A DNA stretch of 64,000 nt. Origin: Octopus sinensis (taxonomy: Eukaryota). The stretch covers positions 20,398,001 to 20,462,000 of the forward strand of contig NC_043016.1 in the NCBI RefSeq assembly GCF_006345805.1, given 5' to 3'. The notes below the pieces were generated by a model. The model did no database searches. It saw nothing but the letters and a program-made list of their open reading frames with translations, and had not been told where the DNA came from. Below, one piece after another: positions 1 through 64,000 of this stretch. The position numbers were made by a program, and so were the translations under genes. Positions within the stretch are counted from its first letter, which is position 1. Each line of letters opens with the position of its first letter.

Positions 1-2481
1 CCTTATCTGCTTCCCTCTCCCATAGCAGTCGCATATCCAAAAGCCTTTACAGGACTGAAAGAAATTGTAATTGTAATCCATGCTGAAACCTGTGCCTGCT
101 TACAGGAAGCTGTTGGACCTGCTACCTTCAGGCAAACTATCATAATGATCTTCTTTTGAGATGCTGAAAACATCCCTCACAACTTCCATCTCAGGCGTCC
201 CTGATTCACAATCTCAGAGCTACTACAATCAACACTAGCACAAGGTAGGTCAGGTGAGATCATTGAAATGCTTGAGCAGAGGTATGTAAATGTGTGCAAT
301 GGAGGAGAACCTCAGTTAGCCTGCTCACCAGCAAGAAGCATAGATACAAGTTCTTCTGAGTGGGCAGCAATGATGGCATAGGTATTCTTTTGGCAGAGGA
401 ATGGATGGATAAGGTGAGTGAGGTAGAAAGGGTGCTTGATAGAATTATTAAGCTAAGATTAGTCCTGGTCACAGAAACGATGAGAGAAAGGTTGCTGGAG
501 TTTTGTGATGTAAATGACTTAATAGTTTGCAACACTAACTTCAGGAAACCTAACTGCCACCTTATCACTTGTCAATCTGATGGGCATACTAGGCAGATTG
601 ACTACATCTTCACCAGAAACAGGGACATGCGGATTTTCATGAATGCAAAGTCTTTCCCAGTTGAAGAATGTACAACTCAACATAGGTTACTGGTTAGCAA
701 TTTCAGACATAGAGATAAAAGCATCCAGTGGCACAAATCAATATGGAAAGGAGATAATGAAAGCTTACAGATCTTGCAAGTTGCTAGAAATTTAGAGATG
801 TCCTTATGAAGCCTTTGATGAGAAGGGGGAAGAGATGGAAATATATGACATAGAGGACAATTAAAAGTTCTTAGGGGACAATCTACTGAGGGTGAAAAAC
901 CAAAGGTGACCTGGTGCTGGAACACTGAGGTCAATAGGGCTATAAAAGAGAAAAGAGGGGTTTGGAAAGAGTGGAAGAGTGGATGTAGCAAAAACAACAT
1001 ATCAGATAGCTATAAGAGAAGCTAGACATCAGCTGTATCTAGCTATGGCAGAAGGAGGAAAGAAGAGGTTTGCCAGTGTCTTACAGCAGGAATATCAGAG
1101 ACTTGAGGTGTTCCAGATTGCTAGGCAGTATGTTAGAGAGAATCAAAATGTTCTGGGAGACAAGTGTGTAAGAACAGATAACAGTATGCTTGCTTTTCGT
1201 GATCCTGAAAAGAAAGAGGAGTGGAGGAGTGGAAGAGCTACCTTGAAAGGCTATTAAATGTGGAGAATGAATGGGAGAAAGAGAATCTCCCTCATATGAA
1301 CCCAACAGCGGGACCAGCTATCCTAGTTGACAGCAGCATGGTAGATAAGGGAATTAAACATATGAAGACAGGGAAGGCCCCTGGTCCATTAAGAGTCACA
1401 GTTGAGATGCCTTAGATACAGTCTAGTCACCTGCATAGTTAGCTAGATTATTCCGGAAGGTATAATCCCAAGTCACTGGCATAGCAGCATCATAGTCAGC
1501 TGCTATAAGGGCAAGGAAGACGCCTTAGCTAGAAGTAATTACAGAGGCATCAAATTGCTGGACCAGGTGGTGAGAGTTGTGATGAGTGTTATAGCCCAGT
1601 TAATTAGGAACAGAATTTGACTAGATGAAATGCAGTTTGGCTTTGTCCAAATAGAAGCACCACTGCAGCAGAAGTTTCACTAAGAATAAGCAGTTGCACT
1701 TGGTATTTGTTGGTCTAAAGAAAGCCTTCCACAGAGTGCCTCACTCTGTGATGTGGTGGTCATTGAGGAAGCTTGAGGTAGACAAGTGGCTTGTTAAAGT
1801 CATACAAGCCATTTACAGAGAGGCTGTTAGTTAGGTAAGAGTTATCCATGGGTACAGTGATGAAATTAGTGTACAGGTAGGTGTTCACTAAGGCTTGCTC
1901 CTCAGCTCTCTTCTATTCATCATCATCCTCCTCCAGGCCATAATCAAGAAATTTAAGACTACAAGCCAAAGGGAACTACTATATGCTCATGATCTGACCC
2001 TTGTAGCAGAAACTGTTTCCACATATGAAATAAATTGCAGGTGTGGAAACAAAACCTGGAATCAAAGTTTTAAAGTTAAGTTAGCAAAGACCAAGGTCCT
2101 AGGAAACAAGAAATTGAACAGGACTCTTCCTCCTTCAGATAAATGGCCCGGCTTGATATATAGGGAGGGTATAGACAGAAATTCCATTTGATGTACCCAG
2201 TGCAAGCTATGGACACACAAGAGGTGCAGTGGAATAGTAGTAGGAAGGTTAACAGAGAAAGTAGTGTTTGTGTATGGAAGATGTACAAGAGCCATAAAGA
2301 CAGCAGATACATGGGAAACTGGTTTCATCAAATGTCCCAGAGTCTCTCTGAAAGTTGTAGATAATTTCTGCTACCTAGGTGACCAAATTAGCAGTGGAGG
2401 AGGTTGTACATAAAATGTAATTGCTAGAGTAAGAAGAGCATGGAGAAAGTTCAGAGAGCTTTTATCTCTGTTGGCAGCCAA

Positions 2482-2522
<41 letters not shown>

Positions 2523-3179
2523 ATAGGAAGATTGTATGATGCTTGTGTATGAACTGCAATGCTACATGGTAGTGAGACGTGGACCCTGAATGCAGAGGGT
2601 ATGCGAAGATTAGAGAGGAATGAAGTTGGTGTGTTCTGCTAGATGTCTGTGTACATGTGTGACAGGGCACTAGTGTATTGAGAGAAACGTTAGGCATAAG
2701 AGGAACTACATGCAATGTGCAAGAGAGGAGACTTTGCTGGTTTGATAATGAGATGGGTGAGGATAGTTGCATAAACAAGTGCCGATCACTTAAATTGGAG
2801 GGAAGTTTTGGAAGAGGTAGACCCAGGAAGACATGAGACAGAGTACAGAAGGCTGATCGCAAAATGCTGAACCTCAGGAAGATGATAGGGGACTGGAATG
2901 TGATGTATTGTTGTACTCAAGAAGACCCACACACCACAACAGAACTGGTATCATAAAACCAAAGTACCAAATGAAAAAATTGGTGCTGTTGCCATGTAAG
3001 AAGCACTGGTGATGGTGTCACATAAAAAGTGCCCAATATACTCTGTAAAGTGGTTGATATTAGGAAGGGCATTGCCAAGCCAAAACAGACTATGGAACCT
3101 GGTATGGCTCCTGGTCTTGCCAGTTCCTGCCAATTATCCAACTTATACCAAGCATGGAAAATGGATTTTAAATGATGAT
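1..3179 (+). mobile_element. RTE-clade LINE, decayed and internally deleted, near full length, in the WDR20 intron downstream of exon 2
   Basis: APE endonuclease pieces (GIGILLAEEW, DLIVCNTNFRKP..HLIT), RT pieces (YKGK.DALARSNYRGIKLLDQV, LSSLLFIIILLQA, ELLYAHDL), a 3' UTR and a GATGAT tail near 3179. Many stops and frameshifts. Confidence 0.85.
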
Positions 3180-3251
3180 ACACACACACACACACACACA
3201 CACTGTGGAGCTTTATCATTGAGCAGTGACGATTACCTGCTCCTGAATTAA

Positions 3252-3520
3252 CATGGAAGTGGCTGAGTATTCCACAAGCACAATTATCTATAATGTATTT
3301 CTCAGGGAAAAATTATTATGACTGTGTAACATGTGCACACCTTTTGAATTACAGACACAATCCACATGATGGGCTTCTGAACAGTGTCTGCTTCTGTCTA
3401 TCCTATTTCACTTGCAAGGTATGGACCAACCTGGAGCTAAAGAAAATTATACCTACCCAAGATAACATGCAAACAATATATTTCCTGGCTGCAAAGTAAA
3501 CTTGTAATCTTTCAGCCATA
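3252..3520. mobile_element. Degenerate SINE-like interspersed repeat
   Basis: Begins catggaagtggctgagtattccaca, recalled as a common octopus repeat. Not verifiable within the window. Confidence 0.35.
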
Positions 3521-3744
3521 CTGCGCTTATACTATCCAATCACTCGCATGTGCATTCATATAAGTGAGTGGACAAATGAAAGAATCTTCTAGGAATTACA
3601 CATATTTTTTAATAATAGTTGAACTCACTCTATATAATCAAAGTTTTATAGGTGTGTAGAACAAACTCATCTCATCAGATATTAGGGAAGATTCAAACTG
3701 TTATAACAATATCTATCTGTCTGTCTATCTATCTATCTGACAGG

Positions 3745-3957
3745 GGTTACCGTGGTCTTTTCCATAGGCTTTTCTTTCTATGGATAAACCTTATCTGCTT
3801 CCCCCTTTACACTTTACATCATGACACTGTGATACACGATCCCTATTGATCGGTTTTTTTCTTTCTTTTCCTTTTTTTTTCTCTCCCCAAAAGAGGAAAG
3901 CTCTACTTTGTAATCTGTTCCATCTGTGTGCAGCCCTGTGTGGCTAATAAAGAAACA

Positions 3958-3988
<31 letters not shown>

Positions 3989-3990
3989 AC
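3745..3990 (+). repeat. Interspersed repeat ending in GGCTAATAAAGAAACA(TATC)n, copy 1
   Basis: Homologous to 63236-63560; the stretch catctgtgtgcagccctgtgtggctaataaagaaacatatc is identical in both. Confidence 0.7.
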
Positions 3991-4483
3991 AATTAATAAA
4001 ACCATAATTCTGTCTTTCTGTCTGGGACCCCTGTATTTGCTCTACATAGACATATTATACCATTTACGAATCAGGATGATCCCAGGTTTGAAAATCTGCC
4101 CTTCATTTGGTTCTTGAACATCCAGCATCTGGATCTGATTTTAAAACATTTGGGTAACTATTTCTAGCAGGTAAAGCTTGGCTAATCCACACCATCTTAG
4201 TTGGCATTTGTCAGATGACATCAGAGATCAAGGGGGAGGCATTCACTTCATTAATTTTACATTGAGATAAGAACTCTGGGACAAATTGACCAACAATTGG
4301 AATGCAACTTGGGACTAGAACAATAGAATGATTGCATTACAGAATTAATTTTCATCTGTCCTTAACCTCTGATAAAATACTACTGGGGCATATAGGCATT
4401 ATAGATATTTTGCAGTCATACTATGTAGCTTTCTTTAGTTTTGGGTCGCAAGACCAATTAGCCCTCTGCAGGAGCTAGTTTAA

Positions 4484-4703
4484 CCCTTTAGTATTTAAAC
4501 CGGCCATTTCCGGCCCAAATATTCTACTTGTTTTATGTTCAGACTGGCCATATTCAGCCACTCACACCTACCCTACAATGTCATTCTAAAAATAAGCAAC
4601 CGCATCATCAAAATCTTAAAGCTACAAGGTAATGCATGATTACTTCAAAACAGTGTGAATCAAAAAGCATTAAATTTGATGGAGTACTCTGAATATTAAA
4701 AGG
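4484..4703 (+). mobile_element. piggyBac-type MITE, copy 1
   Basis: TTAA|CCCTTTAG ... TAAAAGG|TTAA; about 220 bp, non-coding, homologous to 5493-5714. Confidence 0.75.
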
Positions 4704-5492
4704 TTAAAAGTTTAAAAGACCGATATATATATATATATATTAACACAAACACTTAAATACTACATAAGGCACTTCCATACAGTTAATACCTATCAAATCT
4801 CATTTACAAAGCATTGGGCAACCTGAGACTAAAGTAAAAAACAAAAATTCTCAGAGATGCCCCTCAGTTGGATTGAACTCAAATTGACAGGGTTACAAAA
4901 GTGTAGTTCTTAACAACGCATCCAGTCATGTGCGCATGTATGTGCACACACATGCATTTGTGTTTCTTTCTAACCTCTAAATGTTTTGCAGTTCACACTA
5001 CTTTGTCATAATGTCAGCTTTCATAGCTTTTTATAGTCTCAAATTTATTTATGATGATAGAGAAATAATCAACCACCTGATAAGTTGCATTTTGCTCTTA
5101 TGAAGGTTGGCCATGAAGTTAATCTCTAATGCATGCTTTTTTTATTTATTTTTTTTTTTTTTAGATATGTTTATAATAAATTACACCAAACTTGTATTAC
5201 CTGCTTAAAACCAGTTGGCATTACCTGTGGCAGTTTTTTTACTTATTGACAATATGCATTGCTTAACACAAACAGTTGTCCATCAGTATCGATAAGGACC
5301 TAAAAAAATTACCAACTACCATGTGCTGATTTTTCTAAGCTTCACCATGTGAGTCAAATATCCTAATAAGTCATCAAAGGTAATCTTCTATGAACTGATA
5401 TCTCATGTCTTTGGTAACTGAGGGTCATCTTGTGAATGTTATAATGGTTGTCCAAAGTACTAGTTAATAATGACCAGCACTGACCACTTTAA

Positions 5493-5714
5493 CCCTTTAG
5501 CATTTAAACCGGCCATATCCGGCCAAAAGTATTCTGCCTGTTTTATGTTCGAACTGGCCAGATCTGGTCTCTCAGACCAACCCGACAATATCTTTTAAAA
5601 AATTAACAGCTACCTCATCAAAATCTCATAACTACAAGATAATGCATGATTAATTCAAAACAATATGGATAAAAAAAGCATTAATTTTGGCAGAATAATG
5701 TGAACACCAAAGGG
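5493..5714 (+). mobile_element. piggyBac-type MITE, copy 2
   Basis: TTAA|CCCTTTAG ... CAAAGGG|TTAA, with TTAA target duplication and CCCTT/AAGGG termini. Confidence 0.8.
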
Positions 5715-6259
5715 TTAAACAATGGCAGCTAGAAGACAATTAGCAACTAACATTATCTGAAAAGAAAGCTATGGGAGAGATGAGATAAAAAAAAGTTGTA
5801 GTATATGTACTCGCCATCTCCAGATCAAATACACAGTTGCACAATTTGTTTCAGAGTATGCAAATTACTATCTGAAAACTTGTACCTAGGGGTTTGAAGT
5901 ATTCTCATCATACACATGTGCTGCTTAAATAGAAAAATTATCAAAACCCTAGATTTTCTACCTAATGGCTGGAAATATAGCTGTGTGTGTGCATGTGTGC
6001 GCGCGCATGTGTGTGTGTGTTTGTGTGTACAGTGAAAAGTTTTATTTTATCGCTTTGGCTGATTTTAGATTTATGGAATTATAATTCTGCTTATTATAAA
6101 ATATATGCTCAATACCTTTAGCTGTTCAAAAATAACTGAAAATCTCAAAGATTAAACGATTTTATTGAATTAGAAGAATAAAGTTAATGTAAACTTTTTT
6201 AATATTAATGCATATTTTAGGGGTCATTAAAAGCTGAAACAAAGTCTCCTGTAACCTAC

Positions 6260-6442
6260 CTCTTCATTATAAAGCTTGCTTATTTCTTGTTTAATAGGAT
6301 CGATAAGTTGAACTTGGCCAGCAGTAAAGCCAACTAACAACAAGACACTCTCACATGATGCTGACTGATGATTGAAGTCATGACAAGTAGGGAATGTTCC
6401 TTTATAAATCCTTTTATCTATTGGTTTGGTCAGGTCTGCTGC
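6260..6442 (-). CDS. WDR20: WDR20 coding exon 2 (183 nt, 61 codons)
   Basis: Read manually: ttcctatttgtag|GCA GCA GAC CTG ... GAA GAG|gtaggt. Translates AADLTKPIDKRIYKGTFPTCHDFNHQSASCESVLLLVGFTAGQVQLIDPIKQEISKLYNEE, the direct continuation of exon 1 in WDR20 proteins. Phase 0 at both ends. Confidence 0.95.
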
Positions 6443-6599
6443 CTACAAATAGGAACAAGTAATAAGGTCAAGTAGTTAGATAGTAAGATCAAAAAGAACA
6501 TTACAGGAGGTAATAAACAAATTGAAAAAGACAATTGATAATATGGTCAGAACTTTTAATCCTTTTCATGGCATTTTTGAAACACTTATTTTCTTTGTT

Positions 6600-7860
6600 T
6601 AAAAAAATGCAGGAGAGGGCAGGTACTCTATAGATCAGAGGTGGCAATGCTTAAGAACAAGGATGGGCTCACAAAGGGAAGATGGAAGGAGTGTGCAAAA
6701 CTTTCTACACCAGCCTTTTTAAATCATCAGGGAAGCTCAATCCTCCATTGCCACAAATGTTGGAAGAAATTGCACCTATTTTGATCAGTGAAACTGAAAA
6801 TGCACTCAAACTGACAAAAACAGACAAAGCTACTCGGAAATATGGCATCACAACAGAGATGTTAAGACACTGAGGTGAAGAGCTGTGGAAAATCTTCATT
6901 CTACAATTTGAAGGAGGGTAAAAACATCCTCACTGAGGAAAGAGTCAAATAACATCTTGCTTCATAAGAAGGGTGAAAAAAAAAGATTTTAAAAACCATC
7001 ACTCCACCTCTATAAGCTGTTTACAAAGATCATAGTCATCAGACTATCAAAACACCTAAACAATCAATAGCTGAAAGAGTTAATAGGTTTCTGTATGAAC
7101 TACAGTACAATACATCACATATTCACTTTAACACAGCTCAAAAACAAGGGAATGAATAAAGCTTCCTTTGTGTGTCACCTTTGTTTATTCAGGAAATGTC
7201 TTTGACATCAATGAAATGAATGCAGTGTTGATATCTCTGGAAATGTAAGGTGTCATGGTGCAATACATTAAACTGCTCACATATAGCTTTGCTATCACCA
7301 TCAGTAAGGGTTCCAATTAGGAAGGGTAACAAGCAAGGAGATACTATCTTCCCAAAGATTTTTACTGCATATCAAGAAATGGTCATCAGGGACATTGACT
7401 GGACAGATGGCATGAACACCAATGGCATGCAGCTAACATACATCTGATTCACAAATGACATTGTACTCAATACTAAAACCACAGACCAGCTGCAGACCAT
7501 ACTGACTGAGCTGGACACTCTGGTCTAGCAGTAGACTTTAAAATGAACTACATGAAAACAAAAAAATATATACGGTTAAAAGATGAAGCACAAGGCTAAT
7601 GAAATTGAGGATGTAAAGGAATATGCACTGAGAATGGATGCTGAAATCTCAAAGAGAATAAGGGCAGGATGAAAGGTACTTACCTCAATATAGGATGTGT
7701 TCAAAACAAAGACAATAACATGCATACCAGACTCTTCAAAAGCAATCTTACATGTGCTCTTATACACAAGTGAGACATGGGATACTATGAAGAGGATAGA
7801 ACATTGATAGGCAATGATGCAGAGGTCTATGGGAAGATACATGTTAGGAATACCATCATG
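6600..7860 (+). mobile_element. RTE-clade LINE fragment (second subfamily), decayed RT
   Basis: FYTSLF, PIRKGNKQGDTIFPKIFTA (GVRQGD.ISP-like motif B') and NGMQLTYI..DIVL segments, with multiple stops. Confidence 0.7.
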
Positions 7861-8228
7861 ATTCATAATCCTACTTTAAAATTTGAATTAGCTCATAGTT
7901 TTATTCTACAGAAACACAATCTCACTCCTCTCATACAAACCAACCAAATGTTTGCCTTCCCTTGGCTAAAATTAAAGATACCTATCACTATTCACCTCTC
8001 TCTCTCTCTAAATTAATCATTCTTTATAATATCAGTTTGCACGTTAGATTAAATTTATTGTCCAATACAACACTACCTCCCCACTATACACAAATCTGGG
8101 TCTTGGTGCCTTCAGCCTAATATGCATATTTGTTTTTTGGTGAATTGTCATTAATAAGAAAACATCTATTACAGTTCATTTTTGGATTTGGCTTGCAAGA
8201 TTCTTTTTGTGAGTTTATGTGTTGAAGC

Positions 8229-8430
8229 ATATACTGTTGTGTCTGGGAAGAGCCATTCTCTTTTAGTGACTTATAATTTAACATATTCACAGGTAAAATT
8301 TCCACTTATTTCCTTTTTTATTTTTCTTAAATTTTTGTTGTGTCTTGCACCGGTGTGTGTGTGTGTGTGTGTGTGTGTTAAATTATAAGGCACTAAAAGA
8401 GAATGACTCTCCTCAGACACAACAGTATAT
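8229..8430. repeat. Inverted repeat with ~54 bp arms (8229-8282 / 8377-8430)
   Basis: atatactgttgtgtctg...ttataatttaac versus gttaaattataag...cagacacaacagtatat. Confidence 0.75.
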
Positions 8431-8669
8431 CTATTACAGTGTAAATCAGAATAACTTTGCTGCTGCTTAAATAAGAATGAAAACACATTCTTTTTAAGAT
8501 ATGATGTGTGGAAAAAAGCAACAAGGTGTCCCTGAAAAATTATTTCATGGTTTGTTGACTGCTTCTTAAAGACACACCTGGCTTCCTTCCTCAATCTAAA
8601 GTATGATTTAGCCTACACACACACAACCAAGCAAGCCCAAGCAGATGATATATGAGTAAATGTTTATTT

Positions 8670-8887
8670 ATATTTCAAGTTACAATGGATCAAATCTTGA
8701 CAAAAGGGAGCAATTTGGAGGGAGGGGACAGCCAATTACATTGACTTCAGTGCTCGATTAGTACCTATTTTATAAATCTTGAAAGGTTGACAAAGTCAAC
8801 ATCAACAGAATTTGAACTCAGAACATAAAGGACTGTAAGAAAATGTTGATTAAGCATTTTGCTTGATGTATTAACAATTCTGCCTCA
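8670..8887 (-). mobile_element. tRNA-derived SINE, degenerate
   Basis: Contains aatttgaactcagaac and homology to the better copies at 40587-40822 and 41740-41957. Confidence 0.6.
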
Positions 8888-8984
8888 ACACTAATATATA
8901 CAACTGTGCATGCAGCCATATGAGGTGTCTAAGTAAAGAAAAATGACAGGGGGCACAAAAATTTATGTGAAATCCAAAATACAA

Positions 8985-9180
8985 ACTACAAGCTTTCCCC
9001 TTCGAAATAATCCTCTTTGAATCCAACACATTTTCACATCCTTCAGCACCATGCCTCCATGCAGTCGTGGAAGGATTTTCCCAGAATTCTTCCTGGTTCT
9101 GTTATCATGGTCTTCTTGAAAGCTCCTTGTCAGGAAAACAGGTCCCTTTAACAACCCCCTTGAGCTTGGGAAAAGGAAAA
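8985..9180 (-). mobile_element. Mariner transposase C-terminal remnant
   Basis: FPKLKGVVKGT and SFHDCMEAW..M.KCVGFKEDYFEGE resemble the mariner C-terminus. Confidence 0.7.
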
Positions 9181-10242
9181 TGTTATATAGATCCAGATCA
9201 ACACACACACACACAGAGGCACTCCTGAATTACATACCTTAGGTTACAGGATTTTGTGCTTATGAGAATTGTAATGTATGACAATTGATTTCAGGATACA
9301 GTCTGTTCTATCACTCTTTTGGAAATTTGTATTAAAAACAATTTAAAACTACTTAATACACTTTCTTCTTAACTCAATGGCCATTTGCATTTAGTTAAGA
9401 TCAAAGTGTATAGTTAATGATTTCAAAAAATTTCATCATATTACACACATATATATACAGCATACATAGTATGAGTATATAGTATAAACAACAAGCTGGT
9501 GTATTAGTTTGACGCTCAGGAAGGTGAGAAAGTCTTTTATGTTTCGAGCCTACGCTCTTCAACAGAAAGGAACACGAGGAAATAATGAGAGAGAGAGAGA
9601 GAGAGAGTATGTATTTATGTATGTATGTATGCATGCATGTATGTATGCATGCATGTATGCATGTATGTATGTGTGTGTGCATATGAAGTAAATCAAATCT
9701 ATTTCAAATAAAAACATAAATAATATTTTAGCGTATTTTAAAAGGTGAATAAAATGTCTTTGACTATGAGGATTTATTGAGACGAAACAGCCCCAACAAT
9801 ACAATTTCCAAGAATAATGCAACCACCACAACACCAACAATACCTGCCCACCATCACTAGCATCTAAACCAATATAACCCACATCATCAACATCAACCCA
9901 CCGTCTTTTGAATTCAACTGGCTGCAACAGATATCAGTATGTATACTGACAAGCAAGCATGCACATGTGAGTGTGTGTGTGTGTGTGTCTTCATGTCTTG
10001 AGTCATAAATGCAGGGGGTGAATTGCCTACAAAAAAATCTGGTAATTAACTGTAGTCATATACTATTTTCTCTTCCTCAGACCATCACCTTTTCTTTTAA
10101 TCATCATTATTGCATCTCTCAGGAAAAACAATACTCCACTCTCACAAATCAGGTCTCTCTTGGGCCATTTTTTTTTTAACTAACTACCTATTAGTTATGG
10201 ATAATTAATTGCTACTGCTGTTGGATTTGCCTTCAATTTAAA

Positions 10243-10860
10243 ATGTCTGGAAAGAAGCTGTCGAGTAGAATTAAAGGCAGTAGTGCAAAAAGGAACTGTA
10301 AAGAGATTACACTGAATATTAAACTTTGAATATTAAAGTTTTAAAAGAATTGACGCAGAAGAGAAAAGTTATATTGCCAAAACATTAAATCTTGCAACAT
10401 CTACAGTGGGAACAATACATGACAAGAAAGAGAAAATTATGTCAAGTGCTCAAGAAACTACTCGGTTAACTGTCCAGACCTTATTTTTTCATAGATCATG
10501 TGTAATACTTAAAATGGAATGACTCCTGAGTGTGTGGATTGAGGATGAGAATCAGTGTGATGTGCTGATAAACACAATGGTAATTCAAAAAAGAGCCTTA
10601 ATGCTTATGGCAATTTGCAGAAAAAGGAAGGTGAATCTTCTCATCAAAAATCTTTTTTGGCTTGTAAAGGCTGGTTTGAAAGGTTTAACAAAGAAGTGAC
10701 TGGCGAAACTATGAGCGCAAATACAAGTTACCCTAAGCAGTTGAAAAATATGGTTGTTGAAGGGGGTAACACTAGAGCAAGCATGAAACGTTGATGAAAC
10801 TGTACTTCTCTGAAAGTACACACCTGCCAGAACTTTTATTTTACAAGAAAATAACACAGG
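10243..10860 (+). mobile_element. pogo/Tigger-like transposase 5' remnant (CENP-B type HTH)
   Basis: MSGKK..., IAKTLNLATSTVGTI, LLSVWIEDENQ, KGWFERF, VTGE and NVDET motifs across frameshifts. Confidence 0.75.
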
Positions 10861-10976
10861 AACACAATCTAACATAATATGTAAATCAACAGGAAACTTA
10901 ATTTTGCATTACCACTAGAATTTCAAGAATGCATTATTTCTATAAAGTGAGTAATTCGTGTGTGTGTGTGTGTGTA

Positions 10977-11005
10977 CTAGCTAAAACACTCGACATGTCC
11001 GTGTT
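10977..11005 (-). mobile_element. Helitron-like 3' terminus (hairpin + CTAG|T)
   Basis: Minus strand aacacggacatgtcgagtgttttagCTAGt: an imperfect hairpin followed by CTAG and T. Confidence 0.4.
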
Positions 11006-11239
11006 AATGACTCAGAGAATTAACGGTGGCATCACAAAGCTCTTTATCTAAATTATAGTAAATATTTTCGAAAACAAAAAACACTCAACAAATTTTTGGA
11101 CTAAGAACACTTTGTAGACCTTTTTACTTTTCTTCATTTAAGAATATAGTTTGATATCCATATTTCAAACACATGTGAATTCAATTCTGTAAAAATTTGT
11201 ACATAAATTCAAATCTTTTGAATTCCTTTTCAATTTCTG

Positions 11240-11440
11240 ATTAAACTAACCCTTATCCTAACTAAAAATTATAACCCTAAATGCTAATACAAAACACTAA
11301 TGTTAAATGCTAACTCTCAGCTCTTACCTTAAAACTTAACTCAAGATCCTAATCCTAATTTTATCCCTAAAATCTAAACTACAATACTAACCCTAGTATT
11401 AAATCCTAAACCAAACCCCCAGCACTAGCCCTAATTTTTC
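11240..11440 (+). repeat. Degenerate CCCTAA-like (telomere-like) array
   Basis: Repeated aaccct/ccctaa/atccta/aatcct words. Confidence 0.45.
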
Positions 11441-12409
11441 TGTGGAATTACGATCTCCTATGATTGAAATGTATACTTCTAAAGAAAATCAGCAACATTA
11501 AAATAATTACTGTACATAACTTTAAAATTAAGCAGGACAAAAAAATGATAAGCAATTACAATTTTGAAAAACTTTATTTGCAGAATTATAATATCTGGTA
11601 TGTAAAACAGAAAGTACACACAATGTGCACACATGCACACACACAGACATCAGGGTTACCTGATATTACTTGAGAGCCAACCACCATATGACACTGTTTT
11701 GCCATACTAAATACATTTTTGCATTTCATTTTTAAGATTCCTATTTTCAGCCCATGACCTTTCACCTCTTAATTGTGTTAGTTGTTCATCTTATTTACAA
11801 TTTATTCTAAATCTAGAATTTTCTTATAAACAATATTACACATTTTTCCAGAAGGAGCATACATAAAAAGGATTACAGAACTCTCCCTTTCTGTAAATGT
11901 CCAACTGCAACAATTTACACATGTTTTGCACATAAAATCCAGGAAGACCATTTTTTCAATTGCATAATTACAATTAAGATCATAATTAAATTCTACACCT
12001 TGCCATTGAAATCATCTATACTTTTCTGCTGATTTTCTCTAGAAAGCTATTTTTTAGTCGTATTTTTCACTCGCTTTCACTCTCTTGTTTTCTATTTATT
12101 CTACCATTTTCTCTTCTTTTTTGCAATCGTTATTTCTTTGTCATTTTTATTTCTATTTTCTTTCTTTCTCTGCAATTTTATTTCCCTATCTTTATCACCT
12201 TCTTGTTCTCTTGTCCTCCTCTCAAAATCCCTCATTTTTTTGCAACCTAACTTTCCAATGGTTTTTACTCTCTTCAACAGTTTTCAAACTAAGTGTTTGG
12301 ATTCTCATTCTTTTCTCTGTCTCTTTCTTGTTTATATTTCATTTACTTCTACATTTCTTTCATGCTCATGATTGTTTATAGGAAAGGGAGCATTGTAATG
12401 GCCGTTGAC

Positions 12410-12780
12410 AATTTCACCACTATATAATACTGAAATCTCCCTTTCTGTGAATGTCCAACTGCAAACAGTGAACAGAGGAAGAATAATTTCATCGTCATTT
12501 TTGTGATGGACCCGAATTGCAACATTGTACAATTCACTAATAGCAGCTAATTCAACATTATTGCTGTATGTTCCAATCCTATTCATGTATGCAAGCATAC
12601 ATGAGTAGAGTTGGAACATATTCCTGCATTGTACTATTAGGAATAAAAGAATGAAAATACTTCCAATTATTGCACATGTATTGTACGGATTCTTTCTGAA
12701 GAGTTTGGTAATTTCTGTTGTTTTTGAGCAAGAATGACACGGCTCTGAACGTACAGCTACCACCACCCATGACTTTAGTA
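12410..12780 (-). pseudogene. OTU-like cysteine protease domain, frameshifted, probably TE-borne
   Basis: VMGGGSCTFRAVS (Cys box GDG.C.FRA, with D replaced by G), then after a frameshift YMNRIGTYSNNVELAAISELYNVAIRVH ... LYSGEIVNGHYNA (His box). A K/E/R-rich segment follows (~12050-12400). Confidence 0.75.
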
Positions 12781-13369
12781 AAGGGGTGAATAAATAAATT
12801 AACGTAATTACTCTTTTACTTGTTTCAGTCATTTGACTGTGGCCATGCTGGAGCACCGCCTTCGAAGTGGTGAGTTGGGCTACTATTTAATAAAATGAGA
12901 AGGGTGCAAGAGCGATAGTATGAGAGGAAACATAGTGGCATAGAGAGTGTGGCTGATACCAAGGAAGGGGAGGACAGAGTTATGTAAGTGACAAATACGG
13001 CATAGTAATGGGATAGTAATGTTAATACAGTTGTCATTCAGAGATACACGCATGCTTTCAATTTGTCTTTCTCTCTCGCTCACGGCTCTTTCTCTCTGTC
13101 TCTCATTCTCTTTCTCTCAGTCCATGTCTGTCTCTCTGTCTGTCTATCTCTTTCTCTAACACACACACATTGAGAGAAAGAGAGTGAGAGATAGAGAGAA
13201 AGAGCTGTGAGCGAGAGAGAAAGAGCCACCAGCGAGAGAGAAAGATTAACTCATATATCAATGCATCACTGTAAATATATATATATATAAACTTCAACAC
13301 CTTTGGATACACTGAATTTGAGGGAGAAGATGTCTCTCTTCACCTCTTTCTTAAAGACTTGCATTGTTG

Positions 13370-13640
13370 TTGAATGTTGTGGGGAAAGCTATTGGAGATG
13401 TCGTGGATCCTTGTCACCTCATCACTAGAACAGGTTAGGACAAAGGCGTCACCAATGTAGCTTCGGTATAAGGTGATATGCCAGTTAGCATTGAGGGCAT
13501 TGCATTCCAGGTCATCCAAAGGGTAATCAAGATCTCATTGAAGCTGGACCCCTTTAGGAGGCCGCTATATTATCAATATGTGCTGTTTTTGTACTGCAAG
13601 TAGGTGTTGTTGGTACAGAATAGAAGGATGAACCTGAAGT
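13370..13640 (-). mobile_element. Penelope-like RT fragment, decayed
   Basis: NNTYLQYKNSTY..YSGLLKGSSFNEIL ... ITLYRSYIGDAFVL (motifs B' and C, degenerate). Confidence 0.55.
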
Positions 13641-13774
13641 TTTATAGGTAAAATATTTTTCTGGGAATGAATTACAATTTATGACATTGCTACTATGGGA
13701 AATTACTGCTCTGCTTTACAAACTTTACAAGCAGTCTCTGAGAACAAATTAACTCGTATATCAATGCATCACTG

Positions 13775-13815
<41 letters not shown>

Positions 13816-14645
13816 GGTGAGGACCGAAATCCTTCAAAGGGATGTCAAACATCCAAGTCCACCAGCACAATCCAAGTAAAGAATATATATAAAAATATAT
13901 ATTCAGTATTTGCAAAAACAGTAAATGAAGTATAAGGAAAGGAAAGCTTGTAGGTGTAGACCAACTTTAATTCATAATCCAAGATGGTACAGAACCAACA
14001 TACATTCTACAGATTGTTTTGGAGTCTAATTAATTCCAAAGACAAAAATGAAAAACTCTTCATGAAATAAAAATTAGATTCTTCGTCAGGAATTACATAC
14101 TGGCATGAATAATTACGACCAACAAAAATATACAAAGACCTTTCATAGCCCAGACAGGAACGAACAAATGATAATAACATATAACAAAAAGTAAAAGGGA
14201 TTAATGAATCCAGGCAGATATCTATAAAACACTCAGTGTTAAGCAAACTTGGTTAACTATATAAAACAATCAGATACCAATAAATACAAATAGAATTGAC
14301 ATCCTAGGTAATTCCTCATGTATAGCAAGTAGAACCAAATATTGCTTAGAAAGATTTCAGGAAATCCGGAGTAATTGACAACATGAACATGAATAGAGAA
14401 AATCACATCTCTTATTGATGATTATACCATACCCTAGCATATTCATCTCGCCAAAAGTGCCAAGAGTTTTATTAATGATAGAAAATGGTGCATCAACATA
14501 ATGGAAGAAAGCATTGATAAATGTCAGCAATCTAGTAAATATATGTACATACACAGAATGGAAGCACTTGAAGAATCAGATATGGTTGTACTGTCTCGTT
14601 TGAAAATAACATACACATAATGTCTGTGTGTATATATATAGGTTG

Positions 14646-15027
14646 TAAATGTAGGGATAAGCAAGTTAGGCAGGTTAAAATATAAAGTATATTAAAACAT
14701 GGAATATAAAAAAATGTATGTATATATGTTTACATACAAAAAGGTCCAACTTACGCAGAATACAAACGATATTCAAGATGGAGATCATCTAATCCTACGA
14801 TGGAATCAATCTACAGACATTATCTATATGGACTACCAAGCCCCCAGAAACAACTGATGGATTTGTAATACATTTCTTCAACCCCTTTAATTCTCTATAT
14901 CATTTGTATTTTGTGTAAGCTGGACCAAAAGGTATGTATGTAAACATATATACCTTTTTAATATTCCATGTTTTTTTTTTATACTTTATATTTTAATCTG
15001 TCTAACTTGCTTATCCTCATATTTACT
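14646..15027. repeat. Diverged inverted repeat (14646-14773 / 14896-15027)
   Basis: gtaaatgtagggataagcaagttag... versus ...ctaacttgcttatcctcatatttac, roughly 80% identical by eye. Confidence 0.7.
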
Positions 15028-15106
15028 TATATACCCACTCAAGTTTAAATCTCTTGAGCACTACAATGTATTCTATATGGAAAATATCTGATTCTCATCT
15101 ATGAAC

Positions 15107-15144
<38 letters not shown>

Positions 15145-15488
15145 ATATATATATCTGTAAAATAATATGTGACAATTATTCAATATCATCCTTTATTTAC
15201 ATAATATTGAGGTCTCTTTCTTTCTTTGTAATCTTACCGTTTTTACCAATATATATACATATATACATACATATATACATATATATATACATATATACAT
15301 ACATATATATATATACATATAAATATACATATATATATACACATATATATATACATATATATATACATATATATATATACATATATATACATATATATAT
15401 ACATATATATATATACATATATATACATATATTGGTGAATTGAAGAAATGGAGCTGAACGCAGATTGAACAGAAATCGTTTTATTTCA

Positions 15489-15568
15489 TTCTACACGTGT
15501 TTCGAAAGGCACAAATTACCAAAATCCGATTGAATAATGGGACCATATTGTGTCTTTCTCTTCAGGAA
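15489..15568 (-). ncRNA. Minimal type I hammerhead ribozyme motif in the 3' pLTR
   Basis: uuc CUGAAGA gaaag-acaca...ugug-c-cuuuc GAAA cacgug UA gaa: intact core, stem II and palindromic stem-III/loop ACACGUGU. Predicted cleavage between 15492 and 15491. Confidence 0.8.
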
Positions 15569-18500
15569 GAAAAAAGGAAATCCGTTGGAAAAACAAAAAC
15601 AGAACAGAGGCAGAGCAAAAAACAAATCGAACTGTGCTCCTAAGAGCCCATGGCGAAACTGTTTATCAGTTATGTTGAGAACCGGTGGCTGAGAATTCAA
15701 CGGGTCAGGCATCGGTCAATCGTGTGGGTGAGGGTGTATAGATGTTCTTTGTGACCGAGAATAAAGTTCTGACTATTTAAAGAATATTGGATTGTTTATA
15801 AGGGGCGAGAAAAAATCTATAGAGACGTGTGTGTGTGTATACTGTTCTATATATGTGTGTGTTGGCGTAGGGGTAGAAAACATTTTTTGTGTACGTGTGT
15901 GCGTTTGATCGTTCGGCTGTCAGTGGCTACTGCCGTGATAGCCGTTGGGTGGCAGAAAGAAAAAAAATAAAGAAATTATATATATATTATGTTTTATGTG
16001 TGTGTGTGTTCATCTAAGCCTGCCTTGACAAGGAAACCCCCCGCTGTGAAAAAACAAGCCCCGTTTGTCTTACAGGAGTAATTTCCCTTGCAGTGGTTAA
16101 TTGTAGATATCTTAAAAGCTATTTCAGAATTTGTTACCAAGGGCTATGGGTGCCGGTCTTATTTATAAACGCTATTTAAAGGCCAGATAAGTGTAACGCC
16201 GCCAATGGGGGCATCGAAAAGCCGACTGTAAGAGCCCGTTTACCATCCGGCCTCTGGCAACAAAATATGGAAGAGTTCGGAGACACAAAGGTTGCACTGT
16301 CTTCTGCCCCTATCAAATGGGAGGGCACCGACAAAATTGACCATTCCAGCCTATAGCTTAAGTTCGCATCCTTCAGTCGCCATATTAGCTTACTGAGTCC
16401 CGTGGTCTGGCGCTTGTTCACGTCCCGAAAAGTTGCGTAATGGTTGGAGACACGCAAAGACAATCTTGAGGATGATGCCCCTATATAAGTGAAGGCATCT
16501 GAGTCCGTGTAAACCTTGCATTGGTAGACGGCGTTTTTGATCTTGGAGTTCGCCGACGTGAATCTTACTCTGCCAGGATTGGTTTCTGAAATTAGAACTG
16601 CGTTCCTGTCACTATATTCGTTCCGAGACCTGCAGCCGCTTACTACTCTATTTTCCACTACGTCACTATTAACTATAGGAATAACCCCTGATTCTCCACT
16701 ATCTATCAGAGTGCTGTCATTGCTACTGCCCGTGGTACTGCTATTGCGGGAAATGATGCTGGGGATGCTAAGGGGCTCTCTACCCTACTCCCATTGTTAC
16801 CATCAACCACAACACCCCTATTTATAACTATACCCCTAGTGGGTACTCCCTGGCTGGAGCTGAGATTATGTGTCACTGTACTGGCTCTCATATCATTATT
16901 ACTACTATAATTATTCCTACTGAGCATTAAACCGGGAGCGGAAGAGGCTGTGCCTCCGGAAAAGGTGATAGGGTCTTAGTAAGTAGCCTATTATTATGGG
17001 AGGCGATTATCTGGGCGAGGTTTTTAGTGTTGGAGAAGCTAGCTATCCTAACTTATGTGAGTTAACCGTGGAGTAATATTTGGAATTTTGGGGAAGTTAT
17101 TGGCGATGGCTTGTCTAAACATGAGGGGGAGGTTAGTTCTAATCTGCTTACCAAAGGGGATTACAAACCATATATGCTTATTCCTATCAGTGTGATGGGT
17201 CGGGACGCCAGCTCTCGCATTTGGGTGGGTGATTCTCGGATGAATAACGGGTCTTGGGTTAGTGTAAGACCTCCCGGACCGATAATTATCCTTGTTCGCT
17301 AAATTAAATGCGGGAGCGACTACCCCGGTATCCGCCGCGCTCCCGTCCTTACTTAAAATGTTAATGTTATTATATACGGCCCTATCCTGATGACCGAATG
17401 ATGGCATCGGAAGGGCCGGATCAATATAAATTACCTTCTGCCTATAACCGGCCTTGGATAGTGCGGCGTTATAAAAATCCGTTTTCTGCATAAAAATATC
17501 GGCACTGGCGGACAAGCCAGACAATCTTAGAGAGATGTTTTTAACCAAATTGTCTGTTACGGTTTTGGCATGATTTGAGAAGACACTGACATACTTCAAA
17601 TTAGTGGAAGGCTTATGGTAAGGGCAGTATGAGTCGCTATTAAGGTTAAGTGTAACGTCTAGGAAATTAGCCTTGGTGAGTTCATTATCAAAAACTATAC
17701 TCATGCCCATTCTATTAAAAAACCTAGCTAACCTGCTCTTAGTTTTCTGCACTATTCTGTTCGTGGTGTTTTGCAGGTAAAAAGACAATCGTCACGATAC
17801 AGGCCGCCCGCGATCTCCGGGAATTGATCGGACAATTCGTAGAGAATATATATTCCGACCAAATCGGCTATCTGCGCACTATCCGAACTACCCATAGGCA
17901 CATCAAATTCATTGGGAGTATCCTTACGGATCCACAGCTTATTATCAAACTTAATAAACGATTTCCTGGCAACTAAAATGATATCTATCTCTTCTCTGGT
18001 GAGGCCTGCCTTGTTGTGTGAGCATGCCAGAGGGCCTTATTTAGCACACTAGGGTTAATCGAGGGGTAGAAGCTGGCGATATCAAACTGAATGAACCTAG
18101 TACGGTTCTTATTGGGGATGGAGAGAACCACTTCACTACCTGCGAGGAGTTGGCCCAGAGGCTGAGCTTCAGCTTGTTACTAAACTAGGGATATATTTAT
18201 CTAAAATGTACTTACTGATTATCCCGATATCAGATCTAGCAGGGCATATGAGTCTTAGCGCTGGGTTGGTGTGGAAGTTAGGTTTATGGTCCTTCACTAT
18301 AAATCTGGGTTGCTGGGGCTAAGCGGCTGAGTTTCATTTGAATTCGGTTGTTTAAATATTATATCCTTAATTTCCAAGTTTACCTTCCTCAGGGTACTCC
18401 AATTGGTTTTTTATAACTTTTCTTGATCTCTTTACCGAGTAAATCTAGGTACTGCTTAATGGGCATCTTGTATGTGTTCCTGGTCTTGTCGGACTGGACC

Positions 18501-19112
18501 AGGACTCCGTCCGTTCTATTAATGTCCTGGTAATTTTATCTAGGTATCTGAGGTGGGCATTTCTCCTGGGTGACTTCCTGACTTAATCTTTCTAACTATG
18601 TCCCACAAGTCGTCCTCAGACTTCTTCAGTCTTGGGTTCGGTGGCGGCGTATCCAATGTTTTAAAAAGCCGGCCGTATTCGGACGATGCAGTTGTCCGGT
18701 TCGATTTTAGATCTTCGTTCTCGTGGAAGAAAATGAGCCATCTTATCCGGTTTATGAATGCGTTGGTTTTACAAACCAACTCCTTAAGGAAGGCATCCTT
18801 TGGTGGTATAGAAAATCCTTAAGGGACGCATCAATCTCGAACAACTCCATTATTGGCGTCGGTTAAAGTAGCAGTTTCTTGACGAAGCGGTATGTATTAT
18901 GTGAAATAGAAAGATGAATAATCTTGTAGTAGATTAATCAAAAGTTTAACCGATACCTTAGTAGCAAAAATCACAGCAGTGAACAGCACGGTTGGAGGTA
19001 CAACCATCTGGCGTTGCAACCGTGCGTTGGTGCGGATAATTGAAATTAAACATTATTGGTGAATTGAAGAAATGGAGCTGAACGCAGATTGAACAGAAAT
19101 CGTTTTATTTCA

Positions 19113-19190
19113 TTCTACACGTGTTCGAAGGCACAAATTACCAAAATCCGATTGAATAATGGGACCATATTGTGTCTTTCTCTTCAGGAA
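19113..19190 (-). ncRNA. Hammerhead motif in the 5' pLTR (one A of GAAA missing as assembled)
   Basis: Identical to 15489-15568 except for two single-base homopolymer deletions. Confidence 0.7.
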
Positions 19191-19824
19191 GAAAAAAGGA
19201 AATCCGTTGGAAAAACAAAACACGTGTAGAATGAAATAAAACGATTCTGTCAATCTGCGTTCAGCTCCATTCTTCAATTCACCAATAATGTTTTAATTTC
19301 AATTATCCGCACCAACGCATGGTTGCAACGCCAGATGGTTGTACCTCCAACCGTGCTGTTCACTGCTGTGATTTTTGCTACTAAGGTATCGGGTTAAACT
19401 TTTGATTAATCTACTACAAGATTATTCATCTTTATTTCACATAATATATAACATATATATATATATACATATATATACATATATACATACATATTACACA
19501 TATATATATACATATTACATATATATATACATATATACATTATATATATACATATATATATACATAATAAATACATATATACTATATATATACATATATA
19601 TATACATAATACATATATATATACATATATTATTACATATATATATACATATAATACATATATATATACATATATACATACATATATACAACATATATTA
19701 CATATATTTATACATATATATACATATATATATACATATATATATATCATATACACATATATATATACATATACACATATATATATACATATATACATAT
19801 ATATATACATATATATGTATATGC

Positions 19825-19995
19825 AGTTCAGCAAAAGAGACCGATAGAATAAGTACTAGGCTTACAAAGAATAAGTCCTGAGGTTGATTTGCTTGACTAA
19901 AGCCTGTGCTCCAGCGTGGCCACAGTCAAATGACTGAAAAAGTAAAAGAGTATGTATATATATATATATATACTCTTTTACTTGTTTCAGTCATA
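19825..19995 (+). mobile_element. SINE 3' portion (…ctccagcgtggccacagtcaaatgactgaaa…aaaaga) plus an inverted stub
   Basis: The same family occurs at 12809-12863 and 53345-53420 in the opposite orientation. Confidence 0.65.
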
Positions 19996-20008
19996 TTATT
20001 ATTATCAT

Positions 20009-20416
20009 TGAGGCAAGTGAGGATCAGAATCGAAATCGATCAATGGAAATTGCAGATGTGTACCAGTGCCGGTGGCATGTAAGAGAACTTTCCGTTTCGC
20101 GACCGTTGCCAGCACCGCCCCGTTTCGTGTCCGTTGCCAGCCTCGCCTGGCCCTCGTGCGGTGGCACATAAAAAGCACCATCCATTCGTGGCGTTGCCAG
20201 CTCTGTCTGGCACCAGTGCGGGTGGCACGTAAAAAAGCACCACTACACTCACGAGAGTGGTTGGCGTTAGGAAGGGCATCCAGCCAGATGTAGAAACACT
20301 GCCAGATTTGACTGGGCCTGATGAAGCCTTCTGCTTCACAGACCCCAGTAGAACCGTCCAACCCATGCTAGCATGGAAAACGGACGCTAAATGATGATGA
20401 TGATGATGATGATGAT
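20009..20416 (+). mobile_element. RTE 3' UTR-derived repeat with (GAT)n tail
   Basis: ggttggcgttaggaagggcatccag...ccaacccatgctagcatggaaaacggacgctaaa(tga)n, homologous to the 3' ends of the RTE copies at 2960-3179, 29427-30070 and 46889-47480. Confidence 0.8.
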
Positions 20417-20503
20417 ATATATAATAATAATATAAATATTGGAATTAAATCCAAACTTACAGGGAAAAATCAGATTTAGGATTGAATCCAATTTTATAGT
20501 AAA

Positions 20504-22356
20504 ATATATATTATATTAATTAGAGACAAAACCACTATTATGCAAATCAAACTAAGAAAGATTAATCAATACATAAATCAATTTATATTATTTAAAATTT
20601 AACAATTATTAATATCCACTATGATCGTTTCATGTCTTCTTTCCATCACATCTTGAGTAGTACATTTTCAGGTGGTTCAATCTAAAATATAATCAATATT
20701 TTAAAGATATAAATAATCTATATAATCTAAAATAAAAATTTACTTATAATAAACTCTATTATTTAATATGATTATATCGAAATCGACTATAATGTTAAAT
20801 ATTAACTTTAATTTATAAGGTAGAAAATCCATATTCTAATATCCATTTTAGTCTATATCTACTTATATAGATATTTGAAATGACTAATATATATAAATTA
20901 TCAATGAAAAAATATATATATATAAATATTATAATCAAGATCTAAAATAATCTCTATAAACGATAGTATATAATGAAAACCTAATATATTTAATTTCTCA
21001 TATTTAAAGATGAAATAGCTAATTTCAAAATACAAAAAATATATATACATGCTCACGCTCATATATATATGTATGTATATAAACATATATAAATACGTAC
21101 ACAAACACACACACATATATATATATCTATACATACACATATAGACATGGATATATTTTATAATGCAGCCCTATACTTCTACACATTACTTATGCATACT
21201 CGCACACACACACACACACATACAATCACTCATTCATAAACGTATACTCTCAGCAAGACACTAATACAGAGGAGAAATAACATCCAGTAGCCGCAGATAC
21301 TCAACCACATACTTATAGAAATATTCCATTCTTAGTAATATAGTATTAAATAAATACTATAAGTACTATAAACAAAATTATGAATGGGAATAATTATCTA
21401 ATATAAATAATGCTATTAAATTAATTTAATTTAATTTAATTTAATAGCATAATTTTATTAGATAATTATTCCCATTCATAATTTTGTTTATAGTACTTTA
21501 TAGCTTATTAATACTATATTTACTAAGAATGGAATATTCTATAAGTATGTGGTTGAGTATCTGCGGCTACTGGATGTTATTTCTCCTCTGTATTAGTCTG
21601 TCTGCTGAGAGTATACGTTTATGAATGAGTGATTGTATGTGTGTGTGTGTGTGTGTGTGCGAGTATGCATAAGTAATGTTGTAGAAGTCTAGGGCTGCAT
21701 TATAAAATATATCCATGTCTATATGTGTATGTATAGATATATATGTGTGTGTGTGTTTGTGCACGTATTTATATATGTTTATATACATACATATATATGA
21801 GCGTGAGCATGTATATATATTTTTTGTATTTTGAAATTAGCTACTTCATCTTTAAATATGAGAAATTAAATATATTAGGGTTTTCATTATTATCGTTTAT
21901 AGAGATTATTTTAGACTTGATTTTGATAATATTTATATATATATTTTTTTTCATTGATAATTTTATATATTAGTCATTTTAAATATCTATAAGTAGTAGA
22001 TATAGACTAAAATGGATATTAGAATATGGATTTTCTACCTTATAAATTAAAGTTAATATTTAACATTATAGTCGATTTCGATACATCATATTTAATAATA
22101 GAGTTATTATAAGTAAATTTTTATTTTAGATTATAAGATTATTTATATCTTAAAAATATTGATTATATTTTAGATTTGAAACCACCTGAAGAATGTCTAC
22201 TACTCAAGATGTGCGAAAAGAAGACATGAAACAATCGTAGTGGATATTAATAAGGGGAAATTTTAAATAAGATAATTAATTTAGTATGTATTGGATTAAG
22301 GTCTTTGTTGATTTGCATAATAGTGGTTTTTGTCTCTAATTTAATATAATATATAT
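20504..22356. repeat. ~1.85 kb fold-back palindrome (arms ~916 bp, centre ~21430)
   Basis: 20504-21419 is the reverse complement of 21441-22356 with scattered 1-2 nt indels. It lies next to the N gap. Confidence 0.9.
22182..22243 (+). ncRNA. Hammerhead motif in a PLE-type pLTR (mirror copy 20616-20675 on minus)
   Basis: ccac CUGAAGA augucu...agacau GAAA caaucg UA gugg. The mirror arm reads cgauca, suggesting an original palindromic ACGAUCGU. Confidence 0.7.
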
Positions 22357-22519
22357 AGATAGTATAGATACTCTTTTACGTGTTCAGGCAGGTTATATTA
22401 TATTAATTATTATTATTTTATAATATTAGTATATATATATATAGACTCCTTTTACTGTTCCAGTCATATTAGTATTATCATAATTATTATTATTTATATA
22501 TATATATATATATAATATA

Positions 22520-22619
22520 NNNNNNNNNNNNNNNNNNNNNNNNNNNNNNNNNNNNNNNNNNNNNNNNNNNNNNNNNNNNNNNNNNNNNNNNNNNNNNNNN
22601 NNNNNNNNNNNNNNNNNNN
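22520..22619. other. Assembly gap (100 N)
   Basis: Run of exactly 100 N, a typical scaffolding placeholder. Confidence 0.99.
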
Positions 22620-22694
22620 TATAGGTACATATATATATATACATATATTTATATAAATATATGCATTGATATATTTAGATGCATTATATACGTG

Positions 22695-22726
<32 letters not shown>

Positions 22727-23270
22727 CACACACACACACATGTATTCATATACAGACATATACATACTTATCTATATATATTTACAACGTTCTATATGTG
22801 CATATATTTTGCACATATACGTAAATGTTATGCATATACATATGCACTAAACACATACAAAGCTATATCGTATTTCTCCATATACATATATGTTATACAT
22901 AGAAATACCTATATATACATATCCATATAAATGAACATCCATATACACTGTTATACTGACATACACATATATACATATATTTTCTTCGTACACATGCACA
23001 CATACAATCATTACACACACACACATACTTGCACACATGTATCCACACATTAAGATGATGAATGGAGGGTGTAATAATACGATGACTGTCTACCGTTCAT
23101 GGATCCAGAAAGAACACACAGAAATGGAGGAGGGACAAGCTGGCAGCCAGACATACAAATATATAACGGGACCTCCATATGTTTAAGAAAAAAATTTCAA
23201 ATGGAAAAAAAAAACAGTTTAGTTAGTAGTGCGAAAAAAAAAAGAGAATGCTAATGTTTGGGACACTTAC

Positions 23271-23519
23271 CTTCCTTACACCCTTGTAAATATAGAAGTA
23301 AAGCTCCCTTCCAACATTGAAACATATTCGATCAGGATACCCAGAAGCATCGTTAACATTGATGAAGGAGACTTTAACGGGCGCATTTGCTTGTCCATTG
23401 TATGCTGCCCTCGTTGGTCTCGAATATTCAGACAAATGCATTTGTTTATATATTCCTTCCCGAGTGCCAAACTGGCTTTTTATATCATCTTTTCCTCCAC
23501 CCTCACTCTGAGCCGCCAT
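23271..23519 (-). CDS. WDR20: WD repeat-containing protein 20 (WDR20/DMWD family), coding exon 1 (83 codons)
   Basis: Translates MAAQSEGGGKDDIKSQFGTREGIYKQMHLSEYSRPTRAAYNGQANAPVKVSFINVNDASGYPDRICFNVGRELYFYIYKGVRK, matching the WDR20 N-terminus (TREG, SEYSRP, CFNVGRELYFYIYKGVRK). Ends at AAG|GTAAGT, a phase-0 donor. The ORF-track tail VSVPNISILFFSHY is intron read-through. Confidence 0.95.
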
Positions 23520-23625
23520 GTTTGGTCTATGCTAAGATGACAGGTACCCGATATCGTATCATTGCGCAAAATCTAAGTGTCGCTTCCGATTCCAAGTTAA
23601 ACCAATACACGTGTTCGAAGTAGTT
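23520..23625 (-). promoter_or_regulatory. Candidate WDR20 5' UTR / proximal promoter
   Basis: CpG-retaining unique sequence directly upstream of the ATG (context ccaaacATGG), containing CACGTG, CCAAT, TTGCGCAA and CGGAAG words. TSS not determinable. Confidence 0.3.
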
Positions 23626-23727
23626 TTCGTTACGTATTGTTTATGTCAGAATTTATATCTGAATCTAGTAATCTAACAGTTTCAAGTGTGTGTGTATATA
23701 TATATATACATATATATACATTCATAC

Positions 23728-23820
<93 letters not shown>

Positions 23821-23881
23821 CATACATATATAGGTGTGCGCGTGTTTGTGTGTACGTATATATGTATATAATGTGTATATA

Positions 23882-23933
<52 letters not shown>

Positions 23934-24532
23934 ATATATATATAATATATATATATATATATACAAACGCACATACACACATGAGAAAGACTTTTTTGGG
24001 TTTCTTCATTGATTATCTTTTTAATCGATTGGAATTTTTAACTTTGACTTCTTTGTTGTTAGCGTTATTAATTACATGATATTAAGGTTTGTGAAAATTT
24101 TACCAACTTCCACTTCCTCATTCATATAATTTATTCTCTTTATTTATATGTTAAATTATCTGTAATCCTTTGTATCTCAAATGCTCATATGTACGTAAGC
24201 TGTGCTTTAAATTTCGAAGCATTTCCCCCCCCCATACATACGTATCTCTGCTTTCGCGTGTTAATTATTCTTTTGTAACCTCTAAATATTCTTGTGTTAA
24301 ATTATTTTAGCTGTTTCTTTATCGTGCGAACTTGTCTATTAAAGGCTTTGTTAACGGCGGTAGTCGTCAATTTAAAAATTCGGTGCGATTAAATCTTATA
24401 GACGTATTAACTTTGACAGATCTCTTGATTCTTATTATGCCAATTCTTTAGTTTGTTTATATTTTAGACGATTTGTCAAGTTACTAAATGTTTTGCTTTA
24501 CATTTGTTACAGTCGTCTTTTATTATTGTGAC

Positions 24533-24680
24533 GTCGAGCTGGCAAAATCTTTAAGTGCGTCGGATAAAATGCTAAGCGGCATTTCTTCCGGCTCTTTACA
24601 TTTTAAGTTCAAATCCGCCTTTAATCCTTTTAGGGGGTTGGTGAAATAAAGCACTAGTGAAATATTGAGGTCGATGCTAT
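24533..24680 (+). mobile_element. tRNA-derived SINE, degenerate
   Basis: gagctggcaaaatc...aaaatgctaagcggcatttc...agttcaaatccgcc, homologous to 41740-41957. Confidence 0.55.
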
Positions 24681-24970
24681 CAAAATTGCTGGGCAAAATG
24701 CAAAAGAATTATTGTTGATGTTTTGATAGGAATTTGTGGGGGGGGGGGCGTCATTACAAACCATTGCAGTTTTGCCTGTCACCTTTCAAACTGTTTAATA
24801 TTTTGTTTCTCTAGTACTCTATTATATTTTCTGAGTTATAAATCACTTTCCAACCACTGACAATATTAGTTACATTGACACTTTCTCAACTATTGATTTA
24901 AGTATTCGAAGTTAAATGCATGCATGGTCTGTTTTCCCAAACATGTCTGTGTCCACAAATAACTTCGTTG

Positions 24971-25028
<58 letters not shown>

Positions 25029-27080
25029 CACGTATGTGTGTGTGTTTAGTGTGTGCTTTATAAACGATAAACATAACCGGTGTTTAGAACTTCATTCGAA
25101 AGACATAGTCATGAAGAAAAATCAGGTTGTTTTTCTAAATATCTTGTGGAAGTTCTGCATTGACATTATTAATGCCCAGTACATATAGAAAACAAGAATG
25201 AATATAAAATTGTTATGTTTATTCAATACATTCTTACTTACGTTTCATTAATAAAAAATACCTTATGCGAGGAATTACCTCTCAATCAGATTGCATCATC
25301 AAATCATCAAAGATTGTACAGCAAATGACAAAAGTAACCTTAAGCTATGTTATAACAGTTTAGTAGATTCGGGTTTTTACAGACTTAATTCAGCGGTGAA
25401 ATAGATTTACAGGATTAGTTAACTGAGAGCTGGATTATTTGATCTGGCTCTACTCTCCCAAACAAACCCAACTACAATATTTAGATTTTAGTTTCCATGC
25501 TTATTTATAGACTGTTATAGTTGTTGTTTTACATGAAGCTGTTATGCCAAATTCCAGTAGTTAGTGTGTGAAAAGAGAAAATGTTATGTGTTCATGCTTG
25601 GCAAGAGGAGAAAATGTTATGTTGGACAAGATTAGAAAATGTTAAGTCTTAGTGCTTGGTGAAAGGTGATCTTTTTACATTATATCAGAATGGCATCATG
25701 GGTACGTGCAAACCAAGAAAACCTCTATAAGTCTTCTTTCTCCTCTGCAGTCCTTGGCATTGTACTTCCCATGCATCTCAATTTATAACCATGATTTGAC
25801 ATTATACTGCTTGGAATTTTCTATTAATCTACCTCCCACTAATAAACGCATCAGAATGACAACTGGCTGAAATATGGGTCAAATCACCTGATAAGGACTG
25901 TCATTGCCAAACATGGAAACTGATATGCTGTGGCCTTTGCTCTGTACAGAACTAAATGGGTTCAAAATGCTGAGTACTTCAAAAAGATCGAGAATTTATT
26001 TGAATACCTAAGCAGTAAGAGTAGAGGGTTTCTTATCAACAGAAAAGATGCTATGTTCAATTGCCATACAGTCTGTCAGAAATATAGAGATATGAGATGC
26101 TTACTTCTACACATACACTAGTCCATATAACTTGATATACATGTTCATATGTCTTTGTTTTGATATAAAGACACATATATAGACCAATACATACATCTAC
26201 ATGTATAGGTAATATACCCATACCTCTACATATGCACACATAAACTCACACGCCTTTACATTTATATACTTATATATCATCTTCTTTTAACCTCCATATC
26301 CCATGATGGCACAAGTTGGACAGTTTGACAGGATCCAGTGAGTCTAAGGATAGCATCATATTCCAATGGCTACTTCAGCATGGTCTCTACTGCTGGATGC
26401 CCTTCTTAATGCCTCCAACTTTACAGCGCGAACTGAGTTATGCGTTACTGACACTATTGAGTTTGCCATGCAGCTCACAAAACTACAAACCTTATGGGAG
26501 AAGATGTCAACATAGCGATATGGGATGGTGGCGGGTAAAAGTTTGAGGGACAGAGCAGATTCTTGTATAAAAGTTACAGGTTACTCACACTTAGAAGAGG
26601 AAGGAACGACTTATCAGCACAAGCTGTGAAGAGATAGTGGGGATAAGGTATCAAGGTGGCCCCTCAAGGCATGAGGTGAACAGAAATAGATGAGTGGGGA
26701 GCTTGCAGGAAATAAGGGGATGAGTAGGTGTAGTGCATGATAAGAGGTAGTTTGGTTCATTGATGGTGGGGGGATGTGAATCAATGTAACATATGAGTGG
26801 AGAGGACAATAAACACAGTGCTTCCAAAACTTACTTTCACTGAGGTGGACAGGTCTCTCCAAGAACCATATCACCAGGCATTGTAGGCTTGTCCCTGAAG
26901 CTCAACAACTTGAGATCAGCCCTCCCTACAAGTTCCATCTACTTCAAGTGATTGGCACTTCTTATACACCTCTCTTCATCTATATGCATCACATGACCAA
27001 ACCATAGCAGTCTTCTCTCTTACTGCTACATTTAATACCTCTTATGCCTAATTTTTTCTCTCAACACTTGTATTTTGTCC

Positions 27081-27830
27081 TACAAAGAGCATTCAAAAGT
27101 ATCTAATTTTATTTTTTCCTCCCAAAACTAATGCCACATGAGTAAAATCCATTGGGTGGGAGGTGATTCCACCTTTGTGGTACATACCTGAAAATTTTCA
27201 TGTTGGTAGGCCACCTCAGTTCCCAGCCATTATGCCTAGAATATGGACATGTAGTTCATGCTCATCAGATTTCTGTTCGTAGAAACACCGCCAGATCTGA
27301 CTGGCCTGGTGCAGCCTTCGGGCTTCCCAGACCCCAGTTGAACTGTCCAACCCATGCTAGCATGGAAAGCGGACGTTAAACGATGATGATGATGGTTTCA
27401 TGAAGTCTGGATCATAGTTTGCACAGTCCAGCATTTCCTGAATGATTTCTTTGCACAGTTGCTTCTGCTGCTTTGCCAGCACCTTGGGGGCTAATTTTGC
27501 CAATACCCTCCACATGCACAAATCCTCCATTAAAATGGAATACAATGTTCCTCTGCTTATTTCCACATCATGAACAATTTCCTGAATTATTACACAGCAG
27601 TCTTCCATGACTATTCACTAAACCTTCTCACTTGATTCTTCATTTCAGCTTGTGAATGGCATGCCTTGCTCTCCACTGAGGCGCAGCTATGTTTGAAGCT
27701 GTTATACTACTTCTTGGTCTCAGTTTTGTCCATGGTATCATTACCAAAGGCCTGCTGAATCTTCTAGATGGTTTGAGTTTGATGATACTGAAGTATCATC
27801 AAGCTTTTGGCAAAATTTGATGCAATATAT
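27081..27830 (-). mobile_element. Internally deleted mariner, interrupted by an RTE-tail insertion (27289-27393)
   Basis: IKFCQKL, EISRGTLYSILMEDLCMWRVLAKLAPKVL...DPDFMK (mariner HTH and WVP-linker region). A TIR-like end at 27081-27120. Confidence 0.7.
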
Positions 27831-27944
27831 CTACAATATTAAAATTTGATGCAATATCAATGCATTCAGTGAAAGCAAAAATCCAACAAGTACACACTAC
27901 CCATCTGTAGAGGTCAGATACTTCTTTAATGTATTTCATACATA

Positions 27945-28200
27945 CACACTGATGTTGCACATCCAGTGAAGCATACTAGTTTCATTCCTATCTAGTTTTC
28001 ACATGTCCTCTGCATTCAGGACCCATATCTCACTACCATATTCATATACAAGCACCTACTATCTGCCTTTCAATTTGAGAGAAAACTTTTGCTGCCAACA
28101 GAGGTAATAACTCTCTGAACTTTCCCCATCCTGTTCTTATTCTAGCAGCTATATTCTTTCAGAACATCGTCTTCCTCTGCTGATTGTGTCACCTAGGTAA
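27945..28200 (-). mobile_element. RTE LINE 3' ORF fragment
   Basis: Homologous to 2370-2640 (cctaggtgac…gctagaataagaac…ggaaagttcagagag). Confidence 0.65.
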
Positions 28201-29426
28201 CAAACTGTCTGCAACCTCTAAGGAGCTTCCTGAGCATTTGAGAAAATCTTATTCTCATGTGTCCTTCGCATTTATTGTTCCTGCATCTGTTACATATAAA
28301 TACTACTTTCTCTGTTTATGTGTCTATAGCTTGCATTGGATATACTGTATAGAATACCTTCCAACACCTTTCTCGTAAATATGTTGAAGACTGAGAGTGT
28401 GGCACTGATGAGGTCGTGAATAGCAATGAAAGGACAGAGAGAACTAACAATTCGTTAATTGTTCAATTAATACATTAATGAAATCAATGGATGGTCAGTT
28501 GGTAAAATAAAGAAGTGATATTGAATCAGTATGTGTGTGTTTATTTAATTTTTTATTGGCATAATGACCCTCCCTAAACACAAGGTTTGTTTCAACACAG
28601 GAATTCAAGAACCTTGCAGACCAAATGTAAGAATGAAGTATATATATATATATATAATTATTATTTGAGGAAATAAAATCCAAACTTACAGGGAAAAAAA
28701 TTCAAATTAGAAATACTAAATCAAATTTCACATAATATAATATATATATAAAAAATTAGAAAAAAAACAATTATATACGTTTTTATTTTTTTTTTTTTTG
28801 CAATTTACTTAATCATTGACATTTTATTGTTATTTTCATTTTGATATTTCTATTATATGTAATTTTCTTGATGGTGTAATTTAATTGTTCATTTTGAATT
28901 GATAAAAGGTGGTTTTTTTCTAATTTTTTATATATATATACACACACACATACATATGCAATTTTGCACACATACATAAGGTTGGAAAGAAAGACCTATC
29001 ACATTTCAAGATTGGAAACCAACAAATACTTCAAGTCAGCTTGAATCTTGCTTGCTTGCAATGTTACCCAGCCAAACTGGTGCATGATGGGAAAATACTA
29101 TGAATTAAGTTGCTCCTGAAATGTTGATATGAATGGAATAAAACAAGTTTCATGTAAATCGGACAAATGGTTTTTGAGATATTAGGGGGTTTCAGGCTAT
29201 AAATATCCAAAACGGTGCAGAATGGGGAAAATATTCCGAAAATAACTTTATCCTGAAAGGGAAGAAACTCTTACTTTTCAATTGGACAGTGATTTGACAA
29301 CAAAAAAATACTATTTGTTTTTTACAATAAATGTTTGTATTCTTGCTTTTGTTAAACACAATATTTTAATCATTTAGAAATATTTTTAAGTAAATTCGAT
29401 TTCAAAAATGTATGTTGTTTTTACAG

Positions 29427-30830
29427 TCATCATCATCATTGTTTAACGTCTGTTTTCCATGAGGACTGGCAAACCAGATGGCTGCACCAGGCTCCAATCT
29501 GATCTGGCAGAGTTTCTACAGCTGGATGCCCTTCCTAATGCCAACCACTCCGAGAGTGTAGTGGGTGCTTTTACATGCCACCGGCACGAGGGCTAGTACT
29601 GGCAACAGCCACGCTCAAATGGTGTTTTTTACATGCCACCTGCACAGGAGCCAGTCCAGCAGCACTAGCAACGACCTCACTCAAATGTTTTTTCACGTGC
29701 CACAGGCACAAGTGCTAGTAAGGCGGCGCTGGTAACAATCATGCTCGAATGGTGCATTTTACATGCCACCAGCACAGAAGCCAGTCAGCTGCTCTGGCAA
29801 CGATCATGCTCAGATGGTGCTCTTAGTGCTCCACTGGCACAGGTGCCAATCATCAAATTTGATTCGATTTTGATTTCACTTGCCTTAACAAGTATTCGCA
29901 AGCAGAGTTTAGTGTCCAATGAAGGAAAGGTACATATAAGTGGGCTGGTTACACCCCTGGCATAGGTCATGGTTTATTGTCTCACTTGGCTTGCCAGGTC
30001 CTCTCATGCACTGCATATTTCCGAAGGTCTCAGTCACTAGTCATTACCTCAGTGAGGCCTAATGTTCGAAGTGTAGTGGGTGCTTTTACATGCCTGGGAA
30101 GGCTTTGGCATTTATAAGCAGCCATCTTTCCCTTTTTCTGGCGAGGTTGCAGTCAATTTGGCTAGTGTGTCTGCCAGAACGGTAGGTGACTAGGTGACTG
30201 GCAGGTTTCCTGAAGTTAGTATTGCAAACCATAAGATCATTTGTGTCGCGGAACTCCAGCAGCCTGGTTCCTTCCTCATTGCGGGAACCAAAACTGTAGC
30301 CTCCATGTACGCCATGGAAGCCCTCTGTATGTTGTCCAACATGTCCATTGAAATCACCAGCCACAAAGAGAAGGTCCCTGTCATTCATCAACAATGTAGT
30401 CTGCAAGAGAGTTTCATAAAATCGGTCTTTCTGTCCATCAGGTAGCCCTGGCTGAGGGGCATAGGCCAAGATAATGGTTGCTAACCCATGATGAAGCACT
30501 AATCTAATCTTAAGTATTCTGTCACATACTCTGACTACCTCGATTACCTTATCCACCCATTTCTCCGCAAGAATTATACCCATGCCCCCTGACCCTGTCA
30601 GTGTTCCCTGCCCAGAAAATCTTGTACCTGTGTTCTTTACTTATGAGGAACCTAGCGGAACGCAGCACATATTGACACATATCCATTCAAGCATTTCAAG
30701 AATCTCACCAGACCTACCTTTCAGAGTGTCAACGTTGAGAGTACCAACCCCGATGGTGTTGGCCCGTGAGACCCTTGGACAGGGGACAGCAGCATCATGT
30801 ACCTGAAAAGAAAGCTCACATTTGGCAGAA
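29427..30830 (-). mobile_element. RTE LINE with the RT deleted: endonuclease joined to the 3' UTR/(GAT)n tail
   Basis: ORFs 30641-30892 and 30086-30583 (GTLNVDTLKGRSGEI, AYAPQ, AGDFNGHVG, NEEGTRLLEF, NTNFRK), followed directly by the 3' UTR at 29427-30070. Confidence 0.85.
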
Positions 30831-31701
30831 TTCATAAACAAACAATAGCCTTCAATCCAACCTTTATACACTACACCATCATATTTATGCACTATATAAT
30901 CACTACCTTACATGGGAGATAAGCCCTAAGTAGGGATGGGGATGGCATAAAGCCTTTAGAAGTGTTCGTGAGAGACAACCAAAGGATGACAGAGTATAGT
31001 ACTTCCGGTACAGGTGGAGGGGTGGGAGGGCTGGTGTACCATGAACTAGCAAATTTAGACGAGAGCATCTTCTGGTTATGTATTCTTTTGGCAGAGGTAT
31101 TAAAAAATCGAGTAGGGGACTCCAAGAGCATTGATAATAGTAAAATAAATTGAAAAATCTGAGAGTTTTCAGTCAGTCAATCTGTAACAAAATTAGAGAA
31201 ATAAGTGACTGTGTGATAAACTTGAATAAATGAATGTTGTGGTTAAGGATACGTGTGAACTAAGGTTATCTTAAGGCAACAACAAGGAAGACAAAACTAT
31301 TGAAACTATATTTATATGTTGACATGGTTATGAAATAGACAGAATAATGAAAAGAACTAATAAAGGGTTTATGATCTGTGCAGATATAGAAGAGTAGATG
31401 AACGAGGTTGAAAAGACAAAACTTCTTATCTGAGCATCTTCTGAGATTCGTATACTTCAGCAGAGGTATTTTGGTAATTATATTTAGCTTTCTTTAAACA
31501 GACAATATTTTTATGTTTTTTAAATTATTTTCAGGTGAATAATATTACAAAAATTTTTTTTGGCATATTTAAAAATATATTTTAAAGTAAAAATGACTTT
31601 AAAAACACAGTAAATATTCCATAAAAGACCCATTCATAAGCTTAGTGTGAAATGATATTTTTCCATAGGTTTTTTGGAGTGCATTCAACATATCCCACCT
31701 C

Positions 31702-31822
31702 AAAGGATTTGGCTGCTATTTCTAACACGTCCTGCTACCACATAACAGCTATTTGCAATAGAGGACCCCAAAATACCTGTTACATGGTAGCAGGGCGTGC
31801 AAGAAATAGCAGCCAAATCTTT
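31702..31822. repeat. ~120 nt hairpin with a ~43 bp stem
   Basis: gatttggctgctatttct-aacacgtcctgctacca-cataacag pairs with ctgttacatggtagcagggcgtgcaagaaatagcagccaaatc. Confidence 0.8.
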
Positions 31823-31939
31823 CCTTTTCTGGGGAAAGGAGCTGTTTACACATGATTTCAATATCACACTCGTTGAAAGCATGTAAAATAACCTGGAGAA
31901 GAAAAAAAACCCACGAAACAAAACTCCATTGCTGGTTCA

Positions 31940-32240
31940 CATACTTCTTCCATTGGTGTTATAGTGCTTGTATCCCATTAATGATGAAGCTTTCATCTTG
32001 TTGCTCAAAAATGTCATCAACAGCACATATGATGCCTTCATCACTCCGATACTGATTCCCAGCCTAGAGTTGGATTTATGTTGGGGAACTGATGATAGTC
32101 AGATGGGATAAAATGGGGAGAATAGGGAGAGTTATCAACCAATTGAAGGTCACTATCATGCACATCAGTCATTGAAATGAAGGATTTGTGTGCTGAGGCA
32201 TTGTCCTAAAAAACAAAACTCCTTTCATCAATTTTCTTGG
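31940..32240 (-). mobile_element. Mariner transposase C-terminal remnant
   Basis: GVLFFRDNASAHKS, SPYSP..IPSDYHQFPN and YRSDEGII.AVDDIFEQQDESF..NGIQAL.HQWKK. Confidence 0.75.
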
Positions 32241-32588
32241 GTGTTTGGTCTTGATAGCCTTTCATAATTACCCCAGCATAGTTAGCTTATGAACTTTTCT
32301 GCCCACGTTTGTACTTCATAATAGACAACACCCTTTGTATCCCACCAAACACAGTGCATAACTTTTTTTGGATGTAGTCCCAGTTTGAATATGGATTCTC
32401 CTTTTTTATTTGGTGCTACATACCACTTTCCTTGGATAATGGTACTACCACAATAACATCTTTATACATTTTTATTTTTATTTCTACATTCATTCTCGTA
32501 TTTCCCTATATACTCCTTATTTGCTTCCTTTTCTAAAATAACTCCATATTGAACACTAATATTTCCCTCTATTTAACAATCTAACATT

Positions 32589-32636
32589 GTCTCTGATGAA
32601 GAGATATCTCTAATATCCCAGAAACAACTGTAAGAC
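32589..32636 (+). ncRNA. Minimal type I hammerhead motif in a solo pLTR-like repeat
   Basis: gucu CUGAUGA a-gagauau...auauccc-a GAAA caacug UA agac, with stem I gucu/agac. Confidence 0.7.
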
Positions 32637-33559
32637 TTTCTCTTTATAAATGTCCTGAAAATCCCACACAGCCTTGGCTTTGTTGCCTCGTTTTAGTTAA
32701 CATATACATGTTCATACAAGACCCGCATTAGACTCCTCACTCATATCATTATCGGACTGAGAGTTTAACTACGGTCCTTCCGTAGCACTTACATAGCTGA
32801 AAGAGCTCTTTGTTGATCATAGATTCCGAGAGGTATTAGATGATGCTTATGATACTAGGGAAGAGAAGAAATAGACATACAAGACATACAATATAATATA
32901 GAACAAAATTGGCACTTCATACTAGACAATCATTAAGAGTTACACATCAGATCTGTGGCTGGTGCAAGATCCCAGCCAAATGCCAATTGGCATAGTGGTG
33001 GAGCAATACTATAGACAGGGCTATTGCAGTAAAGAGACAAATTATAAAGAACTGAAAGAAAAAGGATAACATAGAAAAATATTGAGTAGAAAGGAATTAT
33101 ACCTAGCAAGGGGAGAGGTAGAATTAGAGAAGTTTCAACATATTCCATATCATGGGGGTCAGAGACATGTAGTGTTGGACATTGTTAGACAGCATACTAT
33201 AGAACTTTGAGATGTTTGGAGGAAAAATATTTGAAATAAAAGTACATTTGCAGTTGCTGACAAGAAAGAGGTATGGAAGTGCTACTATGAGAGGTTGTTG
33301 AAAGCAGGGAATGCATGAGAAAGAGAGCATCTGTCCCATGTAGACTCAACAGAGAGACCAGTCATCTGGGTTGACAACAGTAATAAGAGATTTGAAAGTA
33401 GGGAAAGCAGCTAGGCTACCTGAGATAGTTGCCAAGATGCTTAAAATAACTAGTGAAGTGAAGCACATGATTTACTTAAAGAGTAAATCAGTTAATACTC
33501 TGAAACTGAGATCTTCAAATGAGATATCTTCTTTCTATATTTGTTCTTTATGTCTGATT

Positions 33560-34560
33560 TGCTGATTGATCCAGGAAGCATCACAACTGTGTTCTTAGGT
33601 GTTCAACCAGATTAGTTTCCAAAACTTTTGTCCTTCCACCTTGGTAGAAGCTTTTACAATTTTTCTTTAGAAGTCCTTAGGATTATTTCAGAACATCATT
33701 GTCCTTGAAAAAGTTGGATCTTTTCTTATACAGGCTGCTTTGGCTTGGACTGCTCACTTGATTTTTTTGGAATGTTTCATTGATTTCACTTATCCTTTCT
33801 GTCATATTTTCTTTTCAATATCTTAGCTTTACACTTTTTAACATTTTCTTTGCTTTTGATGACCTTGAGTATTTCAACATCAGACCTGAGTACATTAATT
33901 TTATTTCTAATTCTCTTTTGCCATACTGGTTTCCTGTTTATATATGAAGTCTTTCTCTTTACATGACTACCTCACAGTGCAGTGGCTATTTAAGCTGCTG
34001 CATAGAGTAGTTTATTCAGTGTGTAAGATCTTGCATTTATGTTACCTATTATTCTACCCTTTTGTTTTGAGTTGCAAATCTTGGGGAGATCATTTTGATT
34101 TCTCAGTTCAGTATGTTTGACCATCCCACTTGGTTAAAATGTTTGTTTTGAGATTGTCAAATTTAGTCTCTGTATTTCCACTTTGACCATAATCAGTTTC
34201 ATTTACATTAGTGTCAGGGGTAATTTCATCAATGATCTTGGTTTGCATATTTCTTGTAACCGTATACCACTTATACAGTGGAATAATGTCTTGCATTCTC
34301 ATTTGTATGACTATTGACCTGAATATATTTGAATCTGTTGGATAGCCAAGTCAATCAACAGTTAATCTTTATGATGTCCCTGTGAAGATTAGCAAATTTT
34401 TTGTTATATATATTTGATCTATTAATTGGATTATTCTTCCTATGTTTGGTCTGTATTAGATTTGCTTGGTGGAATGTACATTGCAGTATAATAGGTCTCT
34501 AGAATGTCCTTGTTTCTTCCCTAGTTAATTTTTGCCTTGTTTTGACATTATCCCCTTAAA
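33560..34560 (-). mobile_element. R4/Dong-like non-LTR element, N-terminal fragment (copy C)
   Basis: NKKFANLHRDIIK and LNKLLYAAA...KPVWQKRIRNKINVLRSDVEIL, typical of R4-clade N-termini. Confidence 0.55.
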
Positions 34561-34989
34561 GGAAGCGTTCGTGCCTGTGTTTTGGGGAAAGGATCAAACT
34601 GCTAGCTAACTTTTCAACTCCAAATTGGTTTGATACTGGGGAGGCAGTCCTGTCTTAATAAATATTGACCAATCCGGTATGCATTTTCTTTATTGGCCAT
34701 TTCTTGTATATTTGCATGTTGTCCTTATTGCCAAAAGGGTGCTTTTATAATGTTACATTCTAAGTTCAAATGCTATCAAAGTTGACTTTGCCTTCAATCC
34801 TTTCAGGGTCAATAGGTAAATATCAATTGAGCACTGGAGTTAATGTAATTGACGAGCCCCTTCTCCCAAAATTTCAGCGTTTGTGCCTATCATTATTATT
34901 AGTATCTCATATTCTCTCTCCACTTTTGATGTTCATCTGAGTTGTCTATTCATGCCTCAACTGCTTTATACAGCTTAGAAATGCAACCA

Positions 34990-36121
34990 TTGTGTTATCC
35001 CATAAATAATGTGGTTTTTTTCAGTTGCATGAACTTAAAGTTGGGGGGGGGGAATAAACTACCTGCATTAACTTGCTATAAAAGCAGGTGGTAATTTTAT
35101 GTTGTACTTATTCTTAGTGCAAGTTTTGAAGAGTGCAGTTTGATTTTAACAGTTATTTTTTCAAAGCTATAATGGAAGTGACAAAAGAGCATATTCAGCA
35201 TATTTTGCTTTATGAGTTCAATAAAGGCGACAACGCAACAGAAAGTGTGAGGAATATTAATGCAGTATATGGGGATTGGACAATAAGCGTAAGCCAATGT
35301 CAACAGTGGTTTCAGAAGTTAGATCCTAGAAGATGAGCTTCATCTTGAAAGATCTGTAGAGCTTGGCAAAGATGTCCTTCAAACCCTACTGAACCAAAAT
35401 CCCATTGTTACTGTTGAAAAGCTAGCAGAGAAGCTTGGATTTGGTCATTCAATCATTCATTGACACCTGTGTGCCATTGGAAAAGTCAGCAAATTGGGTT
35501 AATGGGTTCGTCACAAACTTTCCAAGTCTAATCGCATGCAGAGAATGAATGTGTGCTCTTCTTTGCTGTCACATCTCACAAATGAACTTTTTAGGGATCA
35601 AATAGTGACTGGTGACAAGAAATGGGTTCTCTATAAAAATGTCAAGCACTGAAGACAGTGGGTAGGGAAAGGAGAAACACTGGCACTCCTGGCTAAAGAA
35701 GGTCTTCACCCACATAAGGTGTTGTTATCTGTTTGGTGGGATATGAAATGTTTAGTCCACTTTGAACTTTTAAACCCAAACCAAATGATAACAAAGGAGA
35801 TCTACTGTGAGCAGCTTAAGTCGGTGCCAGAAGAAAAACAACCATCTTTGGTTTCAAAACAGGATAATACTTGGCCACATACAGTGAGGATGACATTCCA
35901 AAGGTTGGAGCAGTTTGAATGGGAAACGATGCCCCACCTACCTTATTCACCAGACATTGCCCTATCTGATTATCATTTACTCCACAGTCTTCAAAATCAT
36001 TTTGACTGAAATAATATGAATTCTGTAGATGAGATCAGAACAGTACTGGAGGAGTATTTTTTGTCACAGACAAGTGAATTTTGGAAGAGGGACCTTGCGA
36101 GTCTACCAGATAGACGAAAGC
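34990..36121 (+). mobile_element. Mariner (D,D34D) element, decayed, 3' end truncated
   Basis: ATG at 35172: MEVTKEHIQHILLYEFNKG..., VTGD.KW, LLSVWWD, QDN, PYSPDIALSDYHL; frameshifts and stops. Confidence 0.9.
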
Positions 36122-36649
36122 GTTTAGCCAATAAAATCACATGCACTATATATTTGGTGTTACTTTGCTTCAGTGTTATTTATTTTTTACATTAATCTTA
36201 ATTTTATTTCGGCCAGAGTTCTTTCATCACACTCCTGTGACCGCATCAGTGGTCCTTTGCTTTCTTCTTTCTTATTTGTGTGTCTCTCCTTACTAACGGT
36301 CAGCCATTTTGTATTTTGTATTTCTATTGTATGTGTCTTCATTTGCGCATGCGTATATCTCTATGTGTGTCTATGTTTAGTTAGTGGGGGGTGGGTGCCT
36401 GTAATATTGTAGAGCAAATGGTTAATTTTTTTCTTTACTATCACTAAACTAATACCCTGCCTTTGCCTTTCTCAATACTAAACTAAGCGGTATCAAACAT
36501 AGGACAAACATTAAAGGGGGTAACGAGTCTCCTTGGAAAATTCTTCTCTTGATATCAACTTTCCTTAGAGATGTATCAATTGACTAAATATCTACTTATC
36601 GTTTCTTCAAGTGATCGCTAATTAAATTTCTTATGTTCTCAGCAATACT

Positions 36650-38200
36650 GAATACACTCAATTATTCACTACTCCATGAGTGTAGAATCATGTCATAGGC
36701 TTTCTTATAATCTATCCATGCTATTGTTAAATTTTTCTTTCTAGATTTCACTTTCTTTAGAACTGCTTTGTCTAATGTACAATAGATCATGTGTTCCTCT
36801 AACCTTCTTCCTGCATCCCTTTGTTCTTTTGGAAATAAATTTTGGCTGTCAAGGTGCTCATAAATGTTTTCTGAAAGCCTTCCTGTTAACAGCTTCCTCA
36901 CTAACGGTAAGCAAGTGATTGGTCTATAATTACTAGCTATATTGCCATTGCTTTTGTCTTTCATAGGGAGTTGTGTTCTCTCTCTAGTCATCCAATTAGG
37001 TATGACTCCTCCATTAAGGTAATCTTGAAGTTGTTCCCTCAGTCTCCCATGTAACATACTAAATTTCTTTAACCAACACCCTTGAACTAAATCTGGTCCT
37101 CAGCCCTTCCATTTTGGCATTCTTCCTTACACTTAATGCACCAGCTAGTTTTAGATCTGGCTACTTCTTACTGACTACTTCTTCCCTCACTTTCTTTAGC
37201 TATGTTACACTTCCATTATGATTCTAAATATCACTCCAGAATTTTCTAGCTTTTTCTGCATTAGGCTTCTCATCTTCTACACTATTTATTTGGCAATAAA
37301 ATCTCCTCCAGTCTGTTTCAAACAATTCGTCCTGTTGATACTGATCTATTCTTTTTTGATATTTGAAAAGCTTACCTGCTATTACTACAAGACACATTTT
37401 CAGCTCATCTGTGACTGTCCCAAATCCTTTCTCTTTGACTAGATATTTTTTGTCAAGAAAAGATTTTAATCTTGTGTTTCCTAACTTGTCCTGCTCTATT
37501 CTAGCCAGATATTGTCTTAAAGTCTTCTCTTCATTTTCTAATTTCCTTTTCCACATCTACTCCTTCCTATTCTTTTCTTGAAGAATACCTATTCTTCTAG
37601 TAACTACTATTCCTCCTGCATAAATCAATAAGTTAGTGTCACATATATTTTTAGCTTCAATCCCACTGATAAGAGAATCTACTTGCCTTGTAATATCTAG
37701 CAACTTCCTTCTATTACCAGCCTTTTTAGCTGGTAATCTTTTCTTTCTTCTTTACTTATTACTTTCTGCAACTCATCTGAACTCTCCTGATCTTCCTCAT
37801 TTAAATCACTGGTGTCAATTTTTCCTTCCTGGTTGGTAGTGCTTGTGTTTTTTTCTTGTTGGCTCTTCATTGGCTTGGACTATATCACTTATACATCTTG
37901 CTTTTTCTTGGTTTGTGTTCTTTAACTGTTTGACTTTTTGATCCTTTTTAATTGTCTTGGGATATCTTCTATCTACAGTTCTGTCATCTACTTATTTCTC
38001 TTAACAGTATTAGACTGGTCCACCAGTCTTTTCTCTGTTATATCAAACATGCTTTTCTTTAACCAAAGTGCTAATATACGTTTTTTTTGGTACCACTTTG
38101 AGTTCACTTTCAAAGTAGCATTGAATCACTACCCTGTCCTCTTCTCTTGTCCATTTCATCCACATTACTCTATTATGTACTGCTGCTTAGAATTTGTTCT
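36650..38200 (-). mobile_element. R4/Dong-like element copy B: N-terminal region and first RT motifs
   Basis: ORFs 37224-37556 and 36662-37057 (SNYRPITCLPL.RKLLTG, KKNLTIAWIDYKKAYDMI.HSW). Confidence 0.85.
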
Positions 38201-39679
38201 GCACAACTGCTGACTGAGAGGCCTTCCCTTCAAGGTCCTGCCTCATTTATGCTGTTATCACTAGAGTTTCTGTTTAAACTCATATCTCTTTACAGTTTTC
38301 ATATTCCAAGTTCTTTCTATTCCAACTTTTAAAGGATTGTATTTTGTTTTGTTCTTTGTCTTCTTTACAATCCTGGAATCAAGCAGACATGATGGACCAA
38401 TTAATAAGCAGCTTTGCTTTTCCTTGTCTATTATTTTCATGTCTGGTCTATTATTTTCTAGCCTCTTATCTGTTTTAATAGAAAAGTCCCACAAAATCTC
38501 ACATTTCTCCAACTCCAGCACTCTTTCAACCAGATGTTCATACTATGTATCTCCAGCTTCAAATCTTCATTTTTGTCAAAACTTCCAGTGTAAAGCTTTT
38601 ACAACTTGGACTTGCCTCCATTTCTTATATTCTTCCTGTGTCAACTTGGACATTTTACAACATTGTGTGCCAATGTCTCATTCCAAGTTCCACAAACTCT
38701 ACATTTTTTTGACACATTTTTCCTCAAGTTATTTGTTTTTATCACTTGATCCTGTGGTGTTACAATTAGGCTCTCCTTTTTTTTTATTGCCCTTTCTTTA
38801 ACCTAGCCAAGTATTTTGTTCCACATACATCTACAGTGGCTTTCCAAAATTGATCATGCAAAAGTTTCTCTTCAATCAGTCTAATGTACTCTGTATTTCA
38901 TTCTTGTCCTTTTCTCTTATTTCTCACTTAATCACTTGTTCCTTATTCACTGTCTTTTGCAGTTTCTCTGTGCTGTTCTGTAAATATTCTAGTAGGCTTT
39001 TTCATTCCATTTGTACACACTCTTCCATAGCAATTAAGCCTCTTCCACCCTGGTCCCTCTTCAGGTACAGCTGGTTGATATCACCTTTAGGGTGATGGGC
39101 TCTATACATTGTCAACAGCATTCTAGTTTTTCTGTTAAGCTTCTGTATGTCGTCTTTGGTCCAGTCTGCAATTCCAACTCTAGAGTTATGCATTTATTGC
39201 TTCAATGACATTTTTAAAATTCAGCTTTGACTGTAGTAATTTTCTCACTCTCTTTGAGAACTCTCTACAGGTAATTTTTTTCATTTTTTATTTCATCTGC
39301 TTCCTGTATCCCCAAATACTTATATCACTGTCCTTTTTCAACCGCTTTCATTGTTTGCCCATTTAGCATTTCAATTCCCTGGCTTTCTTCAAATCTTGTT
39401 TCATTTTCAAAATAGTGCACTTTTCTATCTCAAATTCCATACCTTCATCATTGAGAAAATGCATACTGTATGTATATAAGACTGTCAAGCTGTCTCTCAT
39501 TTTTCATGTAAATCTTTATATCATCCATAAAAAGGAAATGATCTGTCTGATCATATTCTTTTCCCAAATTATAAGCTATTTTAACTTTTCGCAATATCAA
39601 ACTGAGCAGTATCATGGCCAATACAACTAAAACATCTGATGTTCAATTTTCCAAGTTGTTGTTATCCTCCAATCAATTT

Positions 39680-40042
39680 AGTATCTGAGCGTGACAGTTG
39701 CCAGAGCGGCTATCTGGCCTCCGTGCCAGTGGCACGTAAAAGACACCATCTGAGCATGATCGTTACCAGCATCGCCTTACTGGCACCTGTGCTGGTGGCA
39801 TGTGTAAAAGATTCGAGCGAGGTCATTGCCAGTACCGCCTGACTGGCCCCGTGCCAATGACACGTAAAAGCACCCACTACACTCTCAGAGTGGTTGGCAT
39901 TAGGAAGGGCATCCAGCTGTAGAAATTCTGCCAGATCAAGATTGAAGCCTGGTGCAACCATCTGGTTCGCCAGCCCTCAGTCATTCGTCCAACCCATGCT
40001 AACATGGAAAGCGGACGTTAAACGATGATGATGATGATGATG
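39680..40042 (+). mobile_element. RTE 3' UTR-derived repeat inserted in R4 copy A
   Basis: Ends ccaacccatgctaacatggaaagcggacgttaaac(gat)n. Confidence 0.8.
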
Positions 40043-40586
40043 AATGTTTCATACTTTCATTAACCATTTTCTCCATATTTTCTGCCACTCTAAATATGCT
40101 TATTGTTTTACTTATCCAACAGTGCAGTATCATGCCACATGCTTTTTTGTTATCTAACCATGCTACATTCAGTCCCATCAATATGCGTCAGCATCATCAT
40201 CATCATTGTTTAATGTCCATCTTCTATGATAGCATGGGTGGGACAACAATCTTTAATTATTATTTTATCAACTAATAAGTGGTCTTTTGTTGCACTACTT
40301 TGTTTCCTGCATCCTTTATGCTCTTTTGGAAATAGATTGTTACTTTTGTTACTTTTGTAGTGAAATATATAGATGGTACTGTGTGTTTAATGTGGCTGTG
40401 TGTATGTTATCACAAGAGTTCATACAGAGATGAAAGAATAAATACACGATCTATATGTTTCCTACATAAAAATATATTCTATTCTTCTTTCGATGATTAT
40501 ACATGAAATCAAAAAGTAGAAACTAGTTGAATGAAGTGATCTTTGCAAGAACGTTCAGAGATAGGAAATGTAGAACAACAACAAAG

Positions 40587-40822
40587 TTTTTATTTCTTTA
40601 TTGCCTACAAGGGGCTAAACACAGAGGGGACAAACATGGACAGACAAAGGGATTAAGTCGATTACATTGACCCCAGTGCGTAACTGGTAATTAATTTATC
40701 GACCCCGAAAGGATGAAAGGCAAAGTCGACCTCGGCGGAATTTGAACTCAGAACATAACGGCAGACGAAATACGGCTACGCATTTCGCCCGCCGTGCTAA
40801 TGTCTCTGCCAGCTCACTGCCT
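40587..40822 (-). mobile_element. tRNA-derived SINE, well preserved
   Basis: Head ggcagtgagctggcagag, B-box-like gttctgagttcaaattcc, AATAAAGAAATA tail. Confidence 0.85.
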
Positions 40823-41739
40823 TATGCAAAGTGGTGGCTTTCAGTTATATCTGTTATAGGGCATAGAGAAATAGATGTACATAGCAACAACATGAATAGC
40901 TCTAAGTCTAATCGACTAAGAAGCGAAAAGCTATGTTAGCAAGCTGTTTTTATTAATGGAACGCTAGGCATTCTAGAAACTTCGAAGAGAAACGCCAAGC
41001 TTCTTGAATAATTAAGAATTGCATCTCAAAACTATTACAAGGGAAATCATTCAACTATCTATCTACCACTACACTTTCTAGATGATTATATAGTTTTTCT
41101 GATCATAAGTTTCCACATAAGTGGTAAACAGATTATAGGTCAAAAATTTGATGCTAAGTTACCTTTCAAAGGATCCTTGAGACATAACTGCATTCATCGA
41201 CTTGTCATCCAGGTAGGGATGTGACCATGCTGCAGGCAGTCATCCAGTTGTGCAGCAATCCTTTCATGCAACTGTGTAAAGTTTTCTAGCCAATAGCCTT
41301 GTACTCCATCTGGACCAGGTCCTTTCCAGTTTGCTATTTTTTTTTACTACAGTTTCACTGTATAGAGATCAATTCTGATGTTTCTTTTTTGTCATAGCAC
41401 AGTTGCAAGTTGCCTTTCTACCTGTGTTAGATACTCTGCACTTTCTTTATGTTTTTGTGGCCTGTTCCACAGTTCTCCCCAAACTATTTTACTTTCTTCG
41501 GCATCAGGAATCAGTTTCTGATGTTGGTCCCTCTATTTCCTCAAAAAGATATCTTCTATTTCTGTTCAAAACTTTTGCATCTACCATCATATCTTTTCAA
41601 TTTGGCCTTTAATGCTGTCACCCTTTGTGACAATTCTTCATGTACTGTTTGTTTTCCCCATTCTTCTATTTTGTATTGTCCATTCATTTTTCTGGTTACT
41701 ACCTCTTTCTTGAATTCTCCTCTCATTATCTTATTCAAA

Positions 41740-41957
41740 GGCGGTGAGCTGGCAGAAACGTTAGCACACCAAATGAAATGCTTAACAGTATTTCGTTTGT
41801 CATTACGTTCTGAGTTCAAATTCCACTGAGATCAACTCTGCCTTTCATCTTTTCGGAGTCAATAAATTAAGTACCAGTTGCATACTGGGGTCGATCTAAT
41901 CGACCAGCCCCCTCCCCCTAAATTTTGAGCCTTGTGCCTAGAGTTGAAAAGATTATC
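41740..41957 (+). mobile_element. tRNA-derived SINE
   Basis: ggcggtgagctggcagaaacgttagc...gttctgagttcaaattcc, same family as 40587-40822. Confidence 0.85.
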
Positions 41958-43559
41958 TTATCCAACTGCCCCAGTTCTTTCAGTGTCTTTTCCAACTTCA
42001 TTTGTATTCTCTTCTTCTAGTTTGGTTCTTTCTTTTCATTTCCTTTCATTTCTTCAGTTTTCCACTTGTATCCTACTAAGTCAAGTACAGCATTAGCTGC
42101 ATCTAGGATTAGCTGGTTTGTTTCACTAATATTTTGTTTTAACCAAGCTCAAAATGCCATTTACTTTGCCTGTGACTCTCCCTGCTTTCCCTCTGTCCAT
42201 ATATCTTACATTTGGTGGTACTTCGTTGTTCCCATCACACATTTTACCTTGCAGCATTTCTAGAATCACCTTCTTTTCATCATTCAAGTTTTGAGCAGCA
42301 TTTACTGTCACTTGTCCAACTAGATCTTCATTATTTACTTCATCAGCAATCTCAGGCACATAGTGATTTTCTTCTCTTTCATATTCTGCATCTCTTACCC
42401 CTTTATTACCACTTTCTGTTACTGCTGTTTTTCTCTCTTCCTTCTCATTTTTCATTCTTCTCTGGATTTCTTCAACTCCTAATCCTGTAATCCAGTCATT
42501 CATATGAATTGCCCTTGCCTGGTCACTGAGTGGATGCTTCAAAAACTCCTTTTTCATCACATATTCTCTTTATTTATTTCATGAAACCCCTTTTATTTGG
42601 CTCACTTCTCAGCCAGCATTCAATTACAATTTTTTTTACCTCTTTTTCCTATTTCAATGATTTCATTTTGTACTTTTGACTTTGATTCTGATCCTGATCT
42701 TGATGATGACCTGCCAGAGCTTGATCAGACACTCCCTGCTGTATGTGACACTGTCACTATTAACAGTTCCATTCCTGTTAGCATACATGCCATTGTATAA
42801 TACCTTGTATTTCATATTTTCACTCATGGGGATTATTACGATAATTTGACACAACCATCGATGTTTTTATTGAGACACGATCTCTACAGGTACTGCCAAC
42901 CAAGGATAAAGGGACACTCTGCAAAACCAAAAATATGGTACCCTAATCATAATACTGACTTGAACTTCTAACTTGTTTTGAGATAAATAGTGCCTGACCT
43001 TGCAGGTGAGGCCCAATTAGAATTTTCTTCTGGTTGAGTAGCCCATCTTGCTCAAAAGGTCCCTGAATAAGGTTTGTTTAATCCTTTAGTGTTCAGATTA
43101 ATCTATCAAAAGTAATGCTTATTTGTTCACATTATTTTGAATTATCCAGGTTCAAGTGGGGTGTCCACAATATTTGCTAGTAACTTTGTTAATTTTTTAC
43201 ATACAGATTTGAAATTTTGTCAGTGGGTGCTTATATGCCAGTGGATTATAGTTATGTAATTCTAGCTGATCTTGCTGATTAAATTTGACTTTTATGGGCA
43301 GTTAAATTTAATTAACAGTTGTAAAAGCAATAACATTATGGATAAACACTAAAATTGAAATTTTTAATGCATCTTACCTGTTTGATTTGTTACAAAAATT
43401 ATTCCAGATGTCAACTGCCAACAATTTGGCCACTTGAAGTACAAGTACAATAATTTGAATTAATTAAAGTACAGGTATAATTGGTACAAGATTTTATTCT
43501 TTCTCTATATTTCATTCAAACATGTTCATTGAAAATAAAGTACAAAAATCTTTTACTAG

Positions 43560-45420
43560 TCAATATACCATTGGCTATTATTATGTCTCAGTCTTAGAGC
43601 TTGTACTGAGTTTTTGCCCAAGCACTAAGAATTTCAACAAGAATAAACTAGCTCAAGGACTATTTCAGTTTGTCCTTTGTCACAAGAAAAAATGCAACGA
43701 GGAGTCAGAAAACCCTATGTTTACTAAAAATAAAAATGATGATGATTGAATCTGGCATAATTGAATTGAAAAGAATCCCAATTGGTTTCCAGATAAAGTT
43801 AGGGATGGACGTTCACAAGCACTACTGGAATTTCTTGAATCTTGTCAGGCAGGCATTAGAGAAAGCCTTAAAACAAGTGGAAAGAAGTCCTGGTATAACC
43901 TCACAAATTCCCAATCTTACGCACTCCAACATAATAATGATTCTATTGTTATTAAGATGGCAGATAAGGGAAGTGCTATCATAATAAAGGACAAAAGTTG
44001 AGTATATTTCAGCTTGTGAAGAAGTTTTAAATGACAAAACTTCATATGAAGAATTACCTGTCGATCCAAACCCCAATTACAGAGAAGAACTTGACAAAAT
44101 AATTCTGGAAATGGAGGAAGACAATTTCGTTAATAAGGCTAAATCTAAGATTTTAAGGTCAGAAAGAACACCTGTATTTTATGGTCTCCTTAAAATACAC
44201 AAAAAGTTTGCAAGATTTCCTCCAATGCGCCCAATTTGCAGCAGATATGAATGCTGCATAGCCAACATTTTGGAATGGCTGGATGGCTTTCTAATCCCTG
44301 TTGCAAAACGATCAAGTTCCTATATTCGGGATACATTTGATTTTGTATCTAAAATCAACAACTTTTTTAACCACCGAGGCTGTATTAAGAACTGTTTTTT
44401 GGTAACTATGGATGTTTCTTCCTTATACCCCAATATTGACCACAATGAAGGGGTAGAGGCATGCATGGATGCCTTCGAAAAACAGTCAAACAAAAGTATT
44501 CCATCAAATTTTCTCTGTAGATTATTGAGGTTTGTGTTAGAAAATAACACAATGAAGTTTAGACAAAGATTTTACCACCAGGTGAAGGATTGCACCATGG
44601 GTACCCCCGCATGACAGTTAATTTTGAAAATATCTTCATGACGAAATTCAAAACACAGTTACTGAAGACATTCAAATCCCTTCATGGGACCTCTATATCT
44701 GACTCCAAGAAAACGAACATTGGAGTATCTGCATGCTGTACCTTAAAGAACAGCTGTTTATTGTGCAACATGAGTGAAGTGAATTCCATCAGAAATCATA
44801 ACAGAAATGTTATGATTTATACAGAAGGTGGAACATGTAAAGATTCCCAGTTGGTGTGTGCTGCAGAATACATGAAACACAATTTATGTTGGTTGTACAA
44901 CAGAACAATTAAACAAAAGGTTTAATGGGCACAGATTCAATGTCAGGCACAACAACAGTAGTTTGACAGAACTTGCTGAACATTTGGTTTCAAGCAGCTG
45001 CAATTTTGAAGAAGACTTGAAAGTGCATATTCTCAGAAAATATTCTGAATCTGCTTCACTTTCACTTCTCAGAATGCACGAGGAGAAATATGTTTGTGAG
45101 TTATTAACATCACACCCTGGAGGAATGAATAAGATGACAGGAGAATATCATCAAATTTATACAAAACTGTTTGATTAAATATTCTTCTTTCTCTCTTTTT
45201 CTTTCCTTTTTTTGTTGTTTTCTTTTTTCTGTTTTTTTCTTTTGCGTGTTATAAAATTGTAACTTAAAAACTGCTGATGTATTCCATCAACGTGTGGACA
45301 CTGGTTGCTCTCATTCATACTTTACATTTAAATTTCTATAATTTTGAATTTTTATCACTTCTTATTTTGAACTTGACGAAGACAGACTTTCTGTTGAAAT
45401 ATCATTCAATCTATAAAATC
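43560..45420 (+). mobile_element. Penelope-like element (Cys-rich linker type), internally deleted
   Basis: LSFCP, IVIKMADKGSA, FYGLLKIHK, LVTMDVSSLYPNIDH, MGTP; motif C and thumb missing. Then CCTLKNSCLLC, GGTCKDSQL, RFNGHR, HPGGMN. HHR-like TTGACGA...GAAA at ~45373-45399. Confidence 0.85.
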
Positions 45421-45479
45421 TTACAATCAAATCATGCTCTTTGTCTTGACTATTGTTGTTGTTGTTGTTGTTGTTATCA

Positions 45480-46000
45480 AGTGAGAAAGCAGAGCATGCT
45501 GTTAAAGTGACACAGGAATACAAATAAATGAACCCTAGTATACCCATCATAACTACCCCTCTGATAAGGGTACACTAGGCACATGCATTACAGCCATATG
45601 TGCATGACATGGTGATCTCATATCAAGATAAACAGTGCATGACCTTGCAGGTAGGGCCCAGTTACAATTTTCTTCAGGTCAAGTAGCCCATCCTGCTCAA
45701 AAGATCCCTGAATAAGGGTTGTTTAAGGATGGTGAACAAAATACCCATGTTTCCAGAGGTGAATTATTTAAACTCCAAAGAATTCCTCTCAACATGCGGC
45801 TACAATGCTCCCTGACTACTTCTGTTTGTGATCAGTGATGCAGACATCATCAGCTACCAAGGGACATGCTCAACTGGTTAAGATCAAACACTTGACGAGC
45901 AGATCTGTGGTACTGAGCTGAATATTTGCTGTAGCCCATCTTTTACACCAAGACATGTATATGATAACACTTCCAATCAGTTAAGCCATGAGAGCCAGTA
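45480..46000. repeat. Interspersed repeat (partial second copy at ~42970-43078)
   Basis: Shared gaccttgcaggt.ggccca..ttttcttc.ggt..agtagcccatc..gctcaaaag.tccctgaataagg; flanked by (GTT)n. Confidence 0.7.
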
Positions 46001-46329
46001 ACCAGTATTGTGTCTTTCATATATAAAGTCTTGAAGGATTATTACTATGAGTTTTTCTTTCAGTTTTGTTTCCATTTCTTGCCAAATGTCTTCCCACTTC
46101 TAGGACAAAAAAAACACACGCATATATTAATAAGCCATTAAACTAAACACACCAGATTGTTCATTTTCAAAATGAAATCAAGTTATGCAAAAAATAAGTA
46201 AATAGTAAAAAAAAACTTTTAATAATGAAAAAGTAAAAAATAAAAATACAGAAAAAAATAAAATGCATTTCCCACATCAACAATGCTCTTCTCATTACAT
46301 GTGATGTACCAGCTAAAATAATCTTTTGC

Positions 46330-46880
46330 ACTTCTTACATGGATGGTAAGCCAAGGATCATCCCCAAATAATTTTTAGTTTCTTTTTTGATCATTCCAAG
46401 TGCTCCTACAGTCACTGGTATTGTAACCATCTTGAAATTCCACATTTTTTTCAATTTCAATGAGCAAATCTTTATATTTTCTGAGCTTGTCAAATTCTTT
46501 TGCTGAAATATGATCACAAGTAATTGCTCATGTCATTCAATGAACAGACTTTATTGTTTTGGTTTTTCACAACAATATCCAGTTTATTAGCTTTGATGGT
46601 TTGGTTTGTATGTACTGGAAAGTCACAAAGAATTGTTACATTTTCTCACTCAGTTACAACCTCAGGGTAGTGATTATACCATTTGTCAGCAGTTTTTAAT
46701 TTTATAATACTGATATTTGACAACTTTGTCATATCTTGATTCAGCTAAGACTTTACATCCAGAAATTAGGTGGTCCACTGTTTCAATCACATCATTGCAG
46801 AATTGGTATTTTGGATCTGCTCCATTTTTCATCACATTGACTTGCCAAGTCTGGTATGTCACCAGCTGAATTAATGTGCA
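46330..46880 (-). mobile_element. R4/Dong-like 3' fragment (copy D): CCHC finger + restriction-like endonuclease
   Basis: FCNDVIETVDHLISGC, WDFPVHTNQTIKANKPDIV and TIPVTVGALGMIKK. Confidence 0.8.
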
Positions 46881-46888
46881 CCAGAAAG

Positions 46889-48780
46889 GTATGATGATCA
46901 TCATCATCATCATTTAATGTCCATTTTCCATGCTAGCATGGGTTAGATGGGTTGACCAGGGTCTGGGAAGCCAGGAGGCTGCACCAGGCTCCAGTCTGAT
47001 CTGACAATGTTTCTACAGCTGGATGCCCTTCCTAACGCCAACCACTCTGAGAGTGTAGTGGGTGCTTTTTACGTGCCACTGGCACAGGTGCCAGAGGAGG
47101 CTGGCAGTGGCCACAATCAGTTGGTGCTTTTTACATGCCACCGGCATGGAAGCCAGTGAAGGTGGCACTGGCATCGGCCACGTTCGGATGGTGCTTTTTA
47201 CGTGCCACTGGCACAGGTATCACAACTACAATTTCCATTTGATTTTTATTTTGATGTTGATGTACTTGATTCAATAGGTCTCCTCAAGCACAGCAGGTCA
47301 CCCTATAATCCAAGGTAAACACAGCAGGCCATCCTGCAATCCAAGGTACTTTGGATGGGCTGGGGCTATGTGAAACTGGTGCAGGAAGCAGCCATGAACT
47401 CACATTATTTGTCGGGTCTTTGCATATCTCCAGAGATCTTGGTCTTTCATCATTGCCTCTGTGAGGCCCAACGTTCGAAGGTCATGCTTGACCACCTCAT
47501 CCCATGTCTTCCTGGGTCTACCTCTACCCTGGATTCCTTCAACTGTTTGGGAGTGGCACTTCTTCACACATCTCTCCTCATCCATCCGTAGTACATGACC
47601 ATACCAGTGCAAACGTCTCCCTTGCACGCCACATCCAATACTTCTTATGTCCAGCATTTCTCTCAGGGTGCTTACACTCTGTCATGTGTGCACACTGACA
47701 TTACACATCCAGTGGATCATGCTAGTTTAATTCCTTTCAAGCCTACACATGTCATCTGCAGACACAGCCCATGTTTCACTACTGTGAAGCATGGCAGTTC
47801 ACACACATGCAGTGTAAAATCTACCTTTCATGCTGAACAAGAGACCCTTTGTCACCAGTAGGAGTAGAAGCTTTCTAAACTTTTCCCAGGCTTTTTGTAT
47901 TCTAGTGGTGATACTCTCTGAGCATTCACCTCCACTACTAACTTGGTCACCTAGGTAGCAGAAGCTATCAACTACTTCTAGTTTCTCCCCATGGAATGTG
48001 ATGGAATCTGTTTTCTGAGTATCTGTGGTGTCTATTGCCCCTGTGCATCTGCTGCACACGAAAGCTATCTTCTCGGTTAATTTTCCTCTGATGTTGCTGC
48101 ATCTCTTATGCATCCATAGCTTTCACTGGGTACATCTTATGGAGTTTCTACCTACATCTTTTCTTCAGATCAAGCAGGGCCACCTACATGAGGGGGTGTG
48201 TGATAAGTTTGCCTGCCTACTTACTATAACTTTGGTCTTTGCTACATTGACTCTAAGGCCTTTTAATTCTAAACCTTGCTTCCACACCCGAAATTTCTTT
48301 TCTAGTTCCAGTAGTGATTCTGCTATGAGGACCAGGTCATCAGCATAGAGAAGCTCCCAGGGGCAACCCGTCTTGAATTCTTCTGTTATTGCCTAGAGGA
48401 CTATGATGAATAAAAGGGGACTGAGGGCTGAACCTTGGTGGACCCCTACTTCTACCCGGAATTCTTCACTATACTCATTGCCAATCCTAACCTTACTAAT
48501 GGCCTCTCTGTATAGGACCTGTACAGCCCTTATTAACCATTCATCAATCTCCAGTTTCCGCATTGCCCACCAGATAAGGGATCTGTAGCTCCTCCTCCCT
48601 CTCATCAAATTTCTTGTTGAGGATGTCCCTAAATCTCTGACCATGTGAAGAGTTCTTTAGCTTCCAAATCCTTCTTTTTGGGATTGGTCTGCTTCTTGGT
48701 ATCCTTCTGGCCTTGAGCTTAAGGTCACTAATGACTAGCCTATGCTGGGGGATACATTCTTCACCCAGGAGATCGATTCT
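46889..48780 (-). mobile_element. RTE LINE 3' portion with 3' UTR and (GAT)n tail
   Basis: IWWAMRKL, VGVHQGSALSPLLFIIVL, ELLYADDLVL, LEVVDSFCYLGD, RRLHWYGHVLRM...GRGRPRKTW. Confidence 0.9.
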
Positions 48781-49155
48781 AAATTAAAAACATTTGCCAA
48801 TTTCTCCCCAAGGAAATAATAAATAAATAAATAAAAGGAAAGTCAATCTCAAAGGGTGAGGTGTTGTATGGGGAATCTGTACATCCCTATGATTGGCTGA
48901 ATGAACTATACTAGTTTGTATAAATGAGCATGCACAGAACAGTCTGAGAGGAGTGTCATATGTGCAATCATAGCGTACAGGTTGTAGGAATTATTGAATA
49001 GAGATATCGTGGAGTGCTTATTGAAGATGCACAGTTGGAGAGTAATAAGAGAACATCAGGAACATTTGATATAACAGTGATGACGAGAAGTCATACGTCA
49101 TGTCAGTATGCAAATATTTATGTATGTATACACACACACATACATATACACATCA

Positions 49156-49440
49156 CCGTGACCAACCAGGCTATCACATGTTGCTATACATCGCTGGTCA
49201 CAATGCACTTCGCATTGTTTTAGCCTTCAAATGACACCACCCCGCTGGCTAAGTGAGCAGGCCAACAGAAGAAAGAGTGAGAGAAAGTTGTGGCGAAAGA
49301 ATACAGTAGGGATCACCACTACCCCCTGCTGGAGCCTCGTGGAGCTTTAGGTGTTTTCGCTCAATAAACACTCACAAGGCCCGGTCTGGGAATCGAAACC
49401 ACGAGTTTGCTGCCCTAACCACTGGGCCATTATGCCTCCA
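49156..49440 (-). mobile_element. tRNA-derived SINE (second family)
   Basis: Head tggaggcataatggcccagtggttagggcagc...ggtttcgattcccagaccgggc with A and B boxes; anticodon region deleted; long non-tRNA body. Confidence 0.8.
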
Positions 49441-51004
49441 CATATACATATATATTTTTATGTAAACTTAGGTCACAATATTTGGACTCAATCCAGTGGT
49501 ATTCATAAAAAAAGCCCCTTAGTATATCATGCTACGAAACTTATAGAATATACAGATACAATACAAGTGAAAACAAATACACACATAAACATATTACATG
49601 CAACACTCATATTTGGACATCAATATGAAGGCATGTGTGCATGCACAGTTAGACACATCTGGGAACACTATACACAGCACACATGTATCTAAACATTAAA
49701 ACACACATAAACATGCGCGTATAGTTTTTTTCTGTTTTCCTTCACTTTTTGAAATTTTAAAATCAAGGGAAAATTTTCAAGTTTGGTGTATTAAGGCAGT
49801 TTTTCATGGTGAATTTCAGGCCATTATTCTCTTGTTCCCCAAATTTTTTTTAAAGAGTTACTGAGGTTTAAGGTTTGATGATTTTTACCCAGTCAGAAAA
49901 CAGGATTTGGAAGCTGTCGTTTTGCATGTGACTACAATCTTATGACAACAAAGCATTCAAGGCAATATTAAGACAAGAAAACATGTTTTAAGTATTTAAT
50001 GGGACAAATGATAAAAAAGAGTAAACAATACACATTTTGTAATTTCCAGCATTTAATGCAAAAAAGATGACCAAAAAATAAACAAACTTCACAGTCATTG
50101 TGAATGGTATATATATATATAATAACAAAATAATAAATAAAACATATACATATATGTACGTACCTACATCTATATGTATATATAGGTACAGGACACCAAA
50201 AAAACATTGAACCGAAATGAAAACATAAAAACAGGACCATGGAAACGGACTTTTTTAAACAACGAAAAAACAGAGTACAAGACATACAACACAAGGAAAA
50301 TTCCCGTTCTTCAGCCGCCTCCGTTTTGTCTACTCCACGTTTCGAAGGTAAAGGCGAGACATGACTTCGGTGAAATGGTCCTTCCCGCAAATCAAATTAA
50401 ATAAAATTTGAGAATTTTTGTGGAGGGGTAAAAAATGGTAACAAAAACAGAACAGTAAAAACAATACAAGACTGTAAAAATACAAATAAAATTAAAAACA
50501 GTAAACGACAGGACAAGTAGAATAACAGTAATATGAACGTTAAGGGCTGTTAAGCTGAACGAAAGAAAAATTATTTTGAACGTGTGAGAAAGGGACAGGA
50601 TGCCGTCTATACTTGTTGAAGGCTGTGGTCAGAAAGACAGGACTCTGGTTACATGTCAGCGATGAGAGGGAGGAGGAGTAAGAGAAAGGGAACAGTTAAA
50701 GAGAGAGAATGATAGAGAAAACCAGAAAGAATGAAGAATGAGCGAGAGGGGGACAGTAAGGTTAAGAGTGTGCATATATATATATTAGGTTTGGAGATGA
50801 TGTACAGGTATTATATATTAGAAAAAATAAGGTACTCAGAAATTTGGATGGTTTTATATTTACAGATATTTATTAATGTCACATGTTTTTATAAATTATA
50901 TATATTAGCGCTTGCGTCCATTTTAGTGAAGTCATCAGATTGAACTTCAGGAATTTTGTCTCTTTTTATAGTATTATTGAGTGTGTACGAGTGGAGAGAG
51001 ATAT

Positions 51005-52785
51005 GAGATAGTACAAGAGGGTGAGGAATGGGGAGAAAGTGAGAGAGTGTATGTGTGTGTGTGCTTTTGTATCTGAAAGGAGTGTCAATGGAAAAGCAAA
51101 GGAAAGGAAGAAGGAAGAGAGAAAGAAGAAAAAATGTGTTGACATCTTTGCAGCTGGTCAGTTCTTTCAATATAAAATGATTCTTGGCTTTAGAAATGGC
51201 AAACCTAGGTGGTCACTTCGAGGGGGGTAAAATGTTATTTTTCAAACCAAATTGTCTGGATTTCTTTTTATCATTGTCTTGTGAGAGAGAGAGTGTGTGT
51301 GTGTGTGTGTGTGTAGAAATTTAATGTTCTACTCCTGCCACTCATCCCACATAAAAAAAAAACATTCCATATAGTATGGCAAGACGCATATGCAGCATAG
51401 TTACCGACTCGCAATCACACGACAAATAAGACTAAATGAACTTTAAAACTTACTACTAGAACAAAAATACCCACTCAAATTAATAAAAAATGTAATCTCA
51501 AGAGCACAACTCAGAACTCCAAAAACAAAAAACAAAGAAAACATTATTCCTTTCATAAACACACACAACCCTGGAGTTACCAACATGTTTCAAATCGTAC
51601 ATTCGAATTTACCAATAGTCCTACAAAGCCCCAAAATGGGAAACATATTAAACAAATATTGCATAAAAAACAGTAAACGCCAAGACAAAAACCTGAAGAA
51701 ACAACTAACAAGAGCGAAATTCTCATCAGAGACTAAAACCAAATTCTTTGTAAAAGAGTGCAGAGATGGTAGATGTGGGATCTGAAGTAACCCTACCAAC
51801 AAATGTATAGAGGGAGACAATCAAATCAAATTTAAGAGTGGCCACATATTCAAAGTAAATGCAGACATGAACTGCAAGATGCAGAATGTAATGTACTGTA
51901 TAACTTGCCCCACATGCAAGGAGAATTATATGGGCGAAACTGGAAATTCTTTATGCCGACGAGCCAGAATTCACTGACATGTCCAACAGGAGGAACTGTG
52001 AAAGATTCCACTGAGTAAACACCTAGATACATGTGGAGAAGGAAAATTTAAGATCTTTCCCTTCTATAAATGCCCAAAGAATGACACCTCCTTCAGGAAA
52101 AATATGGAAAAATACTTCATAACAAAGTTCTCCCCAAAATTGAATGGCTGAAAATATTTCTATAATAATTTGTACTAGATGAAGGACCAATTTTTTAAAG
52201 TAAATTATATTAAACACACACACACACACATACAGTACTACACATATGTATATATACATAAATAAAAACAATCTTACATCCAGATTCTCCAACCCATATC
52301 AGCACAGGAATCAAACATTGGATTGAAAGAACTGAACAGCAGTATAGATGTCAATTCAATTATTTCTTCTTCCTCTCTTCCTTCTTTCTTTCCTTCTTTT
52401 TATCATTGGCAAGATGGAAAACCATTGCCACTCCTTTCAGATACACAGGCACCCACACACACACTCTCTCTCAAGACAATGAAAAAAAATCCAGACAATT
52501 TGTTTTGAAAAATCCTGCCCCCCCCCCCCTCCGAAGTGACCACCTGGGTTTGTCATTTCTAAAAGCCAAGAATCATTTTTCATTGAAAGAACTGACCAGC
52601 TGCAAAGATGTCAACACATTTTTTCTTCTTTCTCTCTTCTTTCTTCCTTTCCTTCTCTTTTCCATTGACACTCTTTTCAGATACAAACACACACACACAT
52701 ACATACACACACACACATATACATACACACACACACACACTCTCTCTCTCACTTTCTCCCTATTCCTCACCCTCTTGTACTATCA
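51005..52785. repeat. Inverted pLTR-like repeats (51005-51310 / 52455-52785), plus a diverged tandem unit at 52320-52470
   Basis: aaagaactgaccagctgcaaagatgtcaacac and its flanks are present on both strands. Confidence 0.8.
51315..52151 (+). mobile_element. Penelope-like 3' fragment (thumb, linker, GIY-YIG)
   Basis: FYSCHSSH...IPYSMARRIC, VKECRDGRCGI*, NVMYCITCPTCKENYMGETG, LSKHL, PKLN; several stops. Confidence 0.85.
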
Positions 52786-53240
52786 AGGTACCCCAAAAAA
52801 CCACATATCTCAGGAATTTGTGGTCCAATTTACACAAAACTTCTGTTATTCTTAGTGTATTCACATTTCAGTGGCACCTTACTTTCAAAGCATTTTCCCC
52901 ATTATATGCTGGTTTGGCTATTTATAAAGGTATCTGAAAAAACATGTATCTCAATAACCCATGATCCAATTTACGAAAAATTTATTTTATTCCATTTGTA
53001 TTCACATGAGCATCCAGTTCATGACATCTGCTTTTGTCTCTTTCCCTTTGTTTCGCCAGATGCTCAGCTCTCCAAGTGTCCAATCCCTGATCTCTCCTGC
53101 TTCTCCCTTCCTTTACCATTCTCACCGATCCTTCTATTCACATGCCTGTCTCGATCTTGAGTAAATATTTCGTAAAGGGCCCATTTGTACTTTGTTGTGA
53201 AATAATTTTTTCCACAGGTTCTTTTTGAGTGCATTCAACA

Positions 53241-53315
<75 letters not shown>

Positions 53316-53464
53316 CACATATATACATATTTCTCTTTTTTCTCTTTTTCTCTTTTACTTGTTTCAGTCATTTGACTGCGGCCATGCTGGAGCACCGCCT
53401 TTAGTCGAGCAAATCGACCCGTATATACATAAATATATATATATATATATATACATACATATTT

Positions 53465-54430
53465 CACCCATCCATCAAATTCATGATAGAATCCACTTGC
53501 AATGAACTACCATTTCTGGATATCCACATAAAAATACAGAACTCCACAGCCATAACAGACATATTTTACAAAAAAACTGACACACACCAATATTTAAACT
53601 TCTACTCTTGCCATCCATCACACATCAAAAGAAACATTCCATACAGCATGGCAAGACACATCTGTGCTATAGTGACTGACCCCAAAATATGTGAAACCTG
53701 ACTCAACAAACTCAAAGGATTCCTCATAATGCAGAAATACCCCTTAGGATTAATTAATGAGGGAATTAAAAAAGTGATGAAACTGAACATCACCCAACTA
53801 TGGGCACTTAAGGAAAGAGTTAATGAAAACAGGATTCTGTTCCTTAACACACAGTCCTGGAATAACCAACATCTTTCATACCAGAAAGTATAGGAATACC
53901 TATACTCCTAAATGTAAACACTGATTGAAAAATACACCTTATGAAATAGCAGACACCAACCAAAAAATCTTAAAAACACTTCACATGAACAGAATTCAAA
54001 TCAGAGAATGAATCAGAATTCTTAGTCAAATAATGTGGAGATAGGAGATGTGGAACATGCTACAATATCAACAACTTCAAATACTTGGAAAGTGGTTCCC
54101 ACATAAAATTCAAGAGTGGATCCCTTTTCAAAATAAATGCAGATATGAACTGCAAAACACAAAACCTCATATTCTGCATTACCTGCCCAAACTGCAAAGA
54201 AAATTACATTGGTGAAACAAATAATTCCCTCTGCCAACGTGCATGAATCCACAGGCAACATATCTGACAAGAAGAATTATGCAAGATTCCATTAAGGAAG
54301 CACCTGGAAATATGCAGCAATGGAAATTCAAAATTTTCCCTTTTACAAATGTGCACGAGTCAATCAGCAATACCGAAAAGCAATGGAACTACATTTCATC
54401 AAAAAAGTCTCCCCAAAATTGAATGTTTGA
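53465..54430 (+). mobile_element. Second Penelope-like 3' fragment, related subfamily
   Basis: ELPFLDIHI, DTHQYLNFYSCHPSHIKRNIPYSMARHIC, CGDRRCGTC, ITCPNCKENYIGET, PKLN. Confidence 0.85.
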
Positions 54431-54794
54431 AAGAGAAACAGAGACAGTACACTTTGTTAGTGTTATACTAATGTGCTCAAATGTGGCTTATCTCTACAAA
54501 TGTTCAGATATATCTATGTGTAGCATTGGGATGTTCTAGCTTTATGTATGAAAGAAAAGGGAAAAGAGAAAGAAAGCAAAATGACTTTCAATGATGACCA
54601 AAAGGCACCTGTTTTTATTTTTATTTTTTGTATATATTTAAAAATTTATTTATTTATTCTTTTGAAGAGGTCACCGTCCTTAAACCTATTCCAATACAAT
54701 GGTAAATAACTAGATAAATGGATAAATGAATGACTGGTGAATAGGAAGGTAGATACCCTTCTCTCTCTTTCCCTCTACCTATCTGTCCATCTAT

Positions 54795-54803
54795 CTGACT
54801 ATA

Positions 54804-54882
<79 letters not shown>

Positions 54883-54924
54883 TATTTATCTATCTATCTA
54901 TCTAACTATCTATCTATCTATCTA

Positions 54925-54972
<48 letters not shown>

Positions 54973-54973
54973 A

Positions 54974-55012
<39 letters not shown>

Positions 55013-55050
55013 TTATCTATCTATCTAACTATCTATCTATTTATCTATCT
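54795..55050. repeat. Compound (TATC)n/(TA)n microsatellite
   Basis: Direct reading. Representative of many arrays, e.g. 15245-15430, 19447-19820, 23690-23965, 57147-57215 (ATT)n, 59755-59945, 60575-60980. Confidence 0.95.
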
Positions 55051-55293
55051 ATCCCCACTAAAAAAAAAACACAAAAACAATATTCTCTTCTAAACAAAAC
55101 CAAAAAAAAACGTCTGTTTTATATAAATGAACAAGCTGTTTGTACACTTACAAAATTTTATTTGACAAGTTCTAGAAAATAATGAAAGCCCTAATAATAA
55201 TGAAGAAATAAAAGGATTTTTTTCCAAAATTCTGACAACTTTTTTTCTCAATATTCAATTTCTGTACATCACACCTAACACTTTATACACATG

Positions 55294-55376
<83 letters not shown>

Positions 55377-55455
55377 CTACATACACATACATACATATAT
55401 GTATATATGTGTGTGTGTGTGTAAATATATATACAGATATATTCATATATATATG

Positions 55456-55510
<55 letters not shown>

Positions 55511-55520
55511 ATTTAAATTA

Positions 55521-56043
55521 AGCAGAAAATGGAGCAATCTTGATCAACAATAGTTGACTAACATTGATTATTATATTTTAATACAAAACTTTATCCCATC
55601 TAACAGCCGTTTCTGCTTCCAATCTCTTATGGGGTTACCATTGAAAATTCTGAGAATAATGTTCATCATATTTTGTAATACAATCTAGAACATGGAGATT
55701 CATCAGAGTGAAAAAAAATACATAAAAGAAAAGATAAGAGAAAGAGCTACAGGAAGGGGAATGAATGCTTAATATATTTTAATCATACAATTTGCAGTGT
55801 AACACTTCAGGAGGCTCTTCCTCTTCTCTTTCATTTATGTATTTTTCATCACTCTGATGAAGCCCAATGTTCCAAATTGGATGTGTTACAAAATATGAAA
55901 AACATTATTCTGAGAATTTTGAATGGCAACACCATAAGACACTGGAAGCAGAAACAGCTGTTAGATGGGATAAAGTTTTGTATTAAAAAATAATAATCGA
56001 TGTTAGTCAAGTGTTGTCGATCAATATCTCTCCATTTTCTGTT
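55521..56043. repeat. Inverted pLTR-like pair (55521-55740 / 55823-56043), each arm with a hammerhead core
   Basis: The arms are reverse complements, about 80-85% identical by eye. Confidence 0.8.
55847..55967 (+). ncRNA. Hammerhead motif with long stem-II insert (mirror copy 55597-55710 on minus)
   Basis: cauc-a-cu CUGAUGA ...~90 nt... GAAA cagcug UU agaug, with palindromic ACAGCUGU. Confidence 0.6.
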
Positions 56044-56051
56044 TACTTTAA

Positions 56052-56288
56052 ATTTGATTCCTGATAAACTCTTGTTTATATTTGTTCATTACCTGTATTG
56101 TATGAGCATAATATGCTTGCATATGTATGCACAGGATTAACATAGGTAATTTATACCGGTAGTAAAAACGGTTTTTACTACCAGTACTAATTACCTATGT
56201 TAATCCTGGGCATACATATGCAAGCATATTATGATCATACAATACAGGCATTGAACAAATATAAACAAGAGTTTATCAGGAATCAAAT
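56052..56288. repeat. 237 bp near-perfect palindrome (118 bp arms, 1-nt loop at 56170)
   Basis: The arms differ by 7 substitutions and no indels on manual alignment. Confidence 0.92.
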
Positions 56289-56760
56289 ATCCCTTACAAC
56301 GGTTATTCCAATTGCTAACTCTACTAAACTTTATACACATATTTACATATATATAAATATATGTATATACATACATTCATACATCATATATATATATATA
56401 TAATATATATATATATATATACATGTATATGTGCATGTATATATATACACATATATATATACATGTATATATACATATATATACATGTTATATACATATA
56501 TATATATGTGCATGTACATATATATATATATAATATATATATATATATATGTATGTATGTATATATAATACAAATAAGAAAATGGAGAAACAATTTAGTT
56601 TGTTCATCAACTTTCGGATATTAGAATGTTGAAGTATTTATTCATTTAACAAAATGAGAACCTTAATAGCATACGTATATACCTTATAATTCAATATATA
56701 TAAGATAAGAATACAAATTATAAAAATCATAATATAAATTATTGAAATCATTAAAATCAC

Positions 56761-56895
56761 TCCATACAACTGTTTCAGCCTATGGTTAAAAGTAGTTTTT
56801 AAAATTTTTTTTGCCTATAGTTGTCAATTATATTGAGGTTATAGGCATTTAAAAATAAGGTGCTTATATATATAACCATAGGCCTCGTCAGAGAT
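56761..56895 (-). ncRNA. Hammerhead-like motif with an 11 bp stem II
   Basis: CUGACGA g-gccuaugguua...uaaccauaggc-u GAAA caguug UA; stem I is poor. Confidence 0.45.
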
Positions 56896-57145
56896 TATAA
56901 AGAACTCCAAAAATATTTAATATATATAAAAATATGAACAAATATCCATATACACATACACATATACATATATACACATATACATAAGCAGAGTGTATAT
57001 ACTTTTACATGTGTAAAAATACATAAATAAACACAATTAAACAATGGGTCCAAGTAAATAGACCATTCGTCATATACATATATATACATATACTGGAACA
57101 TATAAACATGTCTATGCTCATGACCACATAAACAATAATCAATTA

Positions 57146-57217
<72 letters not shown>

Positions 57218-57617
57218 TTATCAATAATAACAGTATTGTTATATTTATAGTAATCTTCACTTGACAATACATATTGTAATAGATTCTAATATATCAAATA
57301 TTATGATACAAATAAACAATCCACAATCCATACAAACAAATATATATATATATATGTATATAAATATATAAAAAAAACATACAGTTAGACTATGGCTTTT
57401 AGTAAATAGTTCTTCTTAATACATACAAGTTCATGTAATATCAATATCAATATACCCATACATTCACATGCATAAACAAGTACGTACACATATAATATAT
57501 TCTACCACATATTAGTATAAACATATATACATATATATATTCTCAAAGAGCCCTCATATACATACATTTACATATGCAAACACATATTTACATACTACTC
57601 CAGCCATACCCACACAG

Positions 57618-57670
<53 letters not shown>

Positions 57671-58314
57671 CACATACCCACACACACATACATATACATA
57701 TATCCATATGTATACATACATACACATACATATGCAAAAGTAAATATATCCACACACATATAAAAATACAACTATACATATTTGTATGTACAGATAACCA
57801 CACAGGTAATTATATATCCTAATTTAAATATATAAAAACACATATATCTGCATAAGTATAAGCTAGACTACATGTATATATATATATATTTATATACATA
57901 TGTACACATACACACACACATACATATACATATATATATACATACATATACATACCAACACATACACAAATATACATGTTAACCTACCTAGAAGATCTAA
58001 TATACATAATTAATAACATAAAACAATAATGAAAAGCTTATACATACATATACATATATATATATACATATATATATACACATACATACATATATATATG
58101 AATCCAGAACCTAGTATATTCATGTGGGTATGTACATGCACACATGCTTATTACAAACTTCCTACTTAACAACAAATGTAATGTAATATACCAATATGCA
58201 TATACATATGGATATACACACAAACACATACAAGCACATATAGAATATACACATATGTACACACATATCTACACCTATATATACAAACACATACACATAC
58301 ATATACACACATTT

Positions 58315-58366
<52 letters not shown>

Positions 58367-58461
58367 AAAATCCATTACAATTTACTACTCTTATATATTT
58401 AAAGTAAAAAATGCTCATTATAACTAGTTGTATTTAGTTTAAAGGGTGGTTTATAATAATA

Positions 58462-58931
58462 CTATTTATATCTGGAGAAAGTATACCCAATTTTATGAAG
58501 ACATGATACATTGCATTCCTTAAAATTGTTAATGATCAGTAGATTAGCCCTAATTAGAAAGAAAATTTTGTTAATGCATAATGAACATTTTCTATTTTTA
58601 TTATTATACGCAGGTGCAGATATAAGTATTTTCCATTGTAAATTATAATTTATTTTTTTATCCTTAAGTTCCCATATATATGTACATAACCCTGTAGAAT
58701 TGCTCCTATTTCTATTTTTAAAAGTATATCTGTGATAATTAAGTCTTTGTTTCAAATTATTCTTCGTAGCTCTGATATAGACTTTCCTGTCATATTGTGT
58801 ACTTACTGTACATTGATATACTACCTCCTTCCTAATGCAGTCATTATTAAATACACAGTTTTCTCTTATCCTACAATTACACTTATTAATTTGTTGTACA
58901 TAGTTTACTTTATTGTGATTAATTGTTACTG

Positions 58932-58994
<63 letters not shown>

Positions 58995-59388
58995 TTACTA
59001 TTCCCTTATCTTCCGGCAGATCATTATTGATATTATTATTCTTTTTCCTGATATTTTTATTGTTATTATTATAACCTATAGTGTTATCATTATTAATTCT
59101 ATTATTATTGTCTATGTTATTATTACTCGTTGTGGTATTTCCTTTATTATTGTCATTTCAATTATTATTTTTTTTTTTATTGTTATTATATCTTGTGCCA
59201 TTGTTAGACATGTTTGTGTTACCTAAATTATTTTTTTCTATAAAATTGGTTCTGTCTGTGTCTTCTCGGATCTTGGGCATCCTCCATCCAATTGCGCTCA
59301 AATTTGATATGTAGATACCAACGGTATCAGAGCATGTATAAGTCTTGAAATAATTACAAAAATCGATTCCAGGTGAGAATGCGATCAA
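58462..59388 (-). mobile_element. Penelope-like 3' fragment: Asn-rich linker, CxC motif and GIY-YIG endonuclease
   Basis: One reading frame with a single TGA (59158-59160): poly-N, then NKCNCRIRENCVFNNDC, VVYQC...VYIRATKNNLKQRL.YH, L..YIWELK, CSLC...CLH. Confidence 0.85.
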
Positions 59389-59833
59389 TAAGGCCGTTTT
59401 TGTCCTGCTTTTCTTCCATCAACCTGTACATAACTGCACCTTCCATTTTTGTTGTTTTTGTCAAGCTTACTGTTTAAACCATGTTTGTGTTCTCCCAGTC
59501 AACAGCCTTATCATTACTGGTACTTTAAACTCTTTGGTTGCATATTTGTGTGAACAAAATCGTTTTTCTTTGGAATAGAAAAAAATTCTACCTTTATTTT
59601 TTCTTTTGCTGGTGCCTCAAATTTAGGTTAAATCAGTGTTTCTCAAAGGAGAGGCCTATGAGACATTTGGACAAGTTGTTTTGAGAAAATTTGGCTTAAA
59701 TATTTGACAACTCAACACCGTCCATTGGACGGCGGTGGGTGGGCGTTTTGCTCATGTGTATATATATATGTATGTATATATATGTATATATATATATGTA
59801 TATATTATGTATATATATGTATATATGTATAGG

Positions 59834-59941
<108 letters not shown>

Positions 59942-60477
59942 TATATACATTTCTATCTATCTGTCTCCATTGTTTGGAACCTCACCCAAAAAAACAAGAA
60001 CATACATGTATATATATGCATCTATATATATTGAGAAAAATGGTTGTCAGAATTTGGAAAAAATCTTTTTATTTCTTCATTATCATTATTAGCAGAATCA
60101 TTCGTTTCTCGAATTGTAAAATAGAATTTTATGAATGTACAAACCCTTGTTCATTATGATAAACAAATGTTTTTGGGGGGTTTTGTTCAGAAGAGGACAG
60201 CAATGTTCTTGTTTTCTTGGGTGAGGTTCCATGACAATGGAGACAGATAGATATATGTATATATACTTATATATATACGTGCCCAGAACCTATGCGATCT
60301 TCTGGTCTGTAGCACCTTCTCCTCCCCCCAGCCCCACACGATCCTTCCAGTGCTCCAGATCCCACTGCAACACCTGCCCCTTTATCACCAACACTACTTC
60401 TCTCACTGAAACGCATGTGTATCGTTGATGATTTTCTTTCTCTGTTTTCCCTTCCTAAGGCCTTTCCTTTTTCTGTG

Positions 60478-60510
60478 TTTCTGACGAAGAGCTCCGCTCG
60501 AAACATTAAA
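60478..60510 (+). ncRNA. Very small hammerhead motif
   Basis: uuu CUGACGA a gagc-ucc-gcuc GAAA cau UA aa. A degenerate relative lies at 9534-9568 on minus. Confidence 0.65.
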
Positions 60511-60836
60511 TCCTCCTTCTTTCTTTCCTTTCCTGAGCGTCCAATAACACTATACTTGTTACATGTCCTCTTGTAGTGTTTTCTCTTTGTTCATGTTTGG
60601 ATTAACTACATTTATGTATGTGTATATATATATATATATATATAAATACATATATATAAGCATATATGAATATATATATATATGTGTGTGTGTGTGTATA
60701 TATATACATGTATGTATGTATATATATATGTATGCATATATATATATATATATATAATATATGCATGTATGTATGTATGTATGTATATGTATATATAATA
60801 TGTTATATATTACATATATATGTATTTATACATATA

Positions 60837-60868
<32 letters not shown>

Positions 60869-60878
60869 GACGTGTATA

Positions 60879-60921
<43 letters not shown>

Positions 60922-61065
60922 GTGAATATATATGTATGTATTATATATATACATATATATATACATGTATATATATATCAAGGGAAATGGAAAATTAATT
61001 GAAATTTTCACTTACAGTGGCCTAACATGTAAAAATATAGTCTAAAAAGACTATGTATTAGTCAT

Positions 61066-61638
61066 CATATATAGTGTACATTTAAACACATAAGGAATCC
61101 ACTCGTGGGATTCAATACGCTAGAAAGAACAGCTAGGTTCCACAAAAATTAGGGATAAAATTTGACAGGAATGAAATGAAAAATAAAAACATTTTACCAT
61201 CTAGTTTCCTGGACCAATTGGTTTCTGATTTTAGTTTAGCAAGCAAATAACATTTACTCACGAGGTGAAATCTTCATCAACAGGTACACCTTGGGTTGAA
61301 TATATAAAAAACACGAGATGATCAAACTATATAATTATCCTAATTTTTTTCAAAATCTACTGCAGACGCAGCCCTTCACCGGCAATAAATATTTAACCCA
61401 AGGTGTACCTGTTGATGAAGATTTCACCTCGTGAGTAAATGTTATTTGCTTGCTAAACTAAAATCAGAAACCAATTGGTCCAGGAAACTTGATGGTAAAA
61501 TGTTTTTATTTTTCGTTTCATTCCTGTTGAATTTTATCCCCTAATTTTTGTGGTTATAGAACCTAGCTGTTCTTTCTAGCGTGTTGAATCCCATGAGTGG
61601 ATTCCTTATGTGTTTATATGTACACTATATATTATATG
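61066..61638. repeat. Inverted repeat (61066-61303 / 61390-61638) with a hammerhead variant in each arm
   Basis: Arms ~240 bp, over 90% identical by eye, spacer ~87 nt, no ORF. Confidence 0.9.
61408..61484 (+). ncRNA. Hammerhead variant with UUGAUGA core (mirror copy 61208-61284 on minus)
   Basis: ccug UUGAUGA a-gauuu...aaauc-a GAAA ccaauugg UC cagg: stems I and II intact, palindromic stem III. Confidence 0.7.
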
Positions 61639-62229
61639 TGTGTGTGTGTGTGTGTGTATGTGTGTGTATGCATACATATATAATATTAGGGAGTATAACT
61701 CTAAACTTACAAGGAAAAATTCAATTTAGTATTAAATCAAATTTCACAATATAAATATAATATATATAAATTAAAGAAAAACAACAATTATTTAATTCAA
61801 ACAATGATAGGCATAAACCAAATCATAAAGAAAAAATAAAATATATTATAAAACATATAACTAGATCATAAAAAATACAAAAAAATTAATAAATAATATA
61901 TAATAAGTAACAAGACTTTGTACGATTTGTGGCTAAAACTTCAATTTGAATTACAATTAAATTTTAATTTAATCGAAAAACAATTCAATTTAAAAGTATA
62001 GTCACTCCTCAGGTCAACAATAATTACAATAATAGTTAAATAAATAATCAAATAGAATTAAACAATATTTCTTAAAGAAATAAAATCATGACTGTTCTTA
62101 TAGAAGAAACTCCGTTAACTAAATTTGAAACTTAAAAAGTAGGACCAGGCATCTATAATACATTTATCATGTTAAAAACCTAAGGTAAAAAAATAGAGAA
62201 AATGGTTTTCTCTCAAATCCTGTCTTGCA

Positions 62230-63165
62230 ATCCGAAATATTTCAATTCTTTGGTCCTCATGTCACTGAACATGGAAAACTTCTTATTTTCCGCTTCTCCC
62301 TTGGCTATATATACCTATCTCCTAGCTTCCTTTCTGGCTAACTGATACAGTCCCCTGCTACTCCCACTCTTCCAGGCCTGTTTCTTTGCTCTAATGGCTC
62401 TGTTTATAGTATTGTTCCACTACCATGTTACCTTAGGTCTGGAAGGGACTTTGCACTAGCCACAGATTTGGTCTGTGGCACTCAACAAGCTGTCTCACAG
62501 GAATTTCCAGCTGTCATCTATGTCACAGGACTGTAACTCCTCCTCCCTTTCATCAAATTTCTCGGTAAGGATATCCCTAAATCACTGACCATGAGAAGGT
62601 TTCTTAAGCTTCTAAGTCCTTCTTTTCCAGATTGGCATCCTTCTGGCCTCGAGTCTAAAGTCACTGATAAATAGTCTATGCAGGTGGGTGTACATTCTTC
62701 ACCAAGGAGGGTCTTTGTATTTAAGACCAACCATGTATCCTGCAGTCTGGCAAGAATGAAATCAATCTGTCACCTGATTGATAGGTAATCAGGTGGCTGG
62801 ATAGATTCCTGAAGTTGGTGTTGCAGATCAATAGATCATTTGCATCGCATAACTCCAGGAGCCTAGTTCCTTCTTCATTTCTGGTACCAACTCCATGGCC
62901 CCCATCTAAATAAAAGAAAGATACCAGTTTGATGTCCTACATGGCCATTAAAGATGAGGTCATTGTTACTCGTCTTTGAGGTAGCCTGCAGAAGAATATC
63001 ATAAAAGTGATCCTTCTGTTCATTTGGTAAGCCTGCTTGTGGCAGAGATAATTGTAGCTGTACCATTCTGCAAGACTAGCCTGAGTTTAAGTACTCTATC
63101 ACACATCCTTCAGTACCTCTATGACTTTATCCACCCATTTCTCTGCAAGAGGCATGCCCACATCC
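62230..63165 (-). mobile_element. RTE LINE 5'/middle fragment with internal deletions
   Basis: QAGLPNEQKDHFYDILLQ, FNGHVG, NEEGTRLLEL and VTWWWNNT...IRAKKQAWK; homologous to 30086-30583. Confidence 0.8.
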
Positions 63166-63235
63166 CCTATTCCATCACTCTCTCTCTCTCTATTTATCTA
63201 TCTATCTATCTATTTAACATGTGACTTCATTGACT

Positions 63236-63495
63236 GAGGTTACTGTAGGCTTTCCTTTCCATGGGTAAACCTCACCTGTCCTCCCCTTTACACTTTATAT
63301 TGACATTTCTGTGATAACGATCCCTACTGATCGATTTTTTTTTATCCCCCCTCCTTTTTTTTGGCTATCCTCTTTCTTTCCTTTTACGATACCTTTGATT
63401 GAAACCCAAAACCCCTTTTTTTATCCCCACAAAGAAAGCTCTACCTAGTAATTTGTCCCATCTGTGTGCAGCCCTGTGTGGCTAATAAAGAAACA

Positions 63496-63560
<65 letters not shown>
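63236..63560 (+). repeat. Interspersed repeat ending in GGCTAATAAAGAAACA(TATC)n, copy 2
   Basis: Homologous to 3745-3990. Confidence 0.7.
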
Positions 63561-63564
<4 letters not shown>

Positions 63565-63567
63565 ATC

Positions 63568-63599
<32 letters not shown>

Positions 63600-64000
63600 A
63601 TATATATTATATATATGTATGTATATACATATGTAAGCAACCTTTTTGAATCCATGTTTTAATGAGTCAATCAGAGCTATCTCCCCTGTCACATTGTTAA
63701 CAACTAGGCGGCGCTCATTAGATAGGGATAAAAAGACGCACACAACCAAGTAACAGCCTCTTTTTCTCTTCCACACGACTGGCTGCTAACTACATTGTCT
63801 CCATCTCTATTTCTGCGACTGGACTGCCCCACATTGATTTGAATTTTGTTAAATCCTCTATACCAGTTATGGAAGATGACAAGATGAAAATCCTTTTCTT
63901 ATTCAACTTCCATTCTGTTCTATTAAATGTTAATATACAAGCTGTGTATAAATGCTCTCATCCCGGATTGGAATAAATACACCATGTCCATGAAGTCTTT

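What the first reader, a model, noticed from the sequence alone, without database searches (positions are those of the whole stretch)
15489..19190. Matched hammerhead pair in the sense strand of WDR20 pre-mRNA
Seen: the PLE and both of its HHRs are on the minus strand, as is WDR20, inside intron 1 and 3.6 kb apart. Both carry the self-complementary ACACGUGU needed for dimer formation. Known: minimal PLE hammerheads are proposed to act as dimers, and intronic ribozymes exist in host genes (HDV-like in CPEB3, hammerhead in RECK). Inference: every WDR20 transcript from this allele could form an intramolecular HHR dimer and be cut before intron 1 is spliced. That would tune WDR20 dose and release a PLE-length RNA without a PLE promoter, i.e. 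host-transcription-driven mobilisation.
Basis: partly seen in the sequence, partly recalled or inferred. Interest (0 to 1): 0.7.

Follow-up and report, generated by a model that had tools for sequence, protein, structure and literature searches.

The report
Retrotransposon hammerhead pair in WDR20 intron
The two hammerhead-ribozyme motifs are real, but they are the ordinary terminal-repeat ribozymes of a decayed Penelope-like retrotransposon in the first coding intron of a cephalopod WDR20 gene, and as assembled they are badly placed to cut the host transcript.

Summary
On the minus strand, two near-identical hammerhead (HHR) motifs lie 3,624 nt apart (cut sites 15492|15491 and 19116|19115). 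They flank a Penelope-like element (PLE) in sense orientation inside the 16.8-kb intron between WDR20 coding exons 1 (23519-23271) and 2 (6442-6260). Both carry ACACGUGU.

The pair is not special to WDR20. Direct HHR pairs flanking the ORF, an inverted 5' arm and TA-rich microsatellite ends recur in three related PLE loci that I fetched, and PLE terminal-repeat HHR pairs acting as dimers were described in 2014.

The functional inference is not supported, for five reasons.
- In a dimer each core cuts the other copy's site.
- The 5' core reads GAA, not GAAA, and has lost one helix II base.
- The 5' cut site is buried in a roughly 230-bp hairpin with the inverted arm (-24.7 versus -11.6 kcal/mol for the ribozyme pairings).
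- The PLE reading frame is broken about 22 times.
- Published PLE hammerheads are slow and protein-assisted, and slow intronic ribozymes do not disturb splicing.

Copies made in one insertion event differ mostly by single-base indels, so some defects may be assembly errors. Verdict: a new member of a known kind, of low interest.

The parts
19449..19830 (.). TA-rich (TATATACA)n microsatellite on the upstream side of the insertion (upstream as read on the minus strand)
   Evidence: the repeat finder families D1-D3; sequence read
19229..19448 (-). Inverted 5' arm. It is the reverse complement of 18895-19120 and ends in a third ACACGUGU (19228-19221).
   Evidence: Inverted repeats I1 and I18. Alignment with the direct segment shows 1-2 substitutions and 6 internal indel events. 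It pairs along its whole length in the minimum-energy fold.
19054..19220 (-). Upstream terminal repeat (a partial upstream copy of the element's 3' end) carrying the 5' hammerhead copy
   Evidence: Direct repeats D4 and D5 are 100% identical to 15430-15598 apart from two single-base indels
19108..19194 (-). 5' hammerhead copy: helix I 5' strand 19194-19188, CUGAAGA 19187-19181, helix II 19180-19127 (3' strand one U short), GAA 19126-19124 (one A short of GAAA), ACACGUGU 19124-19117, A17 at 19116, helix I 3' strand 19115-19108. An AAUAAA follows at 19109-19104.
   Evidence: It fails the hammerhead descriptor because of GAA. Positions 19126 to 18895 are paired with the inverted arm.
16945..18809 (-). 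Reverse-transcriptase region of the PLE, fragmented over three frames. Motifs FDIASFYPSI, PMGSSDS and YRDD are visible.
   Evidence: Three-frame translation. tblastn with the intact Octopus sinensis relative gives HSPs in frames -1, -2 and -3 with many in-frame stops. There are about 22 frame-changing indels relative to L001 across the reverse-transcriptase and endonuclease regions together.
16175..16628 (-). GIY-YIG endonuclease region (VYQC...YIGASS...CNLCxSE), split over three frames
   Evidence: tblastn with the L001 161-aa ORF, 67% identity, three frames. The L001 ORF gives a weak Pfam GIY-YIG hit, E 0.08. Homologue P0073 is named 'predicted GIY-YIG superfamily endonuclease'.
15484..15572 (-). 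3' hammerhead copy with a complete core: helix I 15572-15566 with 15491-15484 (U15488 bulged), CUGAAGA 15565-15559, helix II 15558-15504, GAA 15503-15501, ACACGUGU 15500-15493, A17 at 15492, cut 15492|15491
   Evidence: It is the only descriptor hit in the window, against 0.02 expected. Rfam Hammerhead_1 scores 14.8 bits over the full model length. Pairs are listed.
15480..15485 (-). AAUAAA inside the helix I 3' strand, 7 nt after the cut site and about 50 nt before the element's end. It is probably the element's polyadenylation signal.
   Evidence: Sequence. The same arrangement occurs in L001, L002 and L016.
15430..15483 (-). 3' tail of the element. The insertion ends at 15430.
   Evidence: Direct repeat D5 ends at 15430, where the microsatellite begins
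15217..15429 (.). TA-rich microsatellite on the downstream side of the insertion
   Evidence: the repeat finder D1 and D2
23271..23519 (-). WDR20 first coding exon (ATG at 23519, GTAAGT donor from 23270)
   Evidence: tblastn E 1e-29; sequence and frame; named homologues
6260..6442 (-). WDR20 second coding exon (AG acceptor before 6442, GTAGGT donor after 6260)
   Evidence: tblastn E 8e-27; sequence

Best explanation
This is one ordinary insertion of a Penelope-like retrotransposon (PLE) with a C-terminal GIY-YIG endonuclease. It targets TA-rich microsatellites and belongs to a cephalopod family.

Read on the minus strand, the layout is: microsatellite, inverted 5' arm, partial upstream copy (the 5' terminal repeat), a 3,624-nt unit ending in the 3' terminal repeat, microsatellite. 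It landed in sense orientation in the 16.8-kb first coding intron of WDR20.

The two hammerheads are the element's own terminal-repeat ribozymes. They are type I, with a weak A/U-rich helix I, a long helix II and a very short helix III. The 8-nt self-complementary ACACGUGU of helix III allows an extended intermolecular helix III.

Their likely role, which is inferred, is in the element's own RNA processing, assisted by its protein. This copy can no longer make that protein.

In the WDR20 pre-mRNA the 5' motif sits in the apical loop of a roughly 230-bp hairpin. Its palindrome, cut site and helix I 3' strand are paired with the inverted arm. As assembled, its core also lacks one A of GAAA. The 3' motif therefore has no free, competent partner in cis. 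It should cleave rarely, if at all, during the minutes before exon 2 (9 kb downstream) is transcribed.

The expected effect of the ribozymes on WDR20 is none or small.

Shown here: the anatomy, the PLE homology, the conservation of the layout, the covariation, the predicted hairpin and the broken frame. Inferred: low activity and no effect on the host gene.
For: - Anatomy and repeats.
- The hammerhead core and all three helices are present in the 3' copy. It is the only hit in 64 kb, against 0.02 expected.
- Rfam Hammerhead_1 gives a full-length but sub-threshold alignment.
- PLE identity: the best protein match is from Octopus sinensis at 71% identity. The L001 relative has an intact 667-aa reverse-transcriptase ORF and a 161-aa GIY-YIG ORF. 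There are 408 homologues, most of those listed about 700 aa long.
- The same layout recurs elsewhere. Direct hammerhead pairs lie 3,217, 2,538 and 2,452 nt apart around the ORF in L002 (Argonauta hians), L015 and L016. L002 and L015 also have an inverted third copy. All three end in TA microsatellite.
- Covariation over five divergent motifs: 86% of cells are paired against 64% in shuffles (0 of 500 shuffles reach this). Ten of 16 pairs show changes on both sides. Helix I, which was not used to select the motifs, is 80% paired and 5 of its 7 pairs covary.
- Against the octopus relative, helix II shows C-G to U-A and A-U to G-C changes, and the palindrome changes from ACACGUGU to ACAUAUGU.
- The hairpin has a minimum free energy of -397 kcal/mol and sequesters 19126 to 18895.
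- The 5' substrate strand paired with the inverted arm gives -24.7 kcal/mol, against -11.6 for helix III plus helix I.
- The active monomer fold of the 3' copy is 4.9 kcal/mol above its minimum-energy fold.
- The frame is broken.
- Literature: PLE terminal-repeat HHR pairs, proposed dimers and low in-vitro activity (PMC4209133, PMC6765202). A protein-assisted PLE HHR with no RNA-seq ends at the cut site, and cleavage not needed for insertion in vitro (PMC11167929). Slow intronic ribozymes leave splicing intact while fast ones do not (PMC2995048, PMC10919898). In Xenopus, 44% of HHR-bearing retrozymes overlap introns (bioRxiv 10.64898/2026.07.22.740005).
Against: - No activity data exist for this family, and thermodynamic folding ignores co-transcriptional kinetics, helicases, ADAR editing and tertiary contacts.
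- The GAA core and the broken frame may be assembly artefacts. Segments copied in one insertion event differ by 8 indel events, 7 of them in homopolymer runs, against 1-2 substitutions.
- The minimum-energy homodimer does form the intermolecular ACACGUGU helix, so pairing in trans with other family transcripts is possible.
- Retrozymes are mildly depleted from introns in Xenopus. This hints that intragenic hammerheads can carry a cost.
- The CPEB3 ribozyme shows that an intronic ribozyme can lower its host's mRNA (PMC10919898).
Confidence: 0.72

Rival explanations
1. The two copies pair within each WDR20 pre-mRNA through ACACGUGU and form a double hammerhead. They cut the intron before splicing, lower WDR20 output and release a unit-length PLE RNA driven by the host promoter.
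For: - Both motifs are on the sense strand of the intron.
- The 8-bp self-duplex is worth -10.3 kcal/mol.
- The 3' core is complete.
- If GAA is an assembly error, the 5' core would be complete too, and it lies in the hairpin's loop.
- Tandem HHR dimers are the published model for PLE RNA processing (PMC4209133, PMC6765202).
- An intronic ribozyme lowers CPEB3 expression (PMC10919898).
Against: - As assembled, the core that would serve the 15492 site is defective.
- The 19116 site and the 5' palindrome are paired with the inverted arm, which is more than 13 kcal/mol better than the hammerhead pairings.
- The copies are 3.6 kb apart, so pairing is a long-range contact.
- PLE min-HHRs are slow even as dimers and need protein (PMC4209133, PMC11167929), and this copy encodes none.
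- Slow intronic ribozymes do not affect splicing (PMC2995048).
Confidence: 0.06
2. The insertion does affect WDR20, but not through the ribozymes. Either the sense-strand AAUAAA in each terminal repeat causes some premature cleavage and polyadenylation, or the roughly 230-bp intronic dsRNA hairpin attracts ADAR editing, small-RNA production or silencing.
For: - AAUAAA at 19109-19104 and 15485-15480 lies on the sense strand. The same position relative to the cut site is conserved in L001, L002 and L016.
- The near-perfect hairpin has a minimum free energy of -397 kcal/mol.
- It is general knowledge that sense-oriented transposable elements can supply polyadenylation sites, and that long dsRNA is an ADAR or Dicer substrate.
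Against: AAUAAA is common in this AT-rich intron. No downstream GU-rich element or expression data were examined. Most intronic polyadenylation signals are suppressed. Nothing was tested directly.
Confidence: 0.12
3. The 3' hammerhead is cut occasionally in trans. Its palindrome pairs with transcripts of other copies of the same PLE family, helped by protein from intact copies. The intronic copy is then a passive substrate.
For: - The minimum-energy homodimer forms the intermolecular helix III.
- The PLE HHR studied in vitro is protein-assisted (PMC11167929).
- The O. sinensis relative (L001) retains long open reading frames.
Against: No other copy of this family lies in the window. Copy number and expression are unknown. 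Bimolecular pairing in the nucleus needs high concentrations.
Confidence: 0.07
4. The motifs are not ribozymes. They are chance matches to a loose consensus inside a repeated sequence.
For: Rfam finds nothing at gathering thresholds. The fold energy of the motif is not unusual (z = -0.5). Helix I is weak (-1.3 kcal/mol).
Against: - Expected hits per window are 0.02.
- The motif sits where PLE hammerheads are known to sit.
- Four other PLE families show the same architecture with different sequence and compensatory changes.
Confidence: 0.03

Closest known systems
Minimal type I hammerheads in the terminal repeats of Penelope-like elements (Cervera and de la Pena 2014, PMC4209133; Lunse et al. 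2017, cited through PMC6765202)
   Same: There is one hammerhead in each terminal repeat, about 3 kb apart around a reverse-transcriptase/GIY-YIG ORF. The core is CUGANGA...GAAA with G10.1-C11.1. Helix III is tiny with a palindromic insert, implying dimers. Helix I is weak. Some copies lie on opposite strands a few hundred bases apart.
   Different: Helix II carries an insert of about 31 nt beyond a 5+5-bp stem (55 nt in all), against 6-8 bp in the published consensus. That is why Rfam models and standard descriptors score it low. The palindrome is 8 nt. An AAUAAA lies inside the helix I 3' strand.
Hydra clade of PLEs with a C-terminal endonuclease (Craig et al. 2021, PMC8557442)
   Same: Aquatic invertebrate hosts, including molluscs. 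A single ORF with a C-terminal GIY-YIG endonuclease. Insertion into (TA)n. Canonical hammerheads universally present. Complex tandem and inverted insertions.
   Different: The unit here is 3.6 kb, against less than 3 kb. The endonuclease appears to keep a CxxC...H...H pattern, which Hydra is reported to lack. No phylogeny was made, so clade membership is open.
Conserved intronic ribozymes of host genes (HDV-like in CPEB3, PMC10919898; hammerheads HH9 and HH10 in RECK and other genes)
   Same: A self-cleaving motif on the sense strand of an intron, upstream of the next exon by a distance comparable to the CPEB3 case (9 kb here, about 10 kb there).
   Different: Those are single, monomer-active motifs conserved at orthologous positions across species and no longer part of a recognisable transposable element. 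This one is a dimer-type motif inside a recognisable PLE copy. It gives no Rfam HH9 or HH10 hit, and there is no evidence of orthologous conservation.
Double hammerheads of newt satellite and avocado sunblotch viroid RNAs, and animal non-LTR retrozymes (Forster et al. 1988, cited through PMC4209133; PMC7229834)
   Same: A weak helix III is rescued by pairing two copies, and cleavage yields unit-length RNA.
   Different: Those copies are 170-400 nt apart in tandem arrays. Here they are 3.6 kb apart, and one is locked in a hairpin.

Membership tests
Hammerhead ribozyme, type I (PLE minimal variant) | Conserved core CUGANGA ... GAAA, with C3 and G8 | tested here: met
   The 3' copy has CUGAAGA at 15565-15559 and GAAA at 15503-15500. 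The 5' copy does not meet this: it reads GAA at 19126-19124.
Hammerhead ribozyme, type I (PLE minimal variant) | Three helices around the core, with G10.1-C11.1 closing helix II and a UH cleavage site | tested here: met
   In the 3' copy, helix II has 10 pairs starting with G-C, helix I has 7 pairs with one bulge, and the site is GUA|. The 5' copy's helix II 3' strand is one U short.
Hammerhead ribozyme, type I (PLE minimal variant) | Short helix III with a palindromic sequence that permits a dimer | tested here: met
   ACACGUGU is present in both copies. The self-duplex is worth -10.3 kcal/mol and forms in the minimum-energy homodimer.
Hammerhead ribozyme, type I (PLE minimal variant) | Reaches the Rfam gathering score for a hammerhead family | tested here: not met
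   Hammerhead_1 scores 14.8 bits against a gathering score of 34, and appears only in a 171-nt search. There are no hits. The cause is the long helix II insert and the weak helix I.
Hammerhead ribozyme, type I (PLE minimal variant) | Base pairs supported by covariation among relatives | tested here: met
   Five divergent PLE motifs were compared. 86% of cells are paired against 64% in shuffles, and 10 of 16 pairs change on both sides. Caveat: helices II and III were part of the selection descriptor, so only helix I is an unbiased test.
Hammerhead ribozyme, type I (PLE minimal variant) | Site-specific self-cleavage | not testable with these tools
   This needs in-vitro transcription or RNA end mapping.
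Penelope-like element | A single ORF with a reverse transcriptase followed by a GIY-YIG endonuclease | tested here: met
   Reverse-transcriptase motifs and GIY-YIG/CNLC motifs are visible. The region is collinear with the L001 ORFs. Homologues are about 700 aa, and one is named a GIY-YIG endonuclease. The Pfam hits themselves are weak: GIY-YIG E 0.08, and no RVT_1 hit on L001.
Penelope-like element | Terminal repeats from a partial upstream copy, often with an inverted 5' arm | tested here: met
   The same layout occurs in L002, L015 and L016.
Penelope-like element | Intact ORF (an autonomous copy) | tested here: not met
   The frame changes about 22 times and there are many stops. Some of this may be assembly error.
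Hydra clade of PLEs | Insertion into (TA)n, hammerhead present, unit under 3 kb, endonuclease without the internal CCHH motif, placement in the reverse-transcriptase tree | tested here: inconclusive
   A TA-rich microsatellite target and a hammerhead are present. The unit is 3.6 kb, and the endonuclease shows a CNLC...H...H pattern. No phylogeny was made.
Conserved intronic host-gene ribozyme (CPEB3, RECK type) | Conservation at the orthologous intron position in other species | tested here: inconclusive
   Contigs from another cephalopod align only over exon 1 and its upstream 100 nt. The intron could not be compared.
Conserved intronic host-gene ribozyme (CPEB3, RECK type) | Active as a single, stable monomer motif | tested here: not met
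   The monomer helix III is 2 bp with a 4-nt loop. The active fold is 4.9 kcal/mol above the minimum-energy fold. There is no HH9 or HH10 hit.

The most novel reading that the evidence does not exclude
If the GAA core and the helix II gap are assembly errors, and the hairpin is opened in vivo (for example by helicases or ADAR editing), the two sense-strand hammerheads could pair across 3.6 kb. They would then cut a measurable share of WDR20 pre-mRNA. That would give a ribozyme-set ceiling on host expression and a unit-length PLE RNA made from the host promoter.
Probability: 0.05. Interest if true: 0.65.

Novelty: new member of a known kind. Interest (0 to 1): 0.2.

Why it matters
As it stands this is routine repeat annotation. 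It adds a cephalopod PLE family whose hammerhead has an unusually long helix II, an 8-nt palindromic helix III and a polyadenylation signal built into helix I. Rfam models miss this variant.

Two practical points follow. First, hammerhead searches in mollusc genomes should allow long helix II inserts. Second, indel-dominated differences between segments copied in a single event are a warning that repeats in this assembly may be poorly polished.

The finding would only bear on how transposon ribozymes interact with host pre-mRNA processing if cleavage of the host transcript were shown.

Tried and rejected
- Rfam at gathering thresholds gave no hits on the window. E-value scans of 15000-19600 and of seven related loci returned only low-complexity microRNA-like matches over the TA repeats, which are artefacts.
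- Pfam on the window's ORF fragments and on homologues gave nothing significant.
- My first strict descriptor missed the relatives, because it required perfect palindromes and a strict helix II. A version tolerant of wobble pairs recovered them (then 71).
- I tried to find the orthologous empty site. The WDR20 exon-1 contigs L004-L009 come from a more distant cephalopod and align only over the exon and 5' region. Presence or absence of the insertion in relatives remains unknown, and the species of the window was not identified.
- The short metagenome and Logan contigs L003 and L010-L014 hold the ORF, but my descriptor scans found no convincing hammerhead in them.
- Lunse et al. 2017 is not held in the library, so I cite it through a review.
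- I considered whether the 15-mer shared with the WDR20 5' region means a fourth hammerhead piece. I rejected this: there is no core around it, and it lies in a promoter/5'UTR block conserved in another species.
Full report
**1. What is in the sequence**

Read on the minus strand, the region between 19830 and 15217 is a single insertion bracketed by (TATATACA)n-type microsatellite. Its parts, in order, are:
- an inverted arm, 19448-19229, which is the reverse complement of 18895-19120 (inverted repeats I1 and I18)
- a partial upstream copy from about 19220 to 19054
- a 3,624-nt unit running from 19053 to 15430

The last roughly 170 nt of the unit (15598-15430) repeat the partial upstream copy. 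Two blocks are 100% identical, separated by two single-base indels. No other copy of this family is present in the window.

**2. The hammerheads**

The 3' repeat contains a complete type I hammerhead:
- helix I: UUUCUUC (15572-15566) with GAA(U)GAAA (15491-15484)
- core CUGAAGA: 15565-15559
- helix II: opens with G-C and runs 5 bp, an A.C mismatch, then 5 bp, with an inner domain of about 31 nt (15558-15504)
- GAA: 15503-15501
- self-complementary ACACGUGU: 15500-15493

The 5' repeat carries the same motif (CUGAAGA 19187-19181, ACACGUGU 19124-19117, would-be cut 19116|19115). It has two differences: CCUUC for CCUUUC in the helix II 3' strand, and GAAC for GAAAC. One A of the invariant GAAA is therefore missing.

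A descriptor scan of both strands of the window finds only the 3' copy, against 0.02 hits per shuffled window. Rfam Hammerhead_1 aligns over its full length but scores 14.8 bits (gathering score 34). It pays for a 51-nt insertion in helix II and gets little from helix I. At gathering thresholds nothing is reported.

**3. The element is a Penelope-like retrotransposon**

The three-frame translation shows reverse-transcriptase motifs (FDIASFYPSI, PMGSSDS, YRDD). Downstream lies a GIY-YIG endonuclease with the CNLCxSE motif.

The closest protein is from Octopus sinensis (71% identity, mis-named 'myb-like'). Its locus L001 holds a relative that is 76% identical in DNA, with an intact 667-aa reverse-transcriptase ORF and a 161-aa endonuclease ORF.

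A search with that ORF returns 408 homologues. Most of those listed are about 700 aa, one is named a GIY-YIG endonuclease, and one comes from Argonauta hians.

The window's copy is broken. Homology runs through all three frames, with many stops and about 22 frame-changing indels relative to L001, mostly single-base deletions.

**4. The matched pair is the family's normal layout**

| Locus | Hammerhead positions | Spacing | Other features |
|---|---|---|---|
| L002 (Argonauta hians) | 4661 and 7878, identical motifs | 3,217 nt around the ORF | third copy inverted at 1936; TA-rich repeat at the 3' end |
| L015 | 3801 and 6339 | 2,538 nt | inverted copy at 3468; (TA)n beside it |
| L016 | 3814 and 6266 | 2,452 nt | ends in (TA)n |

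Each motif has CUGACGA, a helix II of 12 to 62 nt, GAAA, an 8-10 nt self-complementary stretch beginning with A and ending with U, and then H. The self-complementary stretches are ACAAUUGU, ACUCAGAGU and ACAGCGUUGU.

In four of the five families an AAUAAA lies 3-7 nt after the cut site, inside the helix I 3' strand. It probably serves as the element's polyadenylation signal.

I built a fixed-register alignment of the five divergent motifs. In it, 86% of cells pair against 64% in shuffles (0 of 500 shuffles reach this). Ten of 16 pairs change on both sides. Sliding the partners by one to three columns drops pairing to 36-53%.

Helices II and III were part of my selection rule, so they are biased. 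Helix I was not, and it is 80% paired, with 5 of its 7 pairs covarying.

Against the octopus relative alone, helix II shows C-G to U-A and A-U to G-C changes, and the palindrome changes from ACACGUGU to ACAUAUGU while staying self-complementary. That copy also keeps GAAA, which makes the 5' copy's GAA the derived state.

All of this matches published descriptions. PLE terminal repeats carry minimal hammerheads about 3 kb apart, sometimes also on opposite strands a few hundred bases apart. Variants with a small palindromic helix III are known, and they are proposed to act as dimers (PMC4209133, PMC6765202).

The TA-microsatellite target, C-terminal endonuclease, aquatic invertebrate host and universal hammerhead resemble the Hydra clade (PMC8557442). 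However, the unit is longer than reported for Hydra, the endonuclease seems to keep a CCHH-like pattern, and I made no tree.

**5. The host gene**

The translations of 23519-23271 and 6442-6260 (minus strand) match proteins named WD repeat-containing protein 20 from many animals, down to E 2e-68.
- The first exon starts at an ATG and ends at a GTAAGT donor.
- The second begins after an AG acceptor.
- Human residues 3-85 and 84-144 abut, so no coding exon is missing between them.

The insertion therefore lies in sense orientation in the 16,828-nt first coding intron. It sits 4.2 kb after the donor and 9.0 kb before the acceptor.

**6. Why the proposed cleavage is unlikely here**

*Topology.* A hammerhead junction has three strands:
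- 2.x-CUGANGA-10.x
- 11.x-GAAA-15.x
- 16.x-H-1.x

When helix III forms between two copies, the third strand comes from the partner. Each core then cuts the other copy's site. This follows from the connectivity of the motif and is the double hammerhead of Forster et al. 1988, which I know of through PMC4209133.

The site at 15492 would therefore be served by the 5' core, which as assembled lacks an A of GAAA and a helix II base. The site at 19116 would be served by the intact 3' core.

*The hairpin.* RNAfold of 19450-18890 gives a near-perfect hairpin of about 230 bp (-397 kcal/mol). In it, the 5' copy's GAA, palindrome, cut site and whole helix I 3' strand (19126 to 18895) pair with the inverted arm (19218 to 19448). 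Only the 5' core and helix II remain free, in the apical loop.

| Pairing of the 5' copy's 17-nt substrate strand | 37 C (kcal/mol) | 15 C (kcal/mol) |
|---|---|---|
| With the inverted arm | -24.7 | -33.5 |
| Helix III plus helix I of a composite hammerhead | -11.6 | -18.0 |

The pre-mRNA thus carries three ACACGUGU copies within the insertion. The two that are about 100 nt apart satisfy each other, which leaves the 3' copy without a partner in cis.

*The 3' copy alone.* Its active monomer fold is 4.9 kcal/mol above its minimum-energy fold, in which the pyrimidine-rich helix I strand pairs with the GAAGAG of the core.

*Published activity.*
- PLE min-HHRs showed no activity as monomers and low activity as dimers (PMC4209133).
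- The Anolis PLE hammerhead showed no cleavage without the element's protein, was dispensable for insertion in vitro, and left no RNA-seq ends at its site (PMC11167929). This copy encodes no protein.
- A hammerhead cutting an intron co-transcriptionally left splicing efficiency unchanged, and only fast ribozymes abort processing (Dye 2006 and Fong 2009, as reported in PMC2995048 and PMC10919898).

*How common this is.* Hammerhead-bearing repeats in introns are common. In Xenopus, 44% of retrozymes overlap introns, although they are mildly depleted there (bioRxiv 10.64898/2026.07.22.740005).

**7. A caveat about the assembly**

The two terminal repeats, and the inverted arm with its direct counterpart, were presumably copied in one insertion event. 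They now differ by 8 indel events, 7 of them in homopolymer runs, but by only 1-2 substitutions, one of which is at a CpG. Natural decay normally shows the reverse ratio, and the two WDR20 exons are clean.

Residual long-read errors in a repeat that short reads cannot polish are a plausible cause. If so, the GAA, the helix II gap and part of the frame damage would be artefacts. That would restore the 5' core but not free the 5' substrate strand from the hairpin.

**8. Verdict**

The identification as a PLE hammerhead pair in the sense strand of WDR20 is right. The regulatory and mobilisation inference is unsupported, and for this copy it is structurally disfavoured.

The most likely account is an ordinary, decayed PLE insertion whose ribozymes have no meaningful role for the host gene (confidence about 0.72). 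If the insertion affects WDR20 at all, conventional routes are at least as likely as ribozyme cleavage. Those routes are the sense AAUAAA signals and the long intronic dsRNA.

The hammerhead variant itself (long helix II, 8-nt palindrome, polyadenylation signal in helix I) is a new member of a known kind.

Noticed in passing
window 56765-56891 (-): A second, solitary hammerhead-like motif: CUGACGA, an 11-bp helix II closed by G.U around an insert of about 106 nt, GAAA, self-complementary ACAGUUGU, then A. Helix I is poor (2 of 7 pairs). It may be a relic of another PLE or retrozyme family. It lies upstream of WDR20 on the same strand.
   Followed up: partly
window 23606-23620 (-) and 19116-19130 (-): The 15-mer CTTCGAACACGTGTA of the 5' hammerhead also occurs about 90 nt upstream of the WDR20 ATG (0 matches expected by chance). 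From CGAACACGTGTA down to the ATG, that upstream block is about 97% conserved in another cephalopod (L004). It is probably a conserved E-box or 5'UTR element and the match a coincidence.
   Followed up: partly
window 18895-19448 (-): The inverted arm and its partner would form a near-perfect dsRNA of about 230 bp inside the WDR20 intron. This is a candidate substrate for A-to-I editing or small-RNA production in a cephalopod. No expression data were available.
   Followed up: partly
window 15430-19448: Segments copied in one insertion event differ by 8 indel events (7 in homopolymer runs) against 1-2 substitutions. The ORF shows mostly 1-nt deletions relative to its relative, while the exons are clean. 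The pattern suggests unpolished long-read errors in repeats.
   Followed up: partly
window 15480-15485 and 19104-19109 (-); L001 8249-8254; L002 after 7970; L016 after 6310: AAUAAA sits 3-7 nt after the hammerhead cut site, inside the helix I 3' strand, in four of five PLE families examined. Formation of helix I and recognition of the polyadenylation signal could therefore compete.
   Followed up: partly
window 44111-44925 (+): ORFs of a different PLE-like reverse transcriptase (KIHK...PMRPI...SLYPNI). The Pfam RVT_1 hit is weak (E 0.015). No hammerhead was found near it with my descriptors.
   Followed up: partly
window 360-809 (+), 30086-30583 (-), 36662-37057 (-): Fragments that, judged by eye from their translations, look like LINE-type endonuclease and reverse-transcriptase ORFs. 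The window is rich in transposable elements and in TA/CA microsatellites, which produce spurious sub-threshold mir-297-like Rfam matches.
   Followed up: no
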